DNA of 64,000 nt. It comes from an uncultured Bacteroidales bacterium (lineage in GTDB: Bacteria; Bacteroidota; Bacteroidia; Bacteroidales; Paludibacteraceae). Shown here one piece after another: positions 1-64,000 of the stretch. Location: assembly GCA_949282265.1 (NCBI GenBank), contig CASDOZ010000005.1:173678-237677 (forward strand), written 5' to 3'. Below the pieces are notes generated by a model. The model worked only from the letters and a program-made list of their open reading frames with translations, was not told the DNA's origin and ran no database searches. How positions within the stretch are numbered: position 1 is the first letter of the stretch; the number at the start of each line of letters is the position of its first letter. The translations under genes were made by a program, and so were the position numbers.

Positions 1-294
1 GACAACCGCGACGGCGAATGGCCGCGGCTCGCATTCTCCAGCAGCAACCAGGCAAGTTCGACATTCTGGCTTGACAACTTGGCGTACCTGCGCATGAAAA
101 ACCTGATGTTCGGTTACACCATTCCGCCGAAAATCACGCGAAAGTTCTTTGTAAACAACCTCCGTATCTATTACAGCACGGAAAACCTGTTTACCATTAC
201 CAACTACAGAGGCCTTGACCCCGAAAAGACAGACCGCGGGGACATGTACCCGATGGTCAGCTCACATTCTTTCGGTATTATCGTAAAATTCTAA
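1..294 (+). CDS. susC: SusC-type TonB-dependent outer-membrane transporter, C-terminal fragment (5' end outside window)
   Basis: Frame 1 is open from base 1. The tail reads ...STFWLDNLAYLRMKNLMFGYTIP...YPMVSSHSFGIIVKF with a terminal aromatic residue typical of the SusC/RagA barrel. A susD-like gene follows 13 bp downstream. Confidence 0.85.
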   Translation, partial: DNRDGEWPRLAFSSSNQASSTFWLDNLAYLRMKNLMFGYTIPPKITRKFFVNNLRIYYSTENLFTITNYRGLDPEKTDRGDMYPMVSSHSFGIIVKF

Positions 295-307
295 ACGCTT
301 TATCAAT

Positions 308-2169
308 ATGAAAAACCTGCTTATAAAAACAATAGCCTGCACAACCATTCTGGTTGGCTGCATGGCGTGCCACGATGATTTGCTGAACCAGCCTACGCGG
401 GAACACCTGTCGTCATCCACTTTCTGGCAGACAACCGACGATGCCGAATACGCCCTGAACGGCGCCGTTGCCGATGTGCGCCACTTGTTCGACCGCGACT
501 ACTACCTGGATGCCATGGGCGAATATGTATATGTACGCGGTAACGTGCTGCAAGGCACAGCATCCAATTCCGACCCATCTACGGCCTTGAAAAACGGCGC
601 TGCATACGATGGTTTTTACGAGCTCAACCCTGCTGGATATGGTAACAGTTTCAGTAATATGTACAGATACTGCTATGGTGGGATTAATCGTTGCAATTAC
701 GTGATTGAAGGCGTACAAAACATGATTGGCCGTGAAACGAATCCGGATGACATTTCCGTGCTGGAAAGTTATGTCGGCGAAGCCAAGCTCTACCGCGCAC
801 TCATTTACCTGCGCCTAATCTCCTTGTGGGGCGACGTGCCCTACATTGACGAGCGCATCTACTACAAGGAGGAAGCGGACACGCTGTCCAGAAGACCCAT
901 TGAATACATCAAGGACAAAATGATCGAAGACCTCGAATATGCGTACCAGAAACTGCCCGATGCCGCCCCAAAATACGGACGCCTCGCCAAACCGGCCGCC
1001 CTGGCACTGCGGGGAAAAGTGAACCTGTACTGGGCAAGTTGGAACAAATTCGGATGGCCGGAACTGGATACGTTCACACCCAGCGCAGAAGAAGCCCAGA
1101 CAAAGTGATAGACGATTACGGGCTGGAACTGTTCCGCAATGGCGAACCCGGCACATGCGACCCGTTAGGCAAGGCCGAAAACCTGCCGAACTACTACTAT
1201 CTGTTCACTAACGTCGCCAACGGGGATAAAGAATTCATTATCGCATTTACACACGGAGGAGTCGGAACAGACCAGGGAGAACACCTGATGCGCGATTTGG
1301 CAGGGCGGACGCTCGAATACGGGCAATGCTGGGTAACACCGCGCTTTGAAGTTGCAAATCGGTACCAAGACCTGACCACAGGCGATTTCCGCGACTCGCT
1401 GATTGCCATGCCGCCGACCGTTGCCGATGCAAGGACAACGGAAAACTCCGCCATCAACCCGGAAAGCTACGACAACCGCGACTACCGGCTGAAATCATCC
1501 CTGCTGTGGGACTATGAAATGATCATGGGCATATACGACAAGGCGGAAACCGGCTGGTCGCCGTTCGTTTACAAAACATGGGGCGTAGAAAACTTTGAAA
1601 TAGACGGCGTGCTGTACAAGACCTACGAAACCGACGGCTGCATGACAGGTTATGTTTTCCGCAAGTTCGTGCGCAACTACGCCGGACAAGGACGCGACGA
1701 AGGCGATGTGGATTGGCCGGTCATCCGCTTGGCGGATGTTTACTTGATGTATGCCGAAGCCGTCAACTTTGCCAACCTGGCCTCCGAACGCGACTACGCC
1801 ATCCAACTGGTGAACAAAGTACGCCACCGCGGCAACCTGCCCGCCCTCAGCGCGGAGAAAACAGCCACGCAGGAAGCCTTCTTCGAAGCCATAGAGCAGG
1901 AACGCATTGTCGAGCTGCTGGCCGAAGGGCAACGCCCGTTCGACCTGAGACGCTGGCGGAAAATCGAAGAACGCTTCTGCCCGCCGGGCGACCCGGACGG
2001 CTACACCATCCGCGACACATGGGGAAACCCCACCAGCGGTTACAGCCACAGCGGCACATTCTTCCAGAACGCCACCAACCAGGTGTACGAACGCTGCTAC
2101 ATTTTCGCCATTCCGGAAAGCGAACGCAACCGGAACCCGAACCTGACACAGAATAAACCGTGGCTCTAA
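308..2169 (+). pseudogene. susD: SusD/RagB-family glycan-binding lipoprotein split by a frameshift near 1090-1105
   Basis: ORF 308-1108 has a lipoprotein signal (LVGCMAC) and a SusD N-terminal region. ORF 1039-2169 carries the RagB/SusD C-terminal region (...VIRLADVYLMYAEA...ERIVELLAEGQRPFDLRRW...). The two overlap in different frames and together make about one normal-length SusD. Confidence 0.8.
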
Positions 2170-2212
2170 AACAATACTGAACAATCATCGTTATAACCAA
2201 AAAACATACATT

Positions 2213-2644
2213 ATGAACACGAAGAAAATAATATACGGGCTTTGCCTCGTCCTGCTTCCCCTGTTATGCACAAGCTGCCTGTTCAGCGACTATCCCGTCG
2301 ATGAAGACGGGCTGCTGATAACGACCCGGGCGGAATGTTACGTCAGCAACTTCAAGCTGCTCGGCACCGACCTGCTGCCTGTCCACTTCAACGACGGCGA
2401 TGCCGTTATCGACACCGTGGAATGCAGCATACGTGTAAAAGTCAAATACGGCACAGACCTCCGGAACGTTTACCCGCAGTTCACGCTGGTAACCGATGCC
2501 AAGCTGTCGCCCAAGGTAACCGGATTCACCGACTTTTCGGACTACAAGGAGAACCCGCCGAAATACACCGTGATTTCCGGCAACCGCCAGGTACAGAAAA
2601 CATATACCATTTACATAACCGAACAGGAATACACCATTCAATAA
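2213..2644 (+). CDS. PUL-associated small lipoprotein, unknown function
   Basis: Signal peptide with lipobox (LLPLLCTSC). It lies immediately downstream of susD, the usual position of SusE/F-like surface proteins. No family was recognised. Confidence 0.65.
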   Translation: MNTKKIIYGLCLVLLPLLCTSCLFSDYPVDEDGLLITTRAECYVSNFKLLGTDLLPVHFNDGDAVIDTVECSIRVKVKYGTDLRNVYPQFTLVTDAKLSPKVTGFTDFSDYKENPPKYTVISGNRQVQKTYTIYITEQEYTIQ

Positions 2645-2656
2645 AAACAGGTAATC

Positions 2657-3661
2657 ATGAAAAAGAACATATTGTCATTTGCCGCATGCGCACTGTGCTG
2701 TATATCCATGTTGCTGTGCTCATGCCACAACGAAGAAGAAACGCCGGTTTTCCAGAACAAGTGCCTGAAACGCAGTTTGGGTCCCAACGTCTGGGGAAAT
2801 GAAATCGAATTTGCCTACGCCATGGCCATCCAGCCGGCCGCCGGCAACCTGGTCAATGCCAAAGTGGAGGCCAGCATCCCCGGGGCGGAGGGCACATGGC
2901 TGGAACACCGCTCCTACTACACGAAACTGGACGGCATCGACACGGCCATCGTGGTCGGCAATCCGTCCGTAACCGACGGCCCCATCACGCAAGTAGATTA
3001 CTGTGTGGACACATGCGCCGCCACCTTGCGCTACTACTACGTCATACCCGAAGAAGCCAAGGGCAAGCAGGTTACGTTCACGTTCTCCGCGCAGGCCACC
3101 AACGGCGAAACGGTTTCCATGAGCATGGGACCCTACGACATAGCCACCATGGACATGAAGCTCGACCTGAGCCTTTCCGCAGCCAACTGCTACATTTCCA
3201 TTGAGGACATGGCCGTTTACAACGCCGCCCAGGCCGCCGAACATCCGGAAAAGATAGACCTTGTCTACCTGTACAGGAACTACAACGTGGACACCGTCGC
3301 CTTCAACCATGCGTTTGTCGCGCCCGCCGCCGATGCGCAGAAATACCTGCCCGGCGTCACGCTGCCGGCCGGCGTGAACCGCGACACGCGGATCAGGGAC
3401 GTGGGCATCAAGGATGCGCACCTGGCACGGCTACACCTGAAAAACCCGCCCGAGGCGCAACCGGCCATCTATATTGACGACATAGACCTGCGCGACATGG
3501 ACATGTCGAACATGCCGAACTGGGCGCTCGACATTGCCACCAACGACGGCATGTTCATCGAAACCCAGGATGGGAAATACAAGGCCTATATCTACGCCAA
3601 CGAGATGAAGAAAGGCAGGGCCGGAGGAACCATCAGCATGAAACGCTACACCGTATTTTAA
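2657..3661 (+). CDS. PUL-associated lipoprotein, unknown function
   Basis: Lipoprotein signal (ISMLLCSC). It starts 13 bp after the previous gene and has coding-like composition. No family was recognised. Confidence 0.65.
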   Translation: MKKNILSFAACALCCISMLLCSCHNEEETPVFQNKCLKRSLGPNVWGNEIEFAYAMAIQPAAGNLVNAKVEASIPGAEGTWLEHRSYYTKLDGIDTAIVVGNPSVTDGPITQVDYCVDTCAATLRYYYVIPEEAKGKQVTFTFSAQATNGETVSMSMGPYDIATMDMKLDLSLSAANCYISIEDMAVYNAAQAAEHPEKIDLVYLYRNYNVDTVAFNHAFVAPAADAQKYLPGVTLPAGVNRDTRIRDVGIKDAHLARLHLKNPPEAQPAIYIDDIDLRDMDMSNMPNWALDIATNDGMFIETQDGKYKAYIYANEMKKGRAGGTISMKRYTVF

Positions 3662-3758
3662 ACATACTACCTGCATGGGGACGGACTCGGGAACGGTTCC
3701 GCCCCTATTTCCTATAAACACATATTAGCAAACATAACCCTTTAAAAACTTGTCCAAC

Positions 3759-5828
3759 ATGAATCTGTCAAACATCAAAGCCACCCTTATAGCAACCCTC
3801 TTGTCCATGGCCTGCCTATCGTGCCAGCCCGGCCGGAACGGCGGCAACAGCAAACCCGAATACCTGCACGCGCCGTTCGTGCACCCGGGCATGTTCCAGA
3901 GCCAGGCCGACCTGGACACCATGCGCCAAAACGTAGCCCGCGGCACTGAACCTTGGGCAACGGCCTGCAAACAACTGATAGCCGAAACGGACACCGCCAG
4001 ACAAATAAAGGCATACACCTGCGTATCCGTCGGGGCATACAACACCAACAGCATAGGGGGAAAAGAGTTTTCCGAAGACGCCAACGCGGCATACGCAAGC
4101 GCGCTCCTGTGGTACATAACCCAAGACCCCGCCTACGCGCGGCACGCCATCAGGATACTGGACGCATGGTCGGGCAAGCTGTGGAGTCTGGACGGGAACA
4201 ACGCCAAACTCAACATCGGCCTGTTCGGCCACAAATTCCTGAACGCCGCCGAAATACTGAAACACACCGGTTCCGGCTGGACGGAACAGAGCATGCAGCA
4301 GTTCGAGCGGATGCTGCGCACCGTGTTCTACCCCACCATCAAAGACTTCTTTGTCGAAGCCAACGGCAACTGGGACGCCTCCATGATGGCCACCATGATG
4401 TGCATGGGTGTGTTCCTGGACAACCACGACATGTTCAACCGCGCCGTGGAACGCTTCTACCGCGGCGAGGGCAACGCCGGCATCACCCGCTACATCTACC
4501 CCACCGGGCAATGCCAGGAAGCCACGCGCGACTGGGGACACGTGCAGTTGGGATTAGGCGAACTGTCCAAGGCCGCGCAGGTGGCCTGGACGCAGGGGCT
4601 GGACCTGTACGCCGCCGCCGGACACCGGCTCGCACGCGGATATGAATACACGGCGCAGTTCCTCGGCGGCGAAGAGATGCCCGCATTCGGCGACATATCC
4701 TACCGCGAACGCGGCATATCCGACATCTACACCTCCATCCATAACCATTACGCCAAGGTGAAAGGCATCCGGCTCCCGCATACCGGCGCGCTGATGGCCG
4801 CACACCCGGAGGCGGCCAAACCCCTGGGCACGCTGAGCGCCACGCGCGCATACGATAACATCGCTGGAAACGAACCAATCGGAAAGAACATACTGCCGCA
4901 GGAAGACAACATCCGGCCGGAAACGACCGGTGCATCGATGGCGGGCGGCAACAGCATACCCGCCGCGGAAAAGTTGGAAGTACTGCCTGGGGAAGACATT
5001 CAGGCGGCCATAGCCAAGGCCGGAAGCCGCTGGGTCGTGCTCAAGGAAGGGCTGCACGCCATCCGGCAGCCGCTCCGCCTGGAAAGCGGCACCAAGCTGT
5101 GCGGCGAGGGACGCAAAAGCATACTGATGTTGCAGCCGGACTGCCTCGGCCCCACCATCATCAACGCCACGGCCGACATGCACGACATCGTCTTGCAGAA
5201 CTTCGTCGTGGAGGGGGCAACCACGGCGGAAACCGGCTTCGACCCGAACTACGACCGCAGCCTGCGCCTGTGCTCGCACGCCCCGTCGCGCGAGGGCATC
5301 ATCCTGCAATCGGACTCCGTCCATAAAATGCACGGCATCACCCTGCGCAACATGACTGTGCGCAACTGCACGAAAAACGGCGTATATATTGCCGGCGCAA
5401 GGAACATCACCATAGCCCAATGCGACCTCGACAACAACGGCTCCAACGTCGTGCCCGGGCCATATTTCCACCACAACATGCACCTGAGCCACGTGGCGCA
5501 AGCCGACATAACCGGCAGCAGGTTCGACTCCTCCCTGTGGGGCGACGGGCTGCGCATCACCTTCGGCTCGGATGTGCGCATTGCCGGCAACGAGATGGCG
5601 CGCAACGCCCTGTCAGGCATCTACTGCGCGGAATCCGTCCGGATAGACATGTCGGGCAACCTCATGGAAGGCAACAATGTGGCCGGCATCTGCGTGGAGC
5701 AGCTCATGGACGCCTGCACGCAGATAAGCATCAGCGGCAACCGCATCCAGTACAACGGGCAGGCCGGCATCCGTTCCGTCGGGAACAACGGCATTGAGCG
5801 TCAGGACAACCGCGAATCCGGCAACTGA
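3759..5828 (+). CDS. Lipoprotein with an alginate-lyase-like (alpha/alpha-toroid) N-terminal domain and a right-handed parallel beta-helix C-terminal domain; candidate polysaccharide lyase
   Basis: First ATG at 3759 (the ORF opens at TTG 3750). Lipobox LSMACLSC. The N-terminal half resembles the alginate_lyase/heparinase-like fold (HPGMF..ADLD, NGNWDASMM, RDWGHVQ). The C-terminal half has repeated beta-helix turns (NCTKNGVYIAGARNITIAQCDLDNNG.., IAGNEMARNALSGIYC.., SGNRIQYNGQAGI). Confidence 0.7.
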   Translation: MNLSNIKATLIATLLSMACLSCQPGRNGGNSKPEYLHAPFVHPGMFQSQADLDTMRQNVARGTEPWATACKQLIAETDTARQIKAYTCVSVGAYNTNSIGGKEFSEDANAAYASALLWYITQDPAYARHAIRILDAWSGKLWSLDGNNAKLNIGLFGHKFLNAAEILKHTGSGWTEQSMQQFERMLRTVFYPTIKDFFVEANGNWDASMMATMMCMGVFLDNHDMFNRAVERFYRGEGNAGITRYIYPTGQCQEATRDWGHVQLGLGELSKAAQVAWTQGLDLYAAAGHRLARGYEYTAQFLGGEEMPAFGDISYRERGISDIYTSIHNHYAKVKGIRLPHTGALMAAHPEAAKPLGTLSATRAYDNIAGNEPIGKNILPQEDNIRPETTGASMAGGNSIPAAEKLEVLPGEDIQAAIAKAGSRWVVLKEGLHAIRQPLRLESGTKLCGEGRKSILMLQPDCLGPTIINATADMHDIVLQNFVVEGATTAETGFDPNYDRSLRLCSHAPSREGIILQSDSVHKMHGITLRNMTVRNCTKNGVYIAGARNITIAQCDLDNNGSNVVPGPYFHHNMHLSHVAQADITGSRFDSSLWGDGLRITFGSDVRIAGNEMARNALSGIYCAESVRIDMSGNLMEGNNVAGICVEQLMDACTQISISGNRIQYNGQAGIRSVGNNGIERQDNRESGN

Positions 5829-6649
5829 CCGGCAGGCTCTTCCGGCAAAGCCCCGTTTTCCCCTTCGGGCAATGATTCCATCCCGGCATCGGGCACAGCC
5901 GCGTCCGGCGCATCCTCCTGCGCAGCCGCGGCGCGTCCCTTGCGTTTGGCAAGGGTCACCTCGAAGTCGTGCAGGCGGTTGTTCAGCCGCCTGAACAGGT
6001 CGGCATAACGCTCCGGCCCGTACACCACGCACAGCGCGTTGAGCCGCCGCGCCAGCCCGCGGTAGCACGCCAGCAGCTCCTGCCGCGCTTTCAGCGAATC
6101 GCCCGTATGCCGCCACACGTTCTCCATGGCGCGCCGCTTGTCTGTTTCCATATACAGCCGGTGCACCCGCTCCAGCTCGTCCACCCAGGCCGTCAGCCCC
6201 AGCACCTCCACACGCGGCGCACGCGCCTCGCTGCGCATGTCCGCAATGAAATTCTCCATATAGCCGGCCTTGTCGGCCAACGGTTTGCGGTGCACGCCCT
6301 TGTAGGTGTTCACCACCGGCCGCAGCCCGCAGGCCGCCTCGCGCGCCTTTGCCTCATAGTGCCGGTAGCCCGTCCGTATGGTGCGCATAATGCCCATGAA
6401 CACGTCCGTGCGCTGCCTGTCCAGCCCGTCCAGCTGGGGCGTCAGCGCCGACCGCCCGACCACCACAATCACCTGTTCGTAGCGTTCCAGCGCGGCACAG
6501 AACGCCCCGAAGCTCTCCTCGCAATCCAGGTGCGCCGCGTCGGCCCCCTCTTGCCCGATGGCATCACGCACCTCGCAGCAAAAGGTCATGAACTCATTGT
6601 TGCGCAGCTCCCGCACCTGTCCCAACGGCCTGATCATTGTCTTTTCCAT
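5801..6649 (-). CDS. Orphan cytoplasmic protein, paralog A (282 aa, Pro/Glu/Ala-rich C-terminal tail)
   Basis: ATG at 6649 (MEKTMIRPLGQV...). The longer ORF to 6781 runs into non-coding-looking sequence. Clearly homologous to the product of 51576-52370 (shared blocks GAD, LTxQLxxLDRQR, TIR, ExLGL). No signal peptide or TM segment. Confidence 0.7.
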   Translation of the reverse strand: MEKTMIRPLGQVRELRNNEFMTFCCEVRDAIGQEGADAAHLDCEESFGAFCAALERYEQVIVVVGRSALTPQLDGLDRQRTDVFMGIMRTIRTGYRHYEAKAREAACGLRPVVNTYKGVHRKPLADKAGYMENFIADMRSEARAPRVEVLGLTAWVDELERVHRLYMETDKRRAMENVWRHTGDSLKARQELLACYRGLARRLNALCVVYGPERYADLFRRLNNRLHDFEVTLAKRKGRAAAAQEDAPDAAVPDAGMESLPEGENGALPEEPAGQLPDSRLS

Positions 6650-6802
6650 AATATAATTCGTTTGATTGGTTGTCCGCCTGTTTTTTCCGGCCGGCCTGCC
6701 CATCCGCCCGCCAATCCGTCCGCAGGCCTCCGGCCGGATGCCCGTACGTGGTTCCCGCCCATCCTGTGCCTGCGATGGCAAATATAGGCAAAAGAAAGTG
6801 AT

Positions 6803-7084
6803 ATTGCAAACAGGTAATAAATATACGACAGATTATCGAGCCATTTATTACCTAATGCAATTGATATTACCACAAATATAGAACTATCTATTACTTGACG
6901 TAACAAATAGTATAATAAACATAAAACTATTTATTACAATATGTAACAAATAGTTTCCTGAATATAGAATTATATATTACTGAATGTAATAGATTGTATT
7001 ACATATATAATCCTATTCATTACGACAGGTAATAGATAGTTTTACATATATGGATATATAAATTACTGAATGTAATAGATAGTT
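6803..7084. repeat. Tandem array of 7 units, period 42-44 bp, each with palindromic core ATTAC-N5-GTAAY followed by ARATWGT
   Basis: Cores start at 6803 (degenerate ATTGC-N6-GTAAT), 6847 (ATTAC-N5-GCAAT), 6889, 6933, 6976, 7019 and 7062. The block is very AT-rich and lies about 150-435 bp upstream of the minus-strand ATG at 6649. Confidence 0.85.
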
Positions 7085-7245
7085 CCATGAATCGGCTTAT
7101 AATAAATACGCTCTTGTGCAGACATCCTGCCCATGCAGCCATGCCCGCCATGCCATCCGGTGCAGGCTGCACCTGCCTGCCGCCATGCAGCCGCGGCTGG
7201 CGGACACCACCGCCTGCCAACCTGGCAAATAGACATAAGAAGTGG

Positions 7246-7977
7246 TTACAAGCGGTCTATAACGTAATGTTTGAACCATGAGGGAATGTACTCTATCCCA
7301 TCGGCAAGCGACATGCTCCCGGCGTTCACAGATGCCAGCAGCTTGGGTTCGGACGCGCTGTTGTCGAAAATGAACGCGCGGTCGGCCAGCCTCATGGCCT
7401 CGAGCAGCTGTTCCATGGAACGCCCATAACGTTCCGTGATTTTGTCTTCCGGCACAGAGTGCCCTCCCTGTTGCACCCGTGCGGCCACGCGCTCCTTGTT
7501 CAAGGCAGGGTTTTCCAGCGACACAAAATAGAGGTAAATGCGGTATCCCTTGCTTTTGGCAAGGCGGATATAGTCCACTTTGGAAGGATGGGACATGACG
7601 GTCTCAAAGGTGAACCGATCGCAACAGTCAAGCATTTTTTCCCGCAAATATGCCGAAAGGAAGGACGTAAAATAATCATTCACGGCAACCGGCAAGCACA
7701 AGACTGTTCCCTCAAACCGGCTTCCTGCCTTCAGGATGCCGCCATCAGCCTTGCCAAACAACGCCGATTGGGAAAACCGCGCCCAAAAATCATTCTGGTC
7801 AATAACGGGCAGATAGGTGGCAAAATCGAACCGCAACGTTTCATTGATGCCGCCTTTCAATTCGTCTGCGTTAATGTATTTGCCTAAATGGATACCCGCA
7901 TTCCTTACGATTGCAGTTATAGTCGATTTACCCGAGCCGTTGGGGCCAGCGAAAATGCGGAGGCGTTTGGTAGTCAT
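7246..7977 (-). CDS. Zeta-toxin / COG4185-type P-loop kinase (toxin candidate)
   Basis: Walker A motif FAGPNGSGKST at the N-terminus. ETVMSH and GGHSVPEDKITERY blocks are typical of the zeta-toxin/AAA_33 family. A small partner gene sits 3 nt upstream. Confidence 0.75.
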   Translation of the reverse strand: MTTKRLRIFAGPNGSGKSTITAIVRNAGIHLGKYINADELKGGINETLRFDFATYLPVIDQNDFWARFSQSALFGKADGGILKAGSRFEGTVLCLPVAVNDYFTSFLSAYLREKMLDCCDRFTFETVMSHPSKVDYIRLAKSKGYRIYLYFVSLENPALNKERVAARVQQGGHSVPEDKITERYGRSMEQLLEAMRLADRAFIFDNSASEPKLLASVNAGSMSLADGIEYIPSWFKHYVIDRL

Positions 7978-7980
7978 ACG

Positions 7981-8214
7981 CTATTTCAGTTTGAAAGTGC
8001 GTTGGCTCACTTTGTATTTGCTCTGCTTGACTTCCATGAGCAAGTTTGCACCGTTGTCGCTGACCCGGTATATTTTGTTGCCGCGCAAAACGGTGGCGAC
8101 CTCCCCGTTCGACAGCGTATTCCGGTAAGCATCCTTGCCCCACCGTTTCAGGCCATCCTGAATGCGTTGTTCTTCCGACTTATCCTTACAATTTGTCGTC
8201 TTTTTCTGTTCCAT
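7981..8214 (-). CDS. Small upstream partner of the zeta-like toxin (antitoxin candidate, 77 aa)
   Basis: 77-aa ORF ending 3 nt before the toxin ATG. A TATCTTTG -7 box lies about 40 nt upstream. No recognisable family. Confidence 0.45.
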   Translation of the reverse strand: MEQKKTTNCKDKSEEQRIQDGLKRWGKDAYRNTLSNGEVATVLRGNKIYRVSDNGANLLMEVKQSKYKVSQRTFKLK

Positions 8215-8253
8215 AGGGGAATATTTAGGAGTTGTTTACAGTTTTGCTGTTGG

Positions 8254-8261
8254 CAAAGATA
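8254..8261 (-). promoter_or_regulatory. Bacteroidetes -7 box (TATCTTTG on minus strand) for the TA pair
   Basis: Matches the TAnnTTTG consensus and lies about 40 nt upstream of the ATG at 8214. Confidence 0.4.
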
Positions 8262-8339
8262 CGGAAATAATACATAAGAACGAACAATCTGCAAGATTAT
8301 TTTGCCGGCACTTCCCCGTCCGGGAAATGCGGACATACG

Positions 8340-8379
8340 GAAGGAGATGCCCGGACCTGCTGTCCGGAACGCCTCCTTC
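8340..8379 (-). terminator. Compound hairpin downstream of the GH5 gene
   Basis: Outer stem GAAGGAG/CTCCTTC (8340-8346/8373-8379) and inner stem CCGGA/TCCGG (8351-8355/8363-8367). There is no strong U-run. Confidence 0.35.
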
Positions 8380-8430
8380 TCTATCAAGCACACAATTTTT
8401 TATACCGGCAACAACTGCCCGAAAACCTCT

Positions 8431-11400
8431 CTACTGTTTCAATATCCGGCATGCCGTCCGGGTGCTGCTGTTTTCATTTTCGCAGAGCAGGACATACAGT
8501 CCGGCCGCATAGCTGCTGAAGTCTATTTCACACTTGGGCATGTCGTTCACTGTTTCGTATATCTTCTGTCCGTACACATTATACAAGCGTATGACATTCA
8601 TGCCATCAAAAGGCATCTCCACCTTCAAGAAGTCTGTCACTGGATTCGGATAGACGGACAAGGCGTCATGGTCCTGTCCGGCCGGTTTCAGTGCCGTATC
8701 GTCTTCCCAGCCTTCATGGAAGTTGGTGATATACTTCTCCATAATTTCCATGGTGGACTTTTCAGTGCAGTAGTCCTTGTCGGGCGACACGCTCAAGTGG
8801 TTGCTCTCGTAGAAGTATCCCCCGCACCAAATGGTTGCCGTGAGCTGGTGCTGTTTCAAGTATGAAAATACGGAGTCTATCAGCACCATGTAGCGTTCAT
8901 CGGATTGCTTCGCGCCGTTGTAAGGCACGCCGAACTCACCCAGGATGCCGCGCTTGTTGTTTTCCTCCAACCAGTTGGTAAATGGGTCGAGGCGTTCGGC
9001 ATACACATCGAAGTTATTGCCGATTTCGGTGTCGTAGTCGTTCGTGTAGGTTCCGCTGTTGTTGCTGTCGAAATAGCAGTGCGCCTGGTAAATGATGTTG
9101 TTGCCTATGGGGTCGGTCAGGGTTTCCAATCCTGCGGCATTGCCCGGCCATCCGGCCGCACCCGCATAGTTCTTGCCCTCCACAACGATGGCCGTCTTCT
9201 CATCCACCTTGCGGATTTCATCTATGACGTACTGGTAACATTCCCTCAGCCCGTCCAAGTCCACATCCTTAGGCTCGTTCATCAGGTCGTAACCATAAAT
9301 ATTGCTGAAGCCCTTGAACTCGGTAGCCAGCTTTACCCACACGTCGGCAAACTCTTTCTTGGTCACTCCCGTGCCTTCGGGCGTGGTTTTCCAGTTGGTC
9401 CAGTATCCGTTGGCATTCTTTGTCCGGTAGCGTCCATCAATGGTGAAGAGTGTGTCGTTGCGGGTATATTCGGCATAATCGTGCATGTCGAGCATCACCC
9501 ACATGCCGAGGCGTTCAGCTTCAGCCACAACTTCTTTCATAGCTTCAATGTCCGTCTGCACCAGCGGCCCGTTCACCTCGCTCTGGACACGTTTCCAGCG
9601 GAAGGGGAAACGGATGAGCTTCACGCCTTTCGCGTTGAAGTACCACAGGTCTTCCATTTTGGGCATGGCGTAGTTGGTTCCCAGTACGCCCGGCACTGTT
9701 CCACCTGATGCAGACGACAAGTTAACGCCCAAGAATGGCTGGCGGACATTCGGTAATGTGCCGTCGGCCTTGTCGAATATGGGTTCGCAAGGACCTTCTT
9801 CTTCCTCGCAGCCGTCAGCCACCAGGCCGATAGGTTCCCCTTTGTAGGCAAACACATTGTCAAGGTAGATTTCCATGCCCGGGTAGCCACCGACGCGCAA
9901 ACGCAACACGTAGGCATCCGACAAGTCTACCAAATCCTTGTAATGGCACAACGGAATGCTGAACGACACCCATTGGCCGCGCTGCATGGTGATATAAGGC
10001 ACCGCAGTCGGGCTGTCCACCTTGTTGCCGGCCTTATCGTGCATCCAGAATGTAACCGTGGCCGGCTTGTTGGTAAAGTCAAGCTCGCTCATCAAGTAAA
10101 CGCTTGCATGAAGGTAGTCCATGCCGCTCAAGTCCATGGATGTGCTGTTCTTGTGAATCTTGAAAGGATAGTCGTTCCATTCCGTCAAATGAATCGTTTG
10201 GTTGCCTTCTACAATTTCCACAAATTCGCGATCCTGGTTCTGGTTCTGGCCATAGTACATCAAATTGCCGTTCGCATCCACATCGGTCATGCCCAGTTCA
10301 CTATCCTGATAGCCTTCTTCTTCATACTGTTCGCAAAAAATGGACAATACGTTCGCGGCATCGAGCGTAAAGGTCGGAACGGTTTCGGGAGCACTCACCT
10401 CTACCGCCGTCTGGTACGCATAAATATTGTCCACATAGAACGTACCCGAGCCCTTGAACTGCATCATGATAATCCCGTTCAGTTTCAGGTTCGAGATGGT
10501 GGAAAATTCCACAATCGGCACTTCCATGCTTACCCATTGCCCCGCAATAGTCTGCGGCCAATTGAAGTTGGACAAGTATTTGAAATCCTTGCCGCCCCAG
10601 TCGGCGCTGTTCAGCCCGAACTCAAATTCGCCCGTGCCGGTTTCGCCTGTCCAATAAACGTCCATGTGTATGTAATTGCAAGTGGATATATTCCAAATGG
10701 AAATGTTTATGCCGCTTGTGCTGAGATTTTCCAACACCATGACACTGTCTTCCATATTGCTTGCATAAGGTTGCAGTTTGGCCACTGTGTTCCCTGCATA
10801 GGTTACAGCCAGCGGCTCGGCTTTGGTGGCACGCTTATAGGTGTCGCTGAATGCACTCACCACTTCTGCCTCATTGTGGGTCGGCACGGGAGCTACCGGT
10901 ATGTCCACTCCTTCCACATACTCTTCCTTGTCGCCCCATGCGTATATATTGTCGATATGATATGTTCCCTTTCCCGAGAAACGAATTGCCTGCAAGTTGT
11001 TTGCATCATTCAGACCGGCCTTCACAAATTCCACCATTGGCACATCAATGCTGTTCCATTGGCCGGCTTTCAATGTTGGCCAGTTGTAATCATTTAAAAA
11101 AGTCAGGCTACCGCCAAATGATACTCCTAAACCAAATGAGAATGTACCAGCTGTTTCAGCCCATATATCCATGTGAATATATCCCTTTGTCTGCCCAGTC
11201 CAATTAGACGTGTAACAAACATAGCTGTTGCCAGCGGTTGTTAAAATCTGGTCATCGGTCCCGCTAATGGTATTTACCGTAATTTTATTGTCTCCACCCC
11301 AGCCCTGCGGTTCAGGTCCTTTACCGACCGTTTCATAATGGTCGCTGAACAGCGAAACGACATCAGCCGCATCGTGTTGGGGCGTGGGTGCCGGTTCTGT

Positions 11401-11478
11401 CGGAGCTGCCGCATAAGCCACCTGGAACATCATGCCAGACAGCAAAACGAACAAACTTTTAAAACATGGTTTAGTCAT
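8431..11478 (-). CDS. Multidomain secreted GH5 glycoside hydrolase: signal peptide, three CBM-like modules, GH5 catalytic domain, T9SS C-terminal domain
   Basis: GH5 motifs RFPFRWKRVQ, DMHDY, YDLMNEPKD (acid/base) and GEFGVP (nucleophile). Three roughly 170-aa N-terminal repeats share V.S.FSD.Y...YIHMD.W...GQW.S...Y.DNIYA. The C-terminus (LSVYPNPVTDFLKV...YNVYGQKIY...GLYVLLCE) is typical of Por/T9SS sorting domains. Confidence 0.85.
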   Translation of the reverse strand: MTKPCFKSLFVLLSGMMFQVAYAAAPTEPAPTPQHDAADVVSLFSDHYETVGKGPEPQGWGGDNKITVNTISGTDDQILTTAGNSYVCYTSNWTGQTKGYIHMDIWAETAGTFSFGLGVSFGGSLTFLNDYNWPTLKAGQWNSIDVPMVEFVKAGLNDANNLQAIRFSGKGTYHIDNIYAWGDKEEYVEGVDIPVAPVPTHNEAEVVSAFSDTYKRATKAEPLAVTYAGNTVAKLQPYASNMEDSVMVLENLSTSGINISIWNISTCNYIHMDVYWTGETGTGEFEFGLNSADWGGKDFKYLSNFNWPQTIAGQWVSMEVPIVEFSTISNLKLNGIIMMQFKGSGTFYVDNIYAYQTAVEVSAPETVPTFTLDAANVLSIFCEQYEEEGYQDSELGMTDVDANGNLMYYGQNQNQDREFVEIVEGNQTIHLTEWNDYPFKIHKNSTSMDLSGMDYLHASVYLMSELDFTNKPATVTFWMHDKAGNKVDSPTAVPYITMQRGQWVSFSIPLCHYKDLVDLSDAYVLRLRVGGYPGMEIYLDNVFAYKGEPIGLVADGCEEEEGPCEPIFDKADGTLPNVRQPFLGVNLSSASGGTVPGVLGTNYAMPKMEDLWYFNAKGVKLIRFPFRWKRVQSEVNGPLVQTDIEAMKEVVAEAERLGMWVMLDMHDYAEYTRNDTLFTIDGRYRTKNANGYWTNWKTTPEGTGVTKKEFADVWVKLATEFKGFSNIYGYDLMNEPKDVDLDGLRECYQYVIDEIRKVDEKTAIVVEGKNYAGAAGWPGNAAGLETLTDPIGNNIIYQAHCYFDSNNSGTYTNDYDTEIGNNFDVYAERLDPFTNWLEENNKRGILGEFGVPYNGAKQSDERYMVLIDSVFSYLKQHQLTATIWCGGYFYESNHLSVSPDKDYCTEKSTMEIMEKYITNFHEGWEDDTALKPAGQDHDALSVYPNPVTDFLKVEMPFDGMNVIRLYNVYGQKIYETVNDMPKCEIDFSSYAAGLYVLLCENENSSTRTACRILKQ

Positions 11479-11517
11479 GATATATCAACTTTTAAGTTTA
11501 CTTCTTACAAAACACAA

Positions 11518-11554
11518 GGGACTGTGCCGCCACTTGCATCCTGGGCACAGTCCC
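11518..11554 (-). terminator. Intrinsic terminator after 11566-12417
   Basis: 11-bp stem GGGACTGTGCC/GGCACAGTCCC, followed on the minus strand by a T-rich tract. Confidence 0.6.
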
Positions 11555-11565
11555 CATTCATTCAC

Positions 11566-12417
11566 TTATTTTATCACTTTACTACTGGTTTTCTGTCCGT
11601 TGGCAAAATCAACAGAAACGACATACATGCCACTGGCGAGGTCTGCCACATTCAGAGTAACGGATGTCTGGTTCACAGAAACGGATTTCACTTCCTGTCC
11701 GGCAACGTTATATACGCGCAAGGATTTGATTACCTGCGGTGCCATGCAATACAGGTTCTGACCATTGATGTAGGTTTTAACATCAGATGCAAAAACATTA
11801 TCCAAAGCAGTACTTTCACGAACCACGCCACCCAGGCAGGTCGGCTCGCCGTTGAAGCAGATAAAGTTGGTTACATAAATTTCATCGGAATATACCAAGC
11901 CTTCACCTTCACCGCCAAAACGCAGATAGTGTGCAGCGTTTGGCCCCCAATCAACTAGAAAATCAGCTATTGGGTAGTCGATGGAATACCATTTTCCAGC
12001 TTCCATAACACCTTTTTCTATGAGCGGGAAATACTGTTCCTTCGTGTCTGGATAGTGACGGTGGAAACCAATTTGGAACATAGTCTCTTCATTGCAAAAT
12101 ACATCCACATGCACATACTCATAGCTTTTAATTTCGGCATTTCCGCCTAAAGCAATAGGCAACCATCCCAAATCTCTCAATACCAAAATGCCAGCCAGAC
12201 CATCGGCTGTTGCCGTATAGTCATATGTGGCCGTCTGTCCCCATACAGGAGCACTCATATCGGGATATGCTTCCCCATATTTTTCGCTGAAAAATGACAA
12301 TACATCTTCTGCCGGATAATCCAAATCAGGAGGAGCAACCGGAGGTACTTGTGCCGAAACCATTGTTGAGCCGCATACTACAGCAGCCATCAACATCCAT
12401 TTTGTAATCGTTTTCAT
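11566..12417 (-). CDS. Stand-alone CBM-like module protein with T9SS C-terminal domain
   Basis: Signal peptide, then one copy of the same module found three times in the neighbouring GH5 (VLSFFSEKYGE...YVHVDVF...GKWYSIDYP...), then a T9SS CTD (LRVYNVAGQEV...SGMYVVSVDF..KVIK). Confidence 0.75.
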   Translation of the reverse strand: MKTITKWMLMAAVVCGSTMVSAQVPPVAPPDLDYPAEDVLSFFSEKYGEAYPDMSAPVWGQTATYDYTATADGLAGILVLRDLGWLPIALGGNAEIKSYEYVHVDVFCNEETMFQIGFHRHYPDTKEQYFPLIEKGVMEAGKWYSIDYPIADFLVDWGPNAAHYLRFGGEGEGLVYSDEIYVTNFICFNGEPTCLGGVVRESTALDNVFASDVKTYINGQNLYCMAPQVIKSLRVYNVAGQEVKSVSVNQTSVTLNVADLASGMYVVSVDFANGQKTSSKVIK

Positions 12418-12485
12418 TTTACTAAAAATTAAATTGTTAATAAATAAAGTTGTTTGATATATTATCCATGCCTTGCGGCACGGGT

Positions 12486-13505
12486 TTATTCCGTTACAAG
12501 ATATTCAGTCAATATCGAAACTTGCGGCATGTCGGTCGTGTAATTATTTTTAGGCTGCACGCCCAATATGTAGTTGTTCCAACGTGCCCCGGCCGCCCAA
12601 TACGTCCCGTTCACGCCCTGTTCCTGCATATAGGCCAACATGTGCTCCAAGCAAACAGCCCAACGATTATCGGTCGCCGGTATGCCGTATTCACCGACAA
12701 ACCCCCGCAGGTTGTTCGCCTTCAACCATTGTACAAACGGCCGCAAACGCTCAATTCCAACGTAAGGATGTGCCTTCTCCTCATCATACGAGCGGCGATA
12801 TACACCCGAGGCATCTTCGTCAAAGTAGCAATGGGCTTCGAAAACCAGATTGTCAGCTGGGTCATACAAATATTTCAATTCATCGCTCACCAGCAACCAA
12901 CGCTCCGCCGAGCTCCAATGATTGCCGCCGACAATGATAGTCGTAACCGTATCCACCTTACGAATTTCCGAAATGCAGGCTTGGGCTATCTTTACCCACG
13001 GCGTATGTTCCAACATGTCGTGCGGTTCGTTCATCAACCCGTAACCGTATATGCAACTTTTATACTCCTGCAATTCGGCGGCAAGGCGTTTCCAGAAATC
13101 GCCCAATGCCTCCAAAGGCAATTCCGGCTCTCCCAGAATGTATGTCTGTTCACCGACTTTGCGGCGTCCATAATTATGCAAATCCAAGATTATTTTCAGG
13201 CCGCGCTCATCCGCCTCCTGCAACATTTGCCGCATCACGCCTACTTCCGCTTCCGTCAGAGGGCCGAAAGGTTCATGCTGGATACGCTCCCATTTAAACG
13301 GTACGCGCAACAACCGCAACTGTTTCGCTGCCCAATAATCCAAATCGGCCGTCGTCGGATAAAAATAGTCCTTATTAACCTCTCCGGGCATTTTAGAGCC
13401 GTGTCCAAACTCTGCACCCGCCAAATTGACACCGAATGGCAAACCACTCTGGGCAAAAACACTGCCTGCAAACAGGCACCACATCCACAAAAAAATCCTT
13501 TTCAT
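12486..13505 (-). CDS. GH5 endo-glycanase (cellulase-family), secreted
   Basis: Signal peptide MKRIFLWMWCLFAGSVFAQ. GH5 motifs RVPFKWERIQ, LDLHNY, YGLMNEPHD and GEYGIP. Confidence 0.85.
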   Translation of the reverse strand: MKRIFLWMWCLFAGSVFAQSGLPFGVNLAGAEFGHGSKMPGEVNKDYFYPTTADLDYWAAKQLRLLRVPFKWERIQHEPFGPLTEAEVGVMRQMLQEADERGLKIILDLHNYGRRKVGEQTYILGEPELPLEALGDFWKRLAAELQEYKSCIYGYGLMNEPHDMLEHTPWVKIAQACISEIRKVDTVTTIIVGGNHWSSAERWLLVSDELKYLYDPADNLVFEAHCYFDEDASGVYRRSYDEEKAHPYVGIERLRPFVQWLKANNLRGFVGEYGIPATDNRWAVCLEHMLAYMQEQGVNGTYWAAGARWNNYILGVQPKNNYTTDMPQVSILTEYLVTE

Positions 13506-13517
13506 AACATATTGCTT

Positions 13518-15626
13518 TTATTCATATACATATAACAACGTAGCCCCTTGAGCAATATCGGCATGGCGTATAATGCCATCCTGCACTTTACGACCGTTCA
13601 CATAAACCGCAACCAATTCAGTAGCATCGGGTGTTATTTTGCGAGTCCGCACAAGAATCTGTTTCCCATTTTCGCGTTCAATCGTGACTTCTGGAAAAGC
13701 AGAAGGCAGCACATAATAAAAATCCTGCCCAGCGTTCGGGAAAAATCCTATTGACGTAAACACATACCATGCTCCCATAGCCCCGCTGTCTTCATTCTCA
13801 GGATAACCGGTTTCCAAGGAAAAATGATTATTACGGATTTTGTCCACATATTTAGCTGTCAAATCCGGCCGACCGCAATGCGTAAAAATAAACGGCGACA
13901 AAAAACCTGGTTCATTGTCCAGTTCTATCAAATCATGGTCAAACCCGAAACACAAGCGGCGCACCATCTCGTCCTTGCCTCCACACAACTCAATCAATCG
14001 TTCGAACTGGTGCGGGACAAACAAGGTATAAACCCACGAATTACCTTCATAGAAATATTCCACCCACGAGCCATATCGTTTGGCAGGATCGATTTTTATC
14101 CATTCACCATCTTTTTTACGCGGTCCGACAAACCCCTTGAATCCATAACTTTCCAATTCTGGATTAAACAAGTTTACCCAACGGGTCGCACGTTCCGAAA
14201 GTTGCTTTTCCACTAAGGAATCGCCCATCAGGCCGGCAACAGTGGCCACACAAAAATCATTATAAGCATATTCCATCGTATAACTGCAACTCATTCGCTC
14301 TGCCGGTTCTGGTTCCCAGCCATAACGGATATAAGCTGGACTCCGCTGTTGAAAAGCGTCCGATTTCAACAATGCATAAGCCTTGGACTTGTCAAAACCA
14401 CCAACCCCTTTCACAAAAGCATCCGCTATAATATTATCAACATCGTCGCCACCTTGCTTCCAATCCCATTCCAGGGAACTTGTAAAAGTAGGCCGGCATT
14501 TACCGTTATGCTCAAAACGATCAACAAACGAACATATTACCCTGCCGACAAAACTCTCGTCCAACAAAACCATCAACGGGAATTTGGTCCGCCATGTATC
14601 CCACACACAATAATGATCATCGAAATGCGGCACCGTGTTTTCCCAATGCGGATTGTCGCCTGTGCGGTCACGCGGCATCACATAGCTGTGATACATAGCC
14701 GTATAGAACATGCGCTCTTCTTCAGCAGTACCACCCTTTACCGAAATTTTGGCAAAAACATCTTCCCACATGCCTTTGGCTTGGGCGCAAAGCGTATCAA
14801 ATGTATTCCCGGAAATTTCATTCGCCAGATACATCCGGGCATTGTCCACACTTTTGAACGAAATACCGACTTGCAGGCAAACCGTTCCCGGATTCTTCGG
14901 AAGAGCCAACCGGGCATACAATGCTTCCGGTATATTTTCGGAAACTGTAACTTCCTTTATAGGGCAATCCAAATACATAGCAAAATACACCTTATAAGGT
15001 GCATCATCGCCAAAACCTCCTGCATACTCACCCCAACCTGTAATATATCCGCTTTTTTCGTCATAGGCAATGCCGCCATCCAAAAAGCGCCCTCCCACAA
15101 TCGGAACTATATGTTGCGGAATATTATGTGCCACATCCAAAAGAATATTGGCGTCCTGGGTTTCTGGAAACGTAAAACGATAACTTGCGCAATGATGTGT
15201 CGGCGTTATTTCTGTTTTTATGCCATAACGTTCCAAATCGACTGAATAATAATACGGGTGTGCTATCTCGTTTGCTTTATCCGAATCATGTCCGGCCTCT
15301 TCGGCATCAAAACCGACCTGGGGCGAAAGCAATATCTGCCCGTATCGTCCCCAGCCGATTCCCGATACATGCAACTGGGCAAAGCCTCTGATAGGCTTAT
15401 CAGCTTTGTAACCGCCATGCGAACCATCCTGGGTTTGCGGCGATGGATTGACCGAACCATGAGGAATCTGAGGGCCGATAACACAATGGCTCATACCTTG
15501 CACCCCCATGAACATATCTACCATATCTGCTTTCGAGATTGTTTCGGAGGCATTTCCCGCAATAGCAGGGAACTGGCACAACACACAGCAAGCCAAACCC
15601 AAAAACAACTTTTTATATCTTACCAT
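13518..15626 (-). CDS. GH92-family alpha-mannosidase
   Basis: About 700 aa with GH92-like blocks (HPYYYSV, TMEYAYNDF, EGNSWVYTLFVPH, NEPGFLSPFIF). Start chosen at ATG 15626 (MVRYKKLFLGLACC..., signal peptide). The gene ends 12 bp before the GH5 gene. Confidence 0.8.
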   Translation of the reverse strand: MVRYKKLFLGLACCVLCQFPAIAGNASETISKADMVDMFMGVQGMSHCVIGPQIPHGSVNPSPQTQDGSHGGYKADKPIRGFAQLHVSGIGWGRYGQILLSPQVGFDAEEAGHDSDKANEIAHPYYYSVDLERYGIKTEITPTHHCASYRFTFPETQDANILLDVAHNIPQHIVPIVGGRFLDGGIAYDEKSGYITGWGEYAGGFGDDAPYKVYFAMYLDCPIKEVTVSENIPEALYARLALPKNPGTVCLQVGISFKSVDNARMYLANEISGNTFDTLCAQAKGMWEDVFAKISVKGGTAEEERMFYTAMYHSYVMPRDRTGDNPHWENTVPHFDDHYCVWDTWRTKFPLMVLLDESFVGRVICSFVDRFEHNGKCRPTFTSSLEWDWKQGGDDVDNIIADAFVKGVGGFDKSKAYALLKSDAFQQRSPAYIRYGWEPEPAERMSCSYTMEYAYNDFCVATVAGLMGDSLVEKQLSERATRWVNLFNPELESYGFKGFVGPRKKDGEWIKIDPAKRYGSWVEYFYEGNSWVYTLFVPHQFERLIELCGGKDEMVRRLCFGFDHDLIELDNEPGFLSPFIFTHCGRPDLTAKYVDKIRNNHFSLETGYPENEDSGAMGAWYVFTSIGFFPNAGQDFYYVLPSAFPEVTIERENGKQILVRTRKITPDATELVAVYVNGRKVQDGIIRHADIAQGATLLYVYE

Positions 15627-16030
15627 ATCCATTTGTTTATCCATTTTTCTGTCATCCAGATTTTTAAACACGAGGCAAATGTAATAGGTATTCCTACCAC
15701 GACTATATAAAAATATTGGATTTCAATACAAGAATACTACAACAATCGCCACGATAACGAAATGAACTATCATACGAATAAAAATATCTTATAACAAGAC
15801 CCTCCACAACTCCATTTCGACTTTTTATCCGAAAAGCATCCGGCTGGCTAACCACAACCGGGCTGGCCAAGCCAAAACATGGGAAACCGTTGGCGAAAAA
15901 CTATAAAAATCACTTATTACAATATTGTTGCACAAACAGAGAAGATTTTGCTATCCTGTTCCATATTATATGTATTCTTTTGCGGAACATTCAACAAATC
16001 GCAAGTTTAACAAGTAAAAAAATTTCTATC

Positions 16031-17389
16031 ATGAAAAAATTATTCGCTTTAAGTTTTGTGGCTTGCATTACATTCTTAAATGTACAAGCACAAGATCTTT
16101 ACATTCGTTTCAACATGGTTCCTGAAGGCTCTGGTTTGTTGACGGGAAGCCAAAGCGGTGAAGCCGGGACAGGAAAACCGATTACTTTTTCTAATAACGT
16201 ACCAACTGATGCTTATCTTATGGATACCCCTGCCACCGAGAGTGACATCTATTCAAAAACATTGACCCTGCCGGCTGGAAATTATGAATATCAAGTAGTA
16301 TTTGACGATGGAACTGGCACACAAGGAGAAAAAGGTGCCTGGACAGACGGACGGTCATTTAGCCTCTCTGAAGAAACAGCTATTGTGTTCAGGGCAAAAA
16401 TAACAGACGGTTTTGTAAAATTCCTATGCGACGCACAAGTCTTGAACTTCTGCTCTTATTCAGATGGTAAAAATCCATTATTGTTCACCCGCATAAGCGA
16501 TGAATATTCCCAGATTTACATCACTGACCCTAATTATAAAGGCACCTTGCAGGCAGTTATCTTCCCAGATAACAACGTGGCCTTCTTGGCAGATGTATTG
16601 CCAATAGGAAAAGGTAAATACAACATTCCTGGCGGTGCCAATGGAAAGGTCAGATGGCAGGTAAGTTACAATCGCCATACATTGACATGCGATAATGCAG
16701 TAAAACTGGTAACTTTATTGGACACAGACCTTATCGGCATTGGCGCAGAAGCCACATTGGGCAATGCGACCGATTTGGCAGCTGAACTGGGCACATTTTC
16801 CACTTCAACACCTCTCTTCGTAAGCGGAGGAACGACCAGTGTTTCCGCACGCATTGGCGTAGATGGCCCTGCCGGGGCAGAAAAAGCAAATGACCTGCTT
16901 AAAATAATGCCCAAAGATATTGCTGCTTACATGTGTTACACCATAACACAAAACGACGGGATAGTTCGTACAGACAGAATTGGACTGACAACAGATGATA
17001 TGGAAACGCCGGCATATGAAACAATATGGCAAACTGCCGAAGCAACAAATATCAGCACTGGTTTGGACAATGGCACATACAATCTGAATATCCATTATGA
17101 AACAATTTGCCACAACGACACTATATGTTCAAATGAATATACAACCACGTTCAGCATTGCAAACGGAGCTGCAACCGGACTGAACGATGCATTTATGGCA
17201 CCTCAAATTAAAGTCAATGCGCAAAATATACAAGCCCAATTTAATGGGAATGCAACAGTCTGCCTATTATCCATTACAGGCCAACTGATTGACCGGCAAG
17301 AAGCCACAAGCCAATACAACAAACAAGTCAGTCCAGGCATGTATATATTATCCATTGCTGGAGAAACGTATAAAATTATTGTCAAGTAA
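16031..17389 (+). CDS. Secreted protein of unknown function with T9SS C-terminal domain
   Basis: Start at ATG 16031 (MKKLFALSFVACITFLNVQAQ). The C-terminus VCLLSITGQLI...PGMYILSIAGETYKIIVK is T9SS-CTD-like. The body matches no family I recognise. Confidence 0.7.
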   Translation: MKKLFALSFVACITFLNVQAQDLYIRFNMVPEGSGLLTGSQSGEAGTGKPITFSNNVPTDAYLMDTPATESDIYSKTLTLPAGNYEYQVVFDDGTGTQGEKGAWTDGRSFSLSEETAIVFRAKITDGFVKFLCDAQVLNFCSYSDGKNPLLFTRISDEYSQIYITDPNYKGTLQAVIFPDNNVAFLADVLPIGKGKYNIPGGANGKVRWQVSYNRHTLTCDNAVKLVTLLDTDLIGIGAEATLGNATDLAAELGTFSTSTPLFVSGGTTSVSARIGVDGPAGAEKANDLLKIMPKDIAAYMCYTITQNDGIVRTDRIGLTTDDMETPAYETIWQTAEATNISTGLDNGTYNLNIHYETICHNDTICSNEYTTTFSIANGAATGLNDAFMAPQIKVNAQNIQAQFNGNATVCLLSITGQLIDRQEATSQYNKQVSPGMYILSIAGETYKIIVK

Positions 17390-17414
17390 AAAACATCACG
17401 TTTGACATGAGCAA

Positions 17415-17451
17415 AATAAAGGTTAGCAAAATTGGCTGACCTTTATTTTTT
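17415..17451 (+). terminator. Intrinsic terminator
   Basis: Stem AATAAAGGT(TAGC)/(GCTG)ACCTTTATT followed by TTTT. Confidence 0.65.
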
Positions 17452-17620
17452 AATTTAATAATGGATAGTACAAGCAACACAACCACAAAAAAGCCATTTC
17501 TGGATTTATCCCTCCACACACTAAAAACAGAGACAGATGCTTTAAAGCCATTTTCAGACAAAAACACAGTAGAAACGAAAGTTTAGGTGGAATTTAATTG
17601 ATATAACCGAAAAAAAAATG

Positions 17621-17628
17621 TACTTTTG
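17621..17628 (+). promoter_or_regulatory. -7 box TACTTTTG upstream of serC
   Basis: Matches the TAnnTTTG consensus and lies 39 nt upstream of the ATG at 17667. Confidence 0.5.
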
Positions 17629-17666
17629 CGCGCAAATTCACCAAAAACATATCAAATTAGTAGTAT

Positions 17667-18737
17667 ATGAAGAAGCATAATTTTAACGCAGGACCTTCCA
17701 TCCTGCCGCGCGAAGTGATTGAAAAGACAGCACAGGCCGTCCTCGATTTCCAAAACGACGGTTTGTCGATTCTTGAAATCAGCCACAGGGCAAAAAATTT
17801 CCAGCCGATTGTTGACGAAGCTGTCGCCTTGTTCAAGGAATTGCTCAACATTCCGGATGGCTATTCAGTTATTTTCTTGGGCGGAGGCGCGAGTATGCAA
17901 TTCTGCATGGTACCGTTCAACCTGCTTGAAAAGAAAGCCGCATACCTGAACACAGGTGTCTGGGCAAAGAAAGCCATGAAGGAAGCCAAAGGTTTCGGCG
18001 AAGTGGTTGAAGTAGCCTCATCGGCCGATGCCAACTACACATTCATCCCGAAAGACTTCACTATTCCTGCTGATGCAGATTATTTCCATATCACGACCAA
18101 CAACACGATATACGGCACGGAATTGCTGAAGGACTTGGATTCACCGGTTCCATTGGTAGCCGACATGTCATCCGACATTTTCTCGCGGCCGGTTGACGTA
18201 AGCAAATACGGCATCATATACGGCGGCGCACAGAAAAACCTGGCTCCGGCCGGCGTAACGTTCGCCATTGTCCGCAACGACATCCTGGGCAAGGTGAGCC
18301 GCCACATCCCGACCATGCTCGACTACCGGACACATATCGACAACGGCTCCATGTTCAACACACCGCCCGTATTGCCTATCTACACGGCATTGGAAACCCT
18401 GCGCTGGCTCAAAGCCAACGGCGGCGTGGAAGGAGCGGAAAAACGCAACATTGCCAAGGCCGAATTGCTTTACAACGCCATTGACAACAGCAAAATGTTC
18501 GTCGGGACAGCCCGCAAGGAAGACCGCTCGCGCATGAACATCTGCTTTGTCATGAAAGAAAAATACAAAGAACTTGAAAGCGAATTTATCACTTTCGCGA
18601 CAAGCAAAGGCATGGTCGGCATAAAGGGACATCGTTCCGTCGGCGGTTTCCGTGCGTCGTGCTACAACGCGTTGCCTATCGAAAGCGTGCAAGCCTTGAT
18701 TGACTGTATGCATGAATTTGAAAGCCTCCATGCTTAA
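17667..18737 (+). CDS. serC: Phosphoserine aminotransferase
   Basis: Full-length match to the SerC pattern ([14 protein letters not shown]..., ...[11 protein letters not shown]..., ...[15 protein letters not shown]...). Confidence 0.95.
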
Positions 18738-18762
18738 AACGAACCTATAAAATCAACCGAAT

Positions 18763-19680
18763 ATGAAAATTTTAGTTGCAACCGAAAAACCGTTCGCAAA
18801 AATTGCCGTGGACGGTATCCGCAAGGAAATCGAAGCCGCCGGTTTTGAACTGGCGTTGCTGGAAAAATATACGGACAAAAAGCAGTTGCTCGATGCAATT
18901 GCCGACGCCAACGCCGTCATCATCCGCTCCGACATTATCGACGCGGAAGTAATCAATGCAGCCAAAGCGCTGAAAATCATTGTGCGCGCCGGCGCTGGCT
19001 ATGACAACGTCGATTTGAAAGCCGCCACGGCCGCGGGCGTTTGTGTCATGAACACACCGGGGCAAAACTCCAACGCCGTAGCCGAACTGGTGTTCGGTTT
19101 GCTGGTGTTCGCCGTGCGCAATTTCTACAACGGCACTTCCGGCACGGAACTGAAAGGCAAACGCCTCGGCATACATGCCTACGGCAACGTTGGCCGCAAC
19201 GTGGCTCGCATAGCCAAAGGTTTCGGCATGGAAATTTCCGCATACGATGCCTATTGCCCGGCCGAAGTCATTGAAAAAGATGGCGTGAAAGCCCTTGGCT
19301 CCGTTGAAGAACTTTATGCCAACAACGACATCGTTTCGTTGCACATTCCGGCTACAGCCGAGACGAAAAACTCCATCAACCCTGCCTTGCTGGGACGTAT
19401 GCCCAAAGGTGCCATTTTGGTGAACACCGCACGCAAGGAAGTCATTGACGAGGCCGGCATGGAACAATTCATGGAAGAGCGCACCGACTTCAAATACATC
19501 ACCGACATCATGCCCGGCAACCATGCCGCCATGAGCGAGAAATTTGCAGGACGCTATTTCTCAACGCCGAAAAAGATGGGCGCCCAAACGGCCGAAGCCA
19601 ACATCAACGCCGGCATTGCCGCTGCAAAGCAAATTGTTGATTTTTTAGTGAACGGAAACGAAAAATTCAGGGTTAACTAA
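18763..19680 (+). CDS. serA: D-3-phosphoglycerate dehydrogenase (short form)
   Basis: 2-hydroxyacid dehydrogenase fold with NAD motif GIHAYGNVGRNVA. Adjacent to serC. Confidence 0.9.
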   Translation: MKILVATEKPFAKIAVDGIRKEIEAAGFELALLEKYTDKKQLLDAIADANAVIIRSDIIDAEVINAAKALKIIVRAGAGYDNVDLKAATAAGVCVMNTPGQNSNAVAELVFGLLVFAVRNFYNGTSGTELKGKRLGIHAYGNVGRNVARIAKGFGMEISAYDAYCPAEVIEKDGVKALGSVEELYANNDIVSLHIPATAETKNSINPALLGRMPKGAILVNTARKEVIDEAGMEQFMEERTDFKYITDIMPGNHAAMSEKFAGRYFSTPKKMGAQTAEANINAGIAAAKQIVDFLVNGNEKFRVN

Positions 19681-19700
19681 CCCCCATCAGTAAAAATATG

Positions 19701-19738
19701 AAAAACGTACGAAACTTCTTGTTATCGTACGTTTTTTT
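19701..19738 (+). terminator. Intrinsic terminator after serA
   Basis: 12-bp stem AAAAACGTACGA/TCGTACGTTTTT followed by a T-run. Confidence 0.7.
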
Positions 19739-19763
19739 ATTTGAGCATTTTTTCATTTTTCAT

Positions 19764-19771
19764 TACCTTTG
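19764..19771 (+). promoter_or_regulatory. -7 box TACCTTTG
   Basis: Matches TAnnTTTG and lies about 22 nt upstream of the ATG at 19793. Confidence 0.4.
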
Positions 19772-19792
19772 TTCGCTGGAATACGGAAAGAC

Positions 19793-20077
19793 ATGGAAAC
19801 TTTGATTAACATTATCGGTTACGCAGCAGGCGTATGTATGGCCATTTCGCAATTCCCGCAGGCATGGTTAGTTTACAAAACAGGCAAGACGGAAAGCATC
19901 TCGCTGCTGATGTTCTCTATTTTGACCGGCGGCGTGTTTTGTTGGTTCCTATACGGCATCCTGAGCCAAACCACAGTTATCTGGCTGACCAACGGGATAT
20001 GCCTGGTTCCATCGTTTTACGTACTCTATAAATGCATCAGCAACAAAATAAAGAAAGGCACTTCGAGTGTAAAATAG
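19793..20077 (+). CDS. SemiSWEET / PQ-loop small sugar transporter
   Basis: 94 aa with three TM helices and the PQ motif (AISQFPQAWLVYKTGKTESIS). Confidence 0.7.
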   Translation: METLINIIGYAAGVCMAISQFPQAWLVYKTGKTESISLLMFSILTGGVFCWFLYGILSQTTVIWLTNGICLVPSFYVLYKCISNKIKKGTSSVK

Positions 20078-20096
20078 AGCATATAGTTTTGGGGAA

Positions 20097-20525
20097 ATGA
20101 AAAAGATTTTGATTTTAAACGGGCCCAACTTGAATTTGTTGGGCAAACGCGAGCCGGAAATTTACGGGAACATCGGTTTTGAGGCATGTTTGCGGCAACT
20201 GCAAGAAGAATTTCGCCAACGTGCGGATATTTCGTATTTCCAGAGCAACCACGAAGGCGCACTGATAGACAAACTGCATGAAACAGGTTTCGAGTACGAC
20301 GGCATTGTACTGAATGCCGGCGCATACACGCACACATCCGTCGCTTTGGCGGATGCCATCAAGGCCATCACTGCACCCGTCATTGAAGTACATATCAGCA
20401 ATGTACATGCACGCGAAGATTTCCGCAGGCATTCATACCTGAGCCCTGTCTGCAAAGGAGTGATTTGCGGTTTCGGATTGGATTCCTACAAACTGGCCAT
20501 CATAGCCCTGCTCGGAGGGGAATAA
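20097..20525 (+). CDS. aroQ: Type II 3-dehydroquinate dehydratase
   Basis: MKKILILNGPNLNLLGKREPEIYG...FQSNHEG...NAGAYTHTSVA...EVHISN is the canonical AroQ pattern. Confidence 0.95.
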   Translation: MKKILILNGPNLNLLGKREPEIYGNIGFEACLRQLQEEFRQRADISYFQSNHEGALIDKLHETGFEYDGIVLNAGAYTHTSVALADAIKAITAPVIEVHISNVHAREDFRRHSYLSPVCKGVICGFGLDSYKLAIIALLGGE

Positions 20526-20602
20526 AAAAAATTAACATACCCGACATTAAACGTTGGCACGCATAGTCAGTCTATGTGCTTAATCAGGTATTAAAAAAGG
20601 TC

Positions 20603-23062
20603 ATGAAAAAGAATGTTTATCTAACCATTATGCTATGGTTGTCCGCCATCGCAGCATATTCCCAATATTCCATCAAAGGCGTATTGCTCGACGGGGCAAC
20701 CCGCTTACCTATCGATTTCGCGAATGTAACACTTTACAAACCGGATGACACGGTTCCACTCACTGGTAACAGCACCGATGAGAACGGAAAGTTCGAACTG
20801 AAAAACATTGCCAACGGTACATACAAAATAGTCTTTTCTTTTATCGGCTATACAGAAAAAGAACAGACATTCACCGTTGAAAACAAAGCCATCAATTTAG
20901 GTAAAATATATTTGGAAGAGGACAACAAAATGCTCCAAGAAGTGGAAGTCGTCGCCCAAGGAACCACCATGCGTTTTGAGCTGGACAGGAAAGTTTTCTC
21001 TGTTGACCAGAATATTGCTTCTGCCGGCGGTGCTGCCACGGATGTGCTGGAAAATATCCCATCGGTCGAAGTGGACAACGAAGGCAACATCTCGTTGCGC
21101 AACAACGAAAATGTCGAAGTCTGGATTAACGGCAAACCTTCCGGCCTGACGGCCGAAAACCGCGCACAGATACTGCAACAACTGCCCGCCGACAATATAG
21201 AAGAAATAGAGATTATCACCAATCCGTCGGCCAAATACAGCCCGGAAGGAACTGCCGGTGTCATTAACTTGGTTATGAAAAAGAACCGCAAAGGCGGATA
21301 CTACGGTAGTGCCAACGCAGGCATTCTATATCCATGGGGCGACATTCCCGGAGGCATGGCCGGCATCAATTTCAATTACAGCAAAGGAATTGTAGATACC
21401 TACATCAACGTCGGTTACCGGCAAATGCGGGCAGTCGGTAGCAGCATGAGCGACCGCTACAACTACAACGCAACCGACACCACACGCCTCTACCAGAGCG
21501 GCGAGAACAACCGCACCATGGGTGGAATTTTCACACGCGCCGGCGTGGATGTCCGTATCACAGACAACAGTTCCATCGGATTTTCAGGATTCGGCATGTT
21601 TGCCAACAAAAGCAACCAGGACAACAATATCCATTATTGGCTTTCAGAATTTCCAAGCGACACAGCCCTGCGTAACTATGAACGTTTGGAAACAGCAACC
21701 GGCCACCGGCCAAGTTACAATTTCTCGCTTGACTACAACATAGACTTTACCAAAGCGCATAATCTGTTCATAAGTGCATCGACGCGGAATTTCATGAACG
21801 ACAACACATCTATTTATACGCAAAACGATTTGGTCACGGGAGAACCGGAGTTAGAAAACAGCCAGGAACAATATAGTAACGGGCACAACAACACATGGGA
21901 ATTCAAAGCCGACTATACTTATAAAATCACGGAAGGAAGTCGGTTAGAAGCCGGTTGGCAAACCACGTTGCAAAATAATTTAAGTAATTCAGGAGCCACC
22001 GACCGCATGACCGGCGAAGAAATCGCCGCATACAAAGACAAGTTCGAATACAACGAACAACGTCATGCGGCATACATAACTTACGGGAATCGCTTTTTTG
22101 ACAAACTGAGCGCACAAGTCGGCTTGCGTACCGAATACATGATGCGGCAAACCGCGACTTTGGACGTACCCAACGAACCCAAAAGTTACCTGCAACTGTT
22201 TCCAAGCGCGTATTTGTCATACGTCCTGCCGCAAGAAGATGAAATACAGCTGAACTACACGCGACGCATCGACCGGCCGCGCGGACGCCAGATAAACCCG
22301 TTCCGGGATTTTTCCGATTCCACCAATATCTCGTATGGAAACGGGGACTTGCTGCCAGAATTTTCATCCGCGCTAGAATTGAATTACCTGAAAAACTGGG
22401 AGAGCGGACAAACCCTGTCCGGCGGACTGTTCTACCGCTTCACCGACGACGTGATACAGAATGTCCGCTACGTCAATGACATGGGCGTGATGGAAAACAC
22501 TTACATCAACGTTTCGCAATCGCAACGGTTAGGAGTCGAATTGGTTTCCAAGAACCGCCTGTTCAAAAACTTCCTGCAGCTGACCACATCGCTGAGCGGT
22601 TATTACAGTACAATGGATGCTGCTGAATACACATTCAATAATGCCGCCACTGTCTATATCGACGCCCAAAGGAATTTCGCGTGGCGGGCGCGCATAAACG
22701 CCATGATGATGTTCGGGAAAGATTTTTCAGGACAAATCACCGGCCGCTATTCCTCACCGCAATTAGTTATACAAGGCAAAACAACACACATGTATGCCAT
22801 TGATTTAGGATTGCGCAAAACCTTTTTTGACAAAAAGCTAGGTCTCAATTTCTCCGTTAGGGATATCTTGAATTCACGTAACCGCAGCAGCGAACGATGG
22901 GGCGACAACTTCTACCAGATTTCCGAAAACCGCTTTATGGGACGGCATCTGAACTTGATGCTGACCTATAATTTCGGAAACATGAAACCCAAACAAAGCA
23001 AACCAAACCGCGAAGCCTCCGATGCATACGGCGGAGATTCAGAAGCTAATTTTGAAGACTAA
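20603..23062 (+). CDS. TonB-dependent outer-membrane receptor with N-terminal carboxypeptidase-regulatory-like domain
   Basis: Signal peptide, then a CarbopepD_reg-like segment (SIKGVLLDGATRLPIDFANVTLY), a plug and a beta-barrel. Start chosen at MKKNVYL (20603). Confidence 0.8.
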   Translation: MKKNVYLTIMLWLSAIAAYSQYSIKGVLLDGATRLPIDFANVTLYKPDDTVPLTGNSTDENGKFELKNIANGTYKIVFSFIGYTEKEQTFTVENKAINLGKIYLEEDNKMLQEVEVVAQGTTMRFELDRKVFSVDQNIASAGGAATDVLENIPSVEVDNEGNISLRNNENVEVWINGKPSGLTAENRAQILQQLPADNIEEIEIITNPSAKYSPEGTAGVINLVMKKNRKGGYYGSANAGILYPWGDIPGGMAGINFNYSKGIVDTYINVGYRQMRAVGSSMSDRYNYNATDTTRLYQSGENNRTMGGIFTRAGVDVRITDNSSIGFSGFGMFANKSNQDNNIHYWLSEFPSDTALRNYERLETATGHRPSYNFSLDYNIDFTKAHNLFISASTRNFMNDNTSIYTQNDLVTGEPELENSQEQYSNGHNNTWEFKADYTYKITEGSRLEAGWQTTLQNNLSNSGATDRMTGEEIAAYKDKFEYNEQRHAAYITYGNRFFDKLSAQVGLRTEYMMRQTATLDVPNEPKSYLQLFPSAYLSYVLPQEDEIQLNYTRRIDRPRGRQINPFRDFSDSTNISYGNGDLLPEFSSALELNYLKNWESGQTLSGGLFYRFTDDVIQNVRYVNDMGVMENTYINVSQSQRLGVELVSKNRLFKNFLQLTTSLSGYYSTMDAAEYTFNNAATVYIDAQRNFAWRARINAMMMFGKDFSGQITGRYSSPQLVIQGKTTHMYAIDLGLRKTFFDKKLGLNFSVRDILNSRNRSSERWGDNFYQISENRFMGRHLNLMLTYNFGNMKPKQSKPNREASDAYGGDSEANFED

Positions 23063-23631
23063 TGTTGGAACAATACCGCATCATACTCGGCTCACAGTCG
23101 CCGCGCCGCAAAGAATTGCTGGCACTGCTTGACCTGCCGTTCACCTGCCAGGTTATCGACACGGAAGAAATCTACCCTGCTGAATTGCGCGGGGCGGAAA
23201 TTCCCGTATATTTAGCCAAACTGAAAGCTGCCGCATTCGAGCCGCTGCCGGATGACAAAACATTGCTAATCACTGCCGACACCATTGTCTGGCTCGATGG
23301 GCAAGTATTGGGCAAGCCGCACACACCGGCAGAAGCCAGAAACATGCTGCACCGCCTTTCCGGCAAGACACACCAGGTTTTTACAGGCGTCTGCCTGACA
23401 AGCCTGCGGAAGCAAAAAACGTTTTCGGTCTGCTCCGACGTTACTTTTGCCAGCCTGACCGATGAGGAAATCGACTATTACGTGGAAAAATACAACCCGC
23501 TCGACAAAGCCGGAGCTTACGGTATCCAGGAATGGATAGGCGGCATCGGCGTGGAAAAAATAAACGGTTCGTATTTCAACGTGATGGGATTGCCCGTACA
23601 AAAACTCTATCAAGAACTGAAACAATTCTAA
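23062..23631 (+). CDS. maf: Maf-family nucleoside-triphosphate pyrophosphatase
   Basis: ILGSQSPRRKELL...DTIV...GKP...AGAYGIQ motifs. The start overlaps the upstream stop (TAATG). Confidence 0.9.
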   Translation: MLEQYRIILGSQSPRRKELLALLDLPFTCQVIDTEEIYPAELRGAEIPVYLAKLKAAAFEPLPDDKTLLITADTIVWLDGQVLGKPHTPAEARNMLHRLSGKTHQVFTGVCLTSLRKQKTFSVCSDVTFASLTDEEIDYYVEKYNPLDKAGAYGIQEWIGGIGVEKINGSYFNVMGLPVQKLYQELKQF

Positions 23632-23729
23632 CAAAAACAAAAATCCTTGTTTTTACGAAATTTAACTACTTTTTGTCAGAAAAATACACAAAAACAAAAT
23701 CAATATGTAATTATATAAGGATTTTTTCT

Positions 23730-23737
23730 TACTTTTG
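23730..23737 (+). promoter_or_regulatory. -7 box TACTTTTG upstream of carA
   Basis: Matches TAnnTTTG and lies 45 nt upstream of the ATG at 23782. Confidence 0.5.
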
Positions 23738-23781
23738 CACCGTTTCTCAGAAACATTTTTTGACAATCAAATTCCTGACAG

Positions 23782-24858
23782 ATGATGCAGCAAAACAATC
23801 CGGCTTCGTTACGGCTCGAAAACGGAGCTATATTCCAAGGGAAATCATTCGGTTACGAGCGGTCGGTCGCTGGCGAAGTTGTTTTCAACACGGCCATGAC
23901 CGGCTATCCGGAAAGCCTCACCGACCCTTCCTACTCGGGACAAATCCTGGTTCTGACTTACCCGCTAATCGGGAATTACGGCGTCCCCATTGATCAAATC
24001 AAAAATGACATATCCATGTTTTATGAGTCGGAAAAAATTCACGTTCGCGGTGTAATTATTTCCGACTATTCATTTGAATACAGCCACTGGAACGCTGCCA
24101 AAAGCCTATCCGATTGGCTAAAAGAGCAGAAAATAGCTGGAATGTACGGCGTGGACACACGAGAGATAACCCGCATTTTGCGGGAACAAGGTTCCATGAA
24201 CGGTTGCCTGCAAATGGAAGCAGAAGCTCCCATCCCGTTCGATGACCCGAACGCGGCCAATCAAGTAGATGTCGTTTCCTGCAAGGAAATTATCCGCTAC
24301 GGGAACGGCAGCAAAAAAGTGCTTCTGGTCGATTGCGGCGTCAAGCACAACATTCTGCGCTGCCTGCTCAAACGCGATGTAACCATCCTGCGCGTTCCGT
24401 GGAACTACGATTTCAGCACGCTGCAATACGACGGGCTGTTCATTTCCAACGGGCCGGGAAATCCCGACTTCTGCGAGGAGACCGTTGCGCACATACGCGC
24501 GGCCATGAACGGCGACAAGCCCATTTTCGGCATTTGCATGGGCAACCAGCTCCTGGGCAAGGCCGGCGGCGCGAAAATCTACAAACTGAAATACGGCCAC
24601 CGCGGCCACAACCAGCCCGTGCGGATGCTCAACAGCAACCGCTGTTTCATAACAAGCCAAAACCACGGTTTCGCCGTCGATGACAAGACGCTCGGCAAGG
24701 ACTGGAAACCGCTGTTCGTGAACATGAACGACGGCACGAACGAAGGCATACGCCACAAAACGAAACCGTTCTTTTCCGCGCAGTTCCATCCGGAAGCATC
24801 CAGCGGGCCGACCGACACCGAATTTCTTTTCGATACTTTCGTAAAACTCATGTACTGA
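23782..24858 (+). CDS. carA: Carbamoyl-phosphate synthase small (glutaminase) subunit
   Basis: NTAMTGYPESLTDPSY, GICMGNQLL (catalytic Cys) and FSAQFHPE motifs. Confidence 0.95.
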   Translation: MMQQNNPASLRLENGAIFQGKSFGYERSVAGEVVFNTAMTGYPESLTDPSYSGQILVLTYPLIGNYGVPIDQIKNDISMFYESEKIHVRGVIISDYSFEYSHWNAAKSLSDWLKEQKIAGMYGVDTREITRILREQGSMNGCLQMEAEAPIPFDDPNAANQVDVVSCKEIIRYGNGSKKVLLVDCGVKHNILRCLLKRDVTILRVPWNYDFSTLQYDGLFISNGPGNPDFCEETVAHIRAAMNGDKPIFGICMGNQLLGKAGGAKIYKLKYGHRGHNQPVRMLNSNRCFITSQNHGFAVDDKTLGKDWKPLFVNMNDGTNEGIRHKTKPFFSAQFHPEASSGPTDTEFLFDTFVKLMY

Positions 24859-24930
24859 CAACCGACAACCCATAAACCGACTTTTATGTTACTACTGAAC
24901 GATAGTCCCGTCCCTGCCGCCGCAACGAAA

Positions 24931-27900
24931 ATGCCGGAAAAAGTGCTTTTGCTCGGCTCGGGCGCGCTGAAAATAGGCGAAGCCGGCGAGTTCGACTATT
25001 CCGGCTCACAAGCCCTGAAAGCCTTGAAGGAAGAAGGTATTTTCACCATACTGATAAACCCGAACATAGCTACCGTACAGACCTCCGAAGGCGTGGCCGA
25101 TAAAATATATTTCCTGCCCGTAACGCCGTTTTTCGTGGAAAAAGTCATCCGGAAGGAGCGGCCGGACGCCATCCTGCTGGCCTTCGGCGGACAAACCGCG
25201 CTGAACTGCGGCGTCGCGCTCTACCAGTCGGGCGTGCTGGAAAAATACAACGTGCGCGTGCTGGGAACGCCCGTACAAGCCATTATCGACACGGAAGACC
25301 GCGAATTGTTCGTGCGCAAGTTAGACGAAATACAGGTGAAAACCATCAAGAGCCAGGCCGTGGAAACCATGGAAGACGCACGGCGCGCAGCTGCCGGACT
25401 TGGCTACCCGGTCATCATACGCGCCGCATACGCGCTGGGCGGGCTAGGCTCCGGTTTTTGCGACAACGAGCAGGAACTGGACGCGCTTGCCGAGAAAGCC
25501 TTTGCGTTTTCGCCGCAAGTGCTGATTGAAAAAAGCCTGAAAGGCTGGAAAGAAATCGAATACGAAGTGGTGCGCGACCGTTTTGACAACTGCATCACGG
25601 TTTGCAACATGGAAAACTTCGATCCGCTCGGCATACACACGGGCGAGAGCATTGTGGTCGCGCCGTCGCAGACGCTCACCAACAACGAATACCACAAGTT
25701 GCGCGAACTGGCTATCCGCATTGTCCGACACATCGGCATTGTGGGCGAATGTAACGTGCAGTATGCCTTCGACCCCGACAGCGAGGATTACCGCGTCATC
25801 GAGGTCAACGCGCGACTGAGCCGCTCATCGGCGCTGGCAAGCAAGGCCACCGGCTACCCGCTGGCCTTCGTGGCCGCCAAACTTGGCTTGGGTTACGGCC
25901 TGTTCGACCTGAAAAACTCGGTAACGAAAGTAACTTCGGCATTTTTCGAGCCGGCACTCGACTACGTCGTCTGCAAAATACCGCGCTGGGACTTGGGCAA
26001 GTTCCGCGGCGTGGACCGCGAACTGGGTTCCAGCATGAAATCGGTCGGCGAAGTCATGGCCATAGGCCGCACATTCGAGGAAGCGCTCCAGAAAGGCATA
26101 CGCATGATTGAACAAGGTATGCACGGTTTTGTTGGCAACCGCGAGCTGGAAATCCCGGACATTGACAAAGCCCTGCGCGAACCGACTGACAAACGCATTT
26201 TCGTCATCAGCAAAGCCATGCGCGCCGGTTACAGCCTGGACCAGATACACGATTTGACCAAGATTGACCGCTGGTTCCTGCAACGGCTCATGCACATCGT
26301 GCACACCATGCAGGCTTTGGAACAACAGGCCGCCGGCACGCCGGACATGGATGCTGCCGGCATTGACCCGGAACTGATACGCACGGCCAAAAGACAAGGA
26401 TTCTCCGATTTCCAGATTGCGCGTGCGTTAGGATTCGAGCGGTTCACAACGCCCGAGGAAGCGACGCGCATCATACGCCAATGGCGGAAGGAACACGGCA
26501 TAACGCCCGTGGTGAAGCAAATCGACACGCTGGCCGCCGAATATCCGGCACAGACCAACTACCTGTATCTCACATACAGCGGCTCCGCCGATGACGTGCA
26601 TTACACCGGCGACCGCAAATCCATTATCGTGCTTGGCTCCGGCGCGTACCGTATCGGCTCGTCTGTCGAGTTCGACTGGTGCGGCGTGCAGGCACTGAGC
26701 ACCATCCGCCGCGAAGGCTACCGCTCGGTCATGATCAACTACAACCCCGAAACCGTCAGCACCGACTACGACATGTGCGACCGCCTCTATTTCGAGGAAC
26801 TGACATTTGAGCGCGTCATGGACATTATCGAGCTGGAAAACCCGCACGGTGTCATTGTATCGACCGGCGGCCAGATACCGAACAACCTGGCACTGCGGAT
26901 GGCCGGCTGCCATGTGAACATATTGGGGACGAGCGCCGCAAGCATCGACAACGCCGAAGACCGCGACAAGTTCTCCGCCATGCTCGACCGCATCGGCGTG
27001 GACCAGCCGGAATGGAGCGCACTCACGAACATGGACGACGTGAACGCCTTTATCCGCAAGGTCGGTTTCCCTGTGCTGGTGCGGCCATCATACGTGCTTT
27101 CCGGCGCGGCCATGAACGTCTGCTCCAACCAAGAAGAATTGGAGCGTTTCCTGCAATTAGCCGCCAACGTGTCCAAGAAACATCCCGTCGTCATCAGCCA
27201 GTTTATCGAGAACGCCAAGGAAGTGGAAATGGACGCCGTGGCGCAACACGGCGAAATCATCGCCTACGCCATCAGCGAACACATCGAATATGCGGGCGTC
27301 CATTCGGGAGATGCCACCATTCAGTTCCCGCCGCAAAAGCTGTATGTGGAAACCGTGCGCCGTATCAAGCGCATCAGCCGGCAGATTGCACGCGAGCTGG
27401 ACATTTCCGGCCCGTTCAACATACAATACCTGGCCCGCGAAAACGACATCAAGGTCATTGAATGCAACCTGCGTGCATCGCGCAGTTTCCCGTTCGTGAG
27501 CAAGGTGCTGAAAATAAACCTGATTGACCTGGCCACGAAAGTCATGCTCGGACTGCCGGTGGAAAAACCACATAAGAGCCTGTTCGATTTGGACTATGTA
27601 GGTGTCAAGGCCTCGCAATTCTCGTTCAACCGTTTGCAGAAGGCCGACCCCGTATTAGGCGTTGACATGGCCTCCACCGGCGAGGTGGGATGCATCGGCG
27701 ACGACTCCGCAGCCGCCATATTGACCGCCATGCTCTCCGTCGGGCATCGAATCCCAAAGCGCAACATCCTGCTCTCAACCGGAGCGGCCAAGCACAAAGC
27801 CGACATGCTCGGCGCGGCACGACTGCTCGCCAGGAAAGGCTACAAACTGTTCGCCACGGGCGGCACATCGCGTTTCCTGACCGACAACGGCGTGGAGAAC

Positions 27901-28161
27901 ACCTTGGTCTATTGGCCCAACGAAAGCGGGCAACCGCAAGCGTTGGACATGCTGCACCGCAAAGAAATCGACATGGTCGTAAACATACCCAAAGACCTGA
28001 CATCGGGAGAGTTGAGCAACGGCTACAAAATCCGGCGGGCAGCCATAGACCTGAACATTCCGCTCATCACGAACGCGCGGTTAGCCAGTGCATTTATCAA
28101 CGCTTTCTGCACGATTGACATGGAACAGATTGCCATCAAAAGTTGGGACGAATACAAATAA
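24931..28161 (+). CDS. carB: Carbamoyl-phosphate synthase large subunit
   Basis: Duplicated ATP-grasp halves and LGSGALKIGEAGEFDYSGSQA. Start chosen at MPEKVLLLGSG (24931); the ORF opens at 24886. Confidence 0.95.
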   Translation: MPEKVLLLGSGALKIGEAGEFDYSGSQALKALKEEGIFTILINPNIATVQTSEGVADKIYFLPVTPFFVEKVIRKERPDAILLAFGGQTALNCGVALYQSGVLEKYNVRVLGTPVQAIIDTEDRELFVRKLDEIQVKTIKSQAVETMEDARRAAAGLGYPVIIRAAYALGGLGSGFCDNEQELDALAEKAFAFSPQVLIEKSLKGWKEIEYEVVRDRFDNCITVCNMENFDPLGIHTGESIVVAPSQTLTNNEYHKLRELAIRIVRHIGIVGECNVQYAFDPDSEDYRVIEVNARLSRSSALASKATGYPLAFVAAKLGLGYGLFDLKNSVTKVTSAFFEPALDYVVCKIPRWDLGKFRGVDRELGSSMKSVGEVMAIGRTFEEALQKGIRMIEQGMHGFVGNRELEIPDIDKALREPTDKRIFVISKAMRAGYSLDQIHDLTKIDRWFLQRLMHIVHTMQALEQQAAGTPDMDAAGIDPELIRTAKRQGFSDFQIARALGFERFTTPEEATRIIRQWRKEHGITPVVKQIDTLAAEYPAQTNYLYLTYSGSADDVHYTGDRKSIIVLGSGAYRIGSSVEFDWCGVQALSTIRREGYRSVMINYNPETVSTDYDMCDRLYFEELTFERVMDIIELENPHGVIVSTGGQIPNNLALRMAGCHVNILGTSAASIDNAEDRDKFSAMLDRIGVDQPEWSALTNMDDVNAFIRKVGFPVLVRPSYVLSGAAMNVCSNQEELERFLQLAANVSKKHPVVISQFIENAKEVEMDAVAQHGEIIAYAISEHIEYAGVHSGDATIQFPPQKLYVETVRRIKRISRQIARELDISGPFNIQYLARENDIKVIECNLRASRSFPFVSKVLKINLIDLATKVMLGLPVEKPHKSLFDLDYVGVKASQFSFNRLQKADPVLGVDMASTGEVGCIGDDSAAAILTAMLSVGHRIPKRNILLSTGAAKHKADMLGAARLLARKGYKLFATGGTSRFLTDNGVENTLVYWPNESGQPQALDMLHRKEIDMVVNIPKDLTSGELSNGYKIRRAAIDLNIPLITNARLASAFINAFCTIDMEQIAIKSWDEYK

Positions 28162-28170
28162 ACGAATCGC

Positions 28171-30039
28171 ATGGAACCTTTGAAACACGAATGCGGCGTC
28201 GCCTTGGTGCGCCTGCGCAAACCGTTGGAGCATTACCGCCGGAAATACGGCACATGGACATACGGGCTGGACAAGCTCTATCTGCTTATGGAAAAGCAGC
28301 ACAACCGCGGGCAGGAAGGCGCGGGCGTGGCCTGCGTCAAACTGGATGCCGAGCCTGGCGAGGAATTCATGTTCCGCGAACGCGCCGAAGGCAGCAACGC
28401 CATTTCGGAAGTGTTCGCTGCCATAAGCAAAAACATTAAAACGGCGCGGCAGGACACGCCCGACGGCTTGCAACACATACCCTACGCCGGACAAATGTAC
28501 ATGGGACACTTACGTTACAGCACGACCGGCAAACTCGGCATCAGTTTCGTGCACCCATTCCTGCGGCGCGACAACTACCGCGCGAAAAACCTGACTTTGT
28601 GCGGCAACTTCAACCTGACCAACCTGCCGGAAGTGTTCCGCCACTTGGCCGACCACGGCCAACATCCGCGGCAACACGCCGACACGTTTATTCTGCTTGA
28701 GCAGCTCGGACACCGCCTCGACCGCGAGGTAGAACGTCTCTACAACGAACTGCACCAAACCGGCTTGGAAGGGCTGGAACTCACGCACGCCATCGAGCGC
28801 AAGATATGTATGGCCAACGTGTTGCGCGAAGCCGCACCCATGTGGGACGGCGGCTACGTGATTTGCGGTATGACCGGCAGCGGCGAGACATTCGCCATCA
28901 GGGATCCGTGGGGCATACGGCCGGCATTTTACTACACCGACGACAAAACCATGATACTGGCATCCGAACGGCCGGTCATACAAACCGCCATGAATGTGGA
29001 CAAGGAACAAGTAAACGAACTGCAACCCGGACAAGCCCTGTTCGTGAACGCTCAAGGCGATGTATGGACAGAACAAATCATCTGTCCACGGCAAATAGCA
29101 CCCTGCTCATTCGAGCGCATCTACTTTTCACGCGGCAGCGACTATGACATTTACCGCGAGCGGAAAAAACTCGGCGCGAACTTAGTGCCGCAAATCCTGC
29201 AAGCAATAGACTACGACCTGCAACATACCGTGTTCTCCTTTATCCCCAACACGGCCGAAGTGGCCTTTTACGGTATGCTTGATCGGCTGAACGCCTACCT
29301 GAACACGCAAAAAAGCGAAATGCTGGCAGGCAGATTGCATGAACTCGACCGGAAGCAGATAGAAGACATACTCGCGTTCTCCATCCGCTCCGAAAAAGTC
29401 GCGCTCAAAGACATTAAGTTGCGAACCTTCATCACACAAGACAGCACGCGCAACGACATGGCAGCGCACGTGTACGACATCACCTACGGCAGCCTGACGC
29501 CCTACGAGGACAACCTCGTCATTATAGACGACAGCATCGTGCGCGGCACGACACTCAAACAGAGCATCATCCAGATACTGGCACGCCTGCACCCGAAAAA
29601 ACTCATCATTGTTTCATCGGCACCGCAGATACGCTACCCCGACTTCTACGGCATCGACATGTCGCACATAGGCGAGTTCATCGCTTTCAAGGCCGTCATC
29701 GCGCTATTGGAAGAAGATGGCCGCTTCCAGCTTATCAACGATGTGTATGCGCGCTGCAAGGCGCAGGCCGGACTGCCCAAGGAACAGACGGCAAACTATG
29801 TGAAGCAACTGTACGAGCCTTATACGGACCGGCAGGTTTCCGGCAAGATTGCGCAACTGCTCCGTTCCGACAACGTCGATTTCCCGATTGAAATCATATT
29901 CCAGTCGGTGGAAGGGCTGCACGATGCCTGCCCCGGACATTGCGGCGACTGGTACTTCACCGGCAACTATCCCACCCCGGGCGGCAACAAAATGCTGAAC
30001 GATGCCTTTATCGCATATATGGAAAGCCGGCAGGAATAA
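28171..30039 (+). CDS. purF: Amidophosphoribosyltransferase, long form (class II glutamine amidotransferase plus PRTase)
   Basis: N-terminus MEPLKHE-CGVALV gives a Cys nucleophile after a short propeptide. Also contains the HLRYSTTG and PRTase VIIDDSIVRGTT motifs. Confidence 0.85.
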   Translation: MEPLKHECGVALVRLRKPLEHYRRKYGTWTYGLDKLYLLMEKQHNRGQEGAGVACVKLDAEPGEEFMFRERAEGSNAISEVFAAISKNIKTARQDTPDGLQHIPYAGQMYMGHLRYSTTGKLGISFVHPFLRRDNYRAKNLTLCGNFNLTNLPEVFRHLADHGQHPRQHADTFILLEQLGHRLDREVERLYNELHQTGLEGLELTHAIERKICMANVLREAAPMWDGGYVICGMTGSGETFAIRDPWGIRPAFYYTDDKTMILASERPVIQTAMNVDKEQVNELQPGQALFVNAQGDVWTEQIICPRQIAPCSFERIYFSRGSDYDIYRERKKLGANLVPQILQAIDYDLQHTVFSFIPNTAEVAFYGMLDRLNAYLNTQKSEMLAGRLHELDRKQIEDILAFSIRSEKVALKDIKLRTFITQDSTRNDMAAHVYDITYGSLTPYEDNLVIIDDSIVRGTTLKQSIIQILARLHPKKLIIVSSAPQIRYPDFYGIDMSHIGEFIAFKAVIALLEEDGRFQLINDVYARCKAQAGLPKEQTANYVKQLYEPYTDRQVSGKIAQLLRSDNVDFPIEIIFQSVEGLHDACPGHCGDWYFTGNYPTPGGNKMLNDAFIAYMESRQE

Positions 30040-30074
30040 AAAAAAGAACGGGAACAAATCAAGAAACTGTTTAC

Positions 30075-30971
30075 TTAACGCCACAGTGGTTCATTTTCCC
30101 AACCTTTCGGGAAACCCATTGCGTGCAGATTTATGCGGGAATATGCTTTGAATAAGTCTTTAAGGCGTTTATTAAAATCATTATCCGGATGAATACTGTT
30201 TAGAAGATATGCTATACAACACAACTGGGCATAGAGTTTAACAGGACGGATCAAGGAACAATCAACCCATTTGCCTCTCAATTTTAAAGCTGCAAGTTGA
30301 GGCATTTGAGGGAATCTTCTGTTCCATACACGAGCATGATGGGCAAGACAATTGCGCAACAGTACCACACATTTTATCCAACTTTCAAGTACTGTATGTT
30401 GCGGTAAATTAAATTCCCGCGCAATACGTTTTTTCACCTGATTATCGTTTAAATTACAATATATTTTGGATAATGTGCCAAAGGACGTCACCTCCAATGT
30501 TTTCCAAACAGGAGGTACATCCGGCGACGAATATTTCTGGAAATGATCTTGGATGAATTCTTCCCGCGAGCGTTGCACCTCTCTCTTAATAGTATTCAAA
30601 TTTTCAGTAAACCTGGCATTATCCAAGCAAAGGGAAGAATCCGAAAACCAGAAAGGGCCATGTGCAAGTGCAACGTGATGTATGACTTTTGAACGCAGAG
30701 CCACTTCTATTCCTTGGATGGCTGTAAACAAAAGGCTCCTCAATTGCTTATCAAAGTAATAAATGTACAAAGCATCTTCAAAATAGCTACCAGGCATATA
30801 CAAATGATGGCTATTTTGGAGTTCAAAATAACGCAAATAATTGGCAATACGGAAATAACTGATAATAGCCAATTCCCTCAAGGCAACGTTTTCATCATGA
30901 AACAACAATCCCCTGTCTTTTAATTGTTGTATGATCTGAGGATAATCAAGCGCACGTTTTAAATAATCCAT
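30075..30971 (-). CDS. Abi_2 (AbiD/AbiF-like) abortive-infection protein with HEPN-type motif
   Basis: Contains ISYFRIANYLRYFE and the RNCLAHHARVWNRRF (Rx4-6H, HEPN-like) block characteristic of the Abi_2 family. Start chosen at MDYLKRAL (30971), because the -7 box at 31041-31048 would lie inside the longer ORF. The gene is visibly more AT-rich than its neighbours. Confidence 0.75.
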   Translation of the reverse strand: MDYLKRALDYPQIIQQLKDRGLLFHDENVALRELAIISYFRIANYLRYFELQNSHHLYMPGSYFEDALYIYYFDKQLRSLLFTAIQGIEVALRSKVIHHVALAHGPFWFSDSSLCLDNARFTENLNTIKREVQRSREEFIQDHFQKYSSPDVPPVWKTLEVTSFGTLSKIYCNLNDNQVKKRIAREFNLPQHTVLESWIKCVVLLRNCLAHHARVWNRRFPQMPQLAALKLRGKWVDCSLIRPVKLYAQLCCIAYLLNSIHPDNDFNKRLKDLFKAYSRINLHAMGFPKGWENEPLWR

Positions 30972-31040
30972 ACCTACATAAAAACGAAGTTCCGCCCTGG
31001 TTCGCTGTTCAAATGGGAAGCGTGGCGGAATCTGTTGTTG

Positions 31041-31048
31041 CAAAAATA
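31041..31048 (-). promoter_or_regulatory. -7 box (TATTTTTG on minus strand) for the Abi gene
   Basis: Matches TAnnTTTG and lies 70 nt upstream of the ATG at 30971. It is embedded in the 7-bp hairpin CAAAAAT-ACAAC-ATTTTTG. Confidence 0.35.
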
Positions 31049-31103
31049 CAACATTTTTGTAAAACTACAAAATATCGGTAATTTTACAATATTTCTCTCC
31101 CTC

Positions 31104-31763
31104 CTACTCCTGCACCCGTTCCTGTTCGAAGCGCAGGATGCGTCCCGGATATTTCTCCGTCCAGGCCAGGTTGTGCGTGGCAATCAGGATGGTAGTGCCG
31201 GCAAGGCGGATGCTGTAGAGCAGATCCATCAGTTCGTTGCCGGTTTCGGGGTCGAGGTTGCCGGTCGGTTCGTCGGCAATGATGATTTCCGGCGAGTTGA
31301 GCAAGGACCGCGCAATGACGATACGCTGTTGCTCGCCGCCCGAAAGCTGATGCGGCATTTTGTATGCCTTGGTTTCCATGCCCACCTGTTTGAGCACATG
31401 TTCTATCTGCTCGTCCATGGCCCGTTTGTCTTTCCAGCCCGTGGCTTTCAGCACGAACAGCAGGTTTTCGCGCACCGTGCGGTCAATCAGCAACTGGAAA
31501 TCCTGGAATACGATACCGATTTTCCGGCGCAGATAGGGTATTTCGCGTTTCTTGATTTTACGCAAGTCATAGTTGAAAATACGCGCCTCGCCATGTTTGA
31601 TAGGCACTTCGGCATACAAGGATTTGAGCAGCGAACTCTTGCCGCTCCCCACCTTGCCCAGCAGATAGACAAATTCGCCCGAATCGATGGTCAGGCTGAT
31701 ATCGCGCAGCACAATCAGCTCCTGCTGGCATATCTCGACATTTTCATATTTAATCAGCGACAT
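31104..31763 (-). CDS. ftsE: FtsE-like ABC transporter ATP-binding protein
   Basis: Walker [10 protein letters not shown], signature LSGGEQQR and Walker [10 protein letters not shown]. Start at MSLIKYENV (31763). Confidence 0.85.
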
Positions 31764-31776
31764 GGCTATTCCGTTT

Positions 31777-32373
31777 TTATGGTTTGTGTCTTTTTTGGAG
31801 TTCGCGCCCCAGGTCGTCCAGGCGCAAGCCTTTGGAGGTGAGCAGCACGATAAGGTGGTAAACCAAGTCGGAGGCCTCGTAAACAAAGCCCTCCTGCGTG
31901 CCGTTGGTGGCCTCTATGACCGTTTCGACAGCCTCCTCGCCCACTTTTTGCGCCATGCGGTTCACGCCCTTGCGGAACAAAGACGTGGTGTAAGAACCCT
32001 CCGGCATTTCGGCGTGGCGTTTATCGATGAAGTCCTGCAAATAGCCTAAGAACGCCATGCCCGCCTCGTTTTTCTCGCCCCAGCACGTGTCCGCGCCCGT
32101 ATGGCATACCGGCCCCGCCGGATGCACCTTAATCAGCAAGGTGTCGTTGTCGCAGTCGTTCTGGATGGAAACCACGTGCAGGAAGTTGCCGCTTTCCTCG
32201 CCCTTGGTCCACAGGCGTTGCCGCGTGCGGCTGTAAAAAGTAACCTTGCCCGTTTCCTGGGTCTTCCGCAAGGCCTCCTCGTTCATAAAGCCCAGCATCA
32301 ATACTTTCGCGGTTACGGCATCCTGGATTATTGCAGGCACCAAACCGCCCATTTTGTCGAAATCAACAGTCAT
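31777..32373 (-). CDS. hisI: Bifunctional phosphoribosyl-AMP cyclohydrolase / phosphoribosyl-ATP pyrophosphatase
   Basis: LVPAIIQD...FYSRTRQRLWTKGEESGN...DCDNDTLL (HisI) followed by a HisE helical segment. Confidence 0.9.
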   Translation of the reverse strand: MTVDFDKMGGLVPAIIQDAVTAKVLMLGFMNEEALRKTQETGKVTFYSRTRQRLWTKGEESGNFLHVVSIQNDCDNDTLLIKVHPAGPVCHTGADTCWGEKNEAGMAFLGYLQDFIDKRHAEMPEGSYTTSLFRKGVNRMAQKVGEEAVETVIEATNGTQEGFVYEASDLVYHLIVLLTSKGLRLDDLGRELQKRHKP

Positions 32374-32762
32374 TTTATATCGTATGAAATTATAATCTGC
32401 AAATCATGGCATCCTGTTTTTCCGGCCGCCGGCCGACAGGCACCCGCGCCGCCCCTATTGCGAACAGCGTCGCAAAGATACAAGATAATTGTCAAACGGC
32501 AAGGCCGGAAGCAGGTTTTTTCCGCCAGCTCGATGCCCCTTTGTTCCCCTCGCGCATCCCCTCTCCGCCGTCATGCCAACCACCGAGCCAGCAATCTGAA
32601 AGCGCAATCTAGGACGATAGGGACGTTGTGTACAGCGTCTCCAATAATGCCAAACGACACAAACCGCCACCCCGATTGCATACAAACGAATGATGTAGCG
32701 GAAGTACAGGACACAATACAAGCACGCCACAGCCTTTTACCTCTGCGTTTTCCAGCTCCAAA

Positions 32763-34049
32763 CTATTTCAATTGACCGGCAGTTCGACGGATAAGTCCGA
32801 CAGTTGTATCGTCGTCAAAAACGGAATAAAGCCCCTGCGGTTCCTGCGCAGGATCCCCACAATAGACGTCGCCCGGCTGCCAAATGGTATGGACTGGCTT
32901 AGCCTCACCGCCCCACGCCCAAAAATTGACCCCCGCAAGCAACCCGCCGGATTTGTTCGAGTCAAGCAGCCGGTTGAAAATGCTGGCATAGTAGGCATCG
33001 CGCAATGTGGTTGGTGTTCCTCTCTCAAACCGCATCTCGTCGCGCGGAAAACCGAACTCCTCGATAACGACCGGTTTTTGAAGCCGCTTTCCCATCTCAA
33101 GGTGCAAGTCGATATAGTTTCCTGTTTCAGCCAAGGCATTGTCAAACCCTGCGGGCAAGTCATCGCGCGAAGCCCAGTTCCAGTTACACGGCCAAATATG
33201 GAGGTTAATATAAGAAATCTCGGGTATCGCATGAATACGCTCGGCAAGTTCCACGTTTCCCTCGCATCCGACCAGTCCTTCCGAACCCGTCGAAATCATG
33301 TGATTGGTATCTAGCGAACGGATTAGACGCGCTATTTCAGCAATCCACCCTGCAAAATCCTCATGATTGGCTCCGCCAAACGGACGGGGTTCATTGCAAA
33401 TCTGCCACGAGAAAATAGTAGGGTCATCAGCATATTTCAAACCCGAATAGCGGTTCGTGCGGCCGACAACGAAACGCACGTGGTCAGCAAAGAGCGCGCG
33501 TGCCTCACGGCTGGGAATGAAACGCGATACATAATCCACATAAGCGTCATAGCCGTCAACGGCTGGAATAGGTGCCCGCCCTTCCCCAGCCCATGCCAGA
33601 TACTGCGAATAGCCGCCCGACCACTCCCATGAGTTGGTCAGGTAAAGCACAGCCTTCATGCCGCGCTGTTGGAGCTGATAAAGAAAATAATCAAGCCCAT
33701 CAAGCAATTCATCGTTGTATTCGCCGGGGGCATACTGGAGTGTCGGCTCTATCTTGGAAGTAACGCCCGGTCCACCGTCGGCACCCACCAGCACGCGCAG
33801 GTTCGTAACTCCATATGCAGCTAATGTATCAAGTTCACGGGCAAGGCGTGCACGGTCGCCACCCTCGCCAGTCGAGGCAAGAATAGGACCGTACCAAAAA
33901 TTTGTTCCCAAAAAATAACAAGGTTCGCCATCAAGCACGAATTGTCCGTTTTCAACACGGACAAACGAATTATTGGCTGCTGGAGTATTACACCCGCAGG
34001 CAAATTTGAGGAACATTCCCATACAAATAAGTCGGAAAAAAGATTTCAT
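32763..34049 (-). CDS. GH5 endo-beta-1,4-mannanase-like lipoprotein
   Basis: Lipobox FACGC. FVRVENGQFVLDGEPCYFLGTNFWYG resembles Man5-type enzymes. WQICNEPR provides the acid/base residue and VVIEEFGFP the nucleophile. Confidence 0.75.
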   Translation of the reverse strand: MKSFFRLICMGMFLKFACGCNTPAANNSFVRVENGQFVLDGEPCYFLGTNFWYGPILASTGEGGDRARLARELDTLAAYGVTNLRVLVGADGGPGVTSKIEPTLQYAPGEYNDELLDGLDYFLYQLQQRGMKAVLYLTNSWEWSGGYSQYLAWAGEGRAPIPAVDGYDAYVDYVSRFIPSREARALFADHVRFVVGRTNRYSGLKYADDPTIFSWQICNEPRPFGGANHEDFAGWIAEIARLIRSLDTNHMISTGSEGLVGCEGNVELAERIHAIPEISYINLHIWPCNWNWASRDDLPAGFDNALAETGNYIDLHLEMGKRLQKPVVIEEFGFPRDEMRFERGTPTTLRDAYYASIFNRLLDSNKSGGLLAGVNFWAWGGEAKPVHTIWQPGDVYCGDPAQEPQGLYSVFDDDTTVGLIRRTAGQLK

Positions 34050-34341
34050 TTGTCAAAAAAAAAATTCAAGTCGCTGGCAAAGATAACGATAAATATTTAA
34101 CGAGTTATCGGACATGTGTAATCCAGGAAACATATTCTACACAACTCATGGGTACTTTTTCCTCCGCATCACAAAGTTCACCCTCTTGGAATGTTGCAAA
34201 TTCCGCAATAAAAAGCTGTAAACCCACAAGTCAAAAATATCCCATAAAGCAATAAAACACGCCAGTCGGGTAAAGTTTTTTTATACACCTACCCGACTGG
34301 CATAACAACACGGCAATTGTCTGCCGCAAAACAAACTGTTT

Positions 34342-35379
34342 TTAAATCAGTATGATATTGGCATGACGACATTCCTCGCGCATCTCGTCCGGCCAAATGC
34401 TCGCCTGGATTTCACCAATATGCGCCTTGCGCAGGAAAAACATGCACAAACGCGACTGTCCAATACCGCCACCAATGGACAAGGGGAGCGTACCTTCCAG
34501 CAGACGCTGATGGAAATACAACTTGGCACGTTCTTCCTTACCCGTCAGTTGCAGTTGCCGCAGCAACGATTCCTTATCGACACGGATACCCATGGAGGAA
34601 ATTTCCAATGGTATGTCCAGTACAGGATTCCAAAGCAGAATGTCGCCATTGAGTCCGGGCAACCCGTTTTCACCCACCGTGCTCCAATCATCATAATCAG
34701 GCGCACGGCCATCATGTTCCTTGCCATCACCGAGTTTGCAGCCTATGCCGATAATGAACACCGCACCATACTTTTTCGTGATTTCATACTCGCGCTCCTT
34801 GGGTGTTTTGTCAGGATAAGCTTGACGCAACTCCTCGGCATGTATAAAATGTATGTCGGATGGTAAACACGGGCGTATTTCGGGAAAACTTTCCGATACA
34901 AGGTATTCGGTTCGCAACAGAGTGGAATAAATTCGCTTGACCGTATTCCGCAGATATTTAATGGTGCGCTGGCTGCTGTTGATGGTGCGTTCCCAATCCC
35001 ACTGGTCCACATAAAGCGAGTGGATGTTGTCTAATTGTTCGTCCGCGCGGATGGCGTTCATGTCAGTGTAAAGGCCGTAACCTTCTTCTATCTGGTAGTC
35101 GGCCAACATGACGCGCTTCCACTTGGCCAGCGAATGGACAACTTCGGCCTTCCGGTCTGCCATGTCCCGAATCGGGAAACTCACCGCGCGTTCCACACCG
35201 TTCAAATCATCGTTCAGACCCGTTCCCTGCAACACAAACAAGGGCGCGGTAACACGTCTGAGGCGTAATTCAGCAGATAAATTGGCTTGGAAAAAATCCT
35301 TTATTTTGGTGATACCCAACTCTGTCTGCTGCAAATTCAGAACCGGTTTATAATTTTGCGGAATAATCAGTTTGCTCAT
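34342..35379 (-). CDS. asnA: Aspartate-ammonia ligase (asparagine synthetase A)
   Basis: Full-length AsnA pattern (RVTAPLFV...GLNDDLNG..., DWSTVGENGLPGLNGDILLWNP..., SIGGGIGQSRLCMF). Confidence 0.9.
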   Translation of the reverse strand: MSKLIIPQNYKPVLNLQQTELGITKIKDFFQANLSAELRLRRVTAPLFVLQGTGLNDDLNGVERAVSFPIRDMADRKAEVVHSLAKWKRVMLADYQIEEGYGLYTDMNAIRADEQLDNIHSLYVDQWDWERTINSSQRTIKYLRNTVKRIYSTLLRTEYLVSESFPEIRPCLPSDIHFIHAEELRQAYPDKTPKEREYEITKKYGAVFIIGIGCKLGDGKEHDGRAPDYDDWSTVGENGLPGLNGDILLWNPVLDIPLEISSMGIRVDKESLLRQLQLTGKEERAKLYFHQRLLEGTLPLSIGGGIGQSRLCMFFLRKAHIGEIQASIWPDEMREECRHANIILI

Positions 35380-35586
35380 AAATTAAATGGGATAACAATA
35401 ATTGTTTGCGTTTTTGTTTTTCAGGCGGCAAATGTACAAAAAAAACATTCATCTACAAACATTTTATAGCCAAAAACGTTTTTTTTCTTACTTTTTGCGA
35501 TTTCAAACAAGCATTTTCCAGAAATTGGTAGCACATTTTTGAGAAATCAGCATAAAAATGTTATTTTTGCCGCAAAAAGAACCCCC

Positions 35587-36342
35587 ATGCTTACCAAGAG
35601 AATCATTCCCTGTTTGGATATCAAGGACGGGCAAACCGTAAAAGGCATAAACTTCCTGAACATACAAAATGTGGGCGACCCCGTGGAGTTAGGCGCGCTT
35701 TACGCCGAAATGGGTGCCGACGAACTGGTGTTCCTCGACATAACAGCCACGCACGAAAAACGCAAGACCCTGTCGAAACTGGTTACCCGCATTGCGCGAC
35801 ATATCAATATACCGTTCACGGTGGGCGGCGGCATCAGTTCTGCTGAGGATGTGTCGTTGTTGCTGGATTGCGGCGCGGATAAAATCTCAGTCAATTCGGC
35901 AGCCGTACGCAGGCCGGAGCTGATTCAAGAGCTGGCCGGACGCTTCGGCAGCCAATGCGTCGTGCTGGCCATCGACACCAAATGCATTGATGGCGAATGG
36001 TATGTGTTCCTGAACGGCGGCCGCATCCCGACGGAGCTGAAAACCGTGGATTGGGCTAAACAAGCTGTGGCGCAAGGCGCAGGCGAAATCCTGCTCACGT
36101 CCATGAACAACGACGGCACCAAGGATGGTTTCGCATTAGACATTACGCGCGCCGTGTCGGAAGCAGTGAATGTGCCGGTTATTGCCAGCGGAGGCGCAGG
36201 CAATATGCAGCACTTCGCAGACGTGTTCCTGCAAGGCAAGGCAGATGCAGCCCTCGCGGCAAGCGTTTTCCACTACAAGGAAATCGGAATTCCCGAACTG
36301 AAACATTACCTGAAAGAAAGAAATATCGATGTACGCATCTGA
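35587..36342 (+). CDS. hisF: Imidazole glycerol phosphate synthase cyclase subunit
   Basis: [15 protein letters not shown]...[11 protein letters not shown]...TVGGGI...[14 protein letters not shown]. Confidence 0.95.
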
Positions 36343-36413
36343 CCGCAAGGAAAACAAGGCTGAAAACAGACCGTTTTTGCTAAATTTCGGTTTTACGTTC
36401 CAAAGAATTTAGC

Positions 36414-36421
36414 TACCTTTG
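36414..36421 (+). promoter_or_regulatory. -7 box TACCTTTG upstream of the pyrB leader
   Basis: Matches TAnnTTTG and lies 170 nt upstream of the pyrB ATG. Confidence 0.45.
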
Positions 36422-36436
36422 CCCCGTGAACAAGAT

Positions 36437-36529
36437 ATGAAACCACTCGTCCGTACATATTATCCATGGTTGCCGGAACACCGCTTGCACAGACGGGTAC
36501 ACGTTTCCGATAACAATACAGGCCAATAG
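36437..36529 (+). other. Candidate 30-codon leader ORF in the pyrBI 5' leader (MKPLVRTYYPWLPEHRLHRRVHVSDNNTGQ*)
   Basis: ATG at 36437. The stop TAG at 36527-36529 lies inside the 5' arm of the leader terminator hairpin. Hand-translated, with no homology support. Confidence 0.3.
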
Positions 36530-36559
36530 GGATTTCACATGTCCGTATTGGTTTTTTTT
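36523..36559 (+). terminator. Leader (attenuator-type) terminator upstream of pyrB
   Basis: Stem CCAATAgGGA (36523-36532) / TCCgTATTGG (36542-36551) with one mismatch, followed by eight Ts (36552-36559). It ends about 30 nt before the pyrB ATG. Confidence 0.5.
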
Positions 36560-36590
36560 GAATTATACAAATCACAATATACGCTAAGTT

Positions 36591-37490
36591 ATGAACCATT
36601 TAGTTTCCATTTCGGACTACTCCAAAGAAGAAATTTTGGATATTTTACGTGCAGCGGCGGGCTTCGAGGCGAACCCCAACCGTAAAACACTGGACGGCAA
36701 AGTCGTCGCAACCCTGTTCTTCGAACCATCAACGCGCACACGGCTGAGCTTTGAAACGGCAGCCAACCGTCTGGGAGCGCGGGTCATCGGATTCTCGGAT
36801 GCCGCCACCACCAGTTCGTCCAAAGGCGAGAGCCTGCACGACACCATCCAGATGGTGAGTAACTATGCCGACGTAATTGTGATGCGCCACTATCTGGAAG
36901 GCGCGGCACGCTATGCATCGGAAGTGAGCCGCGTACCCATTGTAAATGCGGGCGACGGTGCAAACCAGCATCCTTCGCAAACCCTGCTCGACCTGTATTC
37001 CATACAGAAAACGCAAGGCCGCCTGGACAACCTGCAAATCTACCTGATCGGTGACCTGAAATACGGACGCACGGTACATTCGCTCATACAAGCCATGTAC
37101 CACTTCAAACCGACATTCCATTTCATTGCGCCCGATGAACTGCGTATGCCTGACGAATACAAGCTGTTTTGCGACAAGCACGGCATACAGTACACCGAAA
37201 GCCGCGAATTGGAAGGCAACTTCAACGATGCCGATATTCTGTACATGACCCGCGTACAAAAGGAGCGTTTCCAGGATTTGGTGGAATACGAGCGTGTCAA
37301 GGATGTTTACACACTGCGCTACGACATGCTGGAAAGCACCAAGCCGAACCTGCGCATCCTACATCCGCTACCGCGCGTAAACGAAATAGCCTACGACGTG
37401 GACAAAAGCGAAAAAGCCTATTACTTCCAACAAGCGCAAAACGGGCTGTATGTCCGCCAGGCTATTATAAGCAAGGTACTAGGTTTGTAA
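36591..37490 (+). CDS. pyrB: Aspartate carbamoyltransferase catalytic subunit
   Basis: [17 protein letters not shown] and LHPLPR motifs. Confidence 0.95.
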
Positions 37491-37526
37491 CCGATTCGAT
37501 AAATGACATAAGTTTTGGAAACAGAT

Positions 37527-37988
37527 ATGGAAAAAGAACTGAAAGTAGCAGCATTGCGCAACGGCACGGTCATAGACCACCTGCCCTCCAACCAAGTGTT
37601 CAAGGTGGTTTCCATCCTGCAACTGGAAAACTGCAAGAACCAGATAACCATAGGAAACAACCTGGACAGCAAACGCATGGGAACCAAAGGTATCGTCAAG
37701 ATATCCGACCGTTTCCTGAAAGAAGACGAAGTCAATAAAATCGCCTTGATAGCACCGAACGCCAAGATAAACATCATCCGCAACTACGAGGTGGTGGAAA
37801 AATACGCCCTCACGTTGCCGGACGAAATCAGGGATGTCGTGCGGTGCATGAACCCCAAGTGCATCACCAACAACGAGCCGGTCGGCACGCGTTTCCATGT
37901 CATCACCGACGGCGACCAAGTGTTGCTAAAATGCCACTACTGCGAGCGGGAAGTGCTGCGCGAAAAAGCAAAAATCAACAACAACTAA
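37527..37988 (+). CDS. pyrI: Aspartate carbamoyltransferase regulatory subunit
   Basis: VAALRNGTVIDHL... with a C-terminal Zn site CMNPKCITN...CHYCE. First ATG at 37527 (the ORF opens at TTG 37515). Confidence 0.9.
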   Translation: MEKELKVAALRNGTVIDHLPSNQVFKVVSILQLENCKNQITIGNNLDSKRMGTKGIVKISDRFLKEDEVNKIALIAPNAKINIIRNYEVVEKYALTLPDEIRDVVRCMNPKCITNNEPVGTRFHVITDGDQVLLKCHYCEREVLREKAKINNN

Positions 37989-38004
37989 AAACAGACTGCC
38001 GACT

Positions 38005-38574
38005 ATGAAACAACAATGGAAACCAGGTACGCTCATTTATCCGCTGCCGGCCGTCATGGTTTCGTGCGGGGCAAGCCCAGAAGAATACAACATACTGACC
38101 GTGAGCTGGGTGGGCACCATCTGCACCAATCCTGCCATGTGCTACATTTCCGTGCGTCCCGAACGCCATTCCTACCCTATCCTGAAACGTACCGGCGAGT
38201 TCGTCCTGAACTTGACCAACGAAGAGCTGGCTTACGCCACCGACTGGTGCGGCGTCAAAAGCGGCAAGGACACGAACAAGTTCGAGGCCATGAAACTGAC
38301 CCCGCGCAAAGGCGAAAAAGTAGATGCGCCCATCATTGTGGAAGCACCGCTCAACATCGAGTGCAAGGTCAAACAAATCGTACCGCTCGGCAGCCACGAC
38401 ATGTTCATTGCCAAAGTGGTGAACGTACAGGCCGACAGCGCCTACATGGATCCGGAAACCGGCGTGTTCGACTTGGCAAAAGCCAAACTGATTGCCTACT
38501 CGCACGGGCATTATTACAAGCTCGGCGAAGAAATAGGCAAGTTCGGTTGGAGCGTCCGCAAAAAGAAAAAATAG
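38005..38574 (+). CDS. Flavin reductase-like FMN-binding protein
   Basis: Flavin_Reduct-type pattern (PLPAVMVSCG...NILTVSWVG...HDMFIAKV). Confidence 0.75.
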   Translation: MKQQWKPGTLIYPLPAVMVSCGASPEEYNILTVSWVGTICTNPAMCYISVRPERHSYPILKRTGEFVLNLTNEELAYATDWCGVKSGKDTNKFEAMKLTPRKGEKVDAPIIVEAPLNIECKVKQIVPLGSHDMFIAKVVNVQADSAYMDPETGVFDLAKAKLIAYSHGHYYKLGEEIGKFGWSVRKKKK

Positions 38575-38615
38575 ACAAACAGTATTCATATAATTTAATG
38601 TAATTCAACTTATTC

Positions 38616-39896
<1,281 letters not shown>

Positions 39897-39916
39897 AAAA
39901 ACAACTAACGCATGGA

Positions 39917-39958
39917 AATACGGGAGGAGATGTGCTTATCTCCTCCCGTATTCTTTTT
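39917..39958 (+). terminator. Intrinsic terminator after glyA
   Basis: 15-bp perfect stem AATACGGGAGGAGAT/ATCTCCTCCCGTATT with loop GTGCTT, followed by CTTTTT. Confidence 0.8.
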
Positions 39959-40068
39959 ACGCAACGAGGCAAATCAACAATCAACTTTCTTTTGTAGAAA
40001 AGGCTGGTTTATTGTTATAACAAATCATAAATTATCATAAAACAAACCTCCTGTTTGACAATATCCTT

Positions 40069-40076
40069 TACTTTTG
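40069..40076 (+). promoter_or_regulatory. -7 box TACTTTTG
   Basis: Matches TAnnTTTG and lies 43 nt upstream of the ATG at 40119. Confidence 0.45.
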
Positions 40077-40118
40077 TAAGCACATAACAATTATTTAATA
40101 ACATTTAATTTGAGTATC

Positions 40119-40994
40119 ATGAGAAAAATTACTTTATTTACCATGACCTGCATGTTGTCCGGCACTATGATATATGCAGCGAACTACAACACCACCAAAT
40201 CAACTACTGCCCCAGAAGAATTTCCAACCGGTTACTGCGAACCATCGAAACGCGTTAATGAAAGCTGCGGCGAAGTCAACATTGATAATGTACATACCCA
40301 TTCCATCCAATCACTTTCCATAAAAGTGAATGGAACAGAGGTTCTCTCGTTAGGTGAAACAAAAACAACATTCAACTACAAACCAAGTGAACAACAATTT
40401 TCCGTGGAGCAAGGCCAAGAAATCACATTTGATTTCCAAACTGGACACTGGGCAGAGAACGTTTGGATAGGTTGTGACTGGAATCGTGACGGTGACTTTG
40501 AAGAAATACATGTCATGTATAAAAACGGCATATCAGCAGAACGAGGAGCTTCTGGCAACATTATTGGCACATATACGCTGACCGTACCTGCAACTGCGGA
40601 GGCCGGCCTGTCCAGACTGCGCATCATTTCCGATGGAATTGTATGCTCGGAAAAATGGCTCACCGGTTATACCGGCAATAATGATCTTTCCATTCTGTGC
40701 GGCACATGTGGCCAGGGTATCATTGGTTACGCAGGTTCCATACATGACTTGGGCGTCAAGGTTATCAAGAGAACAACCGGACTGCAACAACCAGCATTAA
40801 ACAACATTGTTGTAAAAGGTGTTGCCAATGGAATCAGCATTGAATCTGCCGGACAAACCAACGTTAGCGTATTCTCAATAACCGGCTCCAATGTTTGCAA
40901 CCAAACAATAAACAACAACGGGATTATTGAAGTTCCAGCCGGCATATATGCCATCCGGGCAAACAACCAGATATTTAAGGTTATTGTAAAATAA
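40119..40994 (+). CDS. Secreted protein with possible GEVED-like domain and T9SS C-terminal domain
   Basis: Signal peptide. The CDWNRDGDFEE block resembles the GEVED domain (low certainty). The C-terminus VSVFSITGSNV...AGIYAIRANNQIFKVIVK is T9SS-CTD-like. Confidence 0.65.
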   Translation: MRKITLFTMTCMLSGTMIYAANYNTTKSTTAPEEFPTGYCEPSKRVNESCGEVNIDNVHTHSIQSLSIKVNGTEVLSLGETKTTFNYKPSEQQFSVEQGQEITFDFQTGHWAENVWIGCDWNRDGDFEEIHVMYKNGISAERGASGNIIGTYTLTVPATAEAGLSRLRIISDGIVCSEKWLTGYTGNNDLSILCGTCGQGIIGYAGSIHDLGVKVIKRTTGLQQPALNNIVVKGVANGISIESAGQTNVSVFSITGSNVCNQTINNNGIIEVPAGIYAIRANNQIFKVIVK

Positions 40995-41013
40995 ACAAAC
41001 CACAAGCTTTTAT

Positions 41014-41055
41014 AAAACGGTGGCCGCTCGTGATTTCGAGCGGCCACCGTTTTTT
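41014..41055. terminator. Bidirectional intrinsic terminator between convergent genes
   Basis: 17-bp stem AAAACGGTGGCCGCTCG/CGAGCGGCCACCGTTTT with loop TGATTT, flanked by A-runs and T-runs. Confidence 0.8.
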
Positions 41056-41096
41056 ATATATTCCTCTGTCAGCAACAGCAAAAGCAAAACAAAGCC

Positions 41097-42503
41097 TTAA
41101 AAATAACTTGTGCCATCAAAACAGTGCGTGCACACTTTTTCCTTCGGTAAGCCGATTGCCTTTACCAAATTTTCCACCGTGTTAAATTTAAGGGATGTCA
41201 GTTTGAAACGCTCCCGCATGTAATCAACAAGGCGAGCATACTCAGGTGTGGCCGGATCGGAGTATTTGTCTAGATTCTTGGTATGGTCGCCTTCCAGTTC
41301 CTGGATAATGCGGCGCGTCATTAATTCCAGTTCAGAATTACTCTGCGTAAAGCCAATAAAACGGCACGGATAAAACAAAGGCGGCGCGGAAATGCGCATA
41401 TGCACCTGGCTCGCCCCGTAACCGTAGAGAAACTCTACATTGTTACGCAACTGCGTACCGCGCACAATGGAATCATCACAAAAGACAACGCGCTTGCCAC
41501 GCAACAGGGTCTTGTTCGGAATCAGTTTCATTTTGGCCACCAGTTCGCGCATACTCTGCGTTGGCGGCGTAAAACTGCGCGGCCAAGTCGGCGTGTACTT
41601 GATCATGGCGCGCTTATACGGAATGCCGCGGCCGGCAGCATAACCCAAGGCGTAGCCGATACCCGAGTCAGGAATGGCCGCCACAAAATCGGCATCCGTT
41701 TCCATGTCGTTCTTACCGGCCTCGTAACCTCCGCGGTAGCGCACCTCATCCACGTTGATATTTTCATAATCCGTGACTGGATAGCCGTAATAAACCCACA
41801 AAAACGAGCATATCTGCATCTGGTCATTGGGCTTGCGCAACTGCTCGTAACCGTCGGCGGTCGCCTTGACAATCTCGCCGGGCCCCATGAAATACTCGGT
41901 TTCAAAGCCAAGGTTCGGGAAACCGCACGGCTCACTTGACAAGGCAACGGCGCCTGCCTTACGACCAATGATAATCGGCGTCCTGCCTAAACGGTCACGG
42001 GCAGCTATAATGCTGTCCTGTGTTAAAATAAGAAGCGAGCATGAACCTTGTATTTTTGAATACATATATTCGATGCCCGCTACAAATGTTTCCCGTTGGT
42101 TGATTAACAACGCTATCAGTTCTGTTTGGTTGGTCTTGCCGGAACTGAACTCGGCAAAATGGCAACCTTGATCCAGCAGTTCCTTCTCCAAATCGGCTAT
42201 GTTGTTGATAAAAGCTACCGTTACAATGGCGAAACGTCCCAAATGGGAGTTAATGACAATCGGCTGCGCGTCGGTGTCGCTGATAATGCCGATACCCGCG
42301 TTGCCGGAAAACTTGGACAAGTCCGGTTCAAACTTGCTTCTGAAATAAGCATTTTCCAGATTATGGATAGACCGCATGAAACGGCCGTCATCATACGTGG
42401 CCATACCGCCACGCCGAGTTCCCAAATGCGAATTATAGTCTGTTCCGTAGAACACATCCGCTACACAACTCTTTTTTGAAATAGTCCCAAAAAAACCACC
42501 CAT
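41097..42503 (-). CDS. Amidophosphoribosyltransferase-like protein (468 aa) lacking the N-terminal Cys nucleophile
   Basis: PRTase motif VVFCDDSIVRGTQL and a PurF-like fold. The N-terminus reads MGGFFGTISK, with Gly where class II amidotransferases have the catalytic Cys. No in-frame upstream extension supplies a Cys. Confidence 0.8.
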   Translation of the reverse strand: MGGFFGTISKKSCVADVFYGTDYNSHLGTRRGGMATYDDGRFMRSIHNLENAYFRSKFEPDLSKFSGNAGIGIISDTDAQPIVINSHLGRFAIVTVAFINNIADLEKELLDQGCHFAEFSSGKTNQTELIALLINQRETFVAGIEYMYSKIQGSCSLLILTQDSIIAARDRLGRTPIIIGRKAGAVALSSEPCGFPNLGFETEYFMGPGEIVKATADGYEQLRKPNDQMQICSFLWVYYGYPVTDYENINVDEVRYRGGYEAGKNDMETDADFVAAIPDSGIGYALGYAAGRGIPYKRAMIKYTPTWPRSFTPPTQSMRELVAKMKLIPNKTLLRGKRVVFCDDSIVRGTQLRNNVEFLYGYGASQVHMRISAPPLFYPCRFIGFTQSNSELELMTRRIIQELEGDHTKNLDKYSDPATPEYARLVDYMRERFKLTSLKFNTVENLVKAIGLPKEKVCTHCFDGTSYF

Positions 42504-42561
42504 ATTTTCAATATACAGTTAAAGTCTAAAATTGTCGAAAATCCCGTTGTGCATTTCCATT

Positions 42562-43866
42562 TCATATTCGGGAAATACGTGCACCGAGCCGGTTAAGCCT
42601 GCCATCTATGTTTTGGTAACCGCGGTCAATCTGATCTATGTTATGTATGATGCTCGTTCCGTTGGCACACAGGGCTGCAATCAGCAGGGCAATTCCGGCG
42701 CGGATGTCCGGCGAGCTCATGACTGCCGGCCGCAGACAGAAATTGTCGCCCAGACCAATGACCGTGGCACGGTGCGGGTCGCACAAAATGATTTGCGCTC
42801 CCATGTCAATCAGCTTGTCCACGAAGAAGAGGCGGCTCTCGAACATTTTCTGGTGAATCAGCACGCTGCCCTTGGCCTTCGTGGCCACCACAAGCATCAC
42901 GCTCAGCAGGTCGGGCGTCAGTCCCGGCCACGGTGCGTCGGCTATGGTCATGATGGAACCATCGATAAACGATTCGATGGTGTAATTGGTCTGCCGCGGC
43001 ACGATAATGTCATCATCGCGGTGCACCAGCTGCACGCCAAGACGTCGGAAGCTGTCCGGTATGATTCCCAGTTCATCGTAGGCCACATCCTTGATGGTAA
43101 TTTCCGAACTTGTCATGGCAGCCATGCCAATGAAACTGCCAATCTCAATCATGTCGGGCAAGATACGGTGCTCGCATCCGCCAAGACGTTCCACGCCTTC
43201 TATGGTCAGCAGGTTGGAGCCTATGCCCGATATGCGGGCGCCCATGCGGTTCAGCATGCGGCACAATTGCTGCACATAAGGCTCGCATGCCGCATTGTAT
43301 ATGGTAGTCGTGCCTTCGGCACAGACGGCCGCCATCAAGATATTGGCCGTACCCGTAACGGAAGCCTCGTCGAGCAACATGTACGTACCCCGCAGGTGCG
43401 GAGCCGTTATTTCATACAACTTGCGGTCGGGGTCAAACACAAACTCCGCACCCAGCTTCTGTATGCCTACGAAATGCGTGTCCAGGCGCCGGCGGCCTAT
43501 CTTGTCACCGCCCGGCTTGGGCAGAATAGCCCATCCCAGACGCCTGACTAACGGACCGACAATCATGACCGAACCGCGCAAAGAGGCGCTCTGCTTGTAA
43601 AACGCCTCCGTGTTCAGGTAGGCTTCGTTGAGCGTAGCGGCACAGAAACGATAAGTGCCAGCTGACAAACGTTCTACCTGCACACCCATATCGGCAAGCA
43701 ATTGGATCAGGTTGTTCACATCCAATATGTCGGGGATATTGGAGATGGTTACAGGGGCCGGGGTCAGCAACGTAGCGCAAATAACTTGCAACGCTTCGTT
43801 TTTTGCCCCTTGCGGCGTGATTTCGCCTTGTAAGCGATGCCCGCCATCTATCTTGAATGAAGCCAT
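42562..43866 (-). CDS. murA: UDP-N-acetylglucosamine 1-carboxyvinyltransferase
   Basis: GAKNEAL, LRGS..VGPL, KPGGDKIGRRRLDTH and the overall EPSP-synthase-like fold pattern. Confidence 0.95.
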   Translation of the reverse strand: MASFKIDGGHRLQGEITPQGAKNEALQVICATLLTPAPVTISNIPDILDVNNLIQLLADMGVQVERLSAGTYRFCAATLNEAYLNTEAFYKQSASLRGSVMIVGPLVRRLGWAILPKPGGDKIGRRRLDTHFVGIQKLGAEFVFDPDRKLYEITAPHLRGTYMLLDEASVTGTANILMAAVCAEGTTTIYNAACEPYVQQLCRMLNRMGARISGIGSNLLTIEGVERLGGCEHRILPDMIEIGSFIGMAAMTSSEITIKDVAYDELGIIPDSFRRLGVQLVHRDDDIIVPRQTNYTIESFIDGSIMTIADAPWPGLTPDLLSVMLVVATKAKGSVLIHQKMFESRLFFVDKLIDMGAQIILCDPHRATVIGLGDNFCLRPAVMSSPDIRAGIALLIAALCANGTSIIHNIDQIDRGYQNIDGRLNRLGARISRI

Positions 43867-43880
43867 AATCGTTTCAGAAA

Positions 43881-44489
43881 TTAACGCCTCCGCCTTTGAT
43901 TGTTGTTCGGACGGTTCGGCATGTTGGGTTTCTTATACAATATCTCACGGGACCCCAACAGCCTGAGGCGTTCCGGATTCAGACTGATCTTGCCATCCGA
44001 AAGTTCATACAGGTCTTCCAGGATTTTCTTGTCATCGACCACCTCCTTGTTCCAGAGCACAAAATTCTTTTTCATCTGGTTGGCTATGCTCAAGGCAATC
44101 TGCTCCTTCTGTTCGCCATCTTCCATTTCTATCACCTTGGCTATCATTTCTTCAACAGTTCTGCCATAATGGGGATATCTGATACGCGAACGCTTGTATG
44201 GTATCGGCTCCGGATGCGTATGGAAACTTTCCGGCTGCGGCTTTTCATAAGGGAAATCAATATCCAGCTTGAAATCGGACATGATGGCCAGGTGATCCCA
44301 CAGTTTGTGTTTGAAATCGTTCACATCACGCAAATAGGGGAACAGGTTTCCCATGGTATGAATGATGGTCCGGACACATCTCGCCCGTTCTTCACGGTCC
44401 TGTATGGTTACGGCGTGTGCCACCATTTTCTGGATATTGCGCCCGTATTCAGGCATAATCAGCTTGTCTTGCAATGTTGGGTAATCCAT
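43881..44489 (-). CDS. DUF4290-family protein (conserved upstream partner of murA in Bacteroidota)
   Basis: MDYPTLQDKLIMPEYGRNIQKMV... with a basic C-terminal tail. Start at ATG 44489. Confidence 0.75.
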   Translation of the reverse strand: MDYPTLQDKLIMPEYGRNIQKMVAHAVTIQDREERARCVRTIIHTMGNLFPYLRDVNDFKHKLWDHLAIMSDFKLDIDFPYEKPQPESFHTHPEPIPYKRSRIRYPHYGRTVEEMIAKVIEMEDGEQKEQIALSIANQMKKNFVLWNKEVVDDKKILEDLYELSDGKISLNPERLRLLGSREILYKKPNMPNRPNNNQRRRR

Positions 44490-44690
44490 TGTATTTGTAA
44501 ATGAAAGCACAAAAGTACTGATTTTAGTACATTCAGCAAAACTGAAAAAGCATTTACTTTTCAAAATTATGCATCATGCATGACAAAAAACGGCGTGCCG
44601 GAATGGTCAGAAAAGCTGTACGCAAAACCTGAAAAGCAACAAATTTCCAACTTTTTGTATCAATTTGCATCATATTCCATTGTTTTTAGT

Positions 44691-44698
44691 TACTTTTG
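44691..44698 (+). promoter_or_regulatory. -7 box TACTTTTG upstream of the SNF transporter
   Basis: Matches TAnnTTTG and lies about 94 nt upstream of the ATG at 44792. Confidence 0.45.
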
Positions 44699-44791
44699 CG
44701 CGCAAAATAGCCCCATAAAAAGAAAAACCGAAACAAAAGATTTCGGCAAAGGCAAACAAACAGAAACATACAACCCGTAAAAACAAATTAT

Positions 44792-46123
44792 ATGGCCCGT
44801 ACTAATTTCGGAAGCAAACTTGGCATCATTGCAGCGGCGGCCGGCTCCGCCGTAGGTTTAGGCAACATCTGGCGTTTCCCGTATGAACTCGGACAGCAGG
44901 GCGGCGGTGCATTCCTGCTGGTCTATATATTGTGTGTGTTGTTGTTGGGATTACCCATCATGCTGGCGGAACTGCTGATAGGACGCATGGGACAGCATAA
45001 CGTAACGGGTGCCTTCCGCAGCATCGGACATCCGCGCTGGCGGTTTATCGGCTATGCCGGCGTGCTGTGCTCGTTCCTGATTATGGGTTTCTATTGCGTC
45101 GTGGCCGGCTGGACCATTGAATATATCTGGCAGGCCATCACCAACCAGTTTGCCGACAAATCGACGGCCGACCTGGCGGCGGCATTCGCCGATTTCAGCA
45201 CGCGCCCCATACGCCCCATTATCTGGATGGTTTTGTTTGTGGGCATAACGTGTTATGTCGTACTCGCCGGCGTACAAAACGGCATTGAAAAAAGTGCGAA
45301 AATCCTGATGCCGGTCCTGTTCGTGCTGCTGCTCGTGCTCTGCCTGCGCTCACTGACCCTGCCCGGAGGTCTGGAAGGAGTGGCCTTCCTTTTTCAGCCC
45401 GATTTCAGCAAGATAACGCCGGAAGTGGTGTTGAGTGCCATGGGACAGGCATTTTTCTCGCTCAGCCTCGGCATGGGCTGCATGATTACCTACGGTTCCT
45501 ACATAGACAAGAAAAACAACCTGGAACACACAGCCTTGCAAGTTACCGGATTAGACACATTGGTAGCCGTTTTGGCCGCCATTGCGATTTTTCCGGCCGT
45601 GTTCGCGCTGGGCATCAATCCCGCACAAGGCCCCGAGCTGGTGTTCATCACCTTGCCGAACGTATTCGCGCACATTCCGGGAGGCTACATTTGGACCATC
45701 GCCTTTTTCGTGCTGCTGAGCATAGCCGCGCTCACCTCGACCATTTCGTTGCTGGAAGTCATCACGGCTTTTATGAACGAAGAATGGAAATTGCCGCGCC
45801 GGAAAGCGGCCATTATCGCCAGTTGCATCATTGCCGTGCTCGGCGTGCTCGCTTCGCTGTCGCTCGGCCTGCTGAAAGACTATACGATAGCAGGCATGAA
45901 CTTTTTCGACCTGCTCGACAACTTCACGGCCAAATTCCTGATGCCGATAGGCGGACTGGCCATTGCCGTTTTCTGCGGCTGGGTACTCGACAGGAAACGC
46001 ATGGAAGCGGAGCTGTCGAACGGGGGAAAACTCAAGCTAAAATACCTGAAAGCGTTTGCTTTCCTGCTGAAATACATTACGCCGCTGGCCATTCTGGCTA
46101 TCTTTATTGACCAGCTTATGTAA
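44792..46123 (+). CDS. Sodium-dependent transporter, neurotransmitter:sodium symporter (SNF) family
   Basis: GLGNIWRFPY motif, about 11-12 TM segments, 443 aa. Confidence 0.9.
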   Translation: MARTNFGSKLGIIAAAAGSAVGLGNIWRFPYELGQQGGGAFLLVYILCVLLLGLPIMLAELLIGRMGQHNVTGAFRSIGHPRWRFIGYAGVLCSFLIMGFYCVVAGWTIEYIWQAITNQFADKSTADLAAAFADFSTRPIRPIIWMVLFVGITCYVVLAGVQNGIEKSAKILMPVLFVLLLVLCLRSLTLPGGLEGVAFLFQPDFSKITPEVVLSAMGQAFFSLSLGMGCMITYGSYIDKKNNLEHTALQVTGLDTLVAVLAAIAIFPAVFALGINPAQGPELVFITLPNVFAHIPGGYIWTIAFFVLLSIAALTSTISLLEVITAFMNEEWKLPRRKAAIIASCIIAVLGVLASLSLGLLKDYTIAGMNFFDLLDNFTAKFLMPIGGLAIAVFCGWVLDRKRMEAELSNGGKLKLKYLKAFAFLLKYITPLAILAIFIDQLM

Positions 46124-46215
46124 AAAAGACGACAACGGTATTTTCCATGCGTTGGATGCCAAAGCGTATTGACAGTTTTTTCATATTTTGCATGCCTGCA
46201 ACTGGTATTTTTTGC

Positions 46216-46223
46216 TAAATTTG
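46216..46223 (+). promoter_or_regulatory. -7 box TAAATTTG, candidate promoter of the methylase-nuclease operon
   Basis: Matches TAnnTTTG. It would produce a roughly 330-nt 5' leader before the ATG at 46563. Confidence 0.35.
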
Positions 46224-46320
46224 CAGCGATAAATCATACAAAAATTTCATTTTCAAATTATAGACGACTAACAGAAAAAAGAATTTATAACGACATATTA
46301 ATTAAGCATTAGCTATTATT

Positions 46321-46517
46321 CGCATTCAAAACAAAAGCGTCGGAAACTCTTGGTTTGATATAAATCGGATAAAGCATCATTCACGGAAAGTGTCATTTCC
46401 GTTGCACAATGTAAAAGTTAATGCTCGCGCTCTGGTGCGAGTATTTTCAATTGTGCAACGGGGTTCTCCGACGCTCCTCGTGAATGCGGTGAAAAGGCTC
46501 GCACCTATTTTTATTTC
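46321..46517 (+). other. Nested-helix structured element (candidate cis-regulatory leader or ncRNA) upstream of the methyltransferase gene
   Basis: Four nested complementary pairs: CGCATTCA 46321-28 / TGAATGCG 46481-88; AGCGTCGGA 46336-44 / TCCGACGCT 46467-75; CCGTTGCACAAT 46399-410 / ATTGTGCAACGG 46450-61; CTCGC 46424-28 / GCGAG 46437-41. A competing pair GGTGCGAG 46434-41 / CTCGCACC 46498-505 is followed by TATTTTTATTT. Confidence 0.5.
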
Positions 46518-46562
46518 GATCTGTTGTGATTGATAGCACATGCACAAAAACTATCAATCATC

Positions 46563-47540
46563 ATGGCAAACGAAAACCTCCAAGCCGCCCGGAAAGCCAA
46601 AAAAGACGAGTTCTATACGCAGCTTGCCGACATTGAAAGCGAACTAAAACACTACAAAGAGCATTTCCAAGGCAAAACCGTGCTCTGCAATTGCGATGAC
46701 CCGCGTGTCAGCAATTTTTTCCACTATTTCTCCTACAACTTTGAACGTTTGGGGCTGAAAAAACTGATAACCACTTGTTACAAAAACCAAAACCGTGATC
46801 TGTTCTCGCAAAACGACAGCGAGCAGGCCATTTATCTGGAATATTATGGCGACAAGGACGGCGACCGTGTGCCCAATCCCGAAGAAATAGGCGTGAAAAG
46901 ACTGAAAGGCGACGGCGATTTCCGCAGCGCGGAATGCATAGAACTGCTCAAACAGGCCGACATTGTTGTTACCAACCCGCCGTTTTCACTATTCCGGGAA
47001 TATGTGGCGCAATTGATGGAATACAAAAAGAAGTTTCTGATTATCGGAAACGTCAATGCAATTACCTACAAAGAAACATTCAAACTCATCAAAGAAAATC
47101 AACTATGGATGGGGGCAAGCATTCACAGTGGCGACCGTGAATTTGGCATCCCTGACGATTATCCGCTTAATGCTGCCAGTTGCCGCATCGATGAAAACGG
47201 CAAGAAATATATTCGTGTTAAAGGAGTGCGATGGTTTACAAATCTGGATTACCCCGAACGCCACGAGAACCTGATCCTTTATAAAAACTACAATCCCGAT
47301 GAGTACCCGAAATACGACAACTACGATGCCATAAACGTGGACAAGACCGCCGACATTCCCATGGACTATGATGGCGCAATGGGCGTACCGATAACGTTTC
47401 TGGACAAATACAACCCGGAACAGTTTGAGATATTGGGAATAGATAGATATATAAAAGACAATCCACATTACGGTCATAGATTTAAAATCAACAATAAAGA
47501 AATTTACGCCCGCATTTTAATCCGTAAAATCAAAAAATAA
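46563..47540 (+). CDS. N6-adenine DNA methyltransferase, EcoRI-methylase-like family
   Basis: N-terminal KKDEFYT block and catalytic motif IV VVTNPPFSLF. Start at ATG 46563 (MANENLQ). AT-rich relative to flanking genes. Confidence 0.75.
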   Translation: MANENLQAARKAKKDEFYTQLADIESELKHYKEHFQGKTVLCNCDDPRVSNFFHYFSYNFERLGLKKLITTCYKNQNRDLFSQNDSEQAIYLEYYGDKDGDRVPNPEEIGVKRLKGDGDFRSAECIELLKQADIVVTNPPFSLFREYVAQLMEYKKKFLIIGNVNAITYKETFKLIKENQLWMGASIHSGDREFGIPDDYPLNAASCRIDENGKKYIRVKGVRWFTNLDYPERHENLILYKNYNPDEYPKYDNYDAINVDKTADIPMDYDGAMGVPITFLDKYNPEQFEILGIDRYIKDNPHYGHRFKINNKEIYARILIRKIKK

Positions 47541-47546
47541 ACAACC

Positions 47547-48629
47547 ATGCAAATAGAACTCAAGAAAATCACCGTTCGCGACCTGACGGCCGGTTATACG
47601 GACAATGCCGAGAACGGCGTATTCGGCTATGGCGGGAAATTGGACATCCGCCCGCCTTACCAACGTGAATTTATCTACAAGGAAAAACAGCGCAATGCTG
47701 TTATCGACACGGTCGTGCAGGACTTCCCGCTCAACGTCATGTATTGGGCAACACGTGAGGACGGCACGTTCGAGGTCATTGATGGCCAACAGCGCACCAT
47801 CAGCATTTGCCAATATGTCAATGGCGACTTTGCCTTCGACATGCGCTACTTCCACAACCTGCAAACCGATGAACAGGAACAAATTCTGGACTATGAACTG
47901 ATGGTTTACGTTTGCAGCGGTTCCGACAGCGAAAAGCTGCAATGGTTCAGAACCATCAACATTGCCGGGGAAAAACTTACCGAACAAGAATTGCGCAACG
48001 CCGTATATTCCGGCCCGTGGGTGAGCGATGCCAAACGCTATTTCAGCAAGAACGGTTGCGCGGCATACGGCATGGCAAGCAAATACATGAGCGGTTCCCC
48101 TATCCGCCAAGACTATCTGGAAACGGCCATCGACTGGCTCTCTGGCGGAAACATAGAAGTGTATATGGCCAACCACCAACACGATGCAAACGCCAATGAA
48201 CTATGGCTTTATTTTACATCTGTCATTAATTGGGTGAAAATACTTTTTCCAAAATACCGGCGCGAGATGCAGAGCGTCCAATGGGGATTCCTATACAACA
48301 AACTAAAATCCAAGCCATTTGATGCCAATTCTTTGGAACAGCAGGTAGCCAAACTAATGAGTGACGACGATGTAACAAAAAAATCAGGCATCTACGAATA
48401 TGTACTCACCGGCAACGAACGCGCCTTGAACATCCGCGCTTTTACGGACAACATGAAACGCGAAGCCTATGAACGGCAACAAGGAAAATGCCCGTTGTGC
48501 AACGGGCATTTTGAGCTTTCAGCCATGGAGGCCGACCACATAACGCCTTGGCATGCCGGCGGCAAAACCATAGCCGGGAACTGCCAAATGCTCTGCCGCG
48601 ACTGCAACCGCCGGAAATCGGGAAAATAA
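47547..48629 (+). CDS. DUF262 (ParB/GmrSD-N-like) domain fused to a C-terminal HNH nuclease
   Basis: DUF262 signatures RPPYQREFIY and VIDGQQRT. The C-terminal HNH reads CPLCNGHF...ADHITPWHAGG...NCQMLCRDCNRRKSGK. It starts 6 nt after the methylase stop. Confidence 0.75.
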   Translation: MQIELKKITVRDLTAGYTDNAENGVFGYGGKLDIRPPYQREFIYKEKQRNAVIDTVVQDFPLNVMYWATREDGTFEVIDGQQRTISICQYVNGDFAFDMRYFHNLQTDEQEQILDYELMVYVCSGSDSEKLQWFRTINIAGEKLTEQELRNAVYSGPWVSDAKRYFSKNGCAAYGMASKYMSGSPIRQDYLETAIDWLSGGNIEVYMANHQHDANANELWLYFTSVINWVKILFPKYRREMQSVQWGFLYNKLKSKPFDANSLEQQVAKLMSDDDVTKKSGIYEYVLTGNERALNIRAFTDNMKREAYERQQGKCPLCNGHFELSAMEADHITPWHAGGKTIAGNCQMLCRDCNRRKSGK

Positions 48630-48670
48630 GCGCGACCGCCTATAAGAAAGCGGTTTCCCCTGGCTGGAAA

Positions 48671-50014
48671 TCATTTGCAGAAACTGCAACTGTCGCACTT
48701 GCTGCCTTCGCCGCGCAGACGTTTCTCCACCAGCAGGCGGATGCGTTCTTTCAGCACATCGACGCGGATATTCTCAATGACATCGTGCACGAAGGCGAAC
48801 ATCAGCAGCAGCCTGGCTTCCTGCTCCGAAATGCCGCGTTGGCGCATGTAGAACAAAGCCGATTCGTCCAGCTGGCCGGTAGTGGCTCCGTGCGAGCACT
48901 TCACGTCATCGGCATAGATTTCCAACTGCGGCTTGGTGCGGATACGGGCGGTCGGCGACAGCAGGATATTGCGGTTGGTCTGGTAGGCAGCCGTTTTCTG
49001 AGCATCTGGTGCCACCTTGAGCAGGCCGTTGAACACGCCCATCGAATTTTCTTCCAGAATATATTTGAACAACTCGTTGCTGCGGCAACCGGGCCGGTTG
49101 TGCATAATGGCCGTCGTGTTGTCTATCAGCTGGTGGCGGCCGCCTACGGTCATGCCGCACAGCATTGTGTCGCAATCTTCGCCGTCCAGGTCAATCTGGA
49201 CCGTGTTGCGCGTAATGCCGTTGTGCAGGGTGATGATATTGGCCAACAGGTTGGAGCCGGCCTGTTGCTGCACGAGCAGCGAACAAATATTGCACATGTT
49301 TTCCGACGTGCTTTCCAGCTTGTAGTGTTCATAGTTGGCATGTGCCCCGAGGAAAACCTCCGTGGTGCGCGTCGAGCAGAAGCGCGCGCCTCCCATTGCG
49401 TGGTCGCACACCAGCAGCTTGGCGGACGCACCCTCTTCCAGCACAATCAGGTTGTGGCTGTTCGCCATAAGGTCGGCATCGGAACGCATGATGTTGACCA
49501 GCTGCACCGGCCGGTCGAGCGTTACACCGGCAGGCACGTACATGAAGAAGCCATCCTGCGCAAACGCGCCGTTAAACGCGACAAACGGGTCGTCCTTGCG
49601 CTCCGCGAGCCTGGACAGGTAGGGTTCCACCAGTTCGGGACGTTCTTCGGAAACCTGTTTGAGGCTGCCAATGATCACTCCGGCGGGCAACTGCTGGGCG
49701 GCTGTCCGTGCATCGGAATAGAACATGTCGTTCACGACAAAATACATGTAGGACTGTATGCCCGGCACATCGCAATGGAACACCTCATACGGATTGACCG
49801 GAAACGCCAGGCGGTTCAGGTTCAGGCCGTAGTCCACGGCAAACACATCACCGAAATCCGTATGGCGGTAGCTTTCCGTGCGGCGCGTCGGGAAACCGCT
49901 GCGGCAAAAACGTTCAAAGAACATGTCGCGGGCGGCATTGAGCGCCGGCGCAGCATTGTTTTTCAGCGTTTCCGCGTATTGTCCGTACAGGTCTATGTAA
50001 GTCTGCTCATTCAT
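48671..50014 (-). CDS. sufD: Fe-S cluster assembly protein SufD
   Basis: 447 aa with C-terminal [29 protein letters not shown]. Overlaps the sufC stop by 4 nt. Confidence 0.9.
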
Positions 50015-50772
50015 ACCGTTTCCTGCTTAATCCAGTCGTAGCCTTTTTCTTCCAGTTCGAGTGCCAGCTCCTTGGTGCCCGTCTTGACGATGCGCCCATC
50101 GTACAGGATATGCACGAAATCAGGAACAATATAATCCAGCAGGCGCTGGTAGTGCGTAATGACAATGCTTGCGTTGTCGGGCGTCTTCAGCTTGTTCACG
50201 CCGTTGGCCACGATACGCAACGCATCGATGTCGAGGCCGGAGTCCGTCTCGTCCAGGATGGACAGCTTCGGCTCGAGCATGGCCATTTGGAATATCTCGT
50301 TGCGTTTTTTCTCGCCGCCGGAAAAGCCCTCGTTCACCGAGCGGTTGGTCAGCTTGTTGTCCATTTCGACCAGTTCCTTTTTCTCGCGCATCAGCCGCAG
50401 GAAATCGGAAGCCGACAACGGCGGCAGGTTGTTGTGCTTGCGGTGTTCGTTCACGGCCGCCCGCATGAAATTGACCATGCTGACGCCGGGTATCTCCACC
50501 GGGTATTGAAAACTCAGGAATATGCCTTCGCGGGCACGCACCTCGGGCGGCATGTCCAGCAGGTTCTTGCCGTTGAACGTAACGCTTCCTTCCGTAACGG
50601 TGAAAGCCGGATGGCCGGTCAGCACCGACGACAAAGTCGATTTGCCGGCGCCGTTCGGGCCCATTATGGCATGTACCTCGCCCGCGTTCACGGTCAGGTT
50701 CACGCCCTTCAATATCTCCTTGCCGTTGATGGCGGCATGCAGGTTTCGTATTTCCAACATCATAGTTTTCAT
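50011..50772 (-). CDS. sufC: Fe-S cluster assembly ATPase SufC
   Basis: LEIRNLHA...GPNGAGKST...[11 protein letters not shown]...[14 protein letters not shown]. Start taken at ATG 50772 (the ORF opens at 50796). Confidence 0.92.
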
Positions 50773-51127
50773 GTACTTTTTACAATTCAGGCGCAAAAAT
50801 AATCATTTTTTTCCGAGCACGAAGCATTCCGATGTCCCTTTGTGATAATTCCGCCCGGCAATGCCGCCACGCCGCCACGGCAAAGCAGACAAAACGGGCG
50901 AGAAGCCACTCAAGGCCAGATGGCTCATGGGCACGCGGAAAGAAAGCGGCAGTAAATAAAGCAGCAAGAACCGGAAGCCCAGAACCAGAACAAAGGCACA
51001 GCGACCTAAGGCAGGAAATCCATAAGGGAAAGTCCAGACCGAAAAACCAAATAACGGAGAACATGGTTTATTTTGAACCTTTCAGACATTATATTTATTC
51101 ATAGCTTATTTGGATATACACAATTGT

Positions 51128-51379
51128 TATTTATCCATAAACAATATGATATTGCACATACGCAAGTAGTATTTATCTATAAACAATATCATATTGCGTG
51201 TACGCAAGTAGTATTTATCTATAAACAATATCCTATTGCGTGTACGCAAGTAGTATTTATCCGAAAACAATGTCCTATTGCGTGCACGCAAGCAGTATTT
51301 ATCTATAAACAATGTCATATTGTGCTTGCGCAAGCAGCATTTATCTGCAAACAATGTCCTATTGTGTCTGCGCAAGTAT
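51128..51379. repeat. Tandem array of six exact 42-bp-period units (plus degenerate flanking copies), each with two palindromes
   Basis: Units at 51128, 51170, 51212, 51254, 51296 and 51338. Consensus TATTTATCTATAAACAATRTCMTATTGCGTGYACGCAAGYAG. It contains TTTAT-CT-ATAAA and TTGCG-N4-CGCAA (the unit at 51254 carries the perfect 14-nt palindrome TTGCGTGCACGCAA). Degenerate echoes occur at about 51086-51127 and 51380-51440. Confidence 0.9.
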
Positions 51380-51575
51380 ATTTTATAGAAAAACAAAGCC
51401 AACTTATGCTTATATGCTTATAGTATATGCATAAACAATTTACTTTTTACATAATCCGGATATAATTTATTGTTTGCAGCTTAAATCATGCGTATATAAA
51501 ATTAAAATTCATATATTTGCAGGGAAAACATTATATGCCAAACAGGATTTGCCCATCCTTAACAACCAAACAGCC

Positions 51576-52370
51576 ATGAGAACTGTCACAAACATCCGAA
51601 AAATCGACTTGGGGCATTTGAACCTGAGCGAATACACCAACTTCATGAACCGCGTGCTGGCACTGGTAAACGCAAGCGGTGCAGACAAACTTGGCATTGC
51701 CACGGACGAACTCGCGGCCTTCCAGACCGATGTGGAACTGCTCAACAAACTGCTGAAACAGTCGCAGGCCAACGAGCTGACCATCCAGCTCAGGCAACTT
51801 GACCGGCAGCGCAAAAGCATGATGACCTACATAGCCGGCACCATCCGGAACAGCGCACAGCTACCCATGAAGTCCATGCGGCAGGCCGGACAAGCATTGA
51901 AACTGCCCTTGAAGCCCTACGTGGGCATCGCGCGGCAACCCGCGCAGCAACGGACGGCACAAATCAACAGCCTGCTCCGCGACCTGGGCGGCGACATGGC
52001 AACCCACATGGAAACGCTCGGGCTGTCCGACATGGCAGAGCACTTGCAGCAAACCAACGACTTGTATGCCACGATGACCGACCGGCGCACAGCCACCGAA
52101 GCCGCCAGCCGGCTCGAAAGCAGCCCATCGGCACGGCCGCGCATCAACCTCGAATATGACACGCTCGCACAGATAGCCTTCGCCACCAACCTGCTCCACC
52201 CCACGGCAGAAACGGCCGCCTTTGTGCGCGACCTGAACGCCACCATAGCCGAAACCAAAGCACGCTACAACCTGCGCAAGGCACAAGCCGCTACCGCGGA
52301 AGAACCGGACAGCAGGCCACAGGACAGCACACCAAACACCACCGAAACGGTGGAAACGGCAGAAATATAA
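51576..52370 (+). CDS. Orphan cytoplasmic protein, paralog B (264 aa, acidic/Thr/Pro-rich tail)
   Basis: ATG at 51576 (MRTVTNIRKIDLG...). Homologous to the product of 5801-6649. No signal peptide or TM segment. Confidence 0.7.
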   Translation: MRTVTNIRKIDLGHLNLSEYTNFMNRVLALVNASGADKLGIATDELAAFQTDVELLNKLLKQSQANELTIQLRQLDRQRKSMMTYIAGTIRNSAQLPMKSMRQAGQALKLPLKPYVGIARQPAQQRTAQINSLLRDLGGDMATHMETLGLSDMAEHLQQTNDLYATMTDRRTATEAASRLESSPSARPRINLEYDTLAQIAFATNLLHPTAETAAFVRDLNATIAETKARYNLRKAQAATAEEPDSRPQDSTPNTTETVETAEI

Positions 52371-52388
52371 GGAATGTATAAAAAAAAC

Positions 52389-52428
52389 AAAATCCGCGAG
52401 GACAGCATTTTGTCCTTGCGGATTTTTT
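52389..52428. terminator. Bidirectional intrinsic terminator between convergent genes
   Basis: Stem AAAATCCGCGAGGACA/TGTCCTTGCGGATTTT (one mismatch) with loop GCATTT, flanked by A-runs and T-runs. Confidence 0.75.
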
Positions 52429-52462
52429 ACATTTTGTTCGGCTGCAACGCCGGACTGGCTGG

Positions 52463-55400
52463 TTACAAGCAGATTTTACGGGTCGCCGCCTGGCCGGAAA
52501 GGGTCGTAGCGCGGACAATGTAAACTCCCTGGCCGGGCATCCGGATTTCCGTATCGGCACTTATGGTGCGGGCTGCCAGCAGACGGCCATCCGCGCCCCA
52601 TACTTCCACGCGCGTGCCTTCCTCAACGCCGCGCACCTTGATGTGCCCTGCCCCCGCAACTATTTCCAGACCGGCCGCCGTAAAAAAACTTTGCGGCAAG
52701 GCGGTTACATGCTGCAAATCGGGCAAAGCATCCGTATCCACGCCATATTCGGCAAAGGGGTCCCAGCCATCCGTTCCTTTTGTCCAGTTGGACAAGGTGA
52801 AATCAACGCCATCGGCCGTGCGCGGCTCGGTGAAAACAGTGGCCCAGGCCACACGTCCCGCAATGGGAGTGTCGCAATCATACTCACCGCAACGTGCACT
52901 CTCGCCGCTCAATCCGCTGTTCCAGCCTGCTGCGGCAATCAAGCTCTCTCCACGATAATCGCCAGCAACACCATTGTAAGCAGAAGTATCCACATAACAA
53001 GCGGCAAAGATGGCTTCTGCTGTATTGGCCGCCCACGGACGTCCCCACAAAGCAGGTTTAGAACCGTTGACTGAAGCAGTCTCTATCTCCGGTACAGCGG
53101 AAATAACGCTGCATTCATAGAAGAACATGCCGCGCGCGCCCGCATTTGTTTTCGGCGCGGTAATGTAAGCCACATCATCTTTGTCGTCCGCCGTGTTGAG
53201 CACAAGGTCGGTCTGGTAACAAGCCAGGTTCATTTCACCGAACAGGTAGTCGCACGCACCCATCAGCGCACCTTTGTAACATGCCACGCGGCCTTCTGCC
53301 CCGTAGAACGAATCCTGGCGGCCAATGACGCGGCAGTTGTTCAGGAAAGTGCGGTCGGCCGTCTTGGCCGTGGCGAATGCCGCCGCGCGCTCGCGGTACG
53401 AACGTTGCTGCACTTCCGTGTTGCCAACCGTAACAGGACGTGCGCCCTTGCTTCCATCGGCTTCATATACGACGTCGGCGGCCTCCTTGGCCGAAATATA
53501 CTGGTTGTAGGAATTTTCAAATATGATATTCTCCGCATAAAAATCCTTGCCTTCGATGACCACAGTCGCGTTCCAATAAGTCGTGCCGGAGCCACCGCCG
53601 TTCACGACACTTGCATAGCCGTTTTCCTTGTTCACCTGCAAGGTGCGCGCATCCCATTTGTAGTCGCTGCCCATACTGGCGTAGTTGTAGCCGTGGCCGT
53701 AATAGCTTGTAATGCGGACGGCGTTTTCGTCAATGTCCACGCCTGCGTTTTTAATGGCAATTGACGGCGTGGCCGATGCATTCACCATGCGGATGCTGTC
53801 CATATCGATGACCAGCATTTCCTCGTAGTTGCCCGGATCTATCATGATGGTAACGCTCTCGTTATTCGGCCGCTCCATCTTGCGGATAGCCGCAAGCGCA
53901 TCGTTGATGGTCTGGTAGTCCTTGTCCGCACCCACGGTAACCGTCGGGGCATAGGGCAACACTTCCACAAACTCTATGGAGGCTATATAAGTGGTCGTCG
54001 CGCCGCCTACCGTTATGTCGGCATAGCCTGCCGCACCCGAATACGACAAAGACAGGGTCTGATTTTTACCGTCAGGTTCCCGCAAGTACTGTTCCCCGTT
54101 GAAGGTTATGTCCCACGAATAGCCCACCGCGACTTTGATAATGCCCGGCCCCGAAACGGGTACGGAAATAGTCAGGTTGGCTGCCTGGCTGCCGTAACTG
54201 CTACCGTGGTATTTGAATTTGCCGCCTTCGGCAAGCGTATAAACCAACCCCGAACACGGGTTCTTGACATTGTTCGACGCATCGTAATTATTCGTGTCCT
54301 TGAAGTCCCAGCTCGTTATGGCGGTGGTGAAATCGATGGTTTTTGTAACCGCCGCACCATCCACGTGCAGGTTGGAAGTAAGCATTTGCGTGAATGCACC
54401 GCTGTTTTCCACCTTGACACTATACACGCCATCGCGCAGGGCAATCGCATCCGGACCGGTAAAGGTGTACACATAACCTTCCTCGTTCAAGTTGGTGAAT
54501 ATGAAGGTGGCCGCCGCCAAATCTTCCAGCGACGCGCCGGTCGGGTTGATGGTCACGGTGTAAACCGGCTTGGCCGTGAAAGGCAAGTCCAGCGTGCCAT
54601 CGGCTGTTGCCGAAAGCGTAGTTTTATCCAAATTATAATCATTCACGTTCAGGGCGGCTACGCCATATTCCACCCCGTTTTCCAACTGCAGGGAGAAAGT
54701 TCCGGCAGTACGGTCCAGTTCAATTTCCGGCATATAGGTCTTGTCGTCCGGTTTGCTGAACACGAATTCGACCTTGGCCAACTGTTCGGCCGGCAGTCCG
54801 CTGACATTGCCGGACACAGTGACCAAATCAACGCCGGTAATGGTAATATTATGTGTAAAGGATTCGATACCATCGGCCAGGGAGCACAAATCTTCCGTAA
54901 CCACATAGCCGTTGGCATTCAGCAAACCGACCTCATAATCGTAGCCGGCCGCCAGCTCGACGCTGTACGCGCCATCAGCCGGTGTTGCCGTGGCGCTCCA
55001 GCCGGTCGTCCGGTTGGTGAACTGCAACTGGTATCCTGCGGGGATATCGGTCGGTGCAGTTACCGTTCCGCTGACTGCAACCGGCTGCGCCGGATAACGG
55101 AGCACACGTGCTATCACCAATTTTTCGTTTATGCAATAGATTTTATGTTCACCGGCTTCGCTTACGTAGAATGTCAGTTTTTCCGCCTTGGCTGCGTTTG
55201 TAAATTCTCCCGTCTGGATTTTGCCGCCCGGCGATGCAAACTCGTAAGTGGCCGCACTCGTATTGGAGCCGACCCAGAACTCAACTTTGTCGTTCGGTTC
55301 ATAAGTGGATGCCAGGTACACGTTTGATGTACTGCTGGAATTGGAATAGAGATAACCTGTATATTCGTTTTTGGCAGCGTCTTTCAAAGATTTGTTGTCA

Positions 55401-55714
55401 TAGCGCGTCAGGGCTGTGTTCGTAGTCCGATAACGGTGATGCGCTTTTCCGCCATCATAAAAACGGATATTGCAGCTGTCGCTTGCCGTCCATGCCCCCA
55501 TTTGCACCCCCGATGTACCGGGAGTCTCATCCGGAAACCAGCTGTTGATTTCATCGACACTCAGCATGTTTTCATACGTTTGTGTATCCAACAGTTCCGC
55601 ACCGAAATCCCACACCTGCACTTTTGGAGCAGCAGTCGTCGTCGCGAATGTACCGAACATGGCTGCCGCCAGACACAGGCAAAAACGTGTTTTCAAGTAA
55701 ATCTGTGTTTTCAT
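52463..55714 (-). CDS. Large secreted CE8 pectin methylesterase-like protein with N-terminal beta-sandwich repeats and T9SS C-terminal domain
   Basis: CE8 motifs DPGNYEE (GxYxE), GRQDSFYG (QDTL-like), CDYLFG (DFIFG-like) and WGRPW. The C-terminus (VEVWGADGRLL...GVYIVRATT...) is T9SS-CTD-like. Start at ATG 55714 with a signal peptide. Confidence 0.8.
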   Translation of the reverse strand: MKTQIYLKTRFCLCLAAAMFGTFATTTAAPKVQVWDFGAELLDTQTYENMLSVDEINSWFPDETPGTSGVQMGAWTASDSCNIRFYDGGKAHHRYRTTNTALTRYDNKSLKDAAKNEYTGYLYSNSSSTSNVYLASTYEPNDKVEFWVGSNTSAATYEFASPGGKIQTGEFTNAAKAEKLTFYVSEAGEHKIYCINEKLVIARVLRYPAQPVAVSGTVTAPTDIPAGYQLQFTNRTTGWSATATPADGAYSVELAAGYDYEVGLLNANGYVVTEDLCSLADGIESFTHNITITGVDLVTVSGNVSGLPAEQLAKVEFVFSKPDDKTYMPEIELDRTAGTFSLQLENGVEYGVAALNVNDYNLDKTTLSATADGTLDLPFTAKPVYTVTINPTGASLEDLAAATFIFTNLNEEGYVYTFTGPDAIALRDGVYSVKVENSGAFTQMLTSNLHVDGAAVTKTIDFTTAITSWDFKDTNNYDASNNVKNPCSGLVYTLAEGGKFKYHGSSYGSQAANLTISVPVSGPGIIKVAVGYSWDITFNGEQYLREPDGKNQTLSLSYSGAAGYADITVGGATTTYIASIEFVEVLPYAPTVTVGADKDYQTINDALAAIRKMERPNNESVTIMIDPGNYEEMLVIDMDSIRMVNASATPSIAIKNAGVDIDENAVRITSYYGHGYNYASMGSDYKWDARTLQVNKENGYASVVNGGGSGTTYWNATVVIEGKDFYAENIIFENSYNQYISAKEAADVVYEADGSKGARPVTVGNTEVQQRSYRERAAAFATAKTADRTFLNNCRVIGRQDSFYGAEGRVACYKGALMGACDYLFGEMNLACYQTDLVLNTADDKDDVAYITAPKTNAGARGMFFYECSVISAVPEIETASVNGSKPALWGRPWAANTAEAIFAACYVDTSAYNGVAGDYRGESLIAAAGWNSGLSGESARCGEYDCDTPIAGRVAWATVFTEPRTADGVDFTLSNWTKGTDGWDPFAEYGVDTDALPDLQHVTALPQSFFTAAGLEIVAGAGHIKVRGVEEGTRVEVWGADGRLLAARTISADTEIRMPGQGVYIVRATTLSGQAATRKICL

Positions 55715-55741
55715 ATCATTGTGTATTATGTTTTTCGGGCG

Positions 55742-55749
55742 CAAAAGTA
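55742..55749 (-). promoter_or_regulatory. -7 box (TACTTTTG on minus strand) for the CE8 gene
   Basis: Matches TAnnTTTG and lies about 28 nt upstream of the ATG at 55714. Confidence 0.45.
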
Positions 55750-55848
55750 CGGACACACGTACAATGGCATGTGCAAAATTTGTCGGTTTAGAAGCAATTA
55801 TTTGCCATCCGTCGCATTAGTTGGCCCGGGCAAGGAATACATGCTGCA

Positions 55849-57093
55849 CTATCCCTGCTTGGGCTGCCAACGCATCACATTGGCAGGCGGACGCTTGTTG
55901 GCAAGCTCCAGTGCCATAAATTCCAAATAAGGTTCGGCATAGGCAAAGAAACGGTAATAGCCGCGGCACAGGAAATTCAAGCCCTCCTCGCCATTCACAT
56001 CGGCATCAATGCGGTTTTTCGGACATTCGCCGTTGCAGAGTTTCAAATATTTGCACTGCCTGCACTGCGTGGGCAACTTGTCGTGCTTGTCCTGCCCGAA
56101 ACGGATTTGTCCAGGATCCATCATCATTTCCATAAATGATTTCGTCTTGATATTCCCCAACTTGAATTCCGGGAACACAAAATGGTCGCAGGCATACACA
56201 TCGCCATTGAACTCCATGGCTGCCGCATGACCGCACGTAGGCGCGAACACGCACACACCAGGCATTGCGCCCACGTAATTCGCTAGCGCGGCATCAAAAA
56301 GCTGCACGTAATATTCACCCACATCCTGCCTGACCCATTCCTCGAAAATATCGATGTAAAATTGTCCGAACGCATCCGGGTTCACCGTCCACGGAGCCAA
56401 GTCGGCCGTAATGCGCTCCTCAGGCGGCAACAGCCGCAAATGGTCAGGCCGTTCATCGGAAAGACGCTCCACTATCGGCGAAAACTGCATGTAATGGCTG
56501 CCAATGTCTTTCATAAAATGATAGACATCAAGCGCATAACGTGCATTGTAGTCGTTTATCACCGAAAGCGTGTTGAACTCGACACCGTGTTTCTGCAACA
56601 GCTCTATGCCGCGCATCACCTGCCGGAACGTAGGCCTGCCGCCCTTGTTCTTGCGATAAACATCGTGGCAGTGCTCGGGCCCGTCAATCGAAATGCCTAT
56701 CAAAAAATTATTATCCTTGAAGAAACGGCACCACTCATCAGTCAGCAATGTCCCATTTGTCTGCAAGACATTTTCTATCTGCCTGCCGCGGCCATATTTT
56801 TGCTGGTACATCAAGGCTTTCCGGTAAAACGAAATGTCGCGCAACAGCGTTTCCCCGCCATGCCACGTGAAAAGCACATGCGGCGTCGGCTGGCACTGGA
56901 TATAATTCCGGACAAAATATTCCAACAACTCATCCGACATTTGATGATGCTTCCTGTTCGGATAAAGTTTGTCCTTCTCCAAATAATAACAATAAGCGCA
57001 ATTCAGGTTGCAGGCCGCGCCAGCCGGTTTAGCCATCAGGTAGAGCGGCATGGAAAGCGGTTCGATATAAAGTGTCTTGGACATGTGCGACAT
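55849..57093 (-). CDS. Anaerobic sulfatase-maturating enzyme-type radical SAM/SPASM protein
   Basis: CNLNCAYCYY (CxxxCxxC) near the N-terminus, FTWHGGETLL, and a C-terminal Cys-rich SPASM region (CRQCKYLKLCNGECPKNR). Confidence 0.85.
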   Translation of the reverse strand: MSHMSKTLYIEPLSMPLYLMAKPAGAACNLNCAYCYYLEKDKLYPNRKHHQMSDELLEYFVRNYIQCQPTPHVLFTWHGGETLLRDISFYRKALMYQQKYGRGRQIENVLQTNGTLLTDEWCRFFKDNNFLIGISIDGPEHCHDVYRKNKGGRPTFRQVMRGIELLQKHGVEFNTLSVINDYNARYALDVYHFMKDIGSHYMQFSPIVERLSDERPDHLRLLPPEERITADLAPWTVNPDAFGQFYIDIFEEWVRQDVGEYYVQLFDAALANYVGAMPGVCVFAPTCGHAAAMEFNGDVYACDHFVFPEFKLGNIKTKSFMEMMMDPGQIRFGQDKHDKLPTQCRQCKYLKLCNGECPKNRIDADVNGEEGLNFLCRGYYRFFAYAEPYLEFMALELANKRPPANVMRWQPKQG

Positions 57094-57203
57094 GGATTAT
57101 AGATAAATCGGTACAAAAATAGAGATATTCCGCAAAAACCGAAACGGGCGGCAACAAAAAAAGAAAACCGGCATCGAAAATCGAAGCCGGCTTTTCAAAC
57201 CTG

Positions 57204-57274
57204 TTGTCTCACGAGGATTCGAACCTCGACAGACAGTACCAAAAACTGTAGTGCTACCATTACACCATGAGACA
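57204..57274 (-). tRNA. tRNA-Gln (anticodon UUG)
   Basis: Hand-folded cloverleaf on the minus strand. Acceptor TGTCTCA/TGAGACA (U1:A72). D-arm GGTGTAATGGTAGCAC. Anticodon stem ACAGT/ACTGT with loop TTTTGGT. T-arm CGAGG-TTCGAAT-CCTCG. Discriminator A. CCA is not encoded. Confidence 0.85.
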
Positions 57275-57339
57275 AGCAGAATGTGATTCAAATCGGCTGC
57301 AAAAGTAGTATTTTTTTTCTGTTCATCAAAATAAAAATG

Positions 57340-57347
57340 TATTTTTG
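57340..57347 (+). promoter_or_regulatory. -7 box TATTTTTG
   Basis: Matches TAnnTTTG and lies 24 nt upstream of the ATG at 57371. Confidence 0.45.
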
Positions 57348-57370
57348 CACAATATTTTTTTCGAGACTCT

Positions 57371-57967
57371 ATGAGTGAAGCAAAATACCCTAAAAGCGTA
57401 TGCGTCTATTGTGGTTCAAGCTCGCAAGTGAACCGGCGTTTTTTCGACGAAGCAGAGAAATTAGGCAAACTGTTGGCACAAAACAATATAGAATTGATTT
57501 ACGGTGCCGGCGGCATAGGTATCATGAACGCGATAGCCGATGCCGTGCAACAGAACGGCGGCCATGTAACCGGCGTCATTCCCCGCTTCATGGTGGAAGC
57601 CGGCTGGCACAACGAGCATTTGGACAAGACCATTGTAACGGCCGACATGCATGAGCGCAAATCCACCATGGCTGAACTGTCGGATGCGGCAGTGGCACTG
57701 CCAGGAGGCATAGGCACGTTGGAAGAAATGCTGGAAATCCTTACTTGGAAACAACTTGGGCTGACCACGAAACCCATTGTCATTGTCAATATAGACGGCT
57801 ATTATGACCCATTGTTGGCCATGCTCAAACAAGCTGTGCAGGAAAAATTCATGCGCCCCGTGCACGAAAACATGTGGACGGTCGTAACCTGCGCAGACGA
57901 TGTGCTGGAAGCCATTCTGAATGCCCCGGAATGGGACAAAAACCAGAAAAAATTTGCCGCCATATAA
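57371..57967 (+). CDS. LOG-family (TIGR00730) nucleotide 5'-monophosphate nucleosidase
   Basis: VCVYCGSS..., GGGIGIM... and ALPGGIGTLEE (PGGxGTxxE) motifs. Confidence 0.85.
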   Translation: MSEAKYPKSVCVYCGSSSQVNRRFFDEAEKLGKLLAQNNIELIYGAGGIGIMNAIADAVQQNGGHVTGVIPRFMVEAGWHNEHLDKTIVTADMHERKSTMAELSDAAVALPGGIGTLEEMLEILTWKQLGLTTKPIVIVNIDGYYDPLLAMLKQAVQEKFMRPVHENMWTVVTCADDVLEAILNAPEWDKNQKKFAAI

Positions 57968-57976
57968 TTTACCGAT

Positions 57977-58714
57977 ATGATATTCCCAACCTTGACATAT
58001 ATACCGGCAATCACATTTACAAACGTGCAAACACATTCCGGCAGCGGTTTCTCCGGCATCCCCATACCATCGCTTCCCTCAACGGAGCTGTGGGTTAGCT
58101 GGTTGTTCGTCGGTTTGGCAATCCTATTGCTACTGACACATTTCATCGACAGTTACACCATTCCGGAATGTTTCAACATTTCATTCAAAGTCAAGGAGCG
58201 AAGTAGCATTTTCACAAAAACGACCCTGCAAAACCCATGGGCACAAAGTTTGTTCTTTGTGTTTCAATTAAGTATTCTTGCCTTGGGCGCCCAAGTCTTC
58301 CTGCAACAGGAAAACGCACCTTTCCAATTTATAGACACGCTCCGATGTTTATTGTTTATCGGTCTGTTTTTCCTGCTTAAATTTCTAGTTTTAAAACTAT
58401 TGGCTTTCGTATTTTTCAACAAAAGCTCCAATGCTGCACTATGGATAAAAACATATTTCCAGTGTATTGGGGCCTACTGTTTTATACTGTTCCCTGTACT
58501 ATTTTTGTATATATTTATACCTGAAAAATACACAATTATTCCAGTTATTCTACTAATTGCCAACACTTTGGCAGTCATTGTCATCCTGATAGTGAAACTT
58601 TTTCAGCTTTTTTTTCAAAAAACATTGGCTTTATTTTACTTATTGTTGTATCTTTGCACGCTCGAAATTTTTCCCGTTCTGGGGTTAATTTCTTTGTTAA
58701 AGATAAGTACATAA
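57977..58714 (+). CDS. Multi-pass membrane protein (DUF4271-like), conserved upstream of hemD in Bacteroidota
   Basis: About 6 hydrophobic helices. The position before hemD matches my recollection of the family's synteny. Confidence 0.6.
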   Translation: MIFPTLTYIPAITFTNVQTHSGSGFSGIPIPSLPSTELWVSWLFVGLAILLLLTHFIDSYTIPECFNISFKVKERSSIFTKTTLQNPWAQSLFFVFQLSILALGAQVFLQQENAPFQFIDTLRCLLFIGLFFLLKFLVLKLLAFVFFNKSSNAALWIKTYFQCIGAYCFILFPVLFLYIFIPEKYTIIPVILLIANTLAVIVILIVKLFQLFFQKTLALFYLLLYLCTLEIFPVLGLISLLKIST

Positions 58715-58740
58715 AATTCTACAAATAAAAGTCTTACGTT

Positions 58741-59499
58741 TTGAAAATAAAAAAAATCTTAGTATCGCAGCCGAAGCCGAGTTCCGAAAAATCTCCTTAC
58801 TTCGACATTATCGACAAGTACAACGTCAAAATAGACTTCCGTCCTTTTATCAAGGTAGAACCTATTTGCGCCAAAGAATTCCGTCAACAAAAAGTATCGA
58901 TACTGGACCACACGGCTATCGTTTTCAACGCGCGCCACGGTATTGACCATTTTTTCCGCCTGTGTGAAGAAATGCGCCTGACCGTTCCGGAAAGTATGAA
59001 GTATTTTTGTGTATCCGAGTCAATCGCACTTTACCTGCAAAAATACATACAGTATAGGAAACGCAAGGTCTTTTACGGGCCAAGCGGAAAAATGCCGGAT
59101 TTGGTACCTATCATGGCCAAACACAGCTGCGAAAAATACCTGATTGTTGTCTCAGACGTACACCAACAAGAAATGATGGATATGTTTCACCGACACAACA
59201 TCAACATTGACAGGGCTATCATGTATCGTACCGTAAGCAACGATTTTGCACAAGACGAACCATTTGACTATGATATGCTGGTGTTTTTCAGTCCCTCGGG
59301 AATAGCTTCGCTGTTAAAGAACTTCCCGAACTACGAACAAGGCGAAACTGTCATTGCATGTTTGGGAAATGCTACCGCACAGGCTGTCCGCGATGCCAAT
59401 CTGCGCTTGGACATAGAAGTACCTTCACCGCAATATCCATCCATGACCATGGCGCTGGATGCGTACATCAAGGAAAACCATAAAAAGGCACGCAAATAG
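58741..59499 (+). CDS. hemD: Uroporphyrinogen-III synthase
   Basis: KILVSQPKP...DHTAIVFNARHGIDHFF...FFSPSGI pattern. The annotated start is TTG at 58741. Confidence 0.8.
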   Translation: MKIKKILVSQPKPSSEKSPYFDIIDKYNVKIDFRPFIKVEPICAKEFRQQKVSILDHTAIVFNARHGIDHFFRLCEEMRLTVPESMKYFCVSESIALYLQKYIQYRKRKVFYGPSGKMPDLVPIMAKHSCEKYLIVVSDVHQQEMMDMFHRHNINIDRAIMYRTVSNDFAQDEPFDYDMLVFFSPSGIASLLKNFPNYEQGETVIACLGNATAQAVRDANLRLDIEVPSPQYPSMTMALDAYIKENHKKARK

Positions 59500-59562
59500 C
59501 ACTAAAAAACAAGGCATAACAGCCACAATCATACAGGACAATCTCAAAGGTGCAATTTTTGC

Positions 59563-59570
59563 TACTTTTG
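59563..59570 (+). promoter_or_regulatory. -7 box TACTTTTG upstream of rnpA
   Basis: Matches TAnnTTTG and lies 52 nt upstream of the ATG at 59622. Confidence 0.45.
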
Positions 59571-59621
59571 GGATTGTTTTTTTAAGCCGAAAATGTCATA
59601 AAAAAAGAAAGCATACACATA

Positions 59622-60044
59622 ATGCCGCAATTCAAGTTTCCAAAAGCCGAAAAGCTATGCAGCAGGGACAGCATCAAACAAGTTTTCACGCAAGGAAAAA
59701 CACTTATGTCCTATCCGTTGCAGTTCCGCTATTTGCCTGTGGACTCATCGGAAACGCGCATTATGGTGAGCGCTCCGAAAAAACGCTTCAAGCGGGCTGT
59801 CGTGCGCAACCGACTCAAACGGCTTATGCGCGAAGCCTACCGCCTGAACCGGCACAACCTGCACGGAGGACAAGCCAGGAATGAAGCTGGCATGAACATC
59901 GTGTGCTGCTACATCGGGCAGGCTGGAATTGATTTCGCTACGGTGGAACAGGCCATGGTCAAAGGATTGCAACACATAGCGCAACGCACACAGAGTGCGC
60001 AAACAGGAAAAGAAAATGGACAACATGGACAAGAAACCGAATAA
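59622..60044 (+). CDS. rnpA: Ribonuclease P protein component
   Basis: [17 protein letters not shown]... and [22 protein letters not shown] (the RNR motif). Confidence 0.85.
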
Positions 60045-60285
60045 GGAAAACTTTACGGCATGCCTGCAAAAAATCATACAGGCAATCGTACTCGCGCCGG
60101 TCTATTTTTACCGCTGGTGCATTTCACCGCTGCTACCTGCAAGCTGCCGTTACACGCCGACCTGTTCACAATACATGGTTGAAGCCGTACAAAAACACGG
60201 CATATTCAAAGGCGTATGGTTAGGTCTGAAACGGATTGCCCGTTGCCATCCCTGGGGCGGAAGCGGTTACGATCCCGTACCGTAA
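60016..60285 (+). CDS. yidD: Membrane protein insertion efficiency factor YidD
   Basis: [19 protein letters not shown]...[17 protein letters not shown]. Overlaps the rnpA 3' end. The start (60016 vs 59995 or 60025) is uncertain. Confidence 0.85.
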
Positions 60286-60321
60286 GACAAAAAAAGTAGA
60301 ACCGATTTACCGAAAAGACGT

Positions 60322-60996
60322 ATGAGAATAGACATTATCAGTGCAGTACCGGAACTTTTGGAAAGCCCGCTGAACCATTCCATTGTGAAACGGGCGCGCG
60401 ATAAGGGCATTGCCGAAATACATGTGCACAACCTGCGCGACTACACGCTTGACAAGCACAGGCGCGTGGACGATTATGCGTTCGGCTTCGGTGCTGGAAT
60501 GGTCCTGCAAATAGAGCCGGTGGACAGGGTGATTTCCAAACTCAAAAGCGAACGGGAATACGACGAAATCATCTATACGTCGCCCGACGGGGAACCTTTC
60601 ACGCAAAAAATGGCGAACAACTACTCGATGGCCGAAAATCTCATGATACTTTGCGGGCATTACAAAGGCATCGACCACCGGATTCGCGAACATCTCATCA
60701 CACGCGAAATCACCATCGGCGACTATGTGCTGACCGGCGGCGAACTGCCCGCGGCCATCATGACAGATGCCATCGTCCGGCTGATTCCGGGTGCCATCAG
60801 CGACGAGACGTCCGCCCTCTCCGATTCGTTCCAAGACAATCTGCTCGCACCGCCGGTTTATACGCGACCCGCGAAATACAAAGGTTGGAAAGTGCCGGAC
60901 ATCCTGCTGTCCGGACACCAGGCAAAAATAGAAGAATGGCTGCACCAACAATCCATAGAACGGACACAGCGGCTCCGGCCGGATTTACTGAAATGA
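60322..60996 (+). CDS. trmD: tRNA (guanine37-N1)-methyltransferase
   Basis: [13 protein letters not shown]..., [11 protein letters not shown] and [14 protein letters not shown] motifs. Confidence 0.95.
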
Positions 60997-60997
60997 C

Positions 60998-61297
60998 ATG
61001 CAGGGACACATAGCGACATACATGATTGCGGCATACTTCGCCTGTATCAACCTGTACGGCTGTTGCCTGTTCGGCTACGACAAATATGCCGCCACACATG
61101 CACGACGGCGAATCAAGGAAAGCCGGCTGCATCTGACGGAAGCATTGGGCAGCGTGTTTGCCATTGTTCCGATGATGTATCTAATCCGGCACAAGAACAA
61201 AAAACCGCGCTACTACGTTCCGACTTATTTGATTCTGGCCGGTTGGTTGTGCCTGATTGGCTGGGCATCGTTCACATATTGGCATAAAACAATTTAA
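60998..61297 (+). CDS. DUF1294-family small membrane protein
   Basis: YDKYAATHARRRIKESRLH...RHKNKKPRY pattern with two hydrophobic segments. Confidence 0.7.
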   Translation: MQGHIATYMIAAYFACINLYGCCLFGYDKYAATHARRRIKESRLHLTEALGSVFAIVPMMYLIRHKNKKPRYYVPTYLILAGWLCLIGWASFTYWHKTI

Positions 61298-61315
61298 CAA
61301 TAAACATATAACGTT

Positions 61316-62287
61316 ATGGACACAAAAATTCGAGTAGGAATCGTCGGGGGTGCTGGATATACGGCCGGTGAGCTGCTGCGCATCCTTATCCATCATCCGA
61401 ATGCGGAAATCACATTCGTAAACAGCAGCAGCAATGCCGGAAACCCGATTGCGGACATACACGAAGGCTTGATCGGCGAAACCGAACTGCAATTCACATC
61501 GGAACTGCCGCTCAACGACATAGACGTGCTGTTCCTGTGTTCCGCCCACGGCGACAGCCGGAAATTCTTAGAAGCGCATCAAATTCCGGCAAACGTAAAA
61601 ACCATCGACCTCGCACAGGATTTCCGGGACGAAAGCGACGGATTTGTGTACGGACTGCCTGAGTTGAACCGGAAACGCATCCAGACTTCCAGCAAGATAG
61701 CCAATCCGGGGTGCTTCGCGACAGCCATTCAGATTGCACTGCTGCCCCTTGCCTCTGCCGGCCTGTTGAAAGATGACGTGCACGTCAATGCCATCACCGG
61801 CTCGACCGGCGCAGGCGTCAAGCCAAGTGCGACAAGCCATTTCAGCTGGCGGAACAACAATATTTCCATCTACAAGGCTTTCGAACACCAGCATTTAAAA
61901 GAAATCGGGCAATCCATCCGGCAACTGCAAGCGGACTTCGCCCACAACATCAATTTCATTCCGGTGCGCGGCGATTTCACACGCGGCATTTTCGTAACCG
62001 CCTACACCAAATGCGACCTGCAAGACGAAGAAGCGCGGCAACTGTACAAGAATTTCTACGCTGATGCCGCTTTCACGTTCGTGGCACACCGAAATCCCGA
62101 CTTGAAACAAGTCGTGAACACAAACAAGGCTATCGTTTATACAGAAAAGCACGGCGACAAGCTGCTCCTTGTTTCCATGATTGATAACCTGCTGAAAGGC
62201 GCATCGGGACAAGCCGTGCAAAACATGAATTTGATTTTCGGATTGGACGAGAAGGCCGGTCTGAACTTGAAAGCCGGCGGGTTTTAA
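61316..62287 (+). CDS. argC: N-acetyl-gamma-glutamyl-phosphate reductase
   Basis: VGIVGGAGYTAGELLRIL..HP, NPGCFATA (catalytic Cys) and DNLLKGASGQAVQNMNL. Confidence 0.93.
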   Translation: MDTKIRVGIVGGAGYTAGELLRILIHHPNAEITFVNSSSNAGNPIADIHEGLIGETELQFTSELPLNDIDVLFLCSAHGDSRKFLEAHQIPANVKTIDLAQDFRDESDGFVYGLPELNRKRIQTSSKIANPGCFATAIQIALLPLASAGLLKDDVHVNAITGSTGAGVKPSATSHFSWRNNNISIYKAFEHQHLKEIGQSIRQLQADFAHNINFIPVRGDFTRGIFVTAYTKCDLQDEEARQLYKNFYADAAFTFVAHRNPDLKQVVNTNKAIVYTEKHGDKLLLVSMIDNLLKGASGQAVQNMNLIFGLDEKAGLNLKAGGF

Positions 62288-62829
62288 CCACGGTAATCCT
62301 GCTGATATTGGTTTTGCAAGCGTTTCCGCGCTGCAAAAATCCGGCTTTTGACCGTCCCGACCGGAAGAGCCAACTCTTGGGCGATTTCTTCATATTTAAA
62401 CCCTTCCAAATGCATACGGAAGGGTTTTTCATATTCTTCCGGCAAAGCCGCTATGCTTCTGGATATTTCTTTTTCCGCCAAAATACCATCACCGCCCAAG
62501 GGCATTTCACGAAGATATTCCATCCCATCGCGATCTTCGGGAGTATCCAAAATGGACTGTTCCTGCAAAACGCGGCGGTAGTTGTTGATAAACAAATTTT
62601 TCATAATGGTCGTCACCCAACCCTTGAAATTCACATCTTGTGTAAATTTTTCCTGATTGTCCAACACTTTCAGAAAGGTTTCCTGCAACAAATCTTCTGC
62701 ATCCGACTTGTTCAGCGTAAGCGAAAATGCGAAATTGTACATATATTCTTTCAATTTCAACAATTCCTGTTCTATGCGGGTGTTTTCCATGATGTTATTT
62801 TTTGCACACACGTCCTCCAAACCAGACAT
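62284..62829 (-). CDS. ECF-type RNA polymerase sigma-70 factor
   Basis: Region 2 (DAEDLLQETFLKVL...FKGWVTTIMKNLFINNYRR) and region 4 (LPEEYEKPFRMHLEGFKYEEIAQELALPVGTVKSRIFAARKRL). The ATG at 62829 overlaps the upstream stop (TGATG). Confidence 0.85.
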   Translation of the reverse strand: MSGLEDVCAKNNIMENTRIEQELLKLKEYMYNFAFSLTLNKSDAEDLLQETFLKVLDNQEKFTQDVNFKGWVTTIMKNLFINNYRRVLQEQSILDTPEDRDGMEYLREMPLGGDGILAEKEISRSIAALPEEYEKPFRMHLEGFKYEEIAQELALPVGTVKSRIFAARKRLQNQYQQDYRG

Positions 62830-63635
62830 CAAAAGTTCAATGCCACGGAAAGGCCAGCAACCGGGAAGCAGGATGAGCCGACCGATTCCGTTGACAAGTA
62901 AGGAGACACCTCCAAATTTATCGAAGAAGACATTTTACGGATATCCTGTTCGTACATGTTTTTCACTTTGGCAACACGTACTCCATCCACAATAGCGCAT
63001 ATATCTACCGTCAGCAACGCGATGGAACCCGCCATCGTCATTATCAAGCCAAACACAGCTTGCGCCTGGTTACGGTTGTAGTTCCCATCAATGTAATAAA
63101 ATGACGTGCCGAAAACCCCTATCCCGACGCTCATGACGACGCTGCTGCCAATTGCGCCACCTAAATAAGCAAAACCACGCCCCACTTCACCGCAAATCAT
63201 TTGACCCAAGCCTGGAATAAGCCATGAACAAACACCGCCCACCGCCGGAACATACCGGTCGCCGGGCTGATAAATATAGGCCGAAGGCACATAAAGATTT
63301 TTATATTCGTTATAGCGCATCCCGGGATAGACCTTGCCTGTTGTCCCGTAATCCGTACTTATCTGGGCACTGGAACTATCGTATGAAGAAACCGATTCCT
63401 GATCGAAAACCTCATTGGTACCATTCTCATATTTCACGAACAGCACATCGTTTTTCAGAATAACATAGAGAGGGCCATCCGGATTATCATAACGCTTATA
63501 CTTGATTTCTGTCGGATTCACTTCCAGTATTTTTGCCAGAATTTCATCGCCATTGCGTTTGGTAATCACATCTTGCGCTTGTATGCAAACCATACTTGCA
63601 AATGCTGCAACCAAAAACATAAAACTCTTTTTCAT
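62829..63635 (-). CDS. Signal-peptide-bearing membrane protein of unknown function, translationally coupled to the ECF sigma gene
   Basis: MKKSFMFLVAAFASMVCIQAQ signal, a soluble N-terminal domain, then Gly-rich hydrophobic segments (GGVCSWLIPGLGQMICGEVGRGFAYLGG...). Confidence 0.65.
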   Translation of the reverse strand: MKKSFMFLVAAFASMVCIQAQDVITKRNGDEILAKILEVNPTEIKYKRYDNPDGPLYVILKNDVLFVKYENGTNEVFDQESVSSYDSSSAQISTDYGTTGKVYPGMRYNEYKNLYVPSAYIYQPGDRYVPAVGGVCSWLIPGLGQMICGEVGRGFAYLGGAIGSSVVMSVGIGVFGTSFYYIDGNYNRNQAQAVFGLIMTMAGSIALLTVDICAIVDGVRVAKVKNMYEQDIRKMSSSINLEVSPYLSTESVGSSCFPVAGLSVALNF

Positions 63636-63984
63636 TTTTGCCGATAATGCCGCCCGCTCCCTGCGCGGATAAATTCAAAAAACAAAATGCGTGAGAGCTG
63701 CAATTTAATGACGCATTCCATCTATCCTTTGCGTTTCACAATCAATCAACACAAACAAACGTGACTCATTAACAATACACAAGGCACCTTTGACCGATAA
63801 AATAAACACAAAGCCGTTGCAAAAATATGTAAAACGGACGACAAAATCAACAAGTACTTATAAAACAAAACAAAATAATCTACTTATAAACAAAATCAAC
63901 ATGGCTCCATTTTCTAACTTTCATAAATAAAATATGTTCTACCGCTTATTACAATCGCTTGCGTGCCATCTCATTTTTTATCGC

Positions 63985-63992
63985 TATCTTTG
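63985..63992 (+). promoter_or_regulatory. -7 box TATCTTTG pointing out of the window
   Basis: Matches TAnnTTTG at the right edge. The target gene is not visible. Confidence 0.3.
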
Positions 63993-64000
63993 CGGCAATA

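Follow-up and report, generated by a model that had tools for sequence, protein, structure and literature searches.

Tandem arrays with a period of four helical turns upstream of DUF6261 genes in Bacteroidota: a candidate operator module

Described repeat arrays beside the gene of a presumed binder

Repeat arrays adjoining the gene of their presumed binder are already known as a general kind. Among the known systems, sopC of plasmid F, with 12 direct repeats of 43 bp in each of which SopB binds a 16-bp inverted repeat (PMC3177203), is the closest in geometry to the arrays that we describe here upstream of genes of the DUF6261 family (Pfam PF19775). In either case direct repeats of 42–43 bp, with one dyad of about 15 bp in each, adjoin the gene of the presumed binder. 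They differ in that: (i) sopC is located downstream of sopB, but the DUF6261 array is on the upstream side of its gene, adjoining the promoter; (ii) the DUF6261 arrays belong to the chromosome, and a genome has several independent modules, each with its own unit sequence; (iii) the DUF6261 loci have no ParA/SopA ATPase or ParB-fold protein. Hence, we reject their identity as centromeres of the ParABS/sopC type, since the repeats with their dyads are present without an adjacent ParA and ParB. In partition systems of types Ib and II, such as parC–ParR of R1 and the omega heptads of pSM19035, the site arrays are likewise upstream of the gene for their binder, and cooperative binding to them also represses the promoter. 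These systems are built on repeats of 7–11 bp, small ribbon-helix-helix binders and an NTPase partner that is always encoded, and the DUF6261 modules show none of these three features.

A different likeness is presented by the type III toxin–antitoxin (TA) systems (toxIN, cptIN, tenpIN), which place system-specific tandem repeats, two to six or more in number and a few tens of nucleotides long, directly upstream of a standalone gene, and which, like the DUF6261 arrays, are chromosomal and present in many copies. The criteria of Blower for this class, as quoted in PMC12283969, require that a Rho-independent terminator separate the repeats from the toxin gene. We found no intrinsic terminator separating array from gene at any of 21 DUF6261 loci, nor in the window.

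Two further kinds of repeat are promoter-associated. BrickBuilt of Porphyromonas gingivalis, a minisatellite or MITE with a 23-nt unit, is one sequence dispersed at 19 loci, ends in leader and tail inverted repeats and is not tied to one gene family (PMC4596501). Like BrickBuilt, the DUF6261 arrays are intergenic tandem repeats of Bacteroidales associated with promoter activity (with predicted promoters in the DUF6261 case); unlike it, each of them is unique in sequence, has a 42-bp period and is tied to DUF6261. With the promoter-proximal VNTR contingency loci they share copy-number polymorphism between strains directly upstream of a (predicted) promoter; they depart from those loci in a dyad-containing 42-bp unit, whose length is conserved across the phylum, and in their link to a single family of cytoplasmic proteins rather than to surface antigens. 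The association between DUF6261 and a four-turn array appears to be undescribed: literature searches on DUF6261, on 42-bp repeats of Bacteroidetes and on type III TA systems in Bacteroides returned nothing relevant.

Two arrays and two DUF6261 genes in one window

The window, i.e., the whole stretch of 64,000 nucleotides (64 kb) that was analyzed, contains just two DUF6261 genes, P1 and P2, as judged by the family HMM run against its six-frame translation. Their products match PF19775 and are 27% identical to each other (E 2e-18). Each gene has a tandem array upstream of it (Table 1), and these two are the only arrays in the window for which TRF gives a period of more than 21 bp; with two arrays, two DUF6261 genes and no further instance of either, the pairing is one-to-one. 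All promoter calls in this work are predictions from the Bacteroidetes consensus TTTG/TAnnTTTG.

Table 1. Coordinates of the arrays, dyads, predicted promoters and genes in the window.
Feature	Positions	Strand	Basis and remarks
P1, DUF6261 family protein, 282 aa	5801–6649	-	PF19775 E 3e-28; hmmsearch E 4e-69
Predicted Bacteroidetes-type P1 promoter: TTTG (6807–6810), N20, TATATTTG (6779–6786)	6779–6810	-	Sequence motif
Degenerate promoter-proximal dyad ATTGC-N6-GTAAT, 16 bp	6803–6818		Read from sequence; 44 bp from next core
Array 1, 43-bp units: six good and one degenerate	6803–7084	-	TRF; upstream of P1; kept in ortholog L011
Six ATTAC-N5-GTAAY dyad cores (6847, 6890, 6933, 6976, 7019, 7062)	6847–7076		Each centers a longer dyad
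Array 2, 6.1 units of 42 bp, 86% match	51128–51383	+	TRF score 316; upstream of P2
Six TTGCG-N4-CGCAA dyads (51152, 51194, 51236, 51278, 51320, 51362)	51152–51375		42-bp steps
Decayed units between array 2 and promoter	51377–51484		Inverted repeats I1–I5
Predicted P2 -7 box TATATTTG	51512–51519	+	Sequence; in L001 at -64
P2, DUF6261 family protein, 264 aa	51576–52370	+	PF19775 E 2e-33
Intrinsic terminator after P2	52389–52426	+	17-bp stem, then T run

A sequence-only reading of this DNA had described array 1 as seven phased palindromes in an AT-rich, non-coding block about 150 bp from the start codon at 6649. The tandem array is real: TRF calls arrays of period 43 over 6874–7084, and six of the cores are exactly 43 bp apart. 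The positions given for the cores stand, except that the one placed at 6889 starts at 6890 and the copy at 6803 is degenerate; the ARATWGT reported to follow each core is present, but is really the outer part of a longer dyad. These longer dyads have arms of 12–15 bp, with 53 of 72 positions pairing when counted with 12-bp arms, and the unit centered at 6940 is a near-perfect 35-bp dyad. Minority bases make up 6% of the arms, 40% of the center and 23% of the linker. Ten matches to ATTAC-N5-GTAAT with at most one mismatch occur in the window against 1.9 expected, a number reached in none of 100 shuffles, and six of them are the array 1 cores. The description of the block likewise holds, in that GC is 0.22 in L011 (the near-identical ortholog of array 1), no credible ORF lies inside the array, and 154 bp separate the array from the P1 ATG. 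The degenerate dyad at 6803 overlaps the TTTG of the predicted -33 element, and L011 has the same promoter motif, at -187, again with a -33 TTTG.

The same reading had pointed to a second array of like geometry but with a different palindrome before a paralog, and this too is borne out by the 42-bp TTGCG-N4-CGCAA units of array 2, in which minority bases make up 6% of the arms and 35% of the center. The decayed stretch between this array and the promoter includes inverted partial units at 51377–51393 and 51468–51484. Separately, a relic direct unit can be read by eye at about 51417–51458. The strong terminator 3' of P2 makes this module monocistronic. Two paralogs of one genome thus have arrays with different dyads (ATTAC-N5-GTAAT versus TTGCG-N4-CGCAA), and outside the arrays isolated copies of either dyad are no more frequent in the window than expected by chance. 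A Bacteroidales MAG that closely matches the window (CALUNA010000008.1) supplies the orthologs of both arrays, L011 for array 1 and L001 for array 2; L001 keeps its array, which differs from array 2 by 15.6% as against 3.2% in the flanking non-coding DNA.

Several established identities were considered and rejected. In line with the sequence-only reading, the arrays are neither CRISPRs nor IS elements or MITEs: the whole 42–43 bp unit repeats without unique spacers, no cas gene is found among the Pfam-checked neighbors, no terminal inverted repeats flank the arrays of the window and the unit sequence is private to each locus. An inverton is not indicated, since it is only in the L019 cluster that the array lies between the arms of a 28-bp inverted repeat, and 24 of 24 assemblies have the same orientation. 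The suggested resemblance to iterons fails in the replication sense, with no Rep gene or origin signal and a cumulative GC skew that is monotonic across the window. As for a plasmid origin, the only matches in the plasmid database are chromosome-like Parabacteroides records, which we judge to be mislabeled. Nor is there a sign of phage or defense-island provenance: no relatives were found among INPHARED phages or in IMG/VR, and no PADLOC or PHROG matches for DUF6261. Finally, Rfam 15 yields no match at the gathering score and chance-level matches up to E 10, which speaks against a known RNA family.

The array and its protein family across Bacteroidota

P1 is not the orphan gene that it had been taken for. 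DUF6261 comprises about 4,500 clusters at 50% identity, and all its relatives with a traceable source are from Bacteroidota. Sequence searches found no relative in PDB, and the AlphaFold model of P2 (pLDDT 84) is an all-helical, eight-helix bundle with one helix of 49 residues, for which the best Foldseek matches in PDB and BFVD do not go below E 0.05. Neither a helix-turn-helix nor another DNA-binding fold of known type is recognizable in the family, no ParB match emerged from Pfam, PDB sequence or fold searches, and isoelectric points range from 4.4 to 9.7; taken on their own, these protein features argue neither for nor against nucleic-acid binding.

To survey the upstream regions we assembled DUF6261 loci from a genome scan (nine Capnocytophaga loci with eight distinct DUF6261 genes among them), a scan of metagenomes (80 loci, mostly of the human gut, which gave 12 further gene clusters), two records of Parabacteroides distasonis, a species that has WP_011966849 and WP_005857779, and three look-ups of distant relatives. 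The tested set, a sample skewed by the peptide pattern used in the scans, comprises 26 distinct loci of Bacteroidales, Capnocytophaga and gut metagenomes with enough upstream sequence. In 24 of these a periodicity of 41–43 bp, or a multiple of it, is the top upstream signal: the strongest self-similarity lag is 41–43 bp in 20 loci and 82–86 or 126 bp in four. L007 and L061, which lack this signal, are the sole exceptions. Among 266 control windows, drawn from the same loci and the remainder of the 64-kb window, nine have their top lag at 41–43 bp, which is the chance rate, and none of these is strong. The period is 41 bp in two loci, 42 bp in 18 and 43 bp in four, 42 bp being 4.0 turns of B-DNA. 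DUF6261 genes of Bacteroidota are thus almost always found directly downstream of a 41–43 bp tandem array, and the association is robust and phylum-wide.

Within this constant frame nearly everything else varies. Arrays have 2 to 10 units, end 27–216 bp from the start codon and range in GC from 0.19 to 0.71. Unit sequences of distant loci are unrelated, and the period nonetheless stays within 1 bp between proteins that are merely 22–30% identical, across two orders. Between proteins that are 65–87% identical the similarity of the units is still recognizable; related proteins having related units, array and gene appear to diverge together. Copy number also differs between strains with the same gene: the L014 cluster, with 13 loci, spans 2.4 to 8.4 units, and the L019 cluster 2.1 to 4.3. 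Other genes near DUF6261 are likewise preceded by related arrays built on 42 bp in Capnocytophaga, namely those for a DUF389 protein, a cytolysin-like protein and a TolC-like protein (assigned by eye), so the linkage to DUF6261 is looser there. No family of neighboring genes recurs between DUF6261 clusters in Pfam searches; the module is an array, a promoter and one gene.

These results bear unevenly on the sequence-only reading. The view that the pattern is functional rather than debris of slippage gains from the recurrence of same-period arrays at 24 of the 26 homologous loci, the comparison of strains that it had proposed reveals variable copy number, and the placement of the sites on one helical face accords with units of 42–43 bp and conserved dyad arms. 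The tie between array and gene family holds in the same 24 loci, but not exclusively, given the Capnocytophaga arrays before other genes. The count of seven and the AT-richness prove incidental, as copy number is strain-variable and some arrays are 65–71% GC, and a palindrome is clear in roughly two thirds of arrays.

In those two thirds each unit has one dyad of 14–18 bp with arms of 4–9 bp, e.g., TTGCA-N5-TGCAA, TCCGG-N4-CCGGA, AAATCTGA-CA-TCAGATTT and GTCCCGC-GG-GCGGGAC. The remaining third, including L003, L008, L052 and L060, have no clear one. The arms are the least variable positions of the unit (0–9% minority bases), the centers are the most variable in most arrays (15–40%, though 0% in L095) and the linkers are mostly intermediate (7–29%); the regular expressions that anchored the units favor conserved arms, but in arrays 1 and 2 they captured all good units. 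Conserved arms around a variable center fit sites of proteins on duplex DNA, and not RNA hairpins. Beyond a weak enrichment of TAAAA (a TAAAA or TTTTA tract is present in 12 of 18 unit consensi, the 95th percentile of shuffles being nine) no motif common to all arrays was found.

Some dyads decay, as do units at the edges of arrays. Inverted dyad centers in L091 and L002 point to template switching, a process that could keep palindromes perfect without selection. Units with different perfect stems coexist in the single array of L091. The arrays of L094 and L095, which are homologous, both have perfect 7-bp arms, although four inner positions of either arm have changed between them; L094 retains the other arm type in its first unit, the swapped stems being GTCAAAT/ATTTGAC and GTCCCGC/GCGGGAC. 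The coexistence of perfect dyads with different inner sequence suggests that self-complementarity itself is maintained. Symmetric changes of the arms between paralogous systems are also to be expected from a dimeric DNA binder shifting its specificity.

Predicted promoters mostly follow the arrays. The stretch from array to ATG has about three times the density of TAnnTTTG-like boxes seen in the 300 bp ahead of the array, and it contains the best matches; good ones occur there in about half of all loci, and upstream of the arrays a consensus box is rare. L094 departs from this in having a consensus TACATTTG 184 bp upstream of its array, with about 110 bp of leader between the two that are conserved in L095; furthermore, the arrays of L094 and L097 end 40 bp short of the ATG. 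By our reading, the last dyad and the -7 box are not in a constant helical phase with each other.

A proposed phased operator array and its alternatives

We favor, with a probability of about 0.4, the interpretation that the arrays are phased operators that act as duplex DNA, are bound cooperatively on one face and control the adjacent promoter, with the DUF6261 product as the simplest candidate for the binder. Briefly, the array would serve as the cis-element in a self-contained module of array, promoter and DUF6261 gene that recurs across Bacteroidota. A dyad site every four helical turns would bring all sites onto one face of the helix, in a row directly upstream of the gene's own predicted promoter or, in array 1, overlapping it. 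A dimeric protein might bind these dyads cooperatively and thereby set the activity of the promoter, while gain or loss of units may tune the response. The DUF6261 protein would be the most economical binder because it is the product of the sole gene always co-inherited with the arrays and because each paralog has its own dyad sequence; it could act via autoregulation or as a nucleoprotein filament. That a protein binds, which protein this is and the sign of the regulation are what we infer; the patterns from which we do so are as follows.

For action as duplex DNA: (i) the period of 4.0 turns holds within 1 bp despite complete turnover of sequence; (ii) half-sites are conserved and spacers variable; (iii) predicted promoters come after the array, and no terminator separates it from the gene; (iv) whole-array RNA folding energies have no consistent preference for sense or antisense; (v) mismatches of array 1 compatible with G-U pairing divide 6 versus 4 between the strands. 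For operators in particular, there is the linkage to arrays at 24 of 26 DUF6261 loci against nine of 266 controls, the absence of a conserved neighbor, the paralog-specific dyads within one genome and the related units of related proteins. Thus the arrays have the conserved half-sites, variable spacer, single helical face and nearby predicted promoter expected of an operator array, with the qualification that about a third are without clear dyads.

Several observations count against operators. DUF6261 is without a known DNA-binding fold and its isoelectric points spread widely; L003, L008, L052 and L060 are without clear dyads; arrays outpace their flanks in divergence, as array 2 does, and some dyads decay; perfect dyads with different inner sequences occur within L091 and, through its first unit, within L094; the arrays of L094 and L097 leave little room for a promoter; and the last dyad is not in constant phase with the -7 box. 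Moreover, the sense strand is A+C-rich in 15 of 17 Bacteroidales arrays, like the coding strand of the gene, which hints at an orientation-dependent constraint, possibly one on RNA. We also regard as rather doubtful a bolder version, in which DUF6261 would be a new class of nucleic-acid-binding proteins with a novel helical fold, each recognizing and polymerizing along a private 42-bp-phased array of DNA or transcript, and in which such self-contained modules of protein and cognate array would have radiated across Bacteroidota into mutually specific pairs by the thousand.

The main rival, which we nevertheless consider unlikely, is an RNA partner like that of type III TA systems: transcription from a promoter of its own or by read-through would turn the array into a repeat RNA of hairpins with unstructured linkers, cognate to each paralog, that the DUF6261 protein binds or processes as a ribonucleoprotein or TA-like pair. 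Its appeal lies in the placement of tandem repeats directly upstream of a small standalone gene, as in toxIN, cptIN and tenpIN (criteria quoted in PMC12283969), in the several paralogs per genome with private repeats and in the fast evolution of family and arrays alike. The perfect hairpins with swapped inner stems (L094/L095 and the L091 units) are what it would predict, the GC-rich arrays have A/C-rich linkers on the sense strand, and internal mismatches are of the G-T kind on the sense strand in seven arrays and on the antisense strand in two, a difference that is not significant. The L094 and L097 arrays that approach the ATG, and the TACATTTG box with its conserved leader upstream of the L094 array, would also suit it. 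Against it, the repeat-to-gene terminator is absent in all 21 loci, good predicted promoters follow the array in about half of the loci with few upstream, and neither folding energies nor the 6 to 4 split of G-U versus A-C in array 1 consistently prefer one strand. The loops are the most variable part and the stems are conserved in sequence, the reverse of what is typical for RNA hairpins recognized by a protein, and the period coincides with four turns of DNA. Further, an RNase fold, whether ToxN-like, HEPN or other, is not seen in the protein: Pfam gives DUF6261 alone, the model is a helical bundle rather than an endoribonuclease of the ToxN/AbiQ/CptN/TenpN type, and PADLOC and Rfam are silent. 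By terminator and toxin fold, then, the modules fall outside the known type III TA class, the upstream repeats notwithstanding.

Distinctly less plausible is a protein-independent VNTR contingency locus, which would tune the promoter through the geometry of the DNA itself, by in-phase bends, by cruciforms or absorption of supercoils, or by the spacing of an upstream element, with units of whole turns gained and lost at no shift in helical phase. This agrees with the wide variation of copy number between strains with the same gene (2.4–8.4 and 2.1–4.3), with a four-turn period that is kept whatever the sequence, even in dyad-less arrays, with the A/T tract in 12 of 18 unit consensi and with the long AT-rich dyads of array 1, which could extrude as cruciforms. 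Short GC-rich dyads would not extrude, and it leaves unexplained why the period is 42 bp rather than 21, 31–32 or 52–53 bp, why a single protein family should have the arrays and why conservation peaks in the dyad arms.

We give still less credence to an unlinked nucleoid-associated protein or global regulator that recognizes a degenerate or structural feature once per unit and for which DUF6261 is a mere target. The want of a DNA-binding fold in DUF6261, the weak common TAAAA enrichment and the Capnocytophaga arrays before unrelated genes (DUF389, cytolysin-like, TolC-like) would be natural under such a host factor. However, dyads are unrelated even within one genome, so a single sequence-specific factor cannot read all of them, and no other gene in the Bacteroidales window has such an array. 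Lastly, that a neutral minisatellite arose once by an ancestral DUF6261 gene and was passively inherited, with concerted evolution preserving its period, is highly improbable: arrays do evolve faster than their flanks, edge units decay, and, through the template switching seen in L091 and L002, perfect palindromes can persist with no selection, but the period stays within 1 bp at 22–30% protein identity across two orders despite sequence turnover and unit gain and loss, the array is kept in 24 of 26 loci and conservation within units is not uniform.

Returning to the proposed operator array and its module, the broader interest lies in DUF6261 itself, a large, uncharacterized, Bacteroidota-specific family that is common in human gut and oral species. 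A near-constant non-coding partner, strict in its four-turn period and free in its sequence, provides the first experimental handle on this family, and the loci offer a natural system for the study of how a protein co-evolves with the period, copy number and dyad specificity of its repeats. Were the bolder proposal of a new class of protein–array pairs true, these could serve as addiction or defense switches or, alternatively, as ruler-like nucleoprotein filaments in which the length of the subunit sets the four-turn period. If DUF6261 proteins bind their own arrays, they would furnish many orthogonal protein–DNA (or protein–RNA) pairs for synthetic biology in Bacteroides; and if copy number tunes expression, the arrays would be hitherto unrecognized, strain-variable switches in gut commensals.

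Modular arrays beside other genes in Capnocytophaga

The 84, 85 and 126 bp periods of the intergenic arrays at four Capnocytophaga DUF6261 loci (L002, L003, L006 and L008; Table) are multiples of one 42-bp module: each array is composed of 42-bp subunits, every one with a CCCCC..GGGGG hairpin. The genes that they adjoin, either before or after, are unrelated, with the DUF6261 genes lying at most 2.4 kb away. The units before the DUF389 gene belong to a family identical to that of the DUF6261-proximal array of the same locus (L004) and follow the order A-A-B, giving a 126-bp super-period, where B is a second unit type containing two CTTTGTCAAAG-type palindromes. At L007, the DUF6261 gene lies 600 bp downstream of the cytolysin-like gene and is without a clear array of its own.

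Coordinates of arrays and neighboring features
Feature	Location	Strand	Detail
Capnocytophaga intergenic array	L002:891-1378		period 84, 85 or 126 bp
Capnocytophaga intergenic array	L003:~920-1170		period 84, 85 or 126 bp
Capnocytophaga intergenic array	L006:2310-2808		period 84, 85 or 126 bp
Capnocytophaga intergenic array	L008:793-1132		period 84, 85 or 126 bp
Nine 42-bp units	L004:834-1214		upstream of DUF389 membrane-protein gene
43-bp array	L007:204-397		upstream of thiol-activated-cytolysin-like gene
Zeta_toxin/AAA-like P-loop protein	window 7246-7977	-	Pfam E 1.5e-8
GC-rich blocks (~70% GC)	window 6650-6778 and 7108-7230		either side of AT-rich array 1
Long AT-rich palindromes (AAATAGTTTGCAAACTATTT)	L062:2620-2677 and L090:2604-2641		adjoin divergent BlaI/Penicillinase_R repressor gene
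Homologous GC-rich arrays	L094:-462..-40 and L095:-290..-70		relative to start codon
Inverted repeat, 28-37 bp	L019:2746-2908 and L012:675-837		encloses entire array; inverton-like
Distal-most unit reversed vs remaining units	L052:2693-2729 and L090:2676-2707		head-to-head junction

Flanks of the arrays

In the window, 160 bp separate array 1 from the end of the Zeta_toxin/AAA-like gene. One of the GC-rich blocks forms the predicted 125-nt 5' leader of P1, the DUF6261 gene at this array, with a 12-bp repeat inside (6694-6723). The second block, a 3' region, bears the palindrome GGTGCAG-G-CTGCACC, which yields a sub-threshold match to the S4-Bacteroidia leader (7165-7199, E 0.014). Between the two homologous GC-rich arrays, both dyad arms are changed, each at four inner positions, and about 110 bp upstream of each array is conserved between the loci; at L094, a consensus TACATTTG also precedes the array by 184 bp. 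As for the palindromes beside the BlaI/Penicillinase_R gene, they are probably the operator of that gene, distinct from the DUF6261 array.

Orientation and open frames

No flipped array was seen at the enclosing inverted repeat, with a single orientation in 24 of 24 assemblies; in one strain (L030), the enclosed array has two more units. In the window, array 2 differs from the loci with a reversed distal-most unit: its inverted partial units (51377-51393 and 51468-51484) lie towards the promoter. The public gene call for P0001, the closest relative of P2 (the DUF6261 protein encoded at window 51576-52370), begins 34 codons too early, placing the called start within the promoter region. The only reason that ORFs run uninterrupted through the array regions (e.g., window 51073-51423) is that 42 is divisible by 3.

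Follow-up and report, generated by a model that had tools for sequence, protein, structure and literature searches.

The segment at 46304..46565 on the plus strand of the 64,000-nt window (the whole stretch of DNA that was analysed) is probably a copy of an uncatalogued, switch-like leader RNA family of the Bacteroidales, about 260 nt long, acting in cis and carried with mobile genes. The conserved RNA runs from a 5′ tail to the start codon of a DNA methylase gene and was scored at 221.8 bits (E = 5.9e-54) by covariance model R1, with model positions 1–261 covered. No second leader copy was found in the 64-kb window, either by repeat search or with R1. From 5′ to 3′ the layout is a conserved tail, a rod of four helices (P1–P4), a weak U-tailed hairpin (T) and a second hairpin (H); nothing tRNA-like or resembling tmRNA was found. 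A nested-helix element of about 190 nt had been described at this site in a first-pass annotation made from the bare sequence. The nested helices proved to be real, and the extent had to be lengthened to about 260 nt, from 46304 to the AUG.

Folding of 46310–46530 with RNAfold gave −73.9 kcal/mol, compared with −51.8 ± 4.4 kcal/mol for 200 dinucleotide shuffles (z = −5.06), and 0 of the 200 folded as well as the native sequence; the minus strand of the same region gave z = −4.7. The four helices of the first-pass annotation are exact Watson–Crick complements of 8 (46321–28/46481–88), 9, 12 and 5 bp. P1, which closes the rod (arms 46320–28/46481–89), is paired in 95% of cells and has changes on both sides in 8 of its 9 pairs, and the corresponding values for P2 (46336–44/46467–75) are 97% and 8 of 8, with a possible P2 extension at 46345–50/46460–65. 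P3 (46399–410/46450–61) is hypervariable in sequence with its pairing kept: all 12 pairs are changed on both sides, and most positions show several pair types, up to all four Watson–Crick ones. At the apex, the 5-bp helix noted at 46424–28/46437–41 is exact and extends to an 11-bp stem, P4 (46420–30/46435–45), which is paired in 98% of cells and contains many G–U pairs on the plus strand. The "54-nt bulge" of the 5′ side holds a small hairpin, P2a (46353..46370), seen in the minimum-energy fold and paired, with covariation, in 73% of family cells, as well as an internal "decoy" strand, UCAUUCACGGAAAGUGUCA (46377..46395), that can pair with 46469–87. Conserved junction bases in the rod read GAAAC and GGGGUUC. 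Most columns of alignment A1 that are nearly invariant fall in the 5′ tail, AAGCAUUAGCUAUUAU (46304..46319). Beyond the rod lie T (46491..46517; GAAAAGG ... CCUAUUUUU), a weak hairpin with a U-rich tail, and H, an 11-bp hairpin (arms 46526–36/46551–61) paired in 93% of cells and changed on both sides in 10 of 11 pairs. All of these parts are on the plus strand.

About 125 copies of the leader (100 plus 26 matches) were recovered by covariance model, essentially all of them from Bacteroidales and spread over more than 100 gut and rumen species of that order, with full-length copies scoring about 75–250 bits. Identity among copies is 65–80%, with compensatory changes. Covariation in homologous loci, proposed earlier as a check on the element, was very strong: 91.1% of cells were paired, as against 37–45% in slid controls, 58 of 61 pairs were changed on both sides, and the observed values were reached by none of 500 shuffles. 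G–U and U–G combinations numbered 559 and A–C and C–A combinations 148 (about 3.8 to 1), an excess that points to an RNA made from the sense strand. All of the roughly 125 copies lie sense to the gene that follows, and in 99 of 118 the leader stops exactly at the AUG of an ORF 60 or more amino acids long.

No catalogued family accounted for the element. In the Rfam scan suggested in the first-pass annotation, run permissively over 45500–47500, no Rfam 15 family reached its gathering score; the matches were no better than chance, with Leu_leader the highest (17.5 bits, cut-off 50), and the unmatched families include Bacteroidales-1, Bacteroides-1, Bacteroid-trp, JUMPstart, the SAM and SAH riboswitches and HEARO. 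The same scan of seven other leader-bearing loci returned tRNAs only. Literature searches on the topic and with sequence strings turned up no published description; subscription literature was incompletely covered by them, and an earlier description is possible. Methylase–nuclease loci from outside the Bacteroidales gave 0 covariance-model matches, and a distant blastn search of PLSDB plasmids gave no match. One match to the 12-bp P3 pattern, in a Chloroflexi bin (L003), was an unrelated repeat beside an apparent integrase gene, P3 being hypervariable within the family.

The leader marks the 5′ edge of a mobile cassette, and the leader, its rod and the downstream gene have each been exchanged as modules with sharp boundaries. 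One case comes from other strains of the window's own species, in which exactly 46321–46491 is replaced by a different rod. This variant rod, known from 30 nt at each end, again has perfectly complementary strands in P1 (9 bp, TCGCGTCAA/TTGACGCGA) and in P2 (10 bp, AGGTCCGCTA/TAGCGGACCT). It is not an inversion, being a different sequence and not the reverse complement, and it is not of the L001 type; a flank-pattern scan of JGI metagenomes found no example of it, and reads laid on the flanks alone showed no loose ends.

Such exchange at the edge of mobile cassettes, together with the resemblance of P1 and P2 to inverted repeats around about 125 bp, would suit an element acting as DNA, that is, a recombination site or cassette boundary, an invertible promoter, an attC-like site or a MITE, whose helices would be DNA inverted repeats. 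We regard this explanation as very unlikely, as it conflicts with the 3.8 to 1 ratio of G–U over A–C on the sense strand and with two features that would be useless in DNA, the nested inner stems P3 and P4 and the way in which regions 1, 2 and 3 covary three ways (see below). No copy is reversed with respect to the gene, and the copies stop at its AUG. No inverted form or strand-changing joint was present in the contigs of 8 metagenome assemblies, which can miss rare forms, and neither arrays nor a recombinase adjoining the window's copy were found. Among 2.9 million viral contigs of IMG/VR there was a single pattern match, unconfirmed by the covariance model. The individual candidates were rejected in turn. 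For an inverton, there were no contigs in both orientations and no promoter box within the rod. A MITE or dispersed repeat, which had been named as the case that would explain the helices away, does not fit a single copy in the window and a family whose copies, numerous as they are, are all in sense orientation, mostly abut the start codon and have diverged to 65–80% identity with compensatory changes. For an integron attC site, there is one copy per 8-kb locus (bar one partial extra in L164), the primary sequence is conserved at length, and the G–U asymmetry favours a sense-strand RNA. The suggestion that the element is the relic end of an insertion was right about its place at the 5′ edge of a mobile cassette and wrong about its state, since strong selection on RNA structure is not that of a relic. 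Reused or "putative mobile" promoters have been described as highly similar upstream regions before non-homologous genes, across species (PMC3575422); unlike those, the module reused here is mainly a 260-nt structured RNA ending at the start codon, and its divergence with compensatory changes indicates selection on RNA folding and not recent copying.

Two mutually exclusive pairings had been read from the window, and both are conserved. For the first, CATTCACG (46378–85), within the decoy strand, is by exact read complementary to CGTGAATG (46479–86), and this internal strand could close the rod in place of the distal 5′ strands of P1 and P2. RNAduplex gave −20.6 kcal/mol for the decoy duplex in the window (z = −3.7 against shuffles). 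The family mean was −17.6 kcal/mol, compared with −11.1 kcal/mol for shuffles, and z fell below −2 in 58% of members; the decoy covaries in over half of the family, with examples in L035, L108 and L181, and in a divergent subgroup, about 40% of members, its pairing lacks significance. For the second, GGTGCGAG (46434–41) is likewise an exact complement of CTCGCACC (46498–505). With 46422–30 defined as region 1, 46434–42 as region 2 and 46497–46505 as region 3, region 2, the 3′ arm of P4, would pair either with region 1 or with region 3. The helix between regions 2 and 3 is paired in 91% of the family, with changes on both sides in 9 of 9 pairs. Region 3 sits in the loop and 3′ arm of T, and the region 2:3 helix shares three bases with the T stem, the final one of the 5′ arm and the initial two of the 3′ arm, so that what is conserved is an alternative helix exclusive of T.

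A third competition involves the 5′ tail, which has two partners. The first, 46416–25, forms with it an early, metastable 10-bp helix (the tail with AAUGCU is 94% paired in the family), and the second, 46531–37, lies in the 5′ arm of H (98% paired). Growing-chain folding predicts an order in which the tail pairs first with the strand preceding P4, P4 then forms, the tail moves to the H arm, and finally H closes. Nearly all conserved bases are explained by these alternative pairings and not by an obvious unpaired pocket. The leader is made to adopt more than one fold, and the conservation of competing pairings is suggestive of a folding switch.

That origin of the conserved bases also bears on whether the leader is a riboswitch in the strict sense, with the rod as aptamer for a small molecule or second messenger and T and H as expression platforms. 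The architecture would be fitting, with a multi-helix domain carrying conserved junction bases followed by a terminator-like and a start-masking hairpin, and, as with second-messenger riboswitches, many unrelated genes lie downstream. We nevertheless consider it unlikely: the conserved bases come mostly from competing helices, no known class matches, and DNA methylases, acyltransferases, glycosyltransferases and HTH proteins share no metabolic theme. A static 5′ module that stabilizes or insulates the mRNA (for example against RNases or Rho), giving foreign genes a fixed, low expression without switching, would be consistent with a stable rod, with a default fold that closes H, and with portability in front of unrelated horizontally acquired genes. 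It too seems improbable, as it leaves three sets of mutually exclusive pairings, all conserved or covarying, unexplained.

The likeliest role is that of a cis-acting folding switch on the expression of mobile genes, and its two candidate outputs are T and H. The first-pass annotation had pointed to a terminator-like configuration, and the hairpin in question is weak: T has about −3 kcal/mol in the window (−3.1) and a family mean of −4.8 kcal/mol, is a poor intrinsic terminator by energy, and is not reported by a simple consensus terminator scan of the window. Hairpin and U-rich tail are nonetheless conserved, with 6–9 U in the 12 nt after T and the U-rich tract placed 45–50 nt before the AUG. 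H, with −11.1 kcal/mol in the window and a family mean of −11.8 kcal/mol, occludes the bases immediately 5′ of the AUG in the predicted fold. Of the two full-length states computed, the rod with H closed is the minimum-energy fold (−90.5 kcal/mol), and the state with the tail on the H arm has −86.0 kcal/mol. Because the rod is formed and H closed in the former, the default state is probably one of low expression.

As modelled, regions 1, 2 and 3 with T would have the layout of an anti-antiterminator, an antiterminator and a terminator or pause hairpin. The tail would pair first with the strand ahead of P4 and later with the 5′ arm of H, which would otherwise bury the translation start region. 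Which pairings win would set both the share of transcripts that pass T and the openness of the AUG region, and the result would be decided by the order of folding during transcription or by a factor (a protein, a small RNA or RNA processing, for instance). From these predicted states we infer the regulatory outcome and the direction of the switch. One difficulty is that the state that opens T seems to tie up the tail that would open H, so that sequential refolding must be assumed.

Attenuators and riboswitch platforms offer the nearest parallel, having three covarying segments of which the middle one pairs with either neighbour, a pairing that removes G–C pairs of a U-tailed hairpin, and a second hairpin in the leader that masks the translation start. 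They differ in that the present leader has no recognised sensing domain or ligand and only a weak terminator hairpin, that the 3′ strands of three other helices lie between regions 2 and 3, and that there is neither a common metabolite nor an Rfam match. The hok-family toxin mRNAs of type I toxin–antitoxin systems reportedly follow a programmed folding pathway revealed by coupled covariations (work of Gerdes, Franch and Gultyaev). There, as here, the conserved 5′ end engages in a series of long-range pairings, one of them early and metastable, mutually exclusive helices show up as coupled covariations, and access to the start depends on the partner of the 5′ end. Unlike hok mRNAs, the leader comes with no toxin gene, antisense RNA gene or 3′ fold-back element and precedes many unrelated genes; the likeness is one of folding logic and implies no relationship of sequence or family.

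Translational attenuation of the erm/cat kind is similar in that a hairpin hides the start of a modification-enzyme gene and can be opened by upstream pairing. The erm and cat systems need a translated leader peptide and a stalled ribosome, whereas no conserved peptide is present here. This is also what makes ribosome-dependent attenuation a highly improbable account of the leader. A short ORF beginning at the AUG in the 5′ arm of P4 (46421–23) would be translated, and region 2 would thereby be freed for region 3; an AUG, GUG or UUG stands there in 87% of copies, and an initiating ribosome would cover region 1 and not region 2. The codon is, however, base-paired in every predicted state, in P4 or in the early tail helix, and the ORFs have 4–38 codons with neither frame, stop position nor peptide conserved. 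The AUG is accounted for by the conserved pairing of the P4 5′ arm with the tail.

Transcription of the leader was placed by a Bacteroidetes-type −7 promoter box of the form TAnnTTTG, TAAATTTG (46216..46223, plus strand), about 90 nt upstream of the leader, with a predicted start near 46230, about 75 nt upstream. Transcription from this promoter would make the leader the 5′ UTR of the methylase–nuclease operon. The earlier placement of the element in a 5′ UTR was borne out by the family: TAnnTTTG occurs within 160 nt upstream of the leader in 94 of 124 members, mostly at 60–100 nt. In the window sequence, no TAnnTTTG was found inside the rod and no convincing one was seen on the minus strand inside the leader. 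For a Segatella copri homologue, RNA-seq contigs are unbroken from the gene through the leader, and one contig ends 6 nt past the equivalent box, TATCTTTG. These data are assembled contigs for one homologue, with flat depth and no end information, and show that the S. copri copy is a 5′ UTR co-transcribed with its gene.

The S. copri contigs bear as well on the proposal that the conserved part is a small RNA ended at T and acting in trans, with read-through into the gene incidental. T with its U-rich tract 45–50 nt ahead of the AUG, and the several copies per genome with near-identical tail and H as possible common seed regions, would agree with such an RNA. The contigs are continuous from leader to gene, T is weak, the conserved module does not stop at T but reaches the start codon, and the partner of the tail in the H arm lies beyond T; a small RNA is accordingly quite unlikely in our estimation.

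The first gene behind the leader (46563..47540, plus strand; AUG at 46563–65) encodes an EcoRI-family N6-adenine DNA methyltransferase (Pfam PF13651, E = 1.5e-145; PADLOC MTase_II). It is followed after 6 nt by the second gene of the operon (47547..48629, plus strand), for a DUF262 (GmrSD_N) and HNH nuclease (Pfam PF03235 and PF01844) that matches PADLOC REase_II PDLC03418 over its full length. Two roles tied to this pair had been put forward. A switch timing the nuclease relative to the methylase is contradicted by the position of the leader upstream of both genes and by its occurrence before single genes unrelated to restriction. An RNA partner for the DUF262–HNH protein fared no better: the gene pair occurs in other phyla without the leader, and the leader occurs without the nuclease. 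A guide or scaffold RNA of an IscB/HEARO-like HNH nuclease was rejected in the same way, with the nuclease scoring 23 bits against an IscB cut-off of 175 and with leader and nuclease each occurring apart from the other. Known restriction–modification controls (C-protein operators, antisense RNAs and methylation-sensitive promoters) likewise lie upstream of a methylase gene. In contrast to them, the leader is not specific to restriction–modification, and the window has no C gene, no small HTH controller ORF being found between 46124 and 48629. The palindrome ahead of the AUG, moreover, covaries as an RNA helix and is found before non-restriction genes as well.

Across the family, the gene behind the leader encodes a DNA methylase, from one of four families, in about two thirds of copies; in the remainder it encodes an acyltransferase, a glycosyltransferase, a sulfatase-family membrane enzyme or a small HTH protein, and the set has no common metabolite or metabolic theme. 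The leader travels with small horizontally moving cassettes or is swapped in front of them, and would give restriction–modification and envelope-modifying genes a host-adapted module for controlled expression. A wider reading, which we offer as doubtful but worth stating, is an RNA regulon: one portable, lineage-specific switch would act on acquired defence genes (the four methylase families and nucleases) and envelope genes (O-acyltransferases, glycosyltransferases and sulfatase-family enzymes) in response to one shared signal or factor, for example phage attack or envelope stress, with the rod as an exchangeable specificity module. If true, this would give a bacterial lineage a new means of domesticating incoming genes and regulating them together.

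A conserved leader common to horizontally acquired surface-structure operons is also known from JUMPstart/ops leaders, which are served by RfaH-type NusG paralogues, and from the UpxY leaders of Bacteroides capsule loci. By analogy, the short invariant tail could be a recruitment site, with a possible link to read-through of termination. The present leader differs from JUMPstart/ops in lacking the ops motif GGCGGTAG, a match to the Rfam JUMPstart model and an adjacent NusG paralogue, and in being highly structured and longer by a factor of five to six.

Bacteroidales dominate the human gut and rumen, and their post-transcriptional control is poorly mapped; to our knowledge they lack Hfq and CsrA and mostly do without Shine–Dalgarno-based initiation. 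A strongly covarying leader gives an experimental handle on the control of defence and surface variation and on how acquired genes are plugged in, and would serve in the engineering of Bacteroides and Segatella as a compact, portable regulatory part. It also accounts for the long stretches of "empty" intergenic DNA ahead of many methylase genes.

The structured leader RNA lies at 46304–46565 (+) of the window, in a single copy within the 64 kb, between a sodium symporter gene (44792–46123) and the gene for an EcoRI-family adenine methyltransferase (46563–47540). A DUF262 (GmrSD_N) + HNH nuclease gene (47547–48629) starts 6 nt past the methylase gene and is followed by convergent sufD and sufC. 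The methylase and nuclease were classed by PADLOC as an ordinary type II methylase/restriction enzyme pair; an IscB-like identity for the nuclease was rejected, as no likeness was seen outside its HNH domain. A promoter −7 box, TAAATTTG, at 46216–23 precedes an A-rich spacer. The leader comprises a conserved 5′ tail (46304–19); a rod of nested helices P1 (arms 46320–28/46481–89), P2 (46336–44/46467–75), P3 (46399–410/46450–61) and P4 (46420–30/46435–45, 11 bp), with a small hairpin, P2a (46353–70), and an internal "decoy" strand (46377–95) in the 54-nt bulge; a hairpin with a U-rich tail, T (46491–517); and a hairpin H (arms 46526–36/46551–61) just before the methylase AUG at 46563. The first-pass annotation had proposed four nested helices, a TAAATTTG box at 46216 and two pairings that compete with each other. 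When window positions 45900–46900 were read, the helices proved to be exact complements, the innermost extending to 11 bp, and both pairings and the box were found.

A pattern search with the 12-bp helix returned L002, which is of the same species and has a 100% identical leader, and a homologue, L001, in which compensatory changes were already apparent. Retrieval via the methylase protein gave 80 loci, of which ∼30 have an upstream element recognizable by blastn or nhmmer; these are essentially all from Bacteroidales/Bacteroidota bins, with one in a "Flexilinea" bin, and the element directly precedes the methylase AUG in every one. The conserved 5′ tail pattern yielded at least 119 further stretches, which, among the matches listed, come nearly all from Bacteroidales genomes or bins (Bacteroidaceae, Prevotella/Segatella, Paludibacteraceae, Muribaculaceae, Barnesiella and Ca. 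Enterocola), with a few in bins labelled as other taxa. A covariance model (R1; 23 sequences, hand-set structure, 261 positions, 61 pairs) detected 100 full-length copies at 76–250 bits in a first batch and 26 more in a second; a few of these 26 are truncated at contig ends or N-runs and score lower. The final three positions of the model coincide with the start codon (AUG) of an ORF of 60 or more amino acids in 99 of the 118 copies with enough downstream sequence. R1 found no leader in methylase–nuclease loci of Spirochaetota, Proteobacteria, Ignavibacteria, Actinomycetota, archaea and other groups; these loci encode the same protein pair (methylase ∼64–80%, nuclease mostly 51–73% identity). 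The gene pair is thus widely transferred, and the leader is something that Bacteroidales have added to it.

Folding of 46310–46530 with RNAfold gave −73.9 kcal/mol, compared with −51.8 ± 4.4 for 200 dinucleotide-preserving shuffles (z = −5.06), none of which folded as well. The reverse strand is also stable (z = −4.7), as expected of an imperfect palindrome, so the folded strand had to be settled by other evidence. In the R1-based alignment (A2), standard pairs occupy 91.1% of cells versus 37–45% after the 3′ partners have been shifted by 1–3 columns, and both-sided changes occur in 58 of the 61 pairs (1031 cells); none of the observed pairing and covariation measures was matched by any of 500 shuffles. 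P3 is hypervariable, most of its positions showing several pair types, and P2 varies among C-G, G-C, A-U and U-A. G-U and U-G pairs total 559 in A2 against 148 A-C and C-A, an asymmetry to be expected only of a folded sense strand; a DNA-level site was weighed as an alternative. Fitting A2 to R1 somewhat inflates the paired fraction but could not create the asymmetry or the double changes. By these comparative measures, the RNA structure of the leader is under selection, on the sense strand.

A natural allele provides an independent test of this structure. Within the species of the window, four metagenome assemblies have exactly 46321–46491 replaced by 169 other letters, between flanks ∼98–99% identical to the window. 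The variant rod, readable for 30 letters at each end, has re-made P1 (TCGCGTCAA/TTGACGCGA, 9 bp) and P2 (AGGTCCGCTA/TAGCGGACCT, 10 bp), both as perfect complements.

All A2 column pairs were then scanned for conserved antiparallel runs, which recovered the modelled helices plus alternatives. The 3′ arm of P4 (region 2, 46434–42) pairs with the loop and 3′ arm of T (region 3, 46497–505) in 91% of cells; this is the GGTGCGAG/CTCGCACC pairing of the first-pass annotation, conserved across the family with both-sided changes in 9 of 9 pairs. As region 2 also covaries with the 5′ arm of P4 (region 1), the three regions covary three ways. The region 2:3 pairing takes away the only G-C pairs of T, itself weak (family mean −4.8 kcal/mol, about −3 in the window), with 6–9 U in the next 12 nt. 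The 5′ tail has two further partners: GCUAUUA (46312–18) pairs with the 5′ arm of H (46531–37; 98% paired, one covarying pair), and AGCAUUAGCU (46305–14) pairs with 46416–25, which runs from immediately upstream of P4 into its 5′ arm (94% paired, both sides conserved). The decoy strand is complementary to the 3′ strands of P2 and P1, with a mean duplex energy of −17.6 kcal/mol across the family versus −11.1 for shuffled bulges (−20.6 in the window, z = −3.7), and clear covariation in L035, L108 and L181. The proposed replacement of the outermost 5′ strand by CATTCACG is thus present and extended, with z below −2 in 58% of members, but is missing in a divergent subgroup. A static stabilizer was weighed as an alternative; the best-supported reading is a cis-acting leader that functions through a choice among alternative folds.

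Computed folds of successively longer transcripts predict that the tail first binds the pre-P4 segment and is displaced by P4 once region 2 is transcribed; after rod closure, the tail would bind the H arm until the 3′ arm of H emerges and H shuts. The full-length minimum-energy fold has the rod and closed H (−90.5 kcal/mol; −86.0 with the tail forced onto the H arm), and H is solid (family mean −11.8 kcal/mol). Two output points are suggested: T with its covarying competitor, where attenuation might occur, and H over the start region; upstream-ORF attenuation was weighed as another route. A model with just two states is awkward, because opening T would occupy the tail that is needed to open H; the choice of fold has to be put down to folding in a set order or to some external factor. 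The consensus arms of T are AGAAAGG and CCUUUCU (window 46491–46512; model positions 194–211), the latter apparently resembling the 3′ terminus of Bacteroidetes 16S rRNA. If that likeness holds, the 5′ arm would be complementary to the 16S tail (an anti-16S-tail sequence) and a mimic would mask it, although chance is possible.

RNA evidence came from the Segatella copri homologue (L149), the window's organism occurring in no RNA run. Contigs from three pure-culture S. copri RNA-seq runs cover a type III-like mod gene and its leader, and in two of the three a single contig spans both. The contigs, which carry no 3′-end information, end at 3684, 3719 and 3733 of L149, one of them 6 nt past a −7 box (TATCTTTG, about 3690–97). 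TAnnTTTG lies within 160 nt upstream of 94 of 124 copies, most commonly 60–100 nt before the leader and 88 nt before it in the window. From this motif and the contigs joining gene and leader, the leader is a long 5′ UTR; a trans-acting small RNA was weighed as an alternative.

Downstream genes were assigned by clustering first downstream ORFs and by Pfam scans. The EcoRI-family methylase with DUF262–HNH nuclease follows 82 copies, many loci having been retrieved via this very protein. Other copies precede N6_N4 methylases of type III-like systems (7), roughly 810-aa proteins with NPPY motifs (3), a Dam-like D12 methylase with a partner gene, a pair whose first gene has no Pfam match and whose second is methylase-like, Acyl_transf_3 proteins (at least 6), membrane proteins with a sulfatase-family domain (4), small Cro/C1-type HTH proteins (4 or 5), DUF2334/polysaccharide-deacetylase-like proteins (2), and single cases of a GT2 glycosyltransferase, a GNAT acetyltransferase, a trypsin-like lipoprotein and unknowns. 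Two copies, each before a different gene, occur in at least seven genomes. The common theme is accessory DNA- or cell-surface-modifying genes and not a metabolic pathway; a strict riboswitch was weighed as an alternative. This distribution is at odds with earlier suggestions that the leader times nuclease relative to methylase expression or serves as a partner RNA of the nuclease. We consider a cis-regulatory conformational leader RNA the likely identity, and rate any specific wiring much lower.

Comparisons between relatives indicate that leader, rod and downstream gene are each exchanged. L094 and L158 share a chromosomal site and leader but differ from the AUG on, one having DUF2334 and the other GT2; for L094 and L134 the shared part is just a leader-plus-gene block (97% identity), from 37 nt before the leader to about 230 nt past the gene; L144/L148 and L102/L148 have the leader alone in common (89–95%); and the strain-level swap replaces the rod. 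Recombination through the conserved tail and T + H sequences is the likely route. This agrees with the idea of reused upstream regions (PMC3575422), although what is reused in the present case is a structured RNA. The Rfam/Infernal scan proposed in the first-pass annotation gave no Rfam 15 match for the window leader or seven other copies, and searches by topic and conserved 13-mer found no published description in the literature covered, many subscription papers lying outside it. The leader belongs with structured cis-regulatory leaders and attenuators, a known class, within which three features set it apart: its tie to mobile cassettes for restriction-modification and envelope modification, how many competing helices it conserves, and its exchange as modules.

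Several further observations concern these loci. The methylase and DUF262–HNH pair spans many bacterial phyla (L006, L010, L011, L033, L078 and others; methylase ∼64–80% protein identity) and occurs in Nitrosopumilus and Micrarchaeota bins, which implies that the two-gene module has spread very widely by horizontal transfer; in some loci, 1–2.5 kb of extra DNA separates the two genes. Over 8 kb, L002 is 96.6% identical to the window (leader 100%, nuclease 99.4%), with 48–55 differences per 100 in the middle of the methylase gene (47050–47340, about 300 nt) and 40 per 100 at its 3′ end (about 47500–47540). The methylase protein is just 79% identical, which looks like a swapped target-recognition segment beside an unchanged nuclease. 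Among the few other strong differences is a tandem array at 51068–51403 (42-nt period, at least 6–8 units). The leader-plus-DUF2334 cassette shared by L094 and L134 finishes with two palindromes (2985–3065 in L094) based on GTTGCAC/GTGCAAC, AAAGTTGCAC...GTGCAACTTT and GCACTTTGCAAAGTGC; they could act as a terminator or mark a conserved 3′ cassette boundary. L164 has a partial leader (first 44 positions only; 3381–3423) 1.1 kb upstream of a complete copy (4525–4768), perhaps a scar of recombination between leaders. Finally, L003, a "Leptolinea" (Chloroflexi) contig, was rejected as a leader, its 12-mer CCGTTGCACAAT having matched P3 of the window by coincidence; there, CCGTTGCACAAT occurs twice direct and twice inverted, nested, at 740–815, just past the apparent 3′ end of a putative integrase gene, and may mark a recombinase binding site.

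Follow-up and report, generated by a model that had tools for sequence, protein, structure and literature searches.

A probable two-gene restriction-modification cassette that pairs an EcoRI-family methyltransferase with a putative DUF262-HNH endonuclease in an uncultured Bacteroidales bacterium

What does a nuclease with a DUF262 domain do when its gene lies directly behind that of a DNA methyltransferase? The question is raised by two genes in a 64,000-nucleotide stretch of DNA from an uncultured Bacteroidales bacterium (hereafter the window), where a textbook EcoRI-type methylase is paired with a nuclease with parts known only from modification-dependent enzymes. A first-pass annotation of the window had described the pair as an AT-rich two-gene operon and a candidate non-canonical restriction-modification (R-M) or defence module. 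It had offered two options for its logic, one in which modification blocks cleavage, as in type II systems, and one in which the nuclease is a methylation-sensing hybrid. We followed up this annotation by profile, sequence and structure comparisons and by a survey of related loci, and we conclude that the methylase and the nuclease form a genuine two-gene cassette, most probably for R-M.

The gene pair and its surroundings

The two genes are on the same strand, with six nucleotides (ACAACC) between the TAA of the methylase gene, which ends at 47540, and the ATG of the nuclease gene at 47547 (Table 1). Because of this spacing, the two genes are probably co-transcribed; a search for evidence of transcription turned up no clear RNA runs. 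In the ORF list, the methylase frame is open on the plus strand from a TTG at 46530 to 47540; homologues open with MANE.L.AA.K.KKDEFYTQ and thereby favour the ATG at 46563 as the start. Both ORFs are intact and of a length typical for their families. The gene arrangement and coordinates given by the first-pass annotation were confirmed, all of the motifs that it had quoted were located at defined residues of the two proteins, and the flanks were as it had described them, with an SNF transporter on one side and sufD on the other.

Table 1 Features of the gene pair and its flanks. Positions are counted from the first nucleotide of the window.
Feature	Position	Strand	Details	Source
SNF-family transporter	44792-46123	+	5' flank of the pair	
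Intergenic leader	46124-46562	+	439 nt, 36.7% GC, 5' of the methylase gene	
EcoRI-family N6-adenine DNA methyltransferase gene	46563-47540	+	325 aa	ORF list
DEFYT motif	46605-46619	+	methylase residues 15-19	
TNPPF motif, catalytic	46971-46985	+	methylase residues 137-141	
Putative restriction endonuclease gene	47547-48629	+	360 aa; DUF262, helical middle and HNH	ORF list, Pfam
DUF262 / ParB-Srx-like domain	47646-48008	+	nuclease residues 34-154; GmrSD_N, E = 9.5e-20	Pfam
YQREF motif	47652-47672	+	PPYQREF, nuclease residues 36-42, in DUF262	
DGQQR nucleotide-pocket motif	47781-47798	+	DGQQRT, nuclease residues 79-84, in DUF262	
Beta-beta-alpha-metal HNH domain, C-terminal	48489-48620	+	nuclease residues 315-358; HNH PF01844, E = 6.6e-12	Pfam
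sufD	48671-50014	-	3' flank of the pair; sufD-sufC convergent with the pair	

The base composition of the pair was compared with that of its surroundings. The GC content is 46.8% for the pair, 54-57% for the adjoining genes and 50.1% on average for the window. The description of the pair as AT-rich therefore stands with respect to the flanking genes, but the difference is modest, and at the 23rd percentile of GC among equal-sized windows the pair is no outlier within the window. The annotation had also placed the pair where sufS would be expected, and this part could not be upheld. Here sufB, too, is missing upstream of sufC-sufD, and in two distant relatives the ORF that comes after sufBCD is 208-209 aa long. 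As SufS is about 400 aa long, this ORF is too short to be sufS.

The window belongs to a gut-metagenome lineage, and the sequencing runs in which this stretch occurs include chicken-gut samples. The cassette was present at the same site in contigs from four of four related gut-metagenome runs, and no empty insertion site was found in those four runs. In one related strain the cassette had diverged by about 2% and the flanking genes by 5-14%; this difference in divergence hints that the cassette may have been exchanged more recently than its flanks. The best relatives of sufD in JGI metagenomes were only 64% identical. We regard the pair in this genome as a mobile defence or addiction cassette that is lodged between housekeeping genes.

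Domains and relatives of the two proteins

The methylase matched the Pfam family EcoRI_methylase (PF13651) over model positions 1-344 of 345 with an E-value of 1.5e-145, and the PADLOC model MTase_II (PDLC03297) end to end with an E-value of 3e-128. For direct comparison, the M.EcoRI reference was the gene adjoining the 'type-2 restriction enzyme EcoRI' on E. coli plasmid pU90-3, identified by tblastn of plasmids. Over 322 aligned residues, the methylase of the window and M.EcoRI (325 and 326 aa long, respectively) share 53% identity, which bears out the earlier assignment of the former to the EcoRI family. The two proteins have in common DEFYTQ and the blocks CNCDDPRVSNFF and VVTNPPFSLFREY, and NPPF at residues 138-141 is identical in both. 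With a full-length PF13651 match and NPPF present, the catalytic and SAM-binding motifs of a methyltransferase are intact. Methylases linked to a DUF262-HNH nuclease (73 sequences) were 47-62% identical to M.EcoRI, and neighbour joining did not place the EcoRI-linked clade cleanly outside of them.

For the nuclease, Pfam agreed with the earlier claim that DUF262 is combined here with a classical HNH and not with DUF1524. The Pfam E-values of both proteins lie well outside the range of chance matches. No match to DUF1524 (PF07510) was obtained in this protein at E ≤ 0.01, and an HNH domain was found instead. This domain is of the zinc-finger type and its catalytic residues are intact, with two CxxC elements in CPLC (residues 315-318) and CRDCNRRK (350-357), the D330-H331 pair in DHITPWH (330-336), N345 between the two, and N354. 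Conservation was examined in an alignment of 56 sequences that were 37-83% identical, which also served for structure modelling. Residues Q39, R40, D79, G80, R83, C315 and N345 were invariant among these relatives, while Q81, Q82 and H331 were kept in at least 90% of them. The DGQQR motif has been described as the NTP-binding pocket of DUF262 domains (PMC10952713).

An AlphaFold2 model built from this alignment had a mean pLDDT of 91.9. It superseded an earlier model from a shallow alignment with a pLDDT of 67 and an unusable N-terminus. In the model, an alpha/beta domain at the N-terminus is followed by a long helical stretch (residues ~157-310) and, at the C-terminus, by a beta-beta-alpha unit. 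Foldseek returned no full-length match in the PDB at E ≤ 1e-3, the best whole-chain match being BrxU (7p9k) at E = 4.4e-3. The N-terminus of the model resembled ParB-CDP (6sdk, probability 0.98), CTP-bound ParB/Noc and sulfiredoxin, with SspE at E = 0.14. The C-terminus resembled the Gme HNH nickase (4h9d), McrA, Cap5 and the HNH domains of Cas9; 4h9d, an HNH nicking endonuclease, was also the PDB sequence match of the HNH domain. No solved structure with the DUF262-HNH architecture was found by PDB sequence or Foldseek searches. Judged from its conserved residues and the model, the nuclease looks like an active HNH enzyme with a preserved ParB-type nucleotide pocket.

Pairing, spread and catalogue status of the family

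To survey the pair elsewhere, genome contigs were scanned by pattern with one genome per species, which returned 80 loci. These span Bacteroidota, Pseudomonadota, Campylobacterota, Bacillota, Actinomycetota, Chloroflexota, Spirochaetota, Patescibacteria/CPR and two archaea. Upstream sequence was available for 76 of the loci, and every one of these had an EcoRI-family methylase gene there in the same orientation. The gap between the genes was 30 nt or less in 34 of the 76, and a 4-nt overlap was frequent. Adjacent and separately encoded methyltransferase and endonuclease genes are thus a feature of the family as well as of the window. The pairwise identities of the methylases correlated with those of the nucleases (r = 0.55, Mantel p ≤ 0.001), and the two proteins co-evolve. 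In a single case, a gene call of 688 aa (P0146) combined EcoRI_methylase, GmrSD_N and HNH in one protein, although translation of the locus did not reproduce the query. The 76 loci, the co-evolution and the one fusion support the conserved neighbourhood on which the first-pass annotation had relied.

Exceptions to the simple arrangement were also observed. In 12 loci there were genes between the methylase and the nuclease, including those for Fic/DOC, RhuM, Bro-N, ORF6N, DUF2130 and T5orf172 proteins; passenger genes such as Fic/DOC or Bro-N are a usual feature of R-M operons and defence islands. EcoRI-family methylases without a DUF262-HNH nuclease occurred on a Bifidobacterium breve megaplasmid, on a Campylobacter coli plasmid and in a Dcm fusion of Lactiplantibacillus plantarum. 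A distant homologue of the nuclease (P0238, 39% identical), on a phage-like contig that encodes a nucleoside deoxyribosyltransferase, lacks an EcoRI-family methylase, an observation that speaks against the methylation-blocked reading given below.

The pair was present on small plasmids of Macrococcoides, Ligilactobacillus, Enterococcus, Lactiplantibacillus, Aeromonas and others, many of which are only 4-10 kb in size with the pair as one of the few genes aboard. It also occurred in phage-like DNA and contigs. Among the cultured carriers are Fibrobacter intestinalis ATCC 43854, Neisseria perflava CCUG 17915, Flavobacterium aestuarii, Ligilactobacillus agilis La3 (plasmid pLa3_1) and Macrococcoides canis, the last with the pair on a plasmid. 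Carriage by plasmids and phages is typical for R-M systems. The phyletic spread of the pair is very wide and patchy, with 60-75% identity across phyla. The earlier suggestion of horizontal acquisition fits this distribution across phyla, plasmids and phages.

The nuclease family itself is very large and extends over bacteria, CPR, archaea, plasmids and phages. In a collection clustered at 90% identity, there were at least 8000 cluster matches at E ≤ 1e-5; the best 120 of these were 73-99% identical to the nuclease, and 117 of the 120 were exactly 360 aa long, with the others at 359, 366 and 369 aa. An exhaustive search of representatives at 50% identity gave 8043 matches at E ≤ 1e-3 and 553 at E ≤ 1e-30.

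Is this family new? The nuclease matched the PADLOC model REase_II (PDLC03418, 'Type II restriction enzyme') over its residues 1-360 and model positions 1-372 of 372 with an E-value of 2.4e-148, and the same model matched 56 of 56 diverse relatives. With this end-to-end match, the family already has an entry under type II R-M in a defence database, and the copy in the window belongs to that family. The type II label may nevertheless be a prediction alone, since the curated NCBIfam families hold no model for the nuclease, nor for the methylase, and PGAP calls the plasmid-borne nucleases only 'DUF262 domain-containing protein' next to an 'adenine-specific methyltransferase EcoRI family protein'. 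A literature search that included reviews yielded no description of a DUF262-HNH nuclease partnered with an EcoRI-family methylase, and a 2025 review treats DUF262 solely under modification-dependent enzymes and SspE. The nuclease family is very widespread and apparently uncharacterised. The novelty suggested by the first-pass annotation, which had allowed that the pair might prove to be on record already, is thus reduced in part: PADLOC models both proteins as type II and so has the family catalogued, while the nuclease is without description in the literature found.

Mode of action, recognition site and leader

The pair is similar to the EcoRI R-M system in that it includes a full-length homologue of M.EcoRI and in that both are two-gene cassettes, often plasmid-borne. 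The difference lies in the nuclease. R.EcoRI has a PD-(D/E)XK fold, whereas the nuclease here is unrelated to R.EcoRI and has no EcoRI Pfam match, its Pfam matches being GmrSD_N and HNH-type only. Genuine EcoRI loci have a different nuclease gene, which is annotated as 'type-2 restriction enzyme EcoRI'. Gene order differs as well, with the nuclease gene preceding that of the methylase in EcoRI and following it here; a leading methylase gene suits a system in which protection must come ahead of restriction.

Among type II enzymes with an HNH domain, KpnI, SphI, NlaIII, PacI and Hpy99I share with this nuclease the beta-beta-alpha-metal HNH fold with a CxxC...CxxC zinc site as well as an adenine methyltransferase partner (PMC4081073). 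The sequence similarity of the KpnI-type enzymes to the nuclease is confined to the HNH core. To our knowledge, none of these five has been described with a ParB/DUF262 domain. The DUF262 domain of the nuclease also matched the PADLOC models for the DUF262-containing anti-phage proteins Menshen NsnA (E = 9e-28) and PD-T4-2_A (E = 2e-13), but these matches cover residues ~30-160 only and NsnB/C are not adjacent here.

We propose that the pair is a type II-like R-M cassette in which methylation blocks cleavage, to which we assign a probability of roughly 0.75. This is the modification-blocked option of the first-pass annotation and the best reading of the pair. The N6-adenine methyltransferase would mark host copies of a short recognition sequence, and the C-terminal zinc-finger HNH, with H331 as the general base together with N345 and N354, would cut unmarked DNA. 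Dimerisation would presumably be required for a double-strand cut. DNA recognition could be supplied by the helical middle and the N-terminal DUF262 domains. The invariant QR and DGQQR pocket may act as a switch that binds or hydrolyses NTP and thereby permits cutting, which is speculative; it may alternatively be a ParB-like switch or clamp, or a mere DNA-binding scaffold. A conserved NTP pocket is unusual in a classical type II enzyme, and the conservation of DGQQR casts doubt on whether the absence of an NTP requirement in type II enzymes applies here. The block of cleavage by methylation, any NTP dependence and a role in phage defence or plasmid addiction are our inferences.

It is also conceivable that the DUF262 domain reads the m6A mark of the partner, such that the nuclease is mark-sensing in the manner of SspE or modification-dependent. 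Marked self DNA would then activate or direct the HNH domain to nick an invader, or methylated DNA would be cut with the host spared. GmrSD and BrxU sense modified cytosines, and SspE is a DUF262 NTPase-nickase that needs host phosphorothioate marks; indeed, all of the characterised DUF262 nucleases found in the literature sense or depend on DNA modification rather than being blocked by it, which counts against a methylation-blocked enzyme. The nuclease resembles these proteins in its N-terminal DUF262 with QR and DGQQR motifs, which are invariant or nearly so in its relatives, and in a C-terminal His-Me finger nuclease, and BrxU and SspE are among its structural neighbours. However, Foldseek detected no more than a weak, domain-level likeness to BrxU and SspE (E = 4e-3 and 0.14, TM ~0.2), and the C-terminal nuclease is a classical HNH in place of the DUF1524 (DHxxP) of these enzymes. 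At 360 aa, the protein is far shorter than the solved chains of BrxU (580) and SspE (560). Membership of the GmrSD/BrxU/SspE group would call for a stand-alone nuclease with no cognate methyltransferase to mark its target, but this nuclease is obligately paired with one, with a methylase in 76 of 76 loci, and its logic is predicted to be modification-blocked rather than modification-dependent; an enzyme that cut the DNA methylated by its obligate partner would be lethal to its own cell. In addition, the type IV models of PADLOC did not match the nuclease, whereas the type II model matched it end to end. We consider this explanation unlikely, and no positive evidence emerged for the methylation-sensing hybrid of the first-pass annotation.

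Two further explanations concern what the cassette is for rather than what its DUF262 domain reads. With the same biochemistry as the methylation-blocked reading, the pair could be mainly a selfish addiction cassette that acts by post-segregational killing and has little anti-phage value. Its presence on so many plasmids of 4-10 kb with few other genes, its extremely wide and patchy spread at 60-75% identity and the low divergence of the cassette relative to its flanks in one related strain are all in line with addiction. These observations are compatible with a defence role too, and the passenger genes of the defence-island type between methylase and nuclease, as well as the stable persistence of the chromosomal copy at one site across several related gut strains, argue against addiction as the main function, to which we give even less weight than to mark sensing. 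Least probable is that the nuclease is decayed or has no part in restriction, as an HNH enzyme of phage packaging or homing type, which would in effect leave the methylase as an orphan with an epigenetic role. Some EcoRI-family methylases do lack this nuclease, and HNH genes are frequent in phage packaging modules; but the nuclease here is full length, has all of the conserved residues in place and shares 99% identity with other copies, and its invariable pairing and co-evolution with the methylase speak against a chance neighbour.

The DUF262 domain may make the nuclease a new mechanistic class, in which an NTP switch or clamp of ParB/Srx type licenses the HNH domain on unmethylated GAATTC-like sites alone or else, in the manner of SspE, reads the host m6A and so activates the cutting of foreign DNA; we regard this as possible but doubtful. 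If true, a type II-looking operon would run on machinery known otherwise only from type IV and phosphorothioate-sensing enzymes, and the family would be among the most widely spread uncharacterised R-M nucleases. If the NTP pocket is functional, a DUF262 sensor would have been wired for modification-blocked restriction, which bears on the interconversion of type II and type IV systems. If the pair is instead plain type II, it would be an ordinary R-M system of wide distribution, perhaps an isoschizomer of EcoRI or a neoschizomer with a different cut.

Homology of the methylase to M.EcoRI makes GAATTC, or another site with an AATT core, the most likely recognition sequence. Tests of site avoidance gave no signal for any candidate site. 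The observed/expected ratio of GAATTC was 0.72 in carrier loci and 0.75 in control loci. The window has far fewer copies of GATC than expected (41 against 167), and among the 4-mers of the pooled carrier loci GATC shows the strongest depletion, although it is not depleted in 19% of these loci. Word avoidance was set aside as an uninformative route to the site, as GATC depletion is not universal and GAATTC is the same as in controls.

The intergenic leader upstream of the methylase gene presumably holds the promoter. It contains no plus-strand ORF of 50 aa or more and no gene for a controller (C) protein, an Rfam search of the leader for regulatory RNA gave no match, and a scan for sigma-70 promoters and terminators was not above shuffled controls. 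A stable nested hairpin is present in the leader at 46378-46486 (dG = -56.5 kcal/mol, z = -6.4), and we infer that the leader or this hairpin may have a regulatory role.

Inverted repeats in the methylase leader and the nuclease gene

The intergenic leader upstream of the EcoRI-family methylase gene carries a nested inverted-repeat element (see table below). As RNA, the repeat folds into a hairpin of approximately 110 nt with a dG of −56.5 kcal/mol and a z-score of −6.4 relative to shuffled sequences. An alternative stem pairs 46434-46449 with 46490-46505 and is followed by TATTTTTATTT, an arrangement that looks like a terminator. The element had no match in Rfam. In three related strains, about 169 nt of another sequence take the place of the leader segment 46320-46492. 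The palindrome within the DUF262-HNH nuclease gene covers the codons of the CPLCNG zinc finger. Its core, TTGTGCAACGGG, is found again at 46451-46462 in the leader hairpin, and the palindrome itself may be a chance occurrence.

Coordinates of features in the window and in other loci carrying the methylase-nuclease pair
Feature	Locus	Position	Detail
Nested inverted-repeat element	window	46378-46505	in leader, upstream of methylase
Perfect palindrome	window	48485-48512	13+13 nt, AAAATGCCCGTTG tg CAACGGGCATTTT; within nuclease gene
sufC-sufD	window	48671-50796	isolated pair
Tandem array	window	51128-51383	6 copies of 42-nt unit, 86% matches
Passenger-gene insert between methylase and nuclease	L001	5021-5950	
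Same	L074	4949-5992	
Same	L008	5134-5997	
Same	L013	5447-6004	
Same	L067	4085-5999	

Methylase and nuclease homologues in other contexts

In some loci with the pair, the methylase and nuclease genes are separated by passenger genes of the HTH-Fic/DOC, RhuM, Bro-N, ORF6N and DUF2130 + T5orf172 kinds. EcoRI-family methylases were also found with other partners, being fused to a Dcm-type cytosine methylase (~700 aa) on L. plantarum plasmid p9 (L173) and followed by a 230-aa hypothetical protein on the Campylobacter conjugative plasmid pOR12CC42 of C. coli (L170). P0238, a DUF262-HNH homologue with 39% identity, lies on the phage-like contig L175 without an EcoRI-family methylase; genes for a DNA polymerase of family B and for a nucleoside 2-deoxyribosyltransferase lie beside it. 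L175 may represent a phage that guards its own DNA by other means.

Word depletion and the suf region

Observed word counts over the whole window were compared with Markov expectations. GATC (41 observed vs 167 expected), CTGCAG (2 vs 26), GTCGAC (0 vs 14) and GTATAC (0 vs 8) were strongly depleted, as were GGACC, GGCCC and GTCAC. None of these words could be linked to the methylase-nuclease cassette, and the depletion suggests that the host lineage has been exposed to several other restriction-modification systems.

In the regions 48671-50796 and 50797-51473, the sufC-sufD pair has neither sufB upstream nor sufS downstream, and sufB-sufC-sufD is present in two distant relatives (L103 and L116). 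The tandem array is located in an AT-rich gap that has sufC on one side and a DUF6261 gene on the other. This gap is the usual place of sufB.

Follow-up and report, generated by a model that had tools for sequence, protein, structure and literature searches.

The window, by which we mean the whole 64-kb stretch of DNA from an uncultured Bacteroidales bacterium that was analysed here, contains an 812-bp intergenic region that is bounded by sufC (minus strand, ATG at 50763) and by a gene of the DUF6261 family (plus strand, ATG at 51576). This region is the home of a tandem array, designated array 2, which has sufC/sufD and a pectinesterase-like gene among its neighbours. The features of the region are as follows.

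50794-50801, minus strand: candidate -7 box TATTTTTG for the divergently oriented sufC (assigned by its translation), at the sufC end of the intergenic region that the two genes share
51086-51127, plus strand: degenerate gene-distal unit (register print), 100% conserved in the orthologous locus L005
51128-51379, plus strand: array 2, made up of six units, each precisely 42 bp long, consensus TATTTATCTATAAACAATGTCCTATTGCGTGTACGCAAGTAG (Tandem Repeats Finder and register print)
51152-51165, no strand: dyad of unit 1, TTGCACATACGCAA, with one A.C mismatch
51194-51207, no strand: dyad of unit 2, TTGCGTGTACGCAA
51236-51249, no strand: dyad of unit 3, TTGCGTGTACGCAA
51278-51291, no strand: dyad of unit 4, TTGCGTGCACGCAA, fully palindromic over its 14 bp
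51320-51333, no strand: dyad of unit 5, TTGTGCTTGCGCAA, with a T.G mismatch
51362-51375, no strand: dyad of unit 6, TTGTGTCTGCGCAA, with a T.G mismatch
51380-51421, plus strand: degenerate gene-proximal unit, ATTTTATAGAAAAACAAAGCC... (register print)
51512-51519, plus strand: candidate Bacteroidetes -7 box TATATTTG of the DUF6261 gene, an exact TAnnTTTG by motif match, conserved in L005
51576-52370, plus strand: DUF6261 gene beside array 2, 264 aa (Pfam PF19775, E = 1.8e-33)

Tandem Repeats Finder delimited the array at 51128-51383 with a period of 42, 6.1 copies, 86% matches, 0% indels and a score of 316, and in the register print the units start at 51128, 51170, 51212, 51254, 51296 and 51338. 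The exact 42-bp period of six units, which had been claimed in a first-pass annotation of the same DNA, was thereby confirmed, with the qualification that the units are not identical in sequence. The degenerate copies announced for both flanks were found at 51086 and 51380, and the distance between the array end and the ATG at 51576, previously given as about 200 bp, was measured as 196 bp. Every unit carries the GC-richer dyad TTGCG-N4-CGCAA or a one-mismatch variant of it, and its earlier description (perfect in the unit at 51254, decayed forms in the gene-proximal units) proved accurate. All 8 matches to the pattern TTGYGNNNNCGCAA in the 64-kb window fell within array 2; the expectation in the shuffled window was 1.06, and none of 100 shuffles reached 8. 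Of the two dyads that had been ascribed to each unit, the AT-rich one did not prove to be conserved: the arms of TTTAT-CT-ATAAA are intact in just four of the six units, and in L005 this dyad is mostly broken, only AAACAAT being retained. The GC-richer dyad is followed by an oriented spacer that contains ...ATAAACAATGTCC..., and the candidate -7 box of the DUF6261 gene is located 133 bp past the last full unit and 57 bp ahead of the ATG.

A second element of the same kind, array 1, was present in the window beside a paralogous DUF6261 gene.

5801-6649, minus strand: paralogous DUF6261 gene, 282 aa (Pfam E = 3.1e-28), 27% identical to the copy at 51576
6779-6786, minus strand: candidate -7 box TATATTTG in the interval from array 1 to its gene, accompanied by TTTG in the -33 region
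6874-7088, minus strand: array 1, five 43-bp units, each with the dyad TATTAC-N5-GTAATA

Array 1 ends 225 bp upstream of its gene, and a zeta-toxin-like and an alginate-lyase-like gene are its neighbours. The first-pass annotation had regarded the gene downstream of array 2 as a paralog of the gene at the first array, and the membership of both proteins in DUF6261 bears this out. The two arrays are unrelated in sequence, and within the window each dyad is confined to its own array. The 43-bp array was kept at two loci orthologous to array 1 (L001 and L002), the proteins of which are 92% and 84% identical.

A word-indexed protein search returned only 2-6 relatives per paralog, and it was an exhaustive HMMER search that revealed the true size of the DUF6261 family, which comprises 1147 clusters at 50% identity (E ≤ 1e-3). 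The AlphaFold2 model of the protein is an all-helical, eight-helix structure (pLDDT 90), and a Foldseek comparison of this model with PDB and BFVD gave no match at E < 0.08. The Pfam search reported DUF6261 only, with no nucleic-acid-binding, ParB, helix-turn-helix or Rep-like domain, and nothing significant was obtained from NCBIfam, PHROGs, PADLOC or a PDB sequence profile. The proteins of the family are mostly acidic (median pI 5.6) and have a short basic C-terminal helix. In our literature search the name DUF6261 occurred only in a paper on daptomycin resistance in Streptococcus, which deals with something other than the family, and the same search returned nothing on 42-bp repeats in Bacteroides or on type III toxin-antitoxin (TA) systems in Bacteroidetes. 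We found no prior description of the DUF6261 family or of its arrays, and the rule of linkage reported below is previously undescribed.

The first-pass annotation had staked its proposal on a conserved linkage of the array to the paralog family, and such a linkage was found: a tandem array of 41-43-bp units, in 2-16 copies, adjoins the DUF6261 gene in 19 of the 20 independent loci that had enough flanking sequence. These loci span the paralog in the window, metagenomic Bacteroidales and Prevotella nigrescens. A search of genome contigs with a single protein yielded one ortholog (L005), and a search of metagenome contigs with a subfamily alignment yielded 10 loci. Eight distant members of the family taken from the protein database (L006-L010, L012, L018 and L019), which are 20-26% identical to the window protein, all have an array of 41-42-bp units in 3.7-9 copies. 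Six further metagenomic loci with an array are L020, L021/L022, L023, L025 and L026; in L024 the array is degenerate and visible only under relaxed settings, and in L032, from P. nigrescens FDAARGOS_1486, 3.6 copies of a 41-bp unit are present. The array is situated upstream of the gene at the array 2 locus and in 16 other independent loci (the second window locus and all those listed in the two preceding sentences), and in the main subfamily its end is 34-110 bp from the ATG. In a distant subfamily of 217-aa proteins (L028 and L029) the array is downstream of the gene; that of L029 lies 345 bp beyond the gene, on the far side of a terminator-like hairpin and directly against the 3' end of a gene in convergent orientation. 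L004 was the sole locus of the 20 in which no array was detected.

The flanking genes are different at every DUF6261 locus, and only DUF6261 itself is conserved beside the arrays; no regulator gene was conserved near the arrays across the loci compared. Moreover, every array with a period of 41-43 bp in the 180 kb of DNA examined adjoins a DUF6261 gene. This near-universal presence of the array beside the gene suggests that the two probably work together.

In spite of their differing sequences, the arrays keep to one period (41 bp in 5 loci, 42 bp in 13 and 43 bp in 1), and in most of them indels amount to 0-1% as against 9-28% mismatches. The proposal that the strict period of array 2 reflects selection on spacing fits with the maintenance of a 41-43-bp period while the sequences diverge. 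The units also share a common plan across the loci, consisting of one 12-24-bp dyad and then an oriented spacer. Most dyads follow the form (C)TTGC...GCAA(G), in which arms of 5-10 bp enclose a centre of 2-8 bp; L007, L019 and L028, where the interior lacks palindromic symmetry, nevertheless retain the outer TTGC/GCAA half-sites. The outer half-sites are separated by N6 to N10, and the loops measure 2-8 nt; variation of this kind is typical of hairpins rather than of sites for a single DNA-binding fold, for which it is unusual. On the sense strand of the gene, the spacer is A/C-rich (CAAAC..GAAAC..AAACAGAC), ATAAACAATGTCC being the related piece in array 2, and the orientation of the array relative to the gene is constant, the downstream arrays included. 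With its period, its dyad and oriented spacer and its co-oriented PF19775 neighbour, array 2 shows all features of, and belongs to, the proposed class of 41-43-bp dyad arrays that accompany the genes of one family.

The mode of evolution of the array was studied by comparing the window with L005, the ortholog of array 2 in the uncultured Bacteroidales genome bin CALUNA010000008.1, which also has six units and encodes a protein that is 98% identical. The identity between the two was 95.6-96.9% in the flanks and 98.7% in the gene, but only 84% in the array, i.e., the array evolves about 4 times faster than its flanks, and homogenisation within the array was seen. The change per site was 0.375 in the dyad loop, 0.07-0.17 in the arms and 0.03-0.045 in the flanks; the right arm had the lowest value within the unit (0.067), and AAACAAT and GCAAG were nearly invariant. 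The degeneration of units toward the gene, from which the first-pass annotation had argued for cooperative binding, did not prove to be a conserved property, since in L005 the gene-proximal units are perfect and it is the middle units that have decayed. As regards copy number among near-identical strains, which had likewise been raised there, the outcome was divided: it was constant between the window and L005 (six units in both) and variable between L021 and L022, which have 4 and 16 units, respectively, within flanks that are 97-99% identical, a difference that may include an error in the assembly of repeats. If real, it indicates that the number of sites is not tightly constrained. Several short-read contigs begin inside or just after an array.

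Several familiar identities were considered for array 2 and rejected. The periodic ORF over the array (51073-51423) had already been called an artefact, and a repeat of 14 codons is ruled out by the 41- and 43-bp periods of the homologous arrays; gene callers place false ORFs over such arrays elsewhere as well (L008, L018 and the PGAP start in L032, which gives an N-terminally extended CDS). The small ORFs at 50780-51064 (minus strand) and 50832-51104 (plus strand) were rejected as genes on the basis of their ratios of nonsynonymous to synonymous changes relative to L005, 9:2 and 11:1, respectively. The array is not a CRISPR array, as the entire 42-bp unit repeats, its "spacer" part included (86% matches). 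A promoter in each unit was dismissed because no TAnnTTTG box occurs within the units of array 2, and an array of terminators because the stems in array 2 are only 5 bp long and the U-rich side switches strand between subfamilies. A search of viral contigs with the two-unit pattern CTTGC-N10-GCAAG gave only two matches, both unrelated, and hence the module does not appear to be phage-borne. A pattern search also brought up L031, a true coding 42-bp repeat that is unrelated to the arrays.

The array could act at the level of either DNA or RNA, and the positions of candidate promoters bear on this question. A canonical TAnnTTTG box, identified as a motif match, lies between the array and the ATG at both window loci and in L001 and L005, and no canonical -7 box reading into array 2 was detected. 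Since the box is found between array and ATG at both window loci, the array would be upstream of the promoter there. In L010, the only canonical promoter was found 46 bp upstream of the array and none after it, and at most loci of the main subfamily no clear promoter could be placed from sequence. No terminator-like site was detected in 51380-51575 or between array 1 and its gene, nor was a terminator evident between array and gene in the loci of the main subfamily. Among the 482 stem positions examined, 455 were Watson-Crick pairs, and the mismatches were 11 G.T versus 12 A.C; these similar numbers give no wobble bias in favour of either strand. The two strands of array 2 fold alike (z-scores of -4.9 and -4.6). 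Only a tRNA exceeded the Rfam gathering threshold in the window, and the Rfam search over five arrays gave matches at chance level only (E = 0.13 and 0.39). At the same time, the arms have undergone compensatory changes in L010 (TTGCACA/TGTGCAA versus TTGCAGA/TCTGCAA) and in L022 (CCGA/TCGG versus CGGA/TCCG).

Taken as double-stranded DNA, array 2 would be a cis-acting partner element of the adjacent DUF6261 gene, in which each unit offers one palindromic site (here TTGCG-N4-CGCAA) and an oriented spacer. A length of 42 bp corresponds to about four turns of B-DNA, and we infer from this that the dyads all face the same side of the helix. The array would then form a phased row of sites for a dimeric, locus-specific protein, and this row, placed upstream of the core promoter, may serve to control the DUF6261 gene or to build a nucleoprotein complex at the locus. 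As DUF6261 is the only conserved neighbour and the dyads of the paralogs differ within one genome, the most economical candidate for the binder is DUF6261 itself, which by analogy might act on its own array in the way SopB acts on sopC or ParR on parC. A helically phased DNA array of locus-specific dimer-binding sites upstream of a promoter, with DUF6261 as the possible binder, is the reading that we favour, although we put it at slightly less than an even chance. It is in keeping with the linkage, the period, the missing RNA signature, the promoter position, the half-sites, the constraint on the arms, the paralog-specific dyads and the independence from the transcript seen in L029. Against it count the acidic helical protein with no recognised nucleic-acid-binding domain, the variable half-site distance and loop length, the strand-asymmetric spacer, the fixed orientation, the promoter of L010, the main-subfamily loci at which no clear promoter could be placed and the 4 versus 16 units of L021 and L022. 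In addition, the downstream arrays of the distant subfamily are not explained by a pure promoter-operator model.

Alternatively, the array may be transcribed in sense and its 42-nt unit, a hairpin with a CA-rich single-stranded linker, be bound or processed by DUF6261 as part of a type III TA-like or other ribonucleoprotein module; in a milder version, it would be a structured 5' leader acting on mRNA stability or translation. We consider such an RNA partner unlikely, though it is the main rival of the favoured reading. An array beside a single gene with no other conserved neighbour corresponds to the definition of a type III TA locus (PMC5086642), and the fixed orientation with spacers that are A/C-rich on the sense strand, the stems of 5-10 bp with loops of 2-8 nt and compensatory arm changes, the promoter that precedes the array in L010 and the short distance of 34-110 bp to the ATG in the main subfamily all speak for it. 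Paralog-specific arrays would likewise fit cognate pairs of RNA and protein. However, the stems have no excess of G.U pairs, the strands fold equally well, no terminator separates array and gene, and the Rfam search gave no match. The -7 boxes in the window lie downstream of the arrays and none reads into an array, the helical DUF6261 is unrelated to ToxN, CptN and TenpN and has no PADLOC match, and in L028 and L029 the array is downstream of the gene. The position of the L029 array beyond the gene and a terminator-like hairpin means that the element is not simply a 5' leader.

The array might also be a minisatellite that arose from an ancestral operator or hairpin and expands and contracts by slippage and unequal recombination with no dedicated multi-site binder, the unit number and the intrinsic shape of the DNA either tuning the promoter as at a contingency locus or having no effect at all. 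The range of 2-16 copies and the unequal copy numbers of L021 and L022, the rapid change and homogenisation of the array, the frequent contig breaks at the array and the lack of an array in L004 would be in line with this idea. However, period, unit plan and orientation are shared by 19 of 20 independent and very divergent loci, the arms of the dyad change less than its loops, indels are rare amid many substitutions, and the window and L005 both have six units; we hold it to be quite improbable. It is less probable still that all arrays are bound cooperatively by one shared trans-acting factor of Bacteroidales, e.g., of the CRP/FNR type (TTG-N8-CAA), so that the DUF6261 genes constitute a single regulon. 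The outer TTGC...GCAA common to many arrays would suit such a factor, as would the window dyad TTGCG-N4-CGCAA, since FNR-type boxes have the same 5-N4-5 geometry. Nevertheless, cores and spacings differ within one genome (TATTAC-N5-GTAATA versus TTGCG-N4-CGCAA), the half-site spacing ranges from N6 to N10 across the loci, and no conserved regulator gene is present nearby. The different dyads of the paralogs and their absence from the remainder of the window argue against a shared regulator and in favour of a locus-specific partner, as the favoured reading of phased DNA sites proposes.

Comparison with known systems places the DUF6261 arrays nearest to protein-binding repeats, with differences in every case. 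The F-plasmid sopC site, bound by SopB, comprises a 43-bp direct repeat in 12 copies, every one of which contains a 16-bp inverted repeat (PMC3177203). The DUF6261 arrays resemble it in that their tandem units are 41-43 bp long and contain a single 12-24-bp inverted repeat, in their variable copy number and helical-phase spacing, and in adjoining the gene of the presumed binder, mostly from upstream and in L028 and L029 from downstream as in sop. Unlike sop, the DUF6261 loci have no ParA or ParB gene nearby and the protein has no ParB or helix-turn-helix domain; they are chromosomal, several with different dyads may occur in one genome, and binding is here putative. Of the features of a ParABS/Sop-type partition locus, phased inverted-repeat units are present, but neither a ParA-type ATPase nor a ParB-type protein is encoded beside the array. 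The parC/ParR systems of plasmids R1 and pSK41 and the omega-operator arrays consist of tandem operator repeats upstream of the operon that they autoregulate, with units of 7-20 bp and ribbon-helix-helix binders. The phased array directly upstream of the promoter of the putative binder's gene, and the locus-cognate specificity that would be expected, recall parC/ParR, whereas the units of 42 bp and a 250-aa helical bundle as the candidate binder set the DUF6261 loci apart.

The known families of type III TA loci (ToxIN, CptIN and TenpIN) come from Firmicutes, Fusobacteria, Proteobacteria and Archaea (PMC5086642). They share with the DUF6261 loci a short direct-repeat array beside a single protein gene, repeats specific to the family or locus and a similar unit length, but the DUF6261 loci have no Rho-independent terminator, ToxN fold or G.U signature, and the promoter motif in the window comes after the array. 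The assignment to type III TA thus fails on two of its defining features that were tested, the terminator and the toxin fold. BrickBuilt of Porphyromonas gingivalis is a minisatellite/MITE that is built of 23-nt units plus leader and tail segments bearing terminal inverted repeats, and of which 19 similar copies per genome lie beside unrelated genes (PMC4596501). It is, like the DUF6261 arrays, an intergenic tandem repeat of Bacteroidales with a variable copy number and false ORF calls over it; the DUF6261 arrays differ from it in their units, which are 41-43 bp long and contain a dyad, in being unique to their locus and in their tie to a single gene family, and with its 23-nt units and no linkage to a gene BrickBuilt was rejected as an identity. 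Iterons also provide a parallel, in that phased direct repeats lie by the gene of their cognate protein, rep, and the specificity can diverge between paralogs. Plasmid iterons, however, are of about 17-22 bp and are found at origins with AT-rich and DnaA-box elements, whereas the DUF6261 arrays occur in ordinary chromosomal contexts and the protein has no Rep-like domain.

A bolder idea is that DUF6261 and its private 41-43-bp array constitute a module of a new kind with two parts, the array being the target that its own protein recognises. We advance this tentatively, as it appears somewhat unlikely on present evidence. With the array acting as DNA, the module could be a self-titrating switch, or else a nucleoprotein complex that resembles sopC but is chromosomal and ParA-less; with processed RNA units, it could be a new counterpart, based on a helical protein, of type III toxin-antitoxin or abortive-infection systems.

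Whichever of these applies, the near-universal, co-oriented array of fixed period provides the first concrete and testable handle on DUF6261, a family with no assigned function. Such a module would be widespread in Bacteroidales, an order that dominates the human gut and mouth. A real pairing of protein and array would add to these dominant bacteria of gut and mouth a new class of self-contained modules, each made of a protein and its repeats. It would also explain recurrent annotation artefacts, namely the ORFs called over arrays and the extended CDS of P. nigrescens, as well as the assembly breaks at these sites. Even as nothing more than a variable upstream enhancer, the array would clearly exemplify selection on helical phasing in the promoter regions of Bacteroidetes, which to our knowledge remain poorly understood.

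The repeat units in the array at L012, one of the other loci encoding a DUF6261 protein, were found to have a composition of their own. Every unit of this array (1776-2052) contains the three segments GCGA, TCGC and GCGA(A), and because the middle segment is flanked by GCGA on one side and GCGA(A) on the other, it is able to pair with either neighbour. Such alternative hairpins within a unit were absent from the arrays other than that of L012.

The number of units differed markedly between two metagenomic DUF6261 loci, with 4 units at L021 (991-1166) versus 16 at L022 (501-1166), although these represent the same locus with the same flanks (97-99% identity). Either copy number is truly polymorphic here, or the difference arose during assembly. 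Additional tandem arrays were observed in the metagenomic loci L020 (2924-3687) and L021 (3-445); their periods were 69 bp (4.6 and 4.9 copies) and 93 bp (4.8 copies). In the Prevotella nigrescens locus L032 (NZ_CP082843.1), the DUF6261 CDS as annotated (2339-3292) begins within the 41-bp array (2208-2406), and the true ATG of the gene is likely at 2478. The same locus carries a 120-bp tandem repeat (1689-2084; 3.3 copies, 98% identical), which the annotation lists as a hypothetical CDS. The unrelated viral contig L031 (IMG/VR UViG_3300027754_000211), recovered by the pattern search, contains a 42-bp repeat (1483-1726) that lies in a tail-fibre-like region and codes for repeats of 14 aa. Since table-11 ORFs are nearly absent from its 3.1-kb stretch, the sequence points to a phage in which a stop codon has been reassigned.

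The following features surround the two arrays in the window:

7246-7977, zeta-toxin-like gene with a 77-aa ORF before it, just upstream of array 1
47547-48629, gene encoding an N-terminal GmrSD domain plus an HNH nuclease domain, roughly 3 kb away from array 2
48671-50763, - strand, sufC and a sufD-like gene
50802-51085, GC-rich non-coding block between array 2 and the sufC promoter

The zeta-toxin-like gene and its 77-aa ORF are kept at both array 1 ortholog loci (L001, 1479-2447; L002, 251-1219) and may represent a toxin-antitoxin pair unconnected with array 1. The GmrSD/HNH gene likely encodes a restriction enzyme that requires modified DNA. The only Rfam match at the gathering threshold in the window was a tRNA gene (57204-57274, - strand).

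The upstream flank of array 2 (50764-51127), which contains the GC-rich block, was 95.6% identical to the orthologous locus L005. Two ORFs in this region, 50780-51064 (-) and 50832-51104 (+), are probably not real genes, because their ratios of nonsynonymous to synonymous changes were 9:2 and 11:1, respectively. No sufB was found immediately upstream of the sufC/sufD-like pair, and the position that sufB usually has in Bacteroidales suf operons is taken here by the DUF6261 module, i.e., the DUF6261 gene with its adjoining array.
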